Of a DNA stretch of 30,462 bases, positions 1 to 30,462 are shown one piece after another. Both the position numbers and the translations under genes were made by a program. Positions within the stretch are counted from its first letter, which is position 1; the number at the start of each line of letters is the position of its first letter. Source of the stretch: Actinomycetota bacterium (GTDB lineage: Bacteria > Actinomycetota > Geothermincolia > Fen-727 > Anoxymicrobiaceae). A model generated the notes under the pieces. That model searched no databases. It saw only the letters and a list, made by a program, of their open reading frames with translations, and was not told the DNA's origin. The stretch is from positions 1 through 30,462 of the forward strand of contig JAHIPE010000234.1 in the NCBI GenBank assembly GCA_018894655.1. The letters run 5' to 3'.

Positions 1-96
1 CCGAAGAGCTGCAGTAGCAGCTTATCGTTAATCGAGTGTGACCATGCACTGCCCGAGGTATCAGCGATATCCCGGGCAAATCCTAAAGGGGGACCG

Positions 97-978
97 ATGG
101 AAGTTATCACCGACACCAGCTTCATGGAACTTCCTCTTTTCAAGAAGGGGAAGGTAAGGGACCTCTACGAGGTGGGAGACCTCCTGCTGGTAATCAGCAC
201 CGACCGCATTTCCGCCTTCGACGTCATCATGGACGAGGGAATCCCTGGTAAAGGTGTCGTGCTGAATCAGCTTGCCGCGTTCTGGTTCGAGAAGACCGCT
301 GATATCGTGAGGAACCACGTCGTTTCCACCGACATGAGCGAGCTTCCCTCCGGCATAAGCAAGTTCCGCGAGCAACTCGAAGGCCGGTCAATGCTTGTTC
401 GAAAGGCCGACCCCCTCCCCGTGGAGTGTGTCGTACGTGGCTACCTGTCGGGTGGCGGCTGGAGCGAGTACGGGGAGCTGGGGAGCGTCAGTGGGGTCGA
501 GTTGCCGACCGGACTCCTCCAGGCCGCCAGGCTACCCGAGCCGATCTTCACCCCCGCCACAAAGGCGGAGCCCGGTGAGCACGACGAGAACATCTCCATC
601 GACGCAGTCAAGAAGCAGATCGGCGAAGGTGTCACCGGTGAGGTAGAGCGGATAAGCCTCGACCTCTACGCCAGGGGAGTGGAGATCGCGGAGTCGCGAG
701 GCATCATCCTTGCCGATACCAAGTTCGAGTTCGGTTACTACGCCGGCGAACTCCTGCTCATCGACGAGATACTGACCCCGGATTCCTCCAGGTTCTGGCC
801 CAAGGACAGGTACGAACTCGGACACGACCAGGTCAACCTGGACAAGCAGTTCCTGCGGGACTGGCTCGAGACGCTTGATTGGTCCAAGAGGCCGCCTCCG
901 CCGACGCTCCCGCCGGAGATAATCGAGCAGACCGCCCAGCGATACCGGTATATCCAGGAGGTCCTGCTGGGGGAATAG
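97..978 (+). CDS. purC: Phosphoribosylaminoimidazole-succinocarboxamide (SAICAR) synthase
   Basis: 293 aa with GKVRDLY, DRISAFD, ADTKFEFG, DEILTPDSSRFW and DKQFLRDWL motifs; AAGGGGG RBS upstream of the ATG. Confidence 0.97.
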   Translation: MEVITDTSFMELPLFKKGKVRDLYEVGDLLLVISTDRISAFDVIMDEGIPGKGVVLNQLAAFWFEKTADIVRNHVVSTDMSELPSGISKFREQLEGRSMLVRKADPLPVECVVRGYLSGGGWSEYGELGSVSGVELPTGLLQAARLPEPIFTPATKAEPGEHDENISIDAVKKQIGEGVTGEVERISLDLYARGVEIAESRGIILADTKFEFGYYAGELLLIDEILTPDSSRFWPKDRYELGHDQVNLDKQFLRDWLETLDWSKRPPPPTLPPEIIEQTAQRYRYIQEVLLGE

Positions 979-1166
979 GGCGACTTCGGGCGCAACGGGG
1001 ACGCGGCTTGAGTATTGGTATCTGCGCATAACGGAAATCAGGGGCATGGCGTGAGAGAAGTGACGAGCAGTGGGCGACTGAGAGTCGGCCCTCAAGGGCG
1101 TGGGAGCCCCAGCGCGGGCGATCGTCAGGCCGAGGTGAATCCTTGAGGTGCGAGTTCGTCGGGGGA

Positions 1167-1313
1167 CCCCCCACCTTGATCCTCCCACCTGACCCCCTGG
1201 GACCCCCCATCCCAGCCTTTCCCCCCGGAGGGGGGAAGGGGCAGAGGGGGGAGGAGGTTTGGGGTTATTCCCCCTTGAGGGGGGAACCAGGAGGGGGGCG
1301 AGAGCCCCCCCTC
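1167..1313. repeat. REP/BIME-like cluster of G/C-rich hairpins between convergent genes
   Basis: Hairpins CCTTTCCCCCC-GGA-GGGGGGAAGG (1216-1239), TTCCCCC-TTGA-GGGGGGAA and GAGGGGGG..CCCCCCTC. Segment 1203-1251 matches the reverse complement of 5286-5333 at 46 of 49 positions. Confidence 0.75.
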
Positions 1314-1338
1314 GAGGAATATCCGGTTGTTCTTTATC

Positions 1339-1845
1339 CTACTTTATCGTCTCGAAGTACTTGCAGGCGTGAATCGATGTCGGCCGGGGCTCGTCCGCCC
1401 AGACCGCCCTTACCCGCATGCCGACCTCTATGTCCTTTTCGTCGGTCTCGTTGCTGAAGTGCATCGTTCGTATGTCTGTGCCGTCCAGAGTGACGAATAT
1501 GGAAGTGTAGGGGACCTTCATCAGCTCCCCGGTATTGGGGTTGATGTAGGGGAAGCGAACGATGGTGAACCCCTCAAGCTGGCCCTCCGGTCCGACCTCC
1601 ACCCACTCGTCCATCTCCGCGAAGCACCGGCCGCAGACGGCCCGCGGGGGAACGAACACCCTCTCGCACTCGGGACACTTCGTTCCCATAAACCGCTTGT
1701 TATCCCTCATCTCGGCCAGGTATTTGCTCCAGTAAGGTCCCTGGTGCCAGCCGAAATCGTACTCCAGGTGGCCTGACTCGTGCGTGAGCAGTTCGTACCC
1801 GTCAGGAGTGTGGGTCACTTTCCTGTGGTCCGTGTATATTCCCAT
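1339..1845 (-). CDS. DUF35 Zn-ribbon/OB-fold acyl-CoA-binding protein
   Basis: CPEC...PPRAVCGRC Zn ribbon followed by a WVEVGPEG..GFT OB-fold and GMRVRAVW; GAGGAGG RBS; follows thiolase-like genes. Confidence 0.9.
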   Translation of the reverse strand: MGIYTDHRKVTHTPDGYELLTHESGHLEYDFGWHQGPYWSKYLAEMRDNKRFMGTKCPECERVFVPPRAVCGRCFAEMDEWVEVGPEGQLEGFTIVRFPYINPNTGELMKVPYTSIFVTLDGTDIRTMHFSNETDEKDIEVGMRVRAVWADEPRPTSIHACKYFETIK

Positions 1846-1866
1846 TCAGATTACCTCCTCTCGAGA

Positions 1867-3021
1867 CTACGGCAGTTCCGCGCCGAGTATTATCACGTCC
1901 GACCAGCTACAGCCCCCGAACCCGGTGACCAGCGCCTTCTCCACGTCCGGCACCTGGTGGTCACCGGCCCTGCCCATTATCTGCCAAGCCGCCTCGCCGA
2001 CGCGGATAAGGCCCGTCGCGCCTATCGGGTTGGTGGCGATAACACCACCCGACGGGTTGACCGGCAGTTGCCCGTCTATCTCGAGCGTCCCTTTGCGGAC
2101 AAGCTCCGGGGCGCCGCCCTTGTCGCAGAACCACAGGGAGTCCATCCACTTGACCCCGCAGGTGGAGGCGGGAATGTACAGCTCCGCCACGTCGAACTCC
2201 TTCAACGGGTCGGCTATCCCCGCTATCTTGTACGCCTCCTTCGACGCCCGCTCCAGGGTCGGCATCCCTTTCCACTCTAGGTCCCCGAAGTGGGTGTAGT
2301 CGTGACGTACAACCGAGGCGTGGACCCACGCCGGCCTGGGGCAGAGAGCCTTCGCCTTCTCCTCGGAGGCGAAGATGACAGCGCAGGCGCCGTCGGAGCG
2401 GGGGCAGATGTCCAGGAACTTGATGGGGAACGACAGCATCGGGGAGTTCATCACGTCCTCCACCGTGACCTTCATCTGGTTGTGGGCGTACTGGTTGTTG
2501 AGCGCGTTGTTGCGGTCCCTGACCGCCACTATCGCCGCGTCCTCCTGGGTGGCCCCGTACGCCTTCATATACATGGAGTACTCCGAGGCCAGTGGACCGA
2601 TCGCCCCAGCGAACGCGTCCCTCTCCAGGACCGGGTTGGCGCAGGTGGCGATTGCCGCCTGGGTGTCCGACTCGGAGTTTTTCTCCCAGCCCACCATCAT
2701 GACGGTGTCGAAAAGACCGCACCCCGCGTGGTAGTAACCGCAGGCCCCCAACGTGGTCCCGGTTGTCCCGCCGGTGCTCACCTTGAACACCGGCTTCATG
2801 CAGGCGCCCAGCCCGTCCGTGGCCCACATGTCCACGTAGTTGATGTTCTCGAAGTGGTCCATGTTGCCTATGACAATCGCGTCTATCTGGTCCAGGGTCA
2901 TCTCGGCGTCGTCCAGCGAGCGGGTTACCGCCTCGCTGATGAGCTCGACCCCGGACGCGTCAAGACGCTTGGCCGCGTGGTGAGTCTGGCCAACCCCTAT
3001 TATTCCAACTCGATTTCCCAT
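1867..3021 (-). CDS. SCP2-type thiolase-fold protein (Ltp3-like, probable retro-aldolase subunit)
   Basis: IGVGQT start, DGACAVI and VNPSGGVIATNPIGATG motifs. The canonical thiolase nucleophile Cys region reads VSTGGTTG. The overall pattern resembles actinobacterial Ltp3 (from memory). Confidence 0.85.
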   Translation of the reverse strand: MGNRVGIIGVGQTHHAAKRLDASGVELISEAVTRSLDDAEMTLDQIDAIVIGNMDHFENINYVDMWATDGLGACMKPVFKVSTGGTTGTTLGACGYYHAGCGLFDTVMMVGWEKNSESDTQAAIATCANPVLERDAFAGAIGPLASEYSMYMKAYGATQEDAAIVAVRDRNNALNNQYAHNQMKVTVEDVMNSPMLSFPIKFLDICPRSDGACAVIFASEEKAKALCPRPAWVHASVVRHDYTHFGDLEWKGMPTLERASKEAYKIAGIADPLKEFDVAELYIPASTCGVKWMDSLWFCDKGGAPELVRKGTLEIDGQLPVNPSGGVIATNPIGATGLIRVGEAAWQIMGRAGDHQVPDVEKALVTGFGGCSWSDVIILGAELP

Positions 3022-3033
3022 ATTGCATTCCCC

Positions 3034-4179
3034 CTACTTACCCAATATCCAAACGCAATGAGCCTGCCCGCACATGCCGTTGATGCCATGGGCCAGAGCC
3101 GTCTTCGCTCCCTCGACCTGCCGCTCTCCTGCTTCTTCCCTGAGCTGCAGGACACACTCCGCCATACAAGCCAGGCCGGCTACCTGCACCGGGTTGGCCG
3201 ACAGGCGGCCGCCTGACGGGTTCACCGGAAGCTTCCCGCCGAAGTCGAAGACCCCGCGCTCCAGGTACTCAGCGCCCATGCCGTCGTCGCAGAAGCCGAG
3301 GCCCTCCAGCCACATCAGCTCCATGTAGGTGAACGCGTCGTAGACCTCTGCGAGATCGATATCGGATGGCTCCAGTCCCGCCATGGCGTAGGCGGTCCGG
3401 GCCGCCTCCTTCAGCGCGCGGGTGTCGGACAGGTCGCGGTCCCCCAGGTGGAACGCGTCGCTGCAGTGGCCGACGCCGTTGAGCCACACTCTCTTATCAT
3501 GGGTGCTTAGTTGCTTGGCCTCGTGCTGCGCCGCCAGTATCAGGGCACACGCCCCGTCGGTGGGAGCGGAGCAATCAAGCTTCTTCAGCGGGGTGGAGAT
3601 CATCGGGGAGTTCATGACGTCCTCCACGGTGATGTCCATCGGCAGCATTGCCAGTGGATTTCGCTTCGCGTTGCCGTGGTTCTTGACCGAAACCGGCGCT
3701 ATCTGCTCCTCGAGTATCCCCCACCGGTCCATGTACCTGCGGGCCTGAAGAGCCGCGGAGGTGACCGCGTCCAGCCCGAGCCTTCTTTCCACCAGTGGGT
3801 CAAACGAGGTGTTGGTGATGCCGCTCATGCTGCTCTCGGTGCCCTTGTGGTGCGCAACGATTAGGCCTACCCCGAAGTTCCCGGAGAGGATGCGCATAGC
3901 CCCGTACATCGCCCCGAAGGTTCCGTCGCCCTCGACCGTTGTGATGTCCTTGCCGAACGCCCCCACGGCGTCCTGGATGGCCATGCTGGAGATCGTTCTG
4001 CCATCCCAGAAGTCGCTCGAGACGGACACGATGTTGTCAACGTCGTCGATGGTTATGCCGGCATCCTCGAGCGCCCTGGTTACTACCTCGTAGACAAGCT
4101 CGGAGAACGTCTCCCGCTTGCCCTTCTCGTACTTTGTCTGGCCTACTCCTATGACAGCCACTCTATCCAATAATCTCAC
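3034..4179 (-). CDS. SCP2-type thiolase-fold protein (Ltp4-like)
   Basis: VAVIGVGQT, DGACALIL, AEVYDAF and VNPSGGRLSANP motifs; the catalytic Cys position reads VEGDGTFG. Confidence 0.85.
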   Translation of the reverse strand: MRLLDRVAVIGVGQTKYEKGKRETFSELVYEVVTRALEDAGITIDDVDNIVSVSSDFWDGRTISSMAIQDAVGAFGKDITTVEGDGTFGAMYGAMRILSGNFGVGLIVAHHKGTESSMSGITNTSFDPLVERRLGLDAVTSAALQARRYMDRWGILEEQIAPVSVKNHGNAKRNPLAMLPMDITVEDVMNSPMISTPLKKLDCSAPTDGACALILAAQHEAKQLSTHDKRVWLNGVGHCSDAFHLGDRDLSDTRALKEAARTAYAMAGLEPSDIDLAEVYDAFTYMELMWLEGLGFCDDGMGAEYLERGVFDFGGKLPVNPSGGRLSANPVQVAGLACMAECVLQLREEAGERQVEGAKTALAHGINGMCGQAHCVWILGK

Positions 4180-4206
4180 CGCCGTTCCTTATCTCGCGTG
4201 GAAACT

Positions 4207-4680
4207 CTACTCGATCGGACGGAAGCACTCGATGTCCATGAAGTTGCCCTCGCGCTCCTTGGACATCACCGCCTCCACCCTCATGCCCGACTTCACCTTA
4301 TCGGGTTCGACCCCCTCGATGAAGTGGACCAGGCCCGTGTCGGCGCCGTCCATCTTGACAATGCCGTAGACGAATGGCGGCTCCTTGGGGTAAACACCCG
4401 GCTCCGGATGCTGCACCACCGTGTACGTCTCCAGGACGCCGGTGCCGGCCAGTTTCACCCAGTCGTTCATGTCCTTGTAACAGTAGATGCACTTCTTCCT
4501 GGGAGGAACGAACACCATCTCGCAGGAGGGGCAACGGTTTGCCCAGATCTCGGCATTATCCCTCATCATGCCGTACCACTTGCTCAAGGTGCTGCCGACC
4601 GTCCACGAGTACGGCACGCATATCTTGCCGTCGAAGACGATCTCCTCCACCTCGTCCTTCCAATCAGCCAACTGCCTCAC
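4207..4680 (-). CDS. DUF35 Zn-ribbon/OB-fold protein
   Basis: CPSC...PPRKKCIYC, GVLETYTVV and GMRVEAV motifs. The start could instead be TTG at 4671 (GAGGT 7 nt upstream). Confidence 0.9.
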   Translation of the reverse strand: MRQLADWKDEVEEIVFDGKICVPYSWTVGSTLSKWYGMMRDNAEIWANRCPSCEMVFVPPRKKCIYCYKDMNDWVKLAGTGVLETYTVVQHPEPGVYPKEPPFVYGIVKMDGADTGLVHFIEGVEPDKVKSGMRVEAVMSKEREGNFMDIECFRPIE

Positions 4681-4807
4681 CTCTTTTCGCCAGGCCGAAC
4701 CAGCTTACGTTCCCTCGTGTGAAATCGGTCCCCTTTCCTTGCACCGCCCCGTGCCCCAGGTGCACAAAGCGAGACTATTCTATATCGTTTGCGCTCACAA
4801 TAAAACA

Positions 4808-4838
4808 AGGGAAGCAGGTTTCCCTATTTTCTGTTTTT
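4808..4838 (+). terminator. Possible intrinsic terminator-like hairpin
   Basis: AGGGAA-GCAGGT-TTCCCT followed by ATTTTCTGTTTTT. The stem is short and no upstream plus-strand gene is evident. Confidence 0.3.
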
Positions 4839-5180
4839 AAGCCCCTGGTTTGACCCAAAAGTCAGACTATTGAGTGGGATACCCGGAGCCCGTTCCTTCT
4901 CTGTGAAAAGTCAAGACTTAAAACCTGACCCCATTATTTGACAAAAAAGTCAAGATTTATGCCCCCTCTGCATTAATAATGCAACATAAAGGTCAAACAA
5001 GGGGAAGGTCGGATTTGTGGACGCAGGCGCGGAGTTTTACCTGGGAGGATCGACGATATCGAGGTTGTCAGAAAAGAGGTACGGGCCTGGCAAGAATTCA
5101 GAAACAACAAGAACGCCAAGGTCAACTGGCAGTTTACAACCGAGGATGCCCGGATAAAGCTATCTCGTCTTTATCCGACA

Positions 5181-5468
5181 AGGGGGGTATCCATTTAGCT
5201 CCACTTGCGAACCTTTAGCTTTGTCCCATGATTGATGGTTGAGATCCCCATCAAGCTCTGGGGGGAAGGTGCCCCCCTTATCCTTCCCCCCTCTGCCCCT
5301 TCCCCCCACTGGGGGGAAGGCTGGGATGGGGGGCTCCGAACACCAAGCCAACCCCCACCTCAATCCTCCCCCTGCGAGTGGGAGGATTGAGGTGGGGGGG
5401 GAGTAAGAAGAGAGACGGGCTTGATACACAACATATTGTGTCTGGTGGAGCTAAATGGATACCCCCCT
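5181..5468. mobile_element. Non-autonomous miniature inverted-repeat element (MITE), 288 bp
   Basis: Perfect 24-bp TIRs AGGGGGGTATCCATTTAGCTCCAC (5181-5204 and reverse complement 5445-5468), direct repeat CCGACA on both sides (5175-5180, 5469-5474), and no transposase inside. Confidence 0.9.
5286..5398. repeat. REP-like hairpins carried inside the MITE
   Basis: Perfect 19-bp stem CCCCCACCTCAATCCTCCC (5352-5370)/(5380-5398) with a 9-nt loop, plus a CCTTCCCCCC-ACT-GGGGGGAAGG hairpin; related to 1167-1251. Confidence 0.8.
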
Positions 5469-5493
5469 CCGACACTTGAAGGTTGACGCGACA

Positions 5494-6453
5494 CTAGAGG
5501 CTTAACATCTTCTCGACCGGGATTAACGCTCTTGCTCGCACCTCCCTGGGGACAACGACTCTTGGTTCCAGGGTTTCGAGAGCCCACAAGACCTTTGAGA
5601 GGGTAATGAGTTTCATATTCGGGCAAAGCGGTTCGTTGGCGGTCGGATAAAAGGATTTACTGGGAACAGCACGCTTCAGTGGATAGATCATCCCGGACTC
5701 GGTAGCGACAATGAATTCCGTAGCACTTGACTCCTGAGCCGCGGCCACCATGCCGGAAGTGCTTCTGATATGGTCCGCAATCGAGAGTATCTCGTCAGTA
5801 CACTCGGGGTGGGCGATCGTTTCAGCCCCGGGGTGCTTTTCGAGCGCTTCCAGTACATGCTCCGCGGTTATACCCTGGTGCACGTGGCAGTATCCTTCCC
5901 ACGGGATTATTCTCTTGTCTGTCACCTGTTTGGCAACGTATCCGGCCAGGTTCTGGTCCGGAAGGAAGAGAATCTCGTCCGCATCGACCTCCTGCGTCAC
6001 GCGCACCGCGTTCGAGGAGGTGCAGCAGTAGTCGCTTTCGGCTTTCACTGCAGCGGTCGTGTTCACGTAAGAAATGACCTTTGCGTTGGGATGAAGTCTC
6101 TTCGCCTTCCTGACTGCGTCCAGGGGCGCCATGTCAGCCATCGGGCAACCTGCGCGGATCTCAGGAAGTAGCACGATCCTATCAGGGTTCACTATGGCGG
6201 CGGTCTCAGCCATGAAATGAACTCCGCAGAAGACAATCACGTCGGAGTCCGTCTCCGAAGCCTTGAGCGCGAGGCCAAGTGAATCGCCGATGAAATCGCC
6301 GATGTCCTGGATCTCCGGTCGCTGGTAGTTGTGCACGAGTATCACGGCGTTTTTTCTTCTCTTCTCTTCGATGATCAACCCGACAAGAGTCTCGTCGTCG
6401 ACCAGGCTTCTCTCAAGAATGATGTCCGTGTCTGATTCCTCACTGCCCGGCAT
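5494..6453 (-). CDS. nadA: Quinolinate synthase A ([4Fe-4S])
   Basis: LVHNYQ, FCGVHFMAE, GCPMAD, YVNT, CHVH, AHPEC and CPNMK motifs. Confidence 0.97.
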   Translation of the reverse strand: MPGSEESDTDIILERSLVDDETLVGLIIEEKRRKNAVILVHNYQRPEIQDIGDFIGDSLGLALKASETDSDVIVFCGVHFMAETAAIVNPDRIVLLPEIRAGCPMADMAPLDAVRKAKRLHPNAKVISYVNTTAAVKAESDYCCTSSNAVRVTQEVDADEILFLPDQNLAGYVAKQVTDKRIIPWEGYCHVHQGITAEHVLEALEKHPGAETIAHPECTDEILSIADHIRSTSGMVAAAQESSATEFIVATESGMIYPLKRAVPSKSFYPTANEPLCPNMKLITLSKVLWALETLEPRVVVPREVRARALIPVEKMLSL

Positions 6454-6456
6454 CTG

Positions 6457-7311
6457 TCAAATACCTCCGACCTGACAGCCTGGACCGAGCATATCCGCCC
6501 GGCTTTCTGTCAGTTGCACGACTCTCTGCGCATGCGTGTAGACGTTCATCCTCTTTCCGCGCGCGAATCCGACAACCGTTATCCCGAGCTTGCCTGCTGC
6601 GTCAACCGCAAGCGAAGTGGGTGCAGAGCGTGAGACGATGACCGGTGCATGCAACCGCGCGACCTTGAAGACTATTTCCGATGAAATCCTGCCCGTTGTG
6701 AGAACAATCTTGTCTGCCGTTGGAATTGCCCTCATGAAGCATCTCCCGGCGATCCGGTCAAGCGCGTTGTGTCTTCCTATGTCCTCCACGATCAGTAGAA
6801 TGCTTTCCTGATTACACAACGCGCAGGAGTGAGTACCACCGCTTTCAAGAAACGCCAGGCCACTTTTCTGAAACTCCTTCATGAGCCTGGTGAGGTGATG
6901 TGAATAGATCTCGAGCCGTGAATCCACGGGATGGATACCCGTTGCGTCGGTTCCGCGATAGTAAGGAACTGCATTTGAGCACCCCGAGCCGACCAGCCGC
7001 GCGCCGTGGTCGCCTTCGAACAGCACGTATTTCTCGGGAACGCTGACCCTCAGAGAACCGCTTCTTGGATTGAACTTCAGGGAGTACGATTCCGACTCCG
7101 GGGCTATGATGCCTTCGGAAAGCAGGAATCCGAGCGCCAGCTCTTCGGGTTCTCCAGGGCTGGAGAGTATGGTTGCCACCTCCGTTCCGTTGAGCACCAC
7201 GGTAAGCGGTGTCTCTGCCGCTACGAGATCGTCCAGGCACTGGCCCGAACCTGATTCGATGCGTACAACGGGAAGCGTAACCAGTTTTCTTTGCCAGATC
7301 TCAGACTCCAA
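6457..7311 (-). CDS. fdhD: Formate dehydrogenase accessory sulfurtransferase
   Basis: ETPLTV, GFLLSEGI, GSGC, GGTHSCAL, EDIGRHNALD, TTGRISSEIV and GFARGKRMNVYT motifs. Confidence 0.95.
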   Translation of the reverse strand: MESEIWQRKLVTLPVVRIESGSGQCLDDLVAAETPLTVVLNGTEVATILSSPGEPEELALGFLLSEGIIAPESESYSLKFNPRSGSLRVSVPEKYVLFEGDHGARLVGSGCSNAVPYYRGTDATGIHPVDSRLEIYSHHLTRLMKEFQKSGLAFLESGGTHSCALCNQESILLIVEDIGRHNALDRIAGRCFMRAIPTADKIVLTTGRISSEIVFKVARLHAPVIVSRSAPTSLAVDAAGKLGITVVGFARGKRMNVYTHAQRVVQLTESRADMLGPGCQVGGI

Positions 7312-7434
7312 TGGCGGATTCCTTTCGCTCTGGGCAAAGCCCCACGCACTTTATGAGATATAATGCAACTATTTTAACGAAGTTTTACGATACTTGGCTC
7401 AGAGAGGCGACACTTGCCGCAGCCTCTCCACGTG

Positions 7435-7875
7435 TCAATCGCCATGCCGGCCGATCCCCTGTATCTCCTCCCAGCGATTCTGCAGATCCTCGAGCGTCTT
7501 CTTCTCCAGAACGTCTCGCATTGCCAATGTCATCTCGCCCCAGAGCTCTCTGGTGATGCAGTCCTCGACACGGTCACAAACAGAGGGTTCCCTCAAGCAC
7601 TCGATGGGCGCGAGACTACCCTCGAGCGCCTCAAAGATCTCGTCAAGGCGTATCTCAGGGGCCGGGCGGGCCAAGCGGTAGCCGCCACTCGCTCCACGCT
7701 CTGCCTCGACGAGGTTCCTGTTCTTCAAGAGCTTCATCATGTGCTCGAGGTACCTCTTAGAGATCTCCTGCCGCCGGGCGATGTCCTTCAGGAGCACCAG
7801 CCCTGCTTCGCTGCCATTGACGGCGAGGTCCAGCATGGCCCGCATCCCGTACCGTGCCCTGGTTGATATCTTCAT
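7435..7875 (-). CDS. Rrf2-family transcriptional regulator, IscR-like with three C-terminal Cys
   Basis: MKISTRARYGMRAMLDLA, ISKRYLE and RGASGGYRL motifs, plus C-X6-C-X5-C (ECLREPSVCDRVEDC), typical of Fe-S-binding Rrf2 proteins. Confidence 0.93.
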   Translation of the reverse strand: MKISTRARYGMRAMLDLAVNGSEAGLVLLKDIARRQEISKRYLEHMMKLLKNRNLVEAERGASGGYRLARPAPEIRLDEIFEALEGSLAPIECLREPSVCDRVEDCITRELWGEMTLAMRDVLEKKTLEDLQNRWEEIQGIGRHGD

Positions 7876-7906
7876 CTTGTCCTCCCTGGAAAGCGGCGCT
7901 GATTAC

Positions 7907-8941
7907 TCATAGACCGACATAGCGGGAGTACAACGACCTCGCGATCTGCTGGTCGGTGGTACCTTTAATAATCGCTCTCCCCGTCGGGAATACAGTCATC
8001 TCATAGCCGTCAATGCCGAAGACGAGGAGGTACCCGTTGTCCATCACCCGTCCCACTTTCGAAAGGTCCCTTGCAAGGCTTTCCAGGTCGATCTCGGCCG
8101 AGGCAGCCGGCGTAATCTGTACGGCGTTCCGCCCGCAGAGGGAGCTCGTCCACGAAGTGCTCTTTCGGTTCAGGAACGAGTAGTCCCCTTGAGCGCAGCA
8201 TGGGCAACCGGGTACGCGGGCAACCGCGAACTGCTGGAATTCGTTCTCCCATATGTCCACGAAAGTCATCTTGGCGTCAGCTATGTGATTTCCAGTCAGG
8301 AGTCTTATAGCGTGTGTGCTCTGGATGTCCGCGATTATCCCGGTCACCGTGTTCAACACGCCAAGAACGTCGCAGCCCTGAAGGGGCTCACCCGGCGGGA
8401 CCACCAAGAAACAGCGGAAGCAGGCGGTCTCTCCCGGGATGATGGGCATCTCCTGGCCGCAGGAGCCAACGGCCGCGCCGTGAACCCACGGAGTACCGGT
8501 CTTGACACAGGCGTCGTTTAAAAGAAAGCGTGTCTCGAGGTTGTCCGTTGCGTCCATCGCGAGGTCGCATCCGAGCAACAGTTCTTCCATGTTTGCCGGA
8601 GTCACGTCCCTAACCACGCTCTCGATCACGATATCGGAGTTGACCGACTTCAACACCTCCTCGGCAGCAACCGCTTTGGGGAACCTCATTATTGCATGTT
8701 CTTCGTTGAACAACGCCTGTCTCTGCAGGTTGTCAAGCTCAACGAAGTCCCTGTCGACTATTCTCAGGTGACCGACCCCGGCCCTCGCGAGCCTGTCAGC
8801 CACGACCGTCCCGAGGGCTCCACACCCCACGATGAGGACGCGAGCCTTCCCGAGCATTGCTTGGCCTTCACTGCCGATCGGCTCGAAGAGCTCCTGCCTT
8901 GAATAGCGGCTGGTCTCTAGCGTTTTTCCTGGTTCATGCAA
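7907..8941 (-). CDS. ThiF/MoeB-family E1-like adenylyltransferase
   Basis: VGCGALG, DRDFVELDNLQRQ, DATDN, CFRC and CPCC Zn motifs, active-site GCDVLG and C-terminal CGRNAVQI. ATG overlaps the mnmA stop. Confidence 0.92.
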   Translation of the reverse strand: MHEPGKTLETSRYSRQELFEPIGSEGQAMLGKARVLIVGCGALGTVVADRLARAGVGHLRIVDRDFVELDNLQRQALFNEEHAIMRFPKAVAAEEVLKSVNSDIVIESVVRDVTPANMEELLLGCDLAMDATDNLETRFLLNDACVKTGTPWVHGAAVGSCGQEMPIIPGETACFRCFLVVPPGEPLQGCDVLGVLNTVTGIIADIQSTHAIRLLTGNHIADAKMTFVDIWENEFQQFAVARVPGCPCCAQGDYSFLNRKSTSWTSSLCGRNAVQITPAASAEIDLESLARDLSKVGRVMDNGYLLVFGIDGYEMTVFPTGRAIIKGTTDQQIARSLYSRYVGL

Positions 8942-10049
8942 TGTTGTTTCTCCTCACGATGCCACCGCACAGGACCGTATCACCATGGTACAACACCACA
9001 GACTGCCCCGGGGCAGTCGGCTCCTGCGGATAGTGGAACAGAGCGAACGAGGAATCCTCGTCAACAGGCGCCAGTGTCGCTGGAACATGAGGTTTCCTAT
9101 ACCTCGTCACAGCTTCCACTTCCAGCGGTTCGCGAGGCTTGCTGATGGAAACATAGTTCATCCTGCCTAGCAGAACGCGTTGCTGCCTGCGAGTGCGGTC
9201 ACCGGGCGCCACAGTAACGGAATTATGGACAGGGTCGATATCGATGACGTACACCGGCTTCGGGGAGGAAAGATTGAGCCCGCGCCTCTGTCCAATCGTA
9301 TAACGATACAATCCTTGATGTGTTCCGAGAACGACACCTGCATCATCCAGGATAGGACCCGGTTCAAATAGTACGCCGGCATGCCGGGAGATATACGATG
9401 CGTAGCCTTCCGTCCCTACGAAGCAGATATCCTGGCTTTCCGGTTTGTCGTGTACCTTGAGCCTGAGGCCCCGTGCAATCGCGCGTGTCTCGACCTTCTG
9501 GATGTCACTCATCGGGAAGATGGCTCGGGCGAGTTGTTCCTGCGAAAGCGAGTAGAGGAAATACGATTGGTCCTTGGAGCCGTCCGCGCCCTTTTTCAAG
9601 ACGTACCTGTTGTTCACTACATCGAATTCGACCCCGGCGTAATGGCCCGTGGCAAGCAAGCCGGCGCCGAACCCCATCGCCGCCTTGAGGAGCGTGTCGA
9701 ACTTCACCACCCCGTTACACGGGACGCACGGGTTCGGGGTCTCACCTTTCAGGTAAGAGGCCGTGAAGTAATCGATTACGTGCTTACGGAAGACATCCTT
9801 GAAGTTCAACACGTAGAACGGGATGCCGAGCTTCTCCGCGACCCTGCGCGCGTCCTCCATTTCCCCTATCCCGCAACAGTTCCTCGCAGAGCCGTTCGCT
9901 TCGGTCTCGTCAACCAGTTGGAGACCGATTCCCACGACCCTGTAGCCCTGATTATGCAGGAGCGCTGCGCTAACCGAGGAGTCGACCCCTCCTGACATAG
10001 CGACCGCGACCATGTTGTTTAAGTTTCGACCTTCGCTTCTCTCGCGCAT
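8934..10049 (-). CDS. mnmA: tRNA 2-thiouridine(34) synthase
   Basis: [44 protein letters not shown] and APGQSVVLY motifs. Start uncertain (10049 or ATG 10013). Confidence 0.96.
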
Positions 10050-10735
10050 GCTTCCTTCTTCGCGCTGTTACCGTCCGGGTGCTCCAGCTTCGTGAGTCTC
10101 TGGTCGACCTTCTCGAACATGTCAAGAATCGGGTCGGGGAGCTTCTCGTGGTGTAGGTTCATCTGCGAGGTCCGCTCGCCCGAGCAAACCGTGATCCTGC
10201 CAGGGACACCGACTACCGTGCAATTGAGTGGAACGTCCTTCAACACTACAGCCCCGGCCCCGACCTTCGAGTTCTTTCCGACGGTTATTGGCCCGAGGAC
10301 GCTAGCCCCGGCGGCTATCACGACGTTGTCTCCTATAGTTGGGTGCCGCTTACCCTTCTCCTTGCCGGTTCCGCCTAGTGTCACCCCCTGGTACATCGTC
10401 ACGTTCTCGCCGATTTCCGCAGTCTCGCCGATTACGACTCCCATACCGTGATCGATGAAGAGACCGTGACCGATTTTCGCGCCCTGGTGAATCTCGACGC
10501 CTGTCACTGCGCGGGCGAACATCGATATCAGTCGAGGCAGCAAAGGTAACCTATTCACTTCGAGGTGGTGGGCCAGGCGGTGCATCCAGATCGCGTGCAA
10601 GCCTGGGTATGAAAGTACGATCTCAATTGCTCCCCTGGCTGCGGGGTCGCGGTCCTTGACAGCCTGGATATCCCTTCTGGCTACCGCAATCCATCTATTC
10701 ACAATGGCGCTCTTCCCACCCGAATTCTCATTCAT
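10019..10735 (-). CDS. cysE: Serine O-acetyltransferase
   Basis: [37 protein letters not shown] and KRHPTIGD hexapeptide repeats. Confidence 0.97.
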
Positions 10736-10767
10736 CGAATCCCTCCATTATCGTCAACGCGGTATCG

Positions 10768-11961
10768 CTAGGTTTGTACTGAACCGGGTCGATCTTTCAA
10801 TCTCACGGCGGACACCCGCCGAAGCCTCGCGACGATATCGGGAAGCAACTCGAGGAGCCTCTCCACATGCGCCTCGGTGTTGTCGCGCCCGAAAGAGAAC
10901 CGCAGGCTGGACTGCGCGAGCTGCGGTGGCAGGGCCATCGCGAGAAGCACATGTGATGGGTCCGTAGCCCCTGACGTGCAGGCCGATCCCGTGGAGACAG
11001 CGATGCCCATGAGGTCTAGATTCAGCAGAAGTGACTCGCCGTCCACGCCTTCGATGCTCATGTTCAAGATGTTGGGAAGCGATTTATCCGTGTCCTTGCT
11101 GCCGTTTCGTCGAACGCCTGATATAATCTCAATCAAGCCCGATGCAAGCTTTTCTTTGAGCAATCTAAGGCGCGTTCCAGACTCGGGGAGTTCCTCGATA
11201 ACAATCTCCATAGCCTTCGCGAAGGCGGCTATACCCGGGACGTTCTCCGTCCCTGGCCGCACGGCCCCTTCGTGATGGCCGCCGCAGAAGAGGGGGTGGA
11301 GCGGTGTTCCTCTCCTGACGTAGAGTGCGCCGACGCCCTTCGGCCCGTATATCTTGTGTCCGGATAGCGACAGCAAGTCGACCTGAAGGTCCTCCACGTT
11401 AACAGGCAACTTCCCAGCGGCCTGTACGGCGTCGGTGTGGAAGACCACGCCTTCTTTCCCCGCAAGTTCGCCGATTTCCGCTACCGGCTGAATGGCCCCG
11501 GTCTCGTTATTCGCGAACATCGTTGTTACTAGAATGGTCTCCGGGCGAATGGCGCCGGCTATCCGCGTCGGGTCAACCAGGCATTCGTTATTAACCGGGA
11601 CGTAAGTTACCTCGAAGCCTTCACTTTCCAGTGCCTTACAACAGTTGAGGACAGCGTGGTGCTCTACGGTCGTGGTGATGATGTGGTTTCCCTTGTCCTT
11701 TTGCGCCAGAGCTGTTCCCCTTATTGCCAGGTTGTCGCTTTCCGTCCCTCCGCTTGTGAATATGATCTCGTCCGGGTTTGCGCCGATGCATGAAGCGATC
11801 ACTTCTCTTGACTCCTCCAAAAGCCTTTTAGCATCCTGACCGAACGAGTGAATGCTGGATGCGTTGCCGAAAGTGGTTGAGAGAATCTCGTCAAGGGTTT
11901 CTTGCACCTCGCGCCTTAACGGCGTGGTGGCGGCGTGGTCAAGATAGATATCCTCAGCCAT
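10768..11961 (-). CDS. iscS: Cysteine desulfurase (IscS/NifS type)
   Basis: YLDHAATTP, GNASSIH, FTSGGTESDN, HTDAVQ, SGHKIYGPKG and STGSACTSG motifs. Confidence 0.96.
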   Translation of the reverse strand: MAEDIYLDHAATTPLRREVQETLDEILSTTFGNASSIHSFGQDAKRLLEESREVIASCIGANPDEIIFTSGGTESDNLAIRGTALAQKDKGNHIITTTVEHHAVLNCCKALESEGFEVTYVPVNNECLVDPTRIAGAIRPETILVTTMFANNETGAIQPVAEIGELAGKEGVVFHTDAVQAAGKLPVNVEDLQVDLLSLSGHKIYGPKGVGALYVRRGTPLHPLFCGGHHEGAVRPGTENVPGIAAFAKAMEIVIEELPESGTRLRLLKEKLASGLIEIISGVRRNGSKDTDKSLPNILNMSIEGVDGESLLLNLDLMGIAVSTGSACTSGATDPSHVLLAMALPPQLAQSSLRFSFGRDNTEAHVERLLELLPDIVARLRRVSAVRLKDRPGSVQT

Positions 11962-12769
11962 TTCCTGCTCCTTTTACGGCCTGAAGCAATTGCTGGTGGT
12001 AATCGCAGAACTCCCTGTCGCCGCCCAATTGCGCCCTCAAGAGTTCTTCCTGCCAGTGTGCGTTATACAGTCTGCAATCCGGGTCGCCACAGAAAGGCTC
12101 CCCGGTCATGTAATAGAAGATCGCCTGAGCGATGTAGCCCTTGAGCACGTCCGTGGTGCGAGAATCTTCGTAGTCGAGGAATCTCCCGGCAAATTGCTTC
12201 TCGAGTGTGGCTGGATCGATGCCCATCCGCTTCTCCAGGTAATAGCGTCTCGGTCTGGCTGGTGCCTCGACAAGCCCCGTTGTTGAGAGAAGACATGGAT
12301 TACCATAGATACTGACTCTCGCGTGATATCGGGAGCCGACGTCGTCGCAACTGCCGAAGAGCTGGCTCGTGATCACTATGATGCAATCCTCATGCCATGT
12401 TCCCAGGGCCTCGAGGGGTTCGGCACATGCAAGGCAAAGCTGGTAACCGTCGTACAGGATACCGATAGGCCGCGGTGGGTTTCGGTCGAGCATTCGGCGC
12501 TCGTAATCAACGAGCGCTTTTGCGGGGCGGTCGGGCTTGTCAACGGATTTGATGTTGGCAATCCGCGCTTCCGCGAGCCTTACCGCGTATGCATCCTTCA
12601 GACGCTCCTTCTTGACTCTATCGAAACCGCTCAGGCATTCCGTCAAGAGATCGCCATGGCACTCGACGTTAACGCCCCCCAGGAGTTCGTTGCAGTAACG
12701 CCCGAGCACGTCAACATCGATCGCGCTGGACCCGGAGCTGTCAAATATGTGCACTCCGGAAGGTCGCAA
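11954..12769 (-). CDS. Conserved hypothetical protein, probable DUF6775-like putative metalloprotein
   Basis: Fills the thi4-iscS gap and its stop overlaps the iscS ATG. RYHAR, GLVEAPARPRRYY and FCGDPDCRLYNAHWQEE motifs recall an archaeal/bacterial family (from memory, not searched). TTG start uncertain. Confidence 0.7.
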   Translation of the reverse strand: MRPSGVHIFDSSGSSAIDVDVLGRYCNELLGGVNVECHGDLLTECLSGFDRVKKERLKDAYAVRLAEARIANIKSVDKPDRPAKALVDYERRMLDRNPPRPIGILYDGYQLCLACAEPLEALGTWHEDCIIVITSQLFGSCDDVGSRYHARVSIYGNPCLLSTTGLVEAPARPRRYYLEKRMGIDPATLEKQFAGRFLDYEDSRTTDVLKGYIAQAIFYYMTGEPFCGDPDCRLYNAHWQEELLRAQLGGDREFCDYHQQLLQAVKGAGNG

Positions 12770-12793
12770 GCCCGCGATTTTCCCTCTCTCCCC

Positions 12794-13579
12794 TCAAAGG
12801 CATTCGAGGACGATCCGTGCGGCTTTCTTGCCCGAGAGAAGCATCGCGCCGAACGTAGGTCCCATGCGGGGCAGCCCGAATGCCGTGCTGACCGCCATTC
12901 CCGTTACGACCAGGCCCGGTGTTATCTCGCAAGTATGCTCGAGGATCAGGTCCTCGGACTGCTCGACCCACATTGCGTTATGCCCTGGCAGCTTGACGAC
13001 TCCTCTCTCGGCGAGTTTTGATAACACCATCGCGTCGTGGCCGGTGGCGTCTACCACCACCTTCGATTCGAGCGCAATCGGGTCGACACAGGTTATCTCC
13101 CTCGGCAAAGCCTGTATCGGAGTCCAGTTGATGACGACCCCGCGTACGCGGTTATCTTCCCTTATCACCAGGTCGTCGAACATGGTCATGTTCAACACCT
13201 TCGCGCCCGCGTCGCATGCCGCCCCGATCAACTTGGAGCAAGCATGGGGGCCATCGGCGACGTAGAGCCCCTTGGAGTACTCCTTGAAAGGTACACCGAG
13301 CGCCGCCAACTCCTCTTGGGCCGGTGCCCTGACGGTGACCTTGTTCATCAAATAACCGCCGATCCAAAAGCCTCCGCCGAGGTAGTTGTTGCGCTCGACC
13401 AGAACAACCTTCTTCCCTTCGCCGGCAAGCATCCGCGCCGCCGTAAGCCCGCTGGGGCCGGCGCCGACGACGACGACATCGCTCTCCACGTACTCCTCAA
13501 ATGTGGCGGCAAACTCGGAGACGATCGCTCTCGATACGTCCTTCTCGGATACCGGTGCGAACACTTTTTCTTTGCTCAT
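12794..13579 (-). CDS. thi4: Thi4/THI4 adenylated-thiazole synthase, Cys-type
   Basis: [23 protein letters not shown] (Cys164, nt 13088-13090), DATGHDA and [14 protein letters not shown] motifs. Confidence 0.94.
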
Positions 13580-13607
13580 GCAGATTTCCTCTCTTGTCGT
13601 CAGGCGT

Positions 13608-14564
13608 CTACAGTGAGACGTAGTCGGGCGAGTCGGTCGGCGCGTCGAAGAGCCAGGTGGAGAGGTACCTTTCGCCCGTGTCCGGGAGCACGACCACGAT
13701 CAACTTCCTCTCGTTCTCACGTCTTTTCGCCACCTGGATTGCTGCCCATGCCGCCGCGCCGGAGGATATACCCGCGAGGATGCCCTCGCATTTGGCCAGC
13801 GCCCTGGTCATCTCCCCCGCTGCCTCGTCCTCCACTTTGATTATCTCGTCGATCAGTTCGGTGTTCAGAACGTCCGGTACGAACCCGGCGCCGATGCCCT
13901 GTATCTTGTGAGGGCCGGGCTTTCCTCCCGAAAGGACCGGGGACTTCTCCGGTTCTACGGCAATCACCTTGAAATCCGGCTTCTTTTCCTTTATGACCTC
14001 CGCCACACCGGTCAGGGTTCCCCCTGTTCCCACGCCGCTCACGAGGATGTCGACTTTACCGTCCGTGTCTTCCCAGATCTCACAAGCGGTCGTCTCCCGG
14101 TGAATCCTCGGGTTGGCGGGGTTCTTGAACTGTTGCGGGATGAAACTATTCGGCATCTTCTTCGCCAGGTCCTCAGCTTCCGCCACGGCCCCCGGCATGC
14201 CCTTGGCGCCGGGGGTCAACACCAGCTTCGCGCCGAAAATAGTCATGAGTTTCCTGCGCTCAACGCTCATCGTATCCGGCATGGTCAAGATCAATTTGTA
14301 GCCGCGGGCCGCGCAAACAAAAGCCAACGAAATCCCCGTATTGCCACTGGTGGGCTCGATAATCGTCGTCTCGGGTGTAATGAGGCCACTTTTTTCGGCA
14401 TCATCAATCATGCTGACGCCGATTCGGTCTTTAACGCTCGCCAGTGGGTTGAAGGATTCGAGTTTCGCGTAGATCTCGGCTTCCGCTCCGCCGGTAACCC
14501 GTCGGAGACGCACCAGCGGCGTGTTACCGATCGTCCGCGTTATATCCTCATACAATCTGCTCAT
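13608..14564 (-). CDS. cysK: Cysteine synthase A (O-acetylserine sulfhydrylase)
   Basis: [53 protein letters not shown] and [10 protein letters not shown] motifs; GAGGAGG RBS. Confidence 0.97.
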
Positions 14565-14647
14565 TTTGTCCTCCTCGGTGGAACTTATCGCCGCACGAAC
14601 ACTAGCAGGCCGGGCTTTGAGTCAGTTGGAGCTTCAATGCCCAACCG

Positions 14648-14767
14648 TCACAGAAGTGGGGCACAACACATGATGCATGGGCAACACCCGTCCACGCAAT
14701 CTTGACCAGGAACGTTGGGTGGTGCTGCTTGTGTTTCCGTCTTTTGGCCTGCGTTCCTCATGGTCAT
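14648..14767 (-). CDS. Cys-rich leader peptide (MTMRNAGQKTETQAAPPNVPGQDCVDGCCPCIMCCAPLL), putative cys attenuator
   Basis: Hand-translated and absent from the ORF track (<60 aa). Six Cys in 12 codons (14663-14698), GGGAGA RBS at 14785-14780, in-frame starts TTG 14770/ATG 14767/ATG 14761. Stops 83 nt before the cysK ATG. Confidence 0.8.
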   Translation of the reverse strand: MTMRNAGQKTETQAAPPNVPGQDCVDGCCPCIMCCAPLL

Positions 14768-14834
14768 CAATCCGGGTCGTCTCCCGGCGGCCGTGCGCCG
14801 CCTTGAAAAAACCCTGAGACTCAAGTATCATTAT

Positions 14835-14859
14835 ATTGTCTACTATTATGGTAGGTTAT
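14835..14859. promoter_or_regulatory. Putative Rrf2/IscR-type operator (cys promoter / larE divergent region)
   Basis: ATTGTCTACTATTATGGTAGGTTAT; imperfect palindrome CTAC-N7-GTAG; matches the recalled IscR type-1 consensus ATASYYGACTRWWWYAGTCRRSTAT at 20/25 by hand; similar box at 29511-29535. Confidence 0.65.
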
Positions 14860-14868
14860 CTAATAATT

Positions 14869-14898
14869 ATCATACAGGCTGGCCCCCGCTCGTGTCAA
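14869..14898 (-). promoter_or_regulatory. Sigma70-type promoter for the Cys leader-cysK operon
   Basis: TTGACA (14898-14893), 18-nt spacer, TATGAT (14874-14869). A second TATAAT lies at 14835-14830. Confidence 0.6.
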
Positions 14899-14961
14899 GA
14901 TAGACTATCAATGGATGAGCTCGATCAAAGGCGGGAGAACCTTTTTCCCGGGAGTACGGCA

Positions 14962-15786
14962 ATGGAGGCGAATCTCAAGGCGAAGCACCTCGCACTAAAG
15001 CGCAACCTGGCGGATACGGGGAGCGCGGTCCTCGCTTTCTCCGGGGGTGTAGACAGCACCCTTGTGCTCGCGGTCGGCAGGGAAGCTCTCGGTGACAGGA
15101 TTATCGCGGCAACCGCCCGTTCGCCGCTGTACCCTCGATCGGTTGTCGAAAGAGCCGCCACTCTGGCTCAGCGGCTTTGCGTTGAACATGTAGTCCTGGA
15201 CTCCAACGAGCTTGAGGACGCCCGGTTTACGTCCAACCCTCCGGAGCGCTGCTACCTTTGCAAGCGGGAGCTCTACGGCAGGCTCGACCGACTTGCCAAG
15301 AAAAGGGGGGTTGCGGCGGTAATCGACGGTACCCAACTGGATGACACGAGTGATTACCGTCCGGGAATGAGGGCGGCGGCAGAATTTGGTGTGCGGAGCC
15401 CGTTGCTCGAGGTCGGATTCACAAAGGATGAAATAAGGGCATTTTCAAAAGAGCTCGGCCTTGATACCTGGGATATCCCCGCCGGCCCGTGCCTGGCCTC
15501 GCGAGTGCCCTACTCGGAAGAAATCACTCCCCGGAAACTCGCCGCTATTGAGCAGGGCGAGCAGTTCCTGGGAGAACTGGGTTTTCGCGAAGTCAGGGTC
15601 CGCTTTACGAAAGACAGTACGGCGCGGATCGAAATCACCGCCGACTGCATATCGAAACTTGCTGACAAGGCGGTTCGCGAGAAGGTCGTGGGCAAGATGA
15701 AGGAACTGGGCTTCCTGTACGTCACCCTGGACCTCGAAGGATACAGAACCGGTTCAATGAATATGATCCTAGCCGATCAGGATTGA
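14962..15786 (+). CDS. larE: LarE-family ATP-dependent sulfur insertase (PP-loop)
   Basis: AFSGGVDS, RCYLCK, DD..DYRPGM, PCLASRVPY and VTLDLEGYRTGSMN motifs. ATG 14962 has a GGGAG RBS; ATG 14911 is possible. The track start at 14836 runs through the promoter and is unlikely. Confidence 0.9.
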   Translation: MEANLKAKHLALKRNLADTGSAVLAFSGGVDSTLVLAVGREALGDRIIAATARSPLYPRSVVERAATLAQRLCVEHVVLDSNELEDARFTSNPPERCYLCKRELYGRLDRLAKKRGVAAVIDGTQLDDTSDYRPGMRAAAEFGVRSPLLEVGFTKDEIRAFSKELGLDTWDIPAGPCLASRVPYSEEITPRKLAAIEQGEQFLGELGFREVRVRFTKDSTARIEITADCISKLADKAVREKVVGKMKELGFLYVTLDLEGYRTGSMNMILADQD

Positions 15787-15788
15787 AT

Positions 15789-15920
15789 GTCGTAGCCGAG
15801 CGCGCCATGTACTTCGTCCACAGCGACGGCGACTGCAGCCGCGACGGAGGACACGCGACCGCGGGGATCAACGGCCCCTCGATGACCCGGTACTTCGCCG
15901 GGGGCTACACCGGTTTCTAG
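15789..15920 (+). pseudogene. Short relic of a repeat-domain surface protein (DUF5719-like)
   Basis: Translates [43 protein letters not shown]-stop. It resembles the AERxMYF...GGH...W(Y)FAEGYTG repeats I recall from secreted proteins of deep-branching anaerobic Actinomycetota. Confidence 0.55.
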
Positions 15921-18900
15921 TTTGTCTCGAGCTTCAATTCCCGGCCTGCGTAATGGAACTTGTCCAGGAAAGAGTTCGTTGCCCCTAGAACCCCCGACAC
16001 GATAACATCGTTCCCGAGGAAGCCGTTTATCAGGTCGCCCTCCTTGCTGAACTTCTTCTCCTCACGCATCATCTCGGCCTCGTCGGCTCCGATGTATATC
16101 GTTTCGTACCTTTTCCCGGCGATTCTTACTGCACCGAAATCACCGGCTTCGAACTTGTCTTTGAGCTTGTCCGGGATGTTGGTCCCGTCGATCTCGTAGA
16201 AGAACTTGGGAACTCCATCCGCAAGAACGACCTTGACACTTGCAAAGGTGTTCAACCGGTCGAATGTCCGCCGATTCACGATGTGGTAGATGTCGATATC
16301 CGTGCCCGTGGGCTTCAGGACGCCCGCGACCTTCATCGACGGCAATCCGAAGAAGTCCTTTATTTCATCCCCGGGCTTGCCGAAGAGTCCTTCTTTCTTC
16401 ATCATCTCGGCTTCCTCGGCTCCCAGCACCATCTCGTTGTCCGCGAGCGCGGCGGCGCCCTCTTTCGACTTGAGGATTTTGCCGTCTACCTTGTCCACCC
16501 CGAGAAAAAGCTTGGGGTTTCCGTCCACGAAATTTACCTTTGTCTCGCCGCTTGCCAAATAGCCGCCCACCGCCTTTACGGTTTGGGCGGACGCGACCTT
16601 GCCCATTCCGGCCTCTTCAGTCATGCCTGAACTTATCCGGGCAAACCAGACAAACAGGAGGGTGAAGACTATCACCATTACAACCGGCGCGATCTTCGAG
16701 ATGTAGTTCTTCCTGCCCGGCTTGAACCTGCGAAGGAGGAGCGAGTTCGACACGACCGAGACTGAGCTCAATACCATCGCGATCCCGGCCAGCTCAGGCC
16801 GCAACACCACCCCGAGTCCCGCGAAGACCCTCGCGGCGATGGGTATCCCCATCACGTTGTAGAACAGGGCGAAGAACATGTTCTGCCGGACCTTACCGAA
16901 GGTATCCTTCGAGAGCTCCTTTGCCGTCACCACGTCCCTGAGGTCGTTCTTGATCATCACGATGCCACCTGTTTCCATGGCCACATCCGTACCCGAACCC
17001 ATGGCGATACCGAGGTCGGCCTGTGCCAGCGCGGGCGCGTCATTAATACCGTCGCCAACCATGGCGACCTTCTTGCCGCTTTCCTGGAGTTTCTTGACCT
17101 CGCTGGCCTTGTCTTCCGGTAGCACCTCGGCCAGGACATTGGTAATCCCGAGTTCCTTGGCAATGGCGTTAGCGGTCCTCCGGTTGTCGCCGGTAATCAT
17201 GTAGATATCAAGTCCCGTATCGCGTAACCGCGACACTGCTTCGCGGGACGTCTCTTTTGCAGTATCCGCAACGGCCACGGCACCCAGAACTTTCTCATCC
17301 GAGGAAAGGATCATGACGGTCTTCCCCTGTTCCTCGAGTCTCGAGACCTTCCGGTTGATGCCGTCCAGCTCAAGACCGACGACATTGGTAAGCAGTTTCC
17401 TGTTGCCGAAGTAATACCGACGTCCCCGGACCTCGCCCTGGACTCCATGACCGGGAATCGCACTGAAACCTGTGACCTCGTCGAGCCCGATTGATTCGTC
17501 GTTCGCATGGTTGTAGACGGCCTCGGCGAGCGGGTGCTCCGACGACTTCTCGAGGGACGCGGATATCTGTAGAACGTCATCCTCGTCAAAACCATTGAAG
17601 CCCAGAACATCCGTGACTTCCGGTTCGCCGTTGGTCAGGGTACCCGTCTTGTCGAAGACCATGGTCGTTATCTTCTCGGCTGACTCGAGGGGCTCGCCCC
17701 CCTTGATCAAGATTCCGTATTCGGCTCCTTTGCCGGTGCCCACCATTATGGCGGTAGGCGTTGCCAGGCCGAGCGCGCAGGGGCACGCAATGACAATGAC
17801 GCTGGTGAAAGCCATGAGAGAGAAAGTCAGCGACGCGTTCAGGAAGAGAAACCAGATCGCGAATGTCAGAGAAGCGATGCCGATGACCGCCGGCACGAAC
17901 CGGGCGGAAATCCGGTCCGCGAACCCCTGTATAGGCGCTTTGGAGCCCTGGGCTTCCTCTATCAGGCGGATGATTTGTGCCAGCATCGTCTCGGACCCGA
18001 CCCTGGTTGCCTCGAACTCGAAGCTCCCGGTCTTGTTAATGGTGACGCCTATGACTTCGTCACCCACGTTCTTCTCGACCGGCAGGCTCTCTCCGCTCAC
18101 CATTGATTCATCTACCGCGGACGAACCCTTCATGACAATGCCGTCGACCGGTATCTTCTCCCCCGGACGGACCAGTATTATGTCTCCGTGGACAACTTCG
18201 TCGATAGGGATATCCTCGGTTACTCCGTTCCTTATTACCCTGGCCGTCTTCGCCTGTAGGCCCATCAGTTTCTTGATTGCCTCCGAGGTCTTGCCTTTTG
18301 CGCGGGCCTCGAGCCACTTGCCAAGGAGGACGAAGGTAATAAGGAGGGCGGCGGTCTCGAAATACATGTTTGGGATCTTTTGCCCCGCCAAGCCGATGAG
18401 GGACCTGTTTGAAACAGCGAACGATATGTAGCCTATGAGGCTGTAGAAATAAGCGGTCGAGGTCCCGATGGCGATCAAGCTGTCCATATTGAAGGTTTTC
18501 ATCCGAAGGCTCGACCACGCGCCTTTGTAGAAGCCCGCGCCCGCGATGAACTGCACGGGAGTGGCAAGGATCAGGGATATGATCCCGAAATATGGGGGCA
18601 GGGACCCGGCCCCCGGAAGCCACTTGAAGAAGTCCAGGAGCATGAAATAGAGCATGGGGATGCTCAGGATCAAGCTGAACAGGAACCTGTTCCAGTACCC
18701 CCTGATCTCGCTCTCCCGCTTCCTGCTCTCGTAGTCGCTGTCCCTGTCGTCGACGACCTCCGCCTTGTAGCCCGCTTTCTTGACGGCCTCGATCAATCCG
18801 TCCAGCCCTACCTCTCGCTCGTCAAATGTGACGTATGCCTTTTCAGAGGCGAAATTGACGCCCGCCTGCTTCACGCCCGCGAGTTTCTCAAGCGAACGTT

Positions 18901-19525
18901 CGATTATGGCCGCGCAGGACGCGCAATGCATCCCGGACAACGACAACCCGACCCTGGCTTCCGCCCTTGGCCCGGGTTGCTCCTCGGTTTGGCCCTCGAG
19001 CGATTGATCATCCCTGCCGACTTCGAGGTGAACCCTGTCCCGGGCAACACCGCCGAGAAGATTCCATGCGGTGACGGACTTGATTACGTGGTCGATAAAC
19101 CCCCGCGCATTTTCGTCTTTCTCGGGGACACTGATCTCGGCGGTCTTTTCTTCCTTGATCTTGCCCTTGAAAGCTGGTTTGCCCGAGTCGTCTTCGACAA
19201 CGGTACCCTCGAAATCGACTTTGGAATTGATCTTTATCTCCAGCGGGCTTCCGGAGGGCCCCGTCTCTATTTGGACGGCCATGGGAGTGCTTTCTACTTG
19301 AACCTCTTCACCGATAATCCGGGTCTCATAGCCCTCCCGGGCAAGGCGTTCCAGTAGCTGTTCCCTCGAGACCAGATCCGGGTCTGCCGTCACCTTGCCC
19401 GTTCCGCTGTCATAATCGACTTCCGCACTGCTGACCCCGGGGATATCGAGAAGGACCCCCTCGATGAGCCGCGCGCAGGAGGTGCAGTGCATGCCTTCTA
19501 TCCTGAGCTTCAATTCCTCTCTCAT
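15917..19525 (-). CDS. copA: Copper-translocating P1B-type ATPase with two HMA domains and a long C-terminal extension
   Basis: Two GMHCx[34 protein letters not shown] and MVLSS motifs; AGGGAGG RBS; 1202 aa. Confidence 0.96.
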
Positions 19526-19548
19526 GATGGCCTCCCTTGCCTCATTGT

Positions 19549-19571
19549 TACCTATACCTATGGTATAGGTA
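19549..19571. promoter_or_regulatory. Putative CsoR operator upstream of copA
   Basis: Perfect palindrome TACCTATACC-TAT-GGTATAGGTA overlapping a minus-strand promoter TTGACT (19589-19584)-N18-TACCAT (19565-19560). Related site at 22282-22304. Confidence 0.8.
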
Positions 19572-19676
19572 CTTCCTAATAAAAGTCAAGTACATAGTAG
19601 GCTTTTAGCCTTCAGGCTGCCCCGCTAGTCGAGAGACCCCGGCGGCGATGAGAGTTCTATTCCAATGGTGCTGAAA

Positions 19677-19895
19677 TCAACGTTCACTGACGACCTCGTA
19701 ACCGAGCTCCGCGATCGCTTCTCTGAGAGACTGTGTTGTCAACAATACGGGATCGAACTCCAGGGACGCTTCCTCCGTAGAGTAATCGACGCGGATTGTC
19801 TCCACCCCTTTTCCCCTTTTCAAGGTATGCTCGATTAGGCTTGCACAGCTCGTGCAGTGCATGCCGGATATCTTGAAGACAGCTTTTTCTGTCAC
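19677..19895 (-). CDS. CopZ-like single-HMA copper chaperone (72 aa)
   Basis: [22 protein letters not shown]...LGYEV; GTG at 19895 with GGGAG 8 nt upstream. The track start at 20015 overlaps the upstream gene. Confidence 0.88.
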   Translation of the reverse strand: MTEKAVFKISGMHCTSCASLIEHTLKRGKGVETIRVDYSTEEASLEFDPVLLTTQSLREAIAELGYEVVSER

Positions 19896-19929
19896 GTTGT
19901 CCACTCCCTTCCGGGAATCGCGATCCCCG

Positions 19930-21849
19930 CTAACCACAGCATGGACATCCACCCGGGTCGGGGGACGTTGTTTCGTCGTAGTCGAACTTGGACCTGTTGG
20001 GGTCTTTTTCGTCAACGACGTCGATTACTCCCTCGACCATTCCCATCCAGCAACTGAAACGGAACCTGCCCACCTTCCACGGGGTGAATTCCTTCACGCT
20101 GGTCTTGCCGGGAGTCAAAGAGATTTGCCCTTCGAAAAGATCCTTAGAGATAATCGCGTTCGTGCAGCCACTCGTACCCGTATCCTTGATTTCCCACTTG
20201 ACGGGTACTCCCATCCTCACTTTGAGTTGGTTTGGGCTGTAGCCGGACCGGGATGCATTCATCTCGAGTATCTGCTTGCCGTCCACGATCGGCGGCAGGC
20301 CGGTTTCGGTCTCGTTGGAAATATCTGGCGCGGGCGCGGGGGTGGTGTCCCCCGCTGAATCGGGTTGGCCTCGAGTCTCTTGGCGATCTTCTTGCGGCGT
20401 CTGGGCGGGGGTGGTGTCCTCCGCTGAATCGAGGCTCTCGCTCGCTTTGCCGGGGACGTCTTTTTCATCCAGGAACTCGAAGGTGCCACCGACCATTCCC
20501 ATCCAGCAACTGAACTTGAACCTGCCGGGCTTCTTCGGGGTGAATTCCTTCACGCTGGTCTTTCCGGGAGTCAAAGAGATTTGCCCTTCGAAAAGATCCT
20601 TAGAGATAATCGCGTTCGTGCAGCCACTCGTACCCGTATCATTGATTTCCCATCTTACGGGGATCCCAACCCAAGCCCGCAGGTAGTTCGGCTTATATTC
20701 GGAGGCGGACGCCTCCATCCCCACAACCTGTTTCCCATCGACTATCGGTGGCATCTGGGCGTTCGCGGCGTCGCCGGACGCCCCCGTCGGCCTGATGAGG
20801 TCGGTGAGGCTGGGCAGGTTCAGGACTACGAGTTGGTTGTTGACGTTGTAGACGGCGAAGAACAAGACGACGATGCCCGCGACCTTCAAGAAAGTGGTCA
20901 CGAGGCGGGGCCTCTCCAGGAACTTGACGCTCGTAAACCCTATCAATAGCAGCATGGGCAGGGTCCCGAGCGCAAATGCGAGCATTATCATGCTCCCCTG
21001 GAGCGGCCTGCCCGAGAGCAAGGCGAAGCCCTGGGCGGTGATGGTGAACCCGCAGGGAAGGAAGAAGGTCATGGCACCCATCATGAAGGGCATGTAGCGG
21101 CCCTTGAAGTGGGTCTCATCGGCCACGTACCTCGTAACTGCCCTCGGCATCGAGAACTGGAACCGCTGGAGGAACCTGACTCCGAGCATCTGAAGGCCGA
21201 GCACGACCATGACCATGGAAATCACGATCACCATGCCGGCAGAAAATGTAGGCGAAATCTTGAATGTGCCGCCGGCGAGGGCCAGGACTGCGCCAAGGGC
21301 CGCGTAGGAAACCAGCCGCCCGCTGTTGAACAGCAAGTGCGGTTCAAGCTTCTTCTTCAGGGCATCTTCCGAGGAGTGCAGTTCCGACCATTGCTTGGAC
21401 ATCGACAGGATTATTCCACCGACCAGGGCGGCGCAACTCGAGAAGCCAGCCGCAATCCCGAGTAAGAAAAACACGGGCAGCGACGATTTCGAATTCACCG
21501 TTACCAGCCGCGAGAGGCCTGCTTTTTCCAACAATATGAAGAGGCCGATCGCAAGAAGAACAGCGAGCGCGATCTTCGCGTAACTTGCCCTACCGGCAGT
21601 GACCGGCCCCGATTTCGTCGGGCTGAGGGAGAAGGAGTAACCCTCCTCCTCAAAGAGCCTGTTCAGTTGCCCGACCGACGGCGCCTGCCCCTCGTGTTCG
21701 ACCAGGACACCGGCCTTGGGGGTTGAAGCCTCGACAGAGTGCACGTTCTCGAGTTCTATCAATTTCTTCTCGATAATGATCTCGCAGGAAGCGCAGTGCA
21801 TCCCCTTGATGAAATACTCGCATTCCTTCGTGCCGGGCTTTTTCCCCAC
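19930..21849 (-). CDS. HMA + DsbD_2/sulfite-exporter-like membrane domain + tandem cupredoxin-like domains
   Basis: N-terminal GMHCASC; hydrophobic core with SSCAALVGG and FFLPCGF; two GCTNAI...GRF.FSCWMGM domains; C-terminal GGCPCCG. Confidence 0.88.
   Translation of the reverse strand: MGKKPGTKECEYFIKGMHCASCEIIIEKKLIELENVHSVEASTPKAGVLVEHEGQAPSVGQLNRLFEEEGYSFSLSPTKSGPVTAGRASYAKIALAVLLAIGLFILLEKAGLSRLVTVNSKSSLPVFFLLGIAAGFSSCAALVGGIILSMSKQWSELHSSEDALKKKLEPHLLFNSGRLVSYAALGAVLALAGGTFKISPTFSAGMVIVISMVMVVLGLQMLGVRFLQRFQFSMPRAVTRYVADETHFKGRYMPFMMGAMTFFLPCGFTITAQGFALLSGRPLQGSMIMLAFALGTLPMLLLIGFTSVKFLERPRLVTTFLKVAGIVVLFFAVYNVNNQLVVLNLPSLTDLIRPTGASGDAANAQMPPIVDGKQVVGMEASASEYKPNYLRAWVGIPVRWEINDTGTSGCTNAIISKDLFEGQISLTPGKTSVKEFTPKKPGRFKFSCWMGMVGGTFEFLDEKDVPGKASESLDSAEDTTPAQTPQEDRQETRGQPDSAGDTTPAPAPDISNETETGLPPIVDGKQILEMNASRSGYSPNQLKVRMGVPVKWEIKDTGTSGCTNAIISKDLFEGQISLTPGKTSVKEFTPWKVGRFRFSCWMGMVEGVIDVVDEKDPNRSKFDYDETTSPDPGGCPCCG
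20080..20652. repeat. Intragenic direct repeat (20080-20196 and 20536-20652)
   Basis: Two 117-bp copies 456 bp apart, differing at 2 positions by hand count; they encode the cupredoxin cores. Confidence 0.9.
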
Positions 21850-21867
21850 GTCGAGCCCTCCCTTTGA

Positions 21868-21975
21868 TCAGAATAATTCGATCACTGCTTCAAGTTCCGA
21901 TTGGCTGATGGTTATCTTCCCGTTTACCAAAGCGATGACGACGTACTTTCTCCTGATGCCCTTGGTTCGTGCCAT
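21868..21975 (-). CDS. Possible 35-aa small protein (MARTKGIRRKYVVIALVNGKITISQSELEAVIELF)
   Basis: Hand-translated. It fills the csoR-HMA/DsbD gap with an AAGGA RBS overlapping the csoR stop, and ends just before the next RBS. Confidence 0.4.
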   Translation of the reverse strand: MARTKGIRRKYVVIALVNGKITISQSELEAVIELF

Positions 21976-21983
21976 GGGTTTCC

Positions 21984-22256
21984 TTACTTGTCGGACAGCC
22001 TGCTTACCCTTAGTATCTCCTGGATCATTTCCTTCTTCCGTTTCTCGCTGCCGCTGGACAAAGCCTTCTTGAAACAGTCGTTCAGGTGCCCCTCCATCAG
22101 CATCCGGTTGGCGGACTTCAACAGGCCGATAGCGGCCAGGTTCTGCTGCATGATGTCTATGCAGTACTGGTCCTTCTCAACCATCTCGATTATGGTAGAG
22201 AGCAGGCTCTGGGCTTTCTTGAAATTGATGAGCGTTTTCTCTTTTTGGATGTTCAC
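21984..22256 (-). CDS. csoR: CsoR-family copper-sensing repressor
   Basis: YCIDIMQQ..A..GLL and HLNDC supply the Cys/His/Cys Cu(I) ligand pattern; AAGGAGG RBS; heads a copper cassette. Confidence 0.9.
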   Translation of the reverse strand: MNIQKEKTLINFKKAQSLLSTIIEMVEKDQYCIDIMQQNLAAIGLLKSANRMLMEGHLNDCFKKALSSGSEKRKKEMIQEILRVSRLSDK

Positions 22257-22281
22257 CTCGGCGACCTCCTTCTGCGGTCAT

Positions 22282-22339
22282 TACCACGACCATAGGTATA
22301 GGTATTATGTATCGTAGCATCCCCACTGTTAGATGTCAA
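22282..22339 (-). promoter_or_regulatory. csoR promoter and second CsoR operator
   Basis: TTGACA (22339-22334)-N17-TACGAT (22316-22311). The operator on the minus strand, TACCTATACC-TAT-GGTCGTGGTA (22304-22282), shares its left arm with the copA site. Confidence 0.75.
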
Positions 22340-22459
22340 TGACCTTGTCCGCTCACCCTCATCCTCGACCTCACCCCGCCATCTTCGTTGGGGATAATTG
22401 ACGAGACATACGGGAAACCCGCAGAGGAATCCGTTGATATCATGGAAGTCCTGCGCATT

Positions 22460-23602
22460 CTAAACCTCCCCGAGAGCCCTTTCCAGGTCCTCGCGCAGGT
22501 CCTCTTTGTTCTCGATTCCAACGGATAGGCGGACGAGGTTGTCGCTAATTCCTCTTCTGCGCCTCTCTCTTTCCCCAATCGAGCTGTGCGTCATCCTTGC
22601 TGGATGGCAGACCAGTGATTCCACCCCTCCCAGACTCTCCGCAAGCGTGAACACCTCCAGCCTCGAAACGAATCTCTCGACACCCGGTAACCCGCCGGCC
22701 AGTTCAATGCTTATCATTCCCGAGAAGCCGCTCATTTGTTTCCTGGCCAGGAGGTGGTACTCGCTGCTCGGGAGACCGGGGTAGTAAACCTTGGATACCT
22801 TCGGGTGCACTTCGAGAAACTCGGCCAGGAACGTCGCGTTCTTCTCGTGTTCTCTCATCCTGATCGCCAGCGTCTTGACGCCCCTCAGGACGAGCCAGCT
22901 GTCCCAAGGGCCGGGGACAGATCCGGCTGCGTTTTGGTAATATTTCAGGACTTCGTGTACCCTCTTGCGCGACGTCACGAGGGCCCCCCCGATGATGTCG
23001 CTGTGGCCCCCAAGGTATTTCGTCGTACTGTGCACCACGATATCCGCTCCGAGTTCGAGGGGCCGTTGAAAATAGGGGCTCGCGAACGTATTGTCGACCA
23101 CCAACAATAGCTGGTTTTTCGAGGCGACGGTTGACAGGTTCTCGATGTCCACGATCTTCAACAACGGATTGGTCGGGGATTCCACCCAGATGAGCTTCGT
23201 GTTGGGGCGGATGGCTTTCTCGAACGCGTTTGCGTCATCGACATCCGCGTACGATGTCTCCAACCCCCATTTCTTGAACACCCTCTCGAAGAGTCTCCAC
23301 GTGCCGCCGTAGAGATCATCGCCCGCGACAACGTGGTCTCCCGTCTTGAGAAGGCTTAGAACCGCGGTCGTGGCGGCCTGGCCGGACGCGAAAGCCAGGC
23401 CGTATTCACCACCCTCGAGCGAGGCAACCGCCTCTTCGAGCGCCGCGCGGGTGGGATTTCCGGTCCTGGAATATTCGTACCCCCTGTGGACCCCTATCGC
23501 GTCCTGCTCGAAGGTGGATGTCTGGTATACCGGCGTGATAACCGATCCCGTCACGGGATCCGGTTTCTGTCCTTCGTGTATGGCCCTGGTCTCAAACCGC
23601 AC
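22460..23602 (-). CDS. Cystathionine gamma-lyase/gamma-synthase (Cys/Met metabolism PLP enzyme)
   Basis: YSRTGNPT, FASGQAA, ESPTNP, VDNTFASP, HSTTKYLGGHSD, AESLGGVES and RLSVGIE motifs; start overlaps the cbs stop. Confidence 0.93.
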   Translation of the reverse strand: MRFETRAIHEGQKPDPVTGSVITPVYQTSTFEQDAIGVHRGYEYSRTGNPTRAALEEAVASLEGGEYGLAFASGQAATTAVLSLLKTGDHVVAGDDLYGGTWRLFERVFKKWGLETSYADVDDANAFEKAIRPNTKLIWVESPTNPLLKIVDIENLSTVASKNQLLLVVDNTFASPYFQRPLELGADIVVHSTTKYLGGHSDIIGGALVTSRKRVHEVLKYYQNAAGSVPGPWDSWLVLRGVKTLAIRMREHEKNATFLAEFLEVHPKVSKVYYPGLPSSEYHLLARKQMSGFSGMISIELAGGLPGVERFVSRLEVFTLAESLGGVESLVCHPARMTHSSIGERERRRRGISDNLVRLSVGIENKEDLREDLERALGEV

Positions 23603-24977
23603 TTTTGCACCCCTCTTGTGCCACCGCCCAACTCTCGATCAAATCCCATCTGGTGACGATTCCCTCGGGAACGTCTCCAGATGTAACAACTACCGCTGGC
23701 GCGCCTGACAGAAACAACCTGTACGCTTCCGCCACGTCGATTTCCTCGTCCAGGGAGGGCATCGGCTTCCCCATCACGTCGGCGATTTCCTGCCTGCTTA
23801 GATCCACGCCCTCACCCTCACGAAGTGCTTTCATCACCGACGCCTCATTGATGCTCCCCACGATCGTCTCGGCATCGATCACCGGAATCTGCGAGATATC
23901 GTTGTCGCGCATGAGCTCTATCGCATTTTCAAGGGTCTCCGTGGGACCTACGAAGATTATGGAGGAGTTGCTCTTTTTTCGAGACAATATGTCTCTCAGC
24001 CTGGCCTCCCGAACCGGAACCCCCTCCCAGAAACCTTGTTGCAGCATCCAGGAGTCGCGATACATCTTGGACAGGTAATTCCTGCCGGTGTCGGGAAGCA
24101 GCGCCACGACATACTTCGGTGCCGGGAGCCTCTGCGCGTACTTCAAAGCAGCCGCCACGGCTGTCCCGGATGAACCACCAACGAGCAATCCCTCCTCGCG
24201 GGCCAGGCGCCGGGCCGTGTTGAACGACTCCTCGTCACTCACGCGCACCATGTCGTCGACGACCTGCCTGTCAAATGTCCTGGGGATGAAATCCTCCCCG
24301 ATGCCTTCCACCTTGAACGGCCGGGGAGTGTCGCCGGAGAGGATAGACCCTTCCGGATCGGCGCCGACCACGATGATGTCGGGATTCTTCTCCTTGAGGT
24401 ATTTCCCAACCCCCGAGATGGTCCCGCCGGTGCCCATGCCGGCTACAAAGACCTGCACCATGCCCCCGGAATCTTCCCAGATCTCCGGACCCGTCGTAGC
24501 GTAATGAGCGAGAGGGTTGTTCGGGTTTTCAAACTGATTCGGCCTGAAAGCTCCGGGTAACTCTTTGGCCAGCCTGTCGGCGACCCCGTTGTAGCTTTCG
24601 GGTGAATCCGGCGGTACGTCCGTGGGCGTGATTATCACTTCCGCCCCGTATGCTTTAAGAAGGTTCACCTTGTCCTCGCTCATCTTGTCGGGCATGACGA
24701 AGATGGCTCGGTAACCCTTGACGGCGGCCGCGAGCGCCAGGCCGACCCCGGTGTTGCCCGCCGTTGCCTCGATGATGGTGCCGCCCGGATTTAACCTTCC
24801 CTCCCTTTCGGCGGCTTCGATCATGGCGACGCCAATGCGGTCCTTGACGCTGCCGCCCGGATTAAGGTACTCAATTTTCACGTAGAGCTCCGACGATACC
24901 GTTGCCGCCAGCTTGTTGAGCTTGACGAGCGGTGTCTTGCCGATCGCTCCGAGGATGTTCGAGAGTTCTCCAGGCAT
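23592..24977 (-). CDS. cbs: Cystathionine beta-synthase with C-terminal CBS (Bateman) pair
   Basis: NPGGSVKDR, EATAGNTG, GMGTGGT, VEGIGEDF and PDTGRNYLSK motifs plus C-terminal ISQIPV CBS domains. ATG 24977 has a GGAGG RBS. Confidence 0.92.
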   Translation of the reverse strand: MPGELSNILGAIGKTPLVKLNKLAATVSSELYVKIEYLNPGGSVKDRIGVAMIEAAEREGRLNPGGTIIEATAGNTGVGLALAAAVKGYRAIFVMPDKMSEDKVNLLKAYGAEVIITPTDVPPDSPESYNGVADRLAKELPGAFRPNQFENPNNPLAHYATTGPEIWEDSGGMVQVFVAGMGTGGTISGVGKYLKEKNPDIIVVGADPEGSILSGDTPRPFKVEGIGEDFIPRTFDRQVVDDMVRVSDEESFNTARRLAREEGLLVGGSSGTAVAAALKYAQRLPAPKYVVALLPDTGRNYLSKMYRDSWMLQQGFWEGVPVREARLRDILSRKKSNSSIIFVGPTETLENAIELMRDNDISQIPVIDAETIVGSINEASVMKALREGEGVDLSRQEIADVMGKPMPSLDEEIDVAEAYRLFLSGAPAVVVTSGDVPEGIVTRWDLIESWAVAQEGCKSAV

Positions 24978-25016
24978 TACTCCTCCCTTCTTCCTCAATC
25001 AATGACGGGTGGCAGT

Positions 25017-26159
25017 CTACTCGATGCCCCTCAAGCGCAAGGCATCATGCAACAAAGAGTTGCCATCGCACCTGTAACAATGATTCTCCGTTCCGGGCGG
25101 GATGTCGGCGGCATATACGATCTCGGCGGCCTCGAGCACCGTTTCAACGTACCACTCCGCGGTCGGCGCCCGATGACCCTCCAGCAACGAGCCGGGGTTG
25201 GGAGACCACACGAACGGTACGACGTTCGCCCCGAGGAAGGTGATCTCGCGCACGCCCTCCAGGAACGTTTTTCTCGGTTCCAGGCCCATCACGAACACGC
25301 CATAAACGTTCCCCTCCCCGAAGACCTCGACGGCCATCCGGATTCCCTGGAGGAAATCGTCATGGCTTACGGCGCCGGCTTTGCCGGGGCAAATGGCCGC
25401 GTACAATGCCTCGTCCCAGATCTCCATACTGAAACCTATTGCTCGAATCCCCGCCTCGTTGTACGCGAGCACGTCATCGAGGCCGACGGCCGGGGACGGG
25501 AGTATCGTGCCGGGTATCCCTTCGAGACCCGTCTGTGCGGAAATAGACGCCATGATATCTCTAACCAGATCGATTTCTCTCTGGCGATTGAAGCACCCGC
25601 CGGTCAGCAGGACGTGCCTTGCGACGCCTTCCTCGAGCGCGGCGCTTGCGACTTCCCCTATCTCCCGGACTTCTTTTTTCCTGAGCACGGAGTCATAGGT
25701 GTCGGAGGTTGATGCGAGGTTGCAGAATAGACACTGCTGCTTTTTCGCGAAATAACTACAGTGGTTCTGGTAGCAGAAGAACAGGCAGTCCTCCCCTCCG
25801 ATTTGCCCGATTCTTACCATGGGGTTGCCTCCCAGGGTTTTCTTGTCGTAGAACTCGGGGCGAGGCAACCAGTTGACTTCGCACAGCCGCTCTTCCAGCC
25901 TGTAGAGGTCCAGCCCGTTGGTGCATCTTCTGACCTTGAAAGGCGAACGACTGTTTTTTCTGAACTGAACGATGGTTCCACCCGGCAAAACGAAGTCGTC
26001 CGGGAGTTTCGTTCCGACGTGATCCTCGAAATCCCAACCGAAGAGCCCGTGGTTCTGCTCCTTGTGGATAGTCCCCAAGCCCTCAAGAGCTTCACCGCCC
26101 GCTCGAACGCCCTCGACGAGCAGGTCCGCCTTCAACTTAAGAGTCTCGATCGGATTCAT
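25017..26159 (-). CDS. Radical SAM protein with a non-canonical CX8CX2C motif
   Basis: CSYFAKKQQCLFC, LLTGG and C-terminal CYRC. ATG 26159 has an AAGGAGG RBS and overlaps the metW 3' end. Confidence 0.82.
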   Translation of the reverse strand: MNPIETLKLKADLLVEGVRAGGEALEGLGTIHKEQNHGLFGWDFEDHVGTKLPDDFVLPGGTIVQFRKNSRSPFKVRRCTNGLDLYRLEERLCEVNWLPRPEFYDKKTLGGNPMVRIGQIGGEDCLFFCYQNHCSYFAKKQQCLFCNLASTSDTYDSVLRKKEVREIGEVASAALEEGVARHVLLTGGCFNRQREIDLVRDIMASISAQTGLEGIPGTILPSPAVGLDDVLAYNEAGIRAIGFSMEIWDEALYAAICPGKAGAVSHDDFLQGIRMAVEVFGEGNVYGVFVMGLEPRKTFLEGVREITFLGANVVPFVWSPNPGSLLEGHRAPTAEWYVETVLEAAEIVYAADIPPGTENHCYRCDGNSLLHDALRLRGIE

Positions 26160-26790
26160 CCGACCCTCCTTGTGAATTCTCATCCGGCTCGAGCCTCTTC
26201 GAAATCAGGAAGAATCCCGCAAGGGCCCTAAGATTCGGCAGTAACCTGATTGTCCCGGTCCCGCCGAAGAAAGCAACCTTTTCGATTCGTATGTTTTTTG
26301 AGTGGCAGTAGTCGGTAAAATCCGCGATGCTCAAGAAATGAAGATTTGGCGTATCGTGCCACTGGTAGGGCAAAGACGGCGTCACCGGCGTCCGGCCCCT
26401 GAAGAACACCTGGCACCTTCCGGGGTAGTGCGCGAAATTGGAGAAGCCTACGATCGCATTCCTGCTGATTCTGAGTGCCTCCATGAGCACTATGTCCGGC
26501 CGTCTGACGACTCGCTGGAGGCTCCGGTCGAATATCGCGAAATCGAACGAGTTATCGGCATAATCGCCCAGTGCCGTGTCAACCTGCTCGTGGAGCACAT
26601 TGAGGCCTTTCTGGACACACAGGGATATGGAGGCATCGTCTATCTCGATTCCCTGCGCTTTGACGTTCCTTTCCTTTACGAGGCGCGACAGCAATCCCCC
26701 GCTGCCGCAGCCGAGTTCCAGGACCGAGGAGCCCGGTTCCACCCAGTCTATTATTGTTTCGTACGCGGCGCCCCCTGTAGAAAATCCCAT
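26137..26790 (-). CDS. metW: Methionine biosynthesis protein MetW (SAM-binding fold)
   Basis: VLELGCGSG, GIEID, FSNFAH and LPYQWHDTPNLHF motifs; directly follows metX; AAGGAG RBS before ATG 26790. Confidence 0.93.
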   Translation of the reverse strand: MGFSTGGAAYETIIDWVEPGSSVLELGCGSGGLLSRLVKERNVKAQGIEIDDASISLCVQKGLNVLHEQVDTALGDYADNSFDFAIFDRSLQRVVRRPDIVLMEALRISRNAIVGFSNFAHYPGRCQVFFRGRTPVTPSLPYQWHDTPNLHFLSIADFTDYCHSKNIRIEKVAFFGGTGTIRLLPNLRALAGFFLISKRLEPDENSQGGSDESDRDS

Positions 26791-26791
26791 A

Positions 26792-27919
26792 TCAGCGCGC
26801 TCCTTCAAAGACCTTTATCAAGAAATGCGATACGAGGGTGGTCTCCTCATCGACCTCGAGGAGGAACGCGTCATGGCCGTATGTTGAATTGATCTCGCAA
26901 TAAGTCACGTCGACGCCGGCCGTCTTGCAGGCGCGCACTATCTCGAGCGATTGGTAGGATGGGTAAAGCCAATCGGATTTGAAGGACAAAACGAGGATCT
27001 TGGCCTTTAATCCCTTGAACGCATCAGCCAGGTTTCCGCCCCTGGTCGCATCGTACTCGTCAATCGCCCTGGTGATGTAGAGATACGAATTGGCGTCGAA
27101 CCTGTCAACGAAACTCAAGCCCCTGTAATGAAGGTAGTCCTCCACCTCGAAACCGTTGCTGAATGGATGCGCTTTTCCGTTTCCCCCCGTCCGCCGGCCG
27201 AACTTCTCCGCCATCGATATGTCGCTCATGTACGTTATGTGGCCGACCATCCTGGCCACGCTCAGGCCCTTGGCGGGGGACTCGCCACCGTAGTAGCGCC
27301 CGTTTTGCCAGTCCGGGTCGGCCATGATAGCCTGTCGGCCCACCTCGTTAAAAGCTATTTGTTGAGGAGAGTGCCTGGCCGCCGTCGCGATGACGATCGC
27401 GCTCTGTACGCGGTAAGGGTAAGAGACCAGCCATTCCAGCACTTGCTGTCCACCCATCGAACCGCCGGCTACGGAAAGCAGCCTGTCGATTCCCAGGTGG
27501 TCCAGGAGCTGGCCCTGCAACCTGACCATATCCGGGATGGTCACAAGCGGGAAGTCTGTTCCGAACGGCCTTCCCGTCGATGGGTTAATCGAGGACGGAC
27601 CCGTTGTGCCCTTGCATCCGCCAAGCACGTTCGAGCAAACGACGAAGTACTTGTCCGTATCGAACGCCCTGCCCGGCCCGATCATGTCGTCCCACCAGCC
27701 GGGTTTGTTCTGGCCCTTGTGCAAGCCGGCTGCGTGGGCATCTCCCGAAAGCGCGTGAAGCACGAGGATGGCGTTTGATCGGTCCTCGTTCAAATCCCCG
27801 TAAGTCTCATAGGCAACAGTGATTGGAACCAGTTTCTCGCCGGAATCCAGGAGAAATCGACCGGGAGGTGCCGCGAAAGTATAGTATTGTGTCTCGACAA
27901 TGCCGATCCCCTTGCTCAA
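26792..27919 (-). CDS. metX: Homoserine O-acetyltransferase
   Basis: [35 protein letters not shown] and GHDAFL catalytic triad motifs; TTG start with AAGGAGG RBS. Confidence 0.96.
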
Positions 27920-27953
27920 TTTCCCTCCTTGCCGGCCGTTGTTCGAAGACGAC

Positions 27954-29276
<1,323 letters not shown>

Positions 29277-29302
29277 TCAAAATTACGAGGCGTTTTCTCG
29301 AG

Positions 29303-29345
29303 AAATAAAAAACCCGCCAACCGTTTCCCCACCTGGCTGCGGGTT
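29303..29345 (-). terminator. Intrinsic terminator of the met leader (attenuator 3:4 stem)
   Basis: mRNA AACCCGC-AGCC...GGUU-G-GCGGGUU followed by UUUUAUUU, about 50 nt before the metY ATG. Confidence 0.88.
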
Positions 29346-29408
29346 CTTCCTTGATGAATGTCAGAAAGATGATGCCTACATAGGCATGCCCCCCGCGCGC
29401 AGGTGGGA
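29327..29408 (-). promoter_or_regulatory. Antiterminator (2:3) helix of the met leader
   Basis: UCCCACCUGCGCGCGGG (29408-29392) pairs with CCCGCAGCCAGGUGGGG (29343-29327): 9 bp + 5 bp GC-rich helices that sequester the terminator 5' arm. Confidence 0.82.
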
Positions 29409-29483
29409 TCGCATAGCCATGCGACACATCATCATCTGCCTATCGCCGATATAGCTTATCGAGTCATTGCCAGGTCTTATCAT
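29376..29483 (-). CDS. Met-rich leader peptide (MIRPGNDSISYIGDRQMMMCRMAMRSHLRAGGMPM)
   Basis: AGGAGA RBS 7 nt upstream of ATG 29483; 7 internal Met codons plus 1 Cys in the last 19 codons; lies between the promoter and the terminator. Confidence 0.88.
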   Translation of the reverse strand: MIRPGNDSISYIGDRQMMMCRMAMRSHLRAGGMPM

Positions 29484-29510
29484 GCAGACATCTCCTGATG
29501 CGAATACAAT

Positions 29511-29535
29511 AAACCCTACCATTATGATAGAGAAT
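29511..29535. promoter_or_regulatory. Putative Rrf2/IscR-type operator at the met promoter
   Basis: AAACCCTACCATTATGATAGAGAAT; 19/25 identical to the reverse complement of the 14835-14859 box; overlaps the -10 element and predicted start site. Confidence 0.6.
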
Positions 29536-29561
29536 ATACCAGCATCAAACCAGGGTGTCAA
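29533..29561 (-). promoter_or_regulatory. Sigma70-type promoter for the met leader/operon
   Basis: TTGACA (29561-29556)-N17-TATATT (29538-29533). Confidence 0.8.
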
Positions 29562-29680
29562 GGGCAACGGGGATCCAGCCCCAAATCCACAAGGGGATTC
29601 AGGGCTCGCCGGTGCGGGTGCTTGGCCAGCATACTGCTCAATCAATGAGGGGGGGCTGAATATTTACGACTTTTTACTGG

Positions 29681-30319
29681 TTAGAGATCTGTTCCCCCGA
29701 ATAGCTCATCGCCGTATATTGCGCGGTACCTGCCCCCTCGGAGGGCCTCGATCAGCTCTCTTTCGTCCCCGATGCTTTCCTCGAAAACCGTGAGGGACCG
29801 TCCAATGTGGCTTACGTGGTGAGCGTCGCTCCCGCCTGTCCCGAAAAGACCATACTTCTTCCTGAGGCGCTCCGCCTGGTCGTTGCTCTTGCGGGTAACG
29901 GCGCCGTTGTGGGTCTCGATAGCGACTATCGCCTGGGCAAGCTCCTCGTCCAGCGTGTGCCGGTAGCGGTGGCGCGCGTCGGATATCCCCCTGCATGGAT
30001 GGGCGGGGATGATAATCCCATCGCGCTCCTCGACCTCTTTTCTGAGCTCAGTGAAAGGAAAGAGGTAGTACTTTACCCGGTCCAGCCAGCCGAACGCCAG
30101 CATGTCCCCGAGTTCCGTGTACACCTCCATCCCCCTGAAGACCTTGAACCCTTGCTCCAGGGCGTACTCGTAGTTGACCTGCGCCCCGACCCCGGTGGAG
30201 TGCTCGGTAACGCATACCGCGTCCAGCCCCAGCTCTCTGGACCTCTCAACAAGCTGCTGGGGAGTTACCGACGAGCACCTGGACGACACGTTGGTATGAA
30301 TATGCAGGTCGACAAGCAT
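29681..30319 (-). CDS. PHP-domain metal-dependent phosphoesterase
   Basis: DLHIHT, CVTEH, GMEV, AHPCR, ETHNG and GGSDAH motifs. Confidence 0.9.
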   Translation of the reverse strand: MLVDLHIHTNVSSRCSSVTPQQLVERSRELGLDAVCVTEHSTGVGAQVNYEYALEQGFKVFRGMEVYTELGDMLAFGWLDRVKYYLFPFTELRKEVEERDGIIIPAHPCRGISDARHRYRHTLDEELAQAIVAIETHNGAVTRKSNDQAERLRKKYGLFGTGGSDAHHVSHIGRSLTVFEESIGDERELIEALRGGRYRAIYGDELFGGTDL

Positions 30320-30462
30320 CGATCAACTCCCGCGGTTTCTCTTCCTCCACGTGCAAAACACGCAAACAGGTTAACCTGCGGTATTCTACACCATCGGTGC
30401 GCTCGGCTCCGTAGCGCGCCACCACTTGCCGCACTCAACGGTTGGCTTTATCATGTATTGAC

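Follow-up and report, generated by a model that had tools for sequence, protein, structure and literature searches.

The window, that is, the whole 30,462-nt stretch of DNA analysed here, carries on its minus strand an operon with the order cysK-thi4-DUF6775-iscS/nifS-cysE-mnmA-thiF/moeB-rrf2(-fdhD-nadA), which mixes cysteine makers with the consumers iscS, thi4, mnmA and thiF (Table 1). Copper and heavy-metal genes lie near this operon. Thi4 and DUF6775 had raised the suspicion of an archaeal source, which was rejected because the sigma-70 promoters are conserved and the relatives are assigned to Ca. Geothermincolia / Anoxymicrobiaceae (Actinomycetota). Sequencing runs matching the locus were DNA runs from groundwater only, and the groundwater runs X1–X6 contain the organism.

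Transcription of the operon is predicted to start near 14862, downstream of a TTGACA-N18-TATGAT promoter that an earlier note on this DNA had already recognized. We found three promoter-like sites where shuffled sequences gave an expectation of 0.5, and a TTGACA-N17/18-TAnnnT arrangement also lies upstream of cysK in relatives. The divergent promoter inside the cysK leader faces a larE-like gene (TIGR00268 match, 310 bits), and TTGAAA/TTGCAA-N17-TAnnnT occurs on the opposite strand in the leaders L002, L005, L006 and L104. A conserved GGTTTTTCAAGG in family-f1 leaders, considered as an RNA element, was rejected because it is better explained as the -35 of this divergent larE promoter. By its sequence features, the cysK promoter matches an Rrf2 (CymR/IscR-like) controlled promoter: (i) a predicted operator is kept in every cysK upstream region examined, with or without the small open reading frame (sORF) described below; (ii) the pattern CTAYC-N5-GRTAG recurs at 29516–29530 and on contig C42, each of the three copies adjoining a TTGACA-N17/18 promoter; and (iii) the operon includes an rrf2 gene. 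The copy at 29516–29530 precedes a Met-rich leader sORF and metY, which thus have the same operator as cysK; reading the Met leader by eye, we found an apparent intrinsic terminator (stem and U-run).

Table 1. Features of the cysK operon and its leader region, in window positions.
Feature	Position	Strand	Basis or remark
rrf2 regulator gene	7435–7875	-	in cysK operon
cysK, first operon gene	13608–14564	-	TIGR01139, 476 bits against a cut-off of 351
cysK Shine-Dalgarno GAGGAGG	14570–14576	-	sequence; 5 nt ahead of ATG at 14564
Hairpin H2, GGUUGGGCAUUGA ... UCAAAGCCCGGCC	14608–14646	-	MFE and centroid folds; begins 2 nt past sORF stop, no U-tract
Leader sORF, 39 codons plus stop	14648–14767	-	ORF listing and sequence
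Cys cluster CVDGCCPCIMCC, codons 24–35	14663–14698	-	6 Cys in 12 codons (3 TGT, 3 TGC)
Conserved 20-nt core GGTGTTGCCCATGCATCATG, encoding (G)-C-C-P-C-I-M	14669–14688	-	identical or almost so before cysK in G007, G008, G042 and L061
Shine-Dalgarno-like GGGAG of sORF	14781–14785	-	sequence; 13 nt ahead of ATG, 10 nt ahead of in-frame TTG
G+C-rich hairpin GGCGGC-GCACG-GCCGCC, abutting sORF Shine-Dalgarno on its 5' side	14786–14802	-	sequence; MFE and centroid folds
Divergent promoter TTGAAA-N17-TATCAT for larE-like gene, inside cysK leader	14803–14831	+	promoter scan
Putative Rrf2-type operator, palindrome CTACC-ATAAT-AGTAG (minus strand)	14840–14854		conserved; just downstream of -10 of both divergent promoters
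Sigma-70-type promoter of cysK operon, TTGACA-N18-TATGAT	14869–14898	-	11 of 12 consensus positions

Between promoter and cysK lies an sORF encoding MTMRNAGQKTETQAAPPNVPGQDCVDGCCPCIMCCAPLL (ATG 14767–14765, stop TGA 14650–14648), the first cistron of this cysteine/sulfur operon, with a spacer of 83 nt to cysK. The earlier note had described here a minus-strand Cys-rich sORF with six Cys in 12 codons and a ribosome-binding site (RBS). Frame, cluster and GGGAG are all present, with the ATG one base away from the position it gave (14766) and with a 13-nt spacing from GGGAG that is long. The stretch CC-P-C-IM-CC, which includes consecutive Cys residues, lies 4 codons ahead of the stop; TGT makes up 21% of the Cys codons of the genome. 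Among homologous leaders, L002 has the corresponding start signal CCGGGAG + 11 nt + ATG and L068 a strong GAAGGAGGG + 5 nt + ATG; the hairpin beside the Shine-Dalgarno of the window sORF has no counterpart in them.

Is this frame a product of chance in G+C-rich intergenic DNA? Across six frames of the 1.88-Mb genome, 7 of approximately 59,650 stop-to-stop segments hold six Cys in 12 codons, so Cys-rich off-frames do occur: among the other six, three are short off-frames inside long ORFs and three are long open frames (272–429 codons). Cys-rich frames before cysK in G013 and G016 were likewise rejected as merely off-frame readings of the upstream gene. The sORF, however, is the sole intergenic frame in the genome with at least six Cys per 12 codons, and such a frame recurs before cysK in two families of the class. 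In five of five homologues the Cys frame is open for at least 38 codons upstream of the core; the other two frames fall to 11 and 1 codons. Extra Cys codons at non-homologous positions no more than 8 codons from the core number 8 in 71, compared with 2.5% in the other frames of the leaders (P = 4e-4). A comparison of L005 with L121 shows the loss of one core Cys (C>H) and two new Cys at other positions; synonymous and non-synonymous codon changes stand at 8:8 in the Cys frame, compared with 6:12 and 2:14 in the other frames, and the stretch RTRFVQKAG has five synonymous changes and no non-synonymous one. At the level of sequence comparison, these results establish the sORF, its Cys enrichment and the conservation of its reading frame. 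Since open frame, flanking Cys enrichment and Cys turnover all agree, a chance origin is very unlikely.

Six further sequences from the class Geothermincolia (Actinomycetota) have a homologous sORF before cysK: G007, G008, G042, a strain variant (run X7) and the two contigs L061 and L121 from one metagenome scan. Their N-termini are unalignable and their lengths range from 30 to 49 codons. They share a (G)RCCPCIM core, and CC or an equivalent Cys cluster is found in all. The sORF terminates with FRCRPCIMRCCLPR in G008, GRCCPCIMCRPSPTCA in L061, CIMCRTPLL in the strain variant and GRCCLCIMQRL in G042, which belongs to another family and has a strong GAAGGAGGG RBS; G007 contains GRCCPCIMRTRF, and L121 contains TCRHCPCIMRTRF and reaches to 8 nt ahead of the cysK Shine-Dalgarno. 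Conserved Cys clusters with divergent N-termini are what the earlier note had proposed to look for upstream of cysK in related genomes, and it had counted orthologous regions poor in Cys as evidence against its reading. The second expectation is borne out in part: the homologues are Cys-enriched, and the closest relatives (CysK 86–88% identical) and the genus-mate G001, which keep the operon, have no Cys sORF. The sORF is therefore dispensable. Relatives of the L104 type have a Cys-free sORF that terminates inside the cysK Shine-Dalgarno, and sister genera have an unrelated aromatic sORF (WYWxRYH) before cysK paralogues. This patchy spread suggests a module that is easily gained and lost.

Broader searches added no members. 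When a sample of 400 Actinomycetota genomes was searched for the 20-mer, allowing at most 2 mismatches, no match lay near cysK, and a peptide profile run against six-frame translations of 51 class genomes returned known members only; its match in G025 was discarded, being antisense to a long open frame and away from cysK. Also discarded were one-mismatch 14-mer matches elsewhere in the class, which occur at control frequency, and a recurrent GCCCGTGCATCATG, which is antisense within a conserved coding gene. No such peptide appeared among 5.8 billion predicted proteins.

These distributions bear on the possibility that the product is a small functional Cys-rich peptide, for example metal- or sulfur-binding, expressed together with the sulfur operon and without a cis-regulatory role. 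We consider this quite unlikely. The conserved 5–8-residue core, with its non-Cys P, I and M and often G-R ahead, would suit such a peptide, as would the synonymous excess in RTRFVQKAG and the neighbouring metal genes; but conservation is limited to about 8 residues, the N-terminus and tail are free in length and sequence, and the sORF always lies between promoter and cysK, never elsewhere. The empty protein search and the loss of the sORF from close relatives that retain the operon also argue against it.

The core is conserved at the nucleotide level. Its invariant part is described by the degenerate pattern YGCCYATGYATCATG, with TGT for the first Cys (5/5), CCA for Pro (4/4), ATC for Ile (5/5) and AGG for Arg (4/4); CCA accounts for 9% of Pro codon usage in the genome. 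By comparison, the neighbouring cysK has the same codon at only 16% of invariant residues (Pro 0/8, Arg 0/4). Such conservation of synonymous sites is more than peptide or codon sensing would account for by itself. The functional unit could instead be a 16–20-nt box acting as an RNA or DNA site (a protein or small-RNA target, an RNA polymerase pause, or an internal AGGUG-N6-AUG start of a tiny MHH.. ORF), with the long Cys frame as a by-product. Box codons are invariant where cysK codons are not, AGGTG-TTGCCC-ATG is a plausible RBS and start that opens a 14–19-codon frame in four of five leaders, and nucleotide constraint on a Cys tract has a precedent in the mycobacterial sORF Ms5788A, in which silent changes of the Cys codons abolish attenuation because their nucleotides pair with the Shine-Dalgarno region (10.1101/834739). 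Nevertheless, we judge the box an improbable answer. In L121 the core differs by 2 nt (GGTGTT to GGCATT), which removes both AGGTG and the first Cys, yet two Cys codons are gained elsewhere; moreover, Cys enrichment spreads to non-conserved flanks in one frame only, the sole frame that is open in every member. No conserved partner emerged from the cysK initiation region, tRNA-Cys (complementarity to the core no better than in shuffles) or a shared hairpin, and Rfam covariance models gave only two chance snoRNA matches (E = 3.8 and 7.4). We saw by eye no consistent -10/-35 of an internal promoter for a leaderless start at the core ATG, and the MHH peptides are unrelated past three residues, one extending 59 codons into cysK.

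What is the output step? In agreement with the earlier note, we found no terminator-like site on the minus strand between 14300 and 15200, and the UGUUC..CGG/CCG..GGACA helix and the GGUUGGGC hairpin that it described are both part of the predicted fold. H2 is followed by UGCUAGUGUUCG. The sORF segments UGCCCA and GCCCCAC are able to pair with the 5' arm of H2, but neither these nor the other alternative GUUGGG pairings put forward earlier are conserved in homologues, and H2 is not a terminator. H2 itself has no counterpart in homologues, and the strain variant from run X7 has two inner H2 pairs disrupted and no compensating change. More generally, hairpins near the stop differ among the homologues, with no compensatory changes and no shared hairpin, and the folding energy of the leader is ordinary (z = 0.16 and -1.2).

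Two further routes had been envisaged in the earlier note, and our computations supported neither. In the first, a ribosome stalled on the Cys codons would free the cysK RBS, as in Ms5788A, whose Cys tract sequesters the RBS region of the following gene by base-pairing until a stalled ribosome unmasks it (10.1101/834739). Here the cysK Shine-Dalgarno is predicted to be about 50% unpaired, and ribosome masks change this little: footprint masks do not open the RBS in the window or consistently in homologues, and sliding or Cys-centred masks did not act consistently, whether in whole leaders or in local windows. A duplex between the Cys tract and the cysK initiation region was weaker than with shuffled motifs in four of five leaders. 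In the second route, attenuation would depend on Rho; rho is in the genome, but downstream of the core the family-f1 leaders lack a rut-like C>G skew. Thus, none of the outputs considered (H2 remodelling, a block to Rho loading as in tna, RBS exposure) is favoured by any computation, and we do not regard any one of them as supported.

In L005 and L068, modelling predicts an RBS-sequestering hairpin whose 5' arm lies at or just past the sORF stop. Predicted RBS accessibility rises from 0.26 to 0.41 in L005 and from 0.33 to 0.51 in L068 when a ribosome occupies the stop; with a ribosome at the Cys codons it does not, which implies the opposite logic. Translation to the stop would then open the leader or shield it from Rho, and the Cys codons would make expression proportional to Cys-tRNA supply, not induced by starvation. 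The reach of the L121 sORF towards the cysK Shine-Dalgarno, the L104-type frames that stop within it, and an Rrf2 (CymR/IscR-like) tier that would already supply derepression on Cys shortage are all in keeping with this sign. We still hold it to be unlikely: the operon contains cysK and cysE, all characterised amino-acid leader peptides induce on shortage, the RBS of the window itself is not predicted to be closed, and the hairpins are unconserved and without covariation.

Cys leader sORFs ahead of cys operons were predicted in 2005 in Mycobacterium and Propionibacterium; close to their stops they have consecutive Cys codons, they share no conserved terminator hairpin, and Rho was proposed to provide the output (PMC1262725). 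One was shown experimentally in M. smegmatis in 2020 (Canestrari et al., 10.1101/834739), and the mycobacterial 'Cys ribulon' comprises the sORFs Ms5788A/Rv0815A, Rv2334A before cysK1-cysE, Rv0485A and Rv2391A (10.1101/834739; PMC13096801). Compared by design, the window sORF resembles them. It belongs to the same phylum, it is the unannotated first cistron of a cysteine/sulfur operon (cysK...cysE here, cf. Rv2334A-cysK1-cysE), and it shares consecutive Cys near the C-terminus, the lack of an intrinsic terminator, a 50–110-nt spacer to the next gene and nucleotide-level constraint on the Cys codons. It also shares the Cys-codon runs near the stop and the missing terminator hairpin of the 2005 predictions, with rho in its genome, but it comes from the class Geothermincolia, has another core and has no conserved pyrimidine-rich or C>G rut-like tract.

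The differences listed in the earlier note (an RBS, greater length, interspersed Cys codons) hold as far as can be read from the DNA. Unlike the leaderless mycobacterial sORFs, the window sORF has a predicted 5' UTR of about 95 nt and a Shine-Dalgarno; its putative -10 is at 14874–14869, and no TANNNT box lies 7–12 nt ahead of the ATG. Within the conserved C-C-P-C-I-M core, its Cys codons are mixed with codons for other, invariant residues, and no pairing of the kind known from Ms5788A is predicted between its Cys tract and the downstream RBS. It is the one such locus found in its genome where mycobacteria have a regulon of several, and it is combined with a predicted Rrf2 operator at the promoter.

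With trpL, hisL, leuL, thrL and uORFC-8-2 before Rhodobacterales cysS (PMC8632094) it shares clustered regulatory codons and a place between promoter and biosynthetic gene. The resemblance to classical attenuators goes further in L061, where a G+C-rich hairpin overlaps the last sORF codons and is followed by CUUUCUUUUUCUC, as expected of a terminator, and in the Met leader before metY with its apparent terminator; the cysK leader of the window, in contrast, has no terminator and no evident terminator/antiterminator pair. A short invariant core (CPCIM) near the end of the leader ORF behind a variable N-terminus recalls the ligand- or context-sensing arrest peptides TnaC, SpeFL and ErmCL (Ito and Chiba 2013, as cited in PMC13236596), and tna-type control by Rho blocking would be a possible output. 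The invariant xGC-CCA-UGY-AUC-AUG (C-P-C-I-M), whose synonymous sites are kept in families in which cysK is saturated at such positions, might work as an arrest element that combines nascent peptide and mRNA. It would sense something other than tRNA-Cys charging (free cysteine, sulfide, O-acetylserine, metal) and act without a terminator or RBS masking, for example by blocking Rho or recruiting a factor, and the WYWxRYH sORF would be a second sensor of this type, in parallel. We give this only a slim chance. The Cys codons that are enriched and turn over beyond the core speak for decoding-limited stalling and not for a specific nascent-chain sensor.

On balance, and with somewhat better than even confidence, we read the sORF at 14767–14648 as encoding a leader peptide that is translated ahead of the cysK sulfur operon; its clustered Cys codons would serve as a ribosome-read gauge of charged tRNA-Cys. 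Because the same CPCIM core recurs in a few related lineages, the sORF is probably a ribosome-read cysteine sensor of the mycobacterial kind. We infer its translation, stalling upon Cys shortage and the direction of the effect. As a first tier, transcription from the sigma-70 promoter would be gated by the putative Rrf2-type repressor site. As a second tier, a ribosome loading at GGGAG/ATG, some 95 nt from the start of the leader, would have to decode CC-P-C-I-M-CC; when Cys-tRNA is short, it would dwell on the conserved CPCIM core and alter events in the 83-nt spacer, including H2, 2 nt past the stop, and cysK and the downstream genes would be expressed more. The long RBS spacing, the ordinary fold and the missing sORF in the nearest relatives count against this leader-peptide reading. 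Its context is an operon that both makes and uses cysteine, and a Met leader before metY under the same operator.

Two points are puzzling: the CPCIM box is invariant at the level of nucleotides, and no recognisable output structure was found. The general design is already known from the 2005 prediction in Actinobacteria and the 2020 demonstration in mycobacteria; the leader described here would be a variant of it. If our reading is true, ribosome-read cysteine sensing before cysK would not be peculiar to leaderless mycobacterial mRNAs, and an RBS-led form would exist in a deep-branching, uncultured actinobacterial class. Stacked on an Rrf2 repressor and placed beside a methionine leader attenuator, this leader would provide compact two-tier control of sulfur amino acids.

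The earlier note had read a promoter, a Cys-rich sORF with six Cys codons and no terminator upstream of cysK, and proposed a cysteine-sensing attenuator. We re-read the coordinates and found these features correct (table); the helices it named are also present in the predicted fold. The RBS it gave the sORF is there, at a long spacing (13 nt) from the ATG, which begins at 14767. The promoter scan returned 3 promoter-like sites (0.5 expected), and the terminator scan found no terminator-like site on the minus strand of the leader. Cys accounts for 1.3% of the residues encoded by the long ORFs of the genome, and only 7 of ~59,650 stop-to-stop segments in the six frames of the whole assembly (1.88 Mb, 61.5% G+C) reach six Cys in 12 codons. 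Three of the six others are short frames lying off-frame inside long ORFs and three are long open frames (272–429 codons); the sORF is thus the sole short intergenic segment of this density in the assembly.

Features of the cysK and metY leaders, their surroundings and homologous leader peptides
Feature	Position	Strand	Remarks
Sigma-70-like promoter TTGACA-N18-TATGAT	14898-14869	-	11/12 consensus positions matched
Palindrome CTACC-ATAAT-AGTAG	14854-14840	-	
larE-like promoter TTGAAA-N17-TATCAT	14803-14831	+	embedded in cysK leader
G+C-rich hairpin	14802-14786	-	
SD-like GGGAG of sORF	14785-14781	-	13 nt to ATG (long spacing)
sORF	ATG at 14767, TGA at 14650-14648	-	product MTMRNAGQKTETQAAPPNVPGQDCVDGCCPCIMCCAPLL
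Cys cluster	14698-14663	-	codons 24-35, 6 Cys
Hairpin H2	14646-14608	-	robust predicted feature; begins 2 nt past sORF stop; no U-tract
Spacer sORF-cysK		-	83 nt
GAGGAGG upstream of cysK	14576-14570	-	
cysK	14564-13608	-	TIGR01139, 476 bits (cut-off 351)
Operon			sORF-cysK-thi4-DUF6775-iscS/nifS-cysE-mnmA-thiF/moeB-rrf2, then fdhD-nadA
Rrf2 (CymR/IscR-like) regulator gene	7435-7875	-	within cysK operon
larE-like gene			divergent from cysK operon
Copper-type P-type ATPase, 1202 aa	15917-19525	-	long C-terminal extension; between two sulfur operons
HMA-DsbD_2-cupredoxin protein, 639 aa	19930-21849		between two sulfur operons
Met-rich leader region	29300-29565	-	TTGACA-N17-TATATT promoter, palindromic operator (29516-29530)
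Met-rich sORF after this palindrome		-	product MIRPGNDSISYIGDRQMMMCRMAMRSHLRAGGMPM, then stop
Stem AACCCGC...GCGGGTTTTTTATTT with U-run		-	3' of Met-rich sORF; putative intrinsic terminator, by eye
metY-metX-metW-radical SAM-CBS-CGL		-	downstream of Met leader
sORF peptide end, window			..QDCVDGCCPCIMCCAPLL, then stop
sORF peptide end, X7 variant			..CIMCRTPLL, then stop
sORF peptide end, G008			..RATFRCRPCIMRCCLPR, then stop
sORF peptide end, G007			..GSTGRCCPCIMRTRFVQKAGIYVP, then stop
sORF peptide end, L121			..GATCRHCPCIMRTRFVQKAGACVPK.., then stop
sORF peptide end, G042			..SICIGRCCLCIMQRL, then stop
sORF peptide end, L061			..GTGRCCPCIMCRPSPTCA, then stop

We compared the best cysK loci from 40 relatives: a Cys-rich upstream frame sharing the nucleotide core of the window occurs in genomes G008 (locus L002) and G007 (L005) alone. 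Searching all 51 species genomes of the class with a 14-mer added G042 (L068), of a different family; an exact 20-mer pattern found no genomes beyond these in ~186,000 species genomes and one additional contig, L061, in a metagenome collection. Locus L121, from a relative of G007, was recovered through the context of its CysK homologue, and sequencing run X7 contains a strain variant ~94% identical to the window. The DNA runs in which the window itself occurs are of groundwater origin. Cys clusters with divergent N-termini, which the earlier note had suggested looking for upstream of cysK, thus exist in all six of these leaders (the N-termini are unalignable and lengths vary), but the nearest relatives have no Cys sORF. 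Every homologue has a plausible start with an SD-like sequence, the strongest in G042 (GAAGGAGGG + 5 nt + ATG); the start codon is TTG in G007 and L121. The sORF is absent from the genus-mate G001, from the nearest CysK homologues (86–88% identity: L104 group, L111, L125) and from several at 80–83% (L113, L114, L119, L122), all of which keep promoter, operator and cysK-thi4. Neither 400 sampled Actinomycetota genomes nor 5.8 billion predicted proteins contained additional members, and peptide searches of the class in six frames gave none either. The distribution of the module is patchy.

Is the peptide or the nucleotide sequence under selection? The Cys frame is open for 38–82 codons upstream of the core in 5/5 leaders (other frames: down to 11 and 1 codons). 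Non-homologous Cys codons occupy 8/71 positions (11%) up to 8 codons from the core, against 2.5% in the remaining two frames of these leaders (P = 4e-4). Between L005 and L121, which are 85% identical and gap-free, synonymous and non-synonymous codon changes stand at 8:8 in the Cys frame versus 6:12 and 2:14 in the other frames, with 5/5 changes in RTRFVQKAG synonymous; a TGT-to-CAT change removes one core Cys, and changes of GGC and of TAC to TGC create two new ones. The open frame, the flanking Cys excess, and the synonymous excess and Cys turnover between L005 and L121 point to the Cys frame as the one under selection.

Each of the core codons TGT, TGC, CCA (9% usage), ATC and AGG is the same in every sequence having the given residue; the neighbouring cysK, by comparison, shares a codon at only 16% of the residues that all 5 genomes have in common (0/8 Pro, 1/5 Ile, 0/4 Arg). 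Judged by codon identity, the core is constrained at the nucleotide level too. In Ms5788A the Cys tract pairs with the SD region, so that silent changes of its Cys codons break attenuation (10.1101/834739, section 6); a nucleotide constraint on a Cys tract therefore has a precedent, although the SD-pairing partner is missing for the window core. We found no preferential pairing of the core with the cysK initiation region or with tRNA-Cys, and a hairpin with a GGUGU loop forms in only 3–4/5 leaders. L121 no longer has the AGGUG-N6-AUG, a candidate internal start of an MHH.. frame. None of the pairings, the hairpin or the internal start examined explains the constraint.

What is the output of the leader? 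Of the two routes that the earlier note had offered, Rho-dependent or translational attenuation, the second finds no support in the window: the cysK RBS is predicted to be ~50% unpaired, and its predicted accessibility barely altered with 30-nt ribosome footprints at any position of the leader or over each of the Cys codons in turn. Fold energy is ordinary (z = 0.16 for 14700-14555, z = -1.2 for the whole leader), and two inner pairs of H2 are broken in the X7 variant without compensation. The homologues differ in their predicted structures. L005 and L068 would sequester the RBS by a hairpin whose 5' arm lies at the sORF stop or beyond it, opened by a ribosome at the stop and not at the Cys codons; two pairs of the L005 hairpin are lost in L121 without compensation. 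L002 has a predicted hairpin with the sORF stop codon in its loop, and L061 has an anti-SD (CCCUUCU) directly downstream of the core and a long G+C-rich hairpin overlapping the last sORF codons, followed by CUUUCUUUUUCUC. A C>G skew downstream of the core is absent in family-f1 leaders. On these models, the computations favour no particular output mechanism. As rho is present in the genome, the leader may work by a tna-like model, in which the stalled ribosome would block Rho. Seliverstov et al. [quoted passage not shown]

The palindrome lies directly downstream of both the cysK and the larE-like -10 boxes, and all cysK upstream regions read contain it, with or without the sORF. Because the operon encodes an Rrf2 protein, this site is most likely its operator. 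CTAYC-N5-GRTAG has three copies (14840-14854, 29516-29530 and contig C42:1770-1784 of genome G000), each directly following a sigma-70-like -10 element (the promoter being TTGACA-N17 at the latter two), and the Rrf2 regulator probably controls these three sites as its regulon. A 444-aa ORF lies downstream of the C42 copy. Because the larE-like promoter sits inside the cysK leader, GGTTTTTCAAGG is conserved in related leaders. The two divergent promoters (14803-14862) have predicted transcripts overlapping by ~25 nt, exactly the operator, so that one site could gate both cysK and the larE-like gene.

Other cysK leaders have features of their own. L104 (identical: L105-L107, L109, L110; CysK 88% identical) keeps promoter, operator and divergent promoter and has a Cys-free 21-codon sORF, MRSNSSALTWKTEMATEFKER, ending with its TGA within the cysK Shine-Dalgarno sequence, which suggests translational coupling in place of Cys sensing. 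L119/L120, from a G008 relative lacking the sORF, retain within the 80 nt preceding cysK a hairpin, GCCCCGC-UGAUC-GCGGGGC, which in G008 spans the sORF stop; they have G for the mismatched A of G008, and the gene caller extends an HMA/DsbD_2 gene across this region. In L061, a COG1900-type homocysteine biosynthesis gene (6781-7992; PF01837, E = 7e-148) lies between cysK and thi4, and the Cys leader there thus heads an operon also making homocysteine. Sister genera have a second, unrelated conserved sORF ~190–230 nt upstream of cysK orthologues or paralogues (L016, G012:C61; L025, G015:C7; L026, G010:C23), with a GGAGGTT RBS, a GTG start and the product M(R/K)L(C/F/I)WYW(V/M)RYH(H/R)(F/L)V(R/A). 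Its synonymous changes (CGG/AGG, GTT/GTC) indicate conservation as a peptide, and it looks like an arrest-peptide-type leader.

Leaderless polycysteine sORFs attenuate M. smegmatis cysteine operons via RBS unmasking (Canestrari et al. 2020, 10.1101/834739, who also named Rv2334A upstream of cysK1-cysE), and in M. tuberculosis ribosomes stall at their Cys codons (PMC13096801). The window sORF shares with these the phylum, position, target genes, C-terminal Cys cluster and lack of a terminator. Unlike them, it is RBS-led, starting ~95 nt into the predicted transcript, has an interspersed, sequence-conserved C-C-P-C-I-M core without predicted Cys tract-RBS pairing, and is coupled to the putative Rrf2 operator. 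Since it shows neither the leaderless start nor the predicted RBS pairing by which the mycobacterial family as described is defined, we regard it as working like that family and do not count it as a member. The element is real and conserved; we propose, with modest confidence, that the sORF is most likely translated into a Cys-sensing leader peptide of the cysK operon.

The Met-rich sORF shares an ATG-TGY-CGN (M-C-R) step with the Cys leaders of L061 and the X7 variant. The stem that follows it falls outside the loop limit of the terminator scan and was identified by eye. The organism appears able to make ordinary terminators and, since this sORF and putative terminator precede metY, seems to control the sister pathway by leader-peptide attenuation.

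Follow-up and report, generated by a model that had tools for sequence, protein, structure and literature searches.

A predicted methionine-codon transcription attenuator upstream of metY in Geothermincolia and Terriglobia

How is a homocysteine and methionine synthesis operon controlled when its first gene, metY, is preceded by a short reading frame rich in Met codons and by an intrinsic terminator? This arrangement lies on the minus strand of a 30,462-nucleotide stretch of DNA, referred to here as the window, from an Actinomycetota bacterium of the Geothermincolia, known from a groundwater metagenome-assembled genome that is 82% complete. The usual RNA controls of met genes are SAM riboswitches and Met T-boxes and, to our knowledge, methionine is alone among the common biosynthetic amino acids in that its textbook control relies on SAM riboswitches, T-boxes or repressors, not on ribosome-mediated attenuation; we know of Rfam leader families for Leu, His, Thr and Trp, but of none for Met. 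The reading that we favour, and hold to be likely, is nonetheless that the element upstream of metY is a classical ribosome-mediated transcription attenuator, which would respond to methionine by reading the charging of Met-tRNA through its Met codons.

All the parts that the original prediction had placed on the minus strand upstream of metY, namely the promoter, ribosome-binding site, 35-residue leader, hairpins, segment pairing and terminator, are present where it had put them, and the metY-metX-metW genes that it had named downstream have profile matches above the cut-offs (Table 1). The locus thus has a short leader ORF, with a start codon and a ribosome-binding site, upstream of an amino-acid biosynthesis operon, an intrinsic terminator between that ORF and the first structural gene, and an antiterminator, exclusive of the terminator, to which the leader ORF contributes its 3' part and the terminator its 5' arm. 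Enrichment in codons for the end product is marked, as 8 of the 35 leader codons are Met: the start, three consecutive codons (29435..29427), a Met-Ala-Met core (29420..29412), and a Met-Pro-Met just before the stop. Relatives have TTGACA or TTGACG and TAnAAT boxes at the equivalent position.

Table 1. Features of the metY leader, its promoter region and the downstream operon in the window
Feature	Coordinates	Strand	Basis or remarks
Sigma-70-type promoter, TTGACA-17-TATATT	29533..29561	-	11/12 consensus matches, TG extension
15-nt palindrome CTATCATAATGGTAG	29516..29530	-	2-3 nt 3' of -10 box
Shine-Dalgarno AGGAG	29492..29496	-	8 nt 5' of leader ATG at 29483; read from sequence
Leader ORF, 35 codons and TAG (29378..29376)	29376..29483	-	Translation; 8 Met including start, 1 Cys
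Regulatory codon block Met-Met-Met-Cys-Arg-Met-Ala-Met, codons 17-24	29412..29435	-	
Hairpin UCGCAU-GGCU-AUGCGA over core Met codons, possible pause hairpin	29409..29424	-	-7.5 kcal/mol
Local hairpin, segments 1:2	29379..29415	-	RNAalifold family consensus
Antiterminator leader strand, codons 26-31	29392..29408	-	Pairs with terminator 5' arm
Small hairpin across stop codon	29372..29387	-	-6.8 kcal/mol
Terminator 5' arm, also antiterminator partner (segment 3)	29327..29344	-	Covariation
Terminator 3' arm and U-tract (UUUUUUAUUU)	29303..29322	-	Pairing and compensatory changes
metY, O-acetylhomoserine sulfhydrylase / homocysteine synthase	27954..29252	-	TIGR01326, 651 bits, above cut-off
metX, homoserine O-acyltransferase	26792..27919	-	NF001209, 501 bits, above cut-off
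metW	26137..26808	-	TIGR02081, 202.9 bits against cut-off of 189.5
Radical SAM protein, operon gene after metW	26183..25017	-	
Cystathionine beta-synthase (cbs)	24998..23592	-	
Cystathionine gamma-lyase/synthase-family enzyme (cgl)	23602..22460	-	

Two structures share one strand of this RNA, the terminator 5' arm. The terminator hairpin (29344..29312, -15.3 kcal/mol) is followed by six U and AUUU, up to 29303; it escaped a simple terminator scan, probably on account of its 12-nt loop, as that scan allows 8 nt at most. The antiterminator joins leader strand 29408..29392 to 29344..29327 through 8-9 bp plus 5 bp in a duplex of -31.3 kcal/mol, and the comparison of the two energies, proposed as a check along with the original prediction, comes out on the side of the antiterminator; G 29340, for example, has leader C 29395 as its partner in one structure and C 29316 of the 3' arm in the other. 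A further pairing is local to the leader, where the second core Met codon and the last codon are joined through (U)AUG on either side, and CCCACC is joined to the G-run, in a hairpin that, as modelled, can sequester the antiterminator strand. What had been proposed as segment 2 does pair with the terminator 5' arm, but is better described as segments 1 and 2 of this local hairpin.

A chance pattern is excluded for the leader element, because some 130 nt, which begin at the Met run and end with the U-tract, are kept upstream of metY-like genes in the genomes of six relatives, with blastn E-values between 1e-12 and 1e-20, and on another contig of the assembly itself. The search for Met-rich short ORFs with covarying stems upstream of metY in related genomes, which the original prediction had recommended, was thus fruitful. 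By protein search, metY occurs in 9 of 41 relatives, and the leader precedes all 10 metY copies, among them the copy in L068, which the search pattern could not have matched. A covariance model of the element, R1, finds matches in exactly 9 of 51 Candidatus Geothermincolia genomes, which are those with metY, with one match for each metY (10 copies) and nowhere else; family members score E-values between 1e-11 and 1e-33. Applied to an even sample of 150 Actinomycetota genomes, R1 found three further carriers from two other families, in which the element lies upstream of metY twice and of HcyBio (PF01837) once, and gave no match in that sample outside three deep families. The model also matches 8 of 137 Terriglobia genomes, in every case upstream of metY, in a search that began from one Terriglobia genome found by pattern scan. 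One metagenome contig (L045) carries three copies, upstream of cysK-pdxS, of an ACT-domain gene and of metY-metX-metW-cbs-cgl, respectively. Part of the family was gathered by a search pattern in which some of the conserved positions were fixed beforehand, while the members derived from blastn and from the model are without such bias. Four of the 12 genome matches from the pattern scan (two in Pandoraea, one each in Actinopolyspora and Chloroflexi) and 3 of its 18 metagenome contigs were discarded as chance, at least some of these chance matches lying within coding sequence. None of the conclusions drawn here depends on G051, a genome flagged as unpublished. Judged from its genomic neighbourhoods, the leader element follows genes for homocysteine/methionine synthesis, metY and the non-homologous HcyBio alike, and its sequence defines a conserved, sharply delimited family, predicted to be cis-regulatory, in two bacterial phyla.

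Covariation supports both of the alternative structures. In a model-based alignment of 31 distinct copies (A2), the consensus structure made up of the terminator and the local hairpin is 94.6% paired, compared to 33-54% when the partners are slid, and its covariation score of 0.302, against 0.184 in shuffles, was equalled in none of 500 shuffled alignments. The terminator is itself 93-94% paired, five of its pairs showing compensatory changes on both sides. For the antiterminator, the paired share of cells is 83.3%; shuffles give 76.7%, with none of 500 reaching the observed value, and sliding gives 29-56%. The 83.3% is a column-based figure, lowered by the slightly shifted register of the Terriglobia antiterminator. 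Cells changed on both sides number 26, against 12.7 in shuffles. When the duplex between leader strand and terminator 5' arm is compared with those formed by shuffled leader strands, z lies below -2 in 27 of the 31 copies (median z -3.55), and in most copies this duplex is stronger than the terminator. Leader, 5' arm and 3' arm also change in concert at 29395, 29340 and 29316, from C:G:C to U:A:U in Terriglobia, so that position 29340 covaries with both of its alternative partners, and such a three-way change is the signature expected of two alternative structures. The local 1:2 hairpin, a candidate anti-antiterminator pairing that includes a regulatory codon, has 96% of its cells paired, with one-sided changes only. 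The two small hairpins proposed as pause and stop-codon structures are present in the window and are weaker than was implied: the pause-type hairpin over the Met codons is 72% paired across 20 homologues and the weakly conserved one across the stop codon 71%, each with zero compensatory changes, and they find no support as conserved parts of the element.

Since the RNA is so well conserved, it could be asked whether the reading frame is incidental or auxiliary, and whether the leader is instead a riboswitch or protein-binding RNA with SAM, methionine, homocysteine or a regulatory protein as its direct signal. Some 130 nt of RNA conserved with two alternative structures do resemble the expression platforms of riboswitches, met genes are usually controlled by riboswitches, and in roughly two thirds of the members the ribosome-free equilibrium structure is terminator-on, as such a reading would have it. 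Against this stand the databases and the frame itself. A scan of the window with all 4227 Rfam families at their gathering scores returned no match, T-box included, and a permissive scan of 29200-29620 (E up to 10) no SAM riboswitch class or T-box, the best match at the leader being Leu_leader (RF00512), at 16.2 bits against a gathering score of 50 (E 0.84), whose resemblance is one of architecture only; a search of the genome, 82% complete, for SAM-I (RF00162) and SAM-IV (RF00634) riboswitches was negative too. Each of the 31 distinct copies has a start codon and an uninterrupted frame, despite an N-terminal part variable in sequence and a variable length, commonly of 29-40 codons, and variability is highest at third codon positions; Shine-Dalgarno-like motifs are weaker in some members. 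Outside the coding part, neither a conserved unpaired core nor conservation of the linker that leads from stop codon to terminator is seen, and the nucleotides that are invariant are those of AUG codons. Direct sensing by the RNA is, on this evidence, decidedly unlikely.

The codons that are kept point instead to the ribosome. Met makes up about 14% of non-start codons across the family (with automatic start choice), and a Met-x-Met core is invariant in all 31 copies, its codons being the only invariant ones; the upstream Met and Cys codons of the block are common but variable, and in some members only two Met codons are left once the start and the C-terminal Met are set aside. No covariation is seen at the A-U pairs that the core AUGs form, which favours selection on codon identity over mere pairing. 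With an open frame, an invariant Met-x-Met core and covariation in both structures, the coupling of a Met-codon leader to a terminator/antiterminator switch, the heart of the original prediction, is borne out.

Translated leaders can also act through their product, and a nascent leader peptide of the TnaC/SpeFL type might be the sensor here: a ligand (methionine, SAM or a related compound) bound in the exit tunnel would arrest the ribosome near the stop, so that the terminator forms, while quick exit in its absence would lead to the antiterminator. Conservation of the C-terminal G-x-G-G-x-x-M-stop and of the distance from stop to antiterminator would suit an arrest peptide, and a ribosome at the stop covers the GCGGG strand only if its 5' edge lies about 15 nt upstream of the P site. 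These conserved residues are, however, accounted for by the RNA. Gly-x-Gly-Gly is conserved because the GCGGG strand, which mimics the terminator 3' arm, pairs with CCCGC, and the last Met, absent from L089, L093 and the third copy in L045, is usually kept because the last codon and the second core Met codon pair through CAUG:CAUG. Wherever the RNA covaries, residues 25-29 over it change radically, from His-Leu to Leu-Leu, Cys-Ser, Ser-Pro or Pro-Ser, and such free variation indicates that the peptide sequence there is not under selection. Conservation of the C-terminal 10-12 residues beyond these RNA constraints, the mark of an arrest peptide, was thus not found, and the enrichment in Met codons would be left unexplained. 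A sensing peptide is accordingly less probable again than direct sensing by the RNA. The stop codon, fixed in nearly all members six codons after the G(C/U)G codon with which the GCGGG strand begins, is at a distance from which a terminating ribosome would reach that strand.

Two further roles for the ORF were considered and rejected. It is not a RiPP precursor for the radical SAM enzyme of the operon, as homologous leaders occur in operons that lack that gene (L045) and the ORF overlaps the covarying switch, nor a copper-binding Met-motif peptide tied to the nearby copA, as across phyla the ORF follows metY and HcyBio, not copA.

Control might also be exerted at the promoter, with the leader contributing only constitutive coupling or mRNA stability and with its Met codons of minor importance. 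The palindrome CTATCATAATGGTAG, a candidate Rrf2-type operator or 5' RNA hairpin, abuts the -10 box here, a position kept in Geothermincolia homologues, where compensatory changes are seen in L044 and L054; a second copy is found at the cysK promoter (14840-14854), and the window contains an Rrf2-family regulator gene (7435-7875). A Cys-rich ORF also lies upstream of cysK in the window (14780..14661). Yet members from Terriglobia and the deeper Actinomycetota that have no such box keep the leader, Met codons, terminator and antiterminator, and a covarying antiterminator would be pointless in a purely constitutive terminator. Control by the palindrome and regulator in place of attenuation is the least probable of the readings weighed here. 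It is compatible with attenuation, and both may coexist, in which case a promoter-proximal operator is possible as a second tier of control only.

For the favoured reading, attenuation by ribosome stalling, the following course can be proposed, by the logic of the trp leader, with the Met codons as segment 1, the G-rich strand as segment 2, and the terminator as segments 3 and 4. Transcription would start at the strong promoter and a ribosome would translate the 35-codon leader. With Met-tRNA(Met) plentiful, the ribosome would reach the stop codon; as the G-rich antiterminator strand ends exactly 14-18 nt upstream of that codon, the strand would be covered by the terminating ribosome or refolded into the local hairpin, the terminator would form, and transcription would cease before metY. 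Were charged elongator Met-tRNA scarce, the ribosome would stall on the Met codons, chiefly at the invariant Met-x-Met core, and so open the local hairpin; its 3' strand, thus freed, would pair with the terminator 5' arm (-31 against -15 kcal/mol for the terminator), allowing read-through into metY-metX-metW-rSAM-cbs-cgl. Through its common Cys codon, the leader may be sensitive to cysteine as well. Stalling, its kinetics and the response to methionine are the parts of this model that we infer. What is established is that the elements are present and conserved, that both structures covary, that the frame stays open and that the family is linked to homocysteine/methionine genes.

Equilibrium folding with a masked ribosome footprint fits the stalling model in direction only. 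The terminator has a mean probability of 0.52 when the A site holds the first core Met codon. The value climbs to 0.71 for the second core Met and to 0.83 three codons further on, and stands at 0.76 for a ribosome at the stop codon, where the result depends on the assumed 5' edge of the footprint. In about half of the members the terminator is favoured at every ribosome position; such calculations leave out kinetics, which decide the behaviour of real attenuators. Four metatranscriptomes, located through a related protein and none of them containing the window DNA, yielded only scraps of metY coding sequence from other organisms, with zero depth over 29260-29560. Two aspects of a methionine signal could run counter to the model. 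Methionine starvation depletes initiator fMet-tRNA too, which could reduce translation of the leader and favour termination, the wrong direction. The original prediction had further cautioned that stalling at the last two Met codons would favour termination; the C-terminal Met is explained by the CAUG:CAUG pairing and is missing in some members, and a stall at the last codon, where it is Met, would still have that effect.

Should the model hold, ribosome stalling at AUG codons can report methionine supply although initiation needs Met-tRNA too, and that double demand makes the element a natural system in which to study how cells separate limitation of initiator from limitation of elongator Met-tRNA. 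Carriers of the element would then probably gauge their methionine supply through stalled ribosomes. On balance, we also incline to a wider view, in which Met (and Cys)-codon leaders form a widespread, undescribed class of sulfur amino-acid attenuators that stands in for SAM riboswitches and T-boxes across several phyla, with the Geothermincolia/Terriglobia family, complete with its covarying terminator and antiterminator, as its best-defined lineage and possibly one that spread horizontally with metY. A Met-codon attenuator of this kind would also help to annotate the met and cys regulons of little-known lineages from groundwater and soil; as the family is small and sharply defined, with covariation built in, reporter and in vitro tests are straightforward.

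Full-text searches of the literature found no characterised Met-codon attenuator, as the original prediction had supposed; its claim that nothing similar is known needs amending for a predicted case, the nearest that we found, in Streptomyces lividans TK24, where a Met/Cys-rich peptide, 'metL', encoded before metNIQ was detected by RNA-seq and proposed as a Met attenuator (Droste et al., 2021; PMC8079986). Like the present leader, metL is an actinobacterial Met/Cys-rich short ORF before a methionine-related operon, and its C-M-C-R-R-M-C near the end resembles the C-C-M-C-M-R-R of family member L088, the printed peptide having been compared by eye only. Unlike the present leader, metL is leaderless and stands before a transporter; its authors recognised no terminator for it, and it is a prediction from RNA-seq (PMC8079986). 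An earlier survey described Actinobacteria as without an RNA element upstream of met operons, and found Cys-rich leader ORFs without terminators upstream of cys operons (Seliverstov et al., 2005; PMC1262725). These polycysteine leader ORFs, known from mycobacteria, likewise join sulfur amino-acid genes of Actinomycetota to short ORFs rich in the cognate codon, but they are Cys-sensing, leaderless and without an intrinsic terminator, whereas the present element has a full terminator/antiterminator pair and is predicted to sense Met (PMC1262725; 10.1101/834739). With SAM riboswitches and Met T-boxes it shares its genes (metY, metX, cysK) and its output, premature intrinsic termination; it differs from them in having neither aptamer nor tRNA-binding architecture, and its signal would be tRNA charging as read by a ribosome.

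The closest likeness is to the classical attenuators themselves (trpL, hisL, pheL, leuL, thrL and ilv; Vitreschak et al., 2004, as cited in PMC8079986), which have in common an ORF with cognate codons, a terminator before the first gene, an antiterminator that uses the terminator 5' arm, a local 1:2 hairpin that holds the antiterminator strand, and a stop codon so placed that the terminating ribosome covers segment 2. At the level of sequence, the family has the other hallmarks of this class, together with a candidate 1:2 pairing in which changes are one-sided. The predicted amino-acid specificity, Met, is new for the architecture, and comparative evidence supports the predicted function well. 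Unlike in the classical attenuators, the regulatory codons are AUG, often with one UGC or UGU, and one of the core Met codons is itself a strand of the candidate 1:2 hairpin, where it pairs with the last codon of the leader.

The leader that precedes metY in the window recurs in other gene contexts and lineages. A single sulfur amino-acid supercluster on the metagenome contig Ga0182021_10006181 (locus L045, 7490-10803) has three leader copies, upstream of cysK-pdxS, of the gene for an ACT-domain protein and of metY-metX-metW-cbs-cgl; the middle copy retains only a Met-Ala-Met core, and its last residue is Leu. This last operon is without the radical SAM gene that sits between metW and cbs in the window. 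At the deeper actinomycetotal locus L089, the leader (core M-V-M-C-R-M-A-M, C-terminal Met absent) stands upstream of HcyBio, an enzyme of metY-independent homocysteine synthesis. Beyond the phylum, the leader is present in 8 of the 137 genomes searched, a small Acidobacteriota clade (Terriglobia, L090-L097) with a Met-Ala-Met-Pro-Met core, and the sameness of its architecture there hints at horizontal transfer of a leader-metY cassette between phyla. The window's own assembly (G000) carries a second leader and metY on contig C214, the encoded MetY protein being 90% identical to that of the window and 89% to that of the same-genus genome. This metY may be a genuine paralogue, or it may come from another strain whose contig was binned with the genome.

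Coordinates of the features discussed
Feature	Location	Positions	Strand	Remarks
Variant radical SAM protein gene	window	25017-26183	minus	NF045502, 363 bits
Palindrome CTAyyrTAAyrrTAG	window; also G000 contigs C214 and C42	29516-29530, 14840-14854 (window)		adjoins -10 box
Cys-rich ORF, 39 codons	window	14661-14780	minus	upstream of cysK (13608-14564)
Divergent leader and HcyBio	L089, Actinomycetota genome G082	1501-2930		HcyBio = PF01837
Second leader (L031)	G000 contig C214	1128-1278		same assembly as window
Second metY (L031)	G000 contig C214	1324-2622		behind second leader

The palindrome lies beside the -10 box of the met and cys promoters and of a few more, with 13 matches in the genome at no more than one mismatch, against 6 for a reversed control. 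Its two arms show compensatory changes in relatives (L044, L054), and therefore it may act in the RNA, as a 5' hairpin, or in the DNA, as an operator for the Rrf2 protein that positions 7435-7875 encode.

Upstream of cysK in the window, a TTGACA-18-TATGAT promoter is followed by the Cys-rich ORF, seven of whose codons specify Cys and whose product ends in C-C-P-C-I-M-C-C-A-P-L-L. A U-tailed terminator was looked for at this locus and none was seen. The ORF is a candidate cysteine-sensing leader, and resembles the polycysteine ORFs of mycobacteria.
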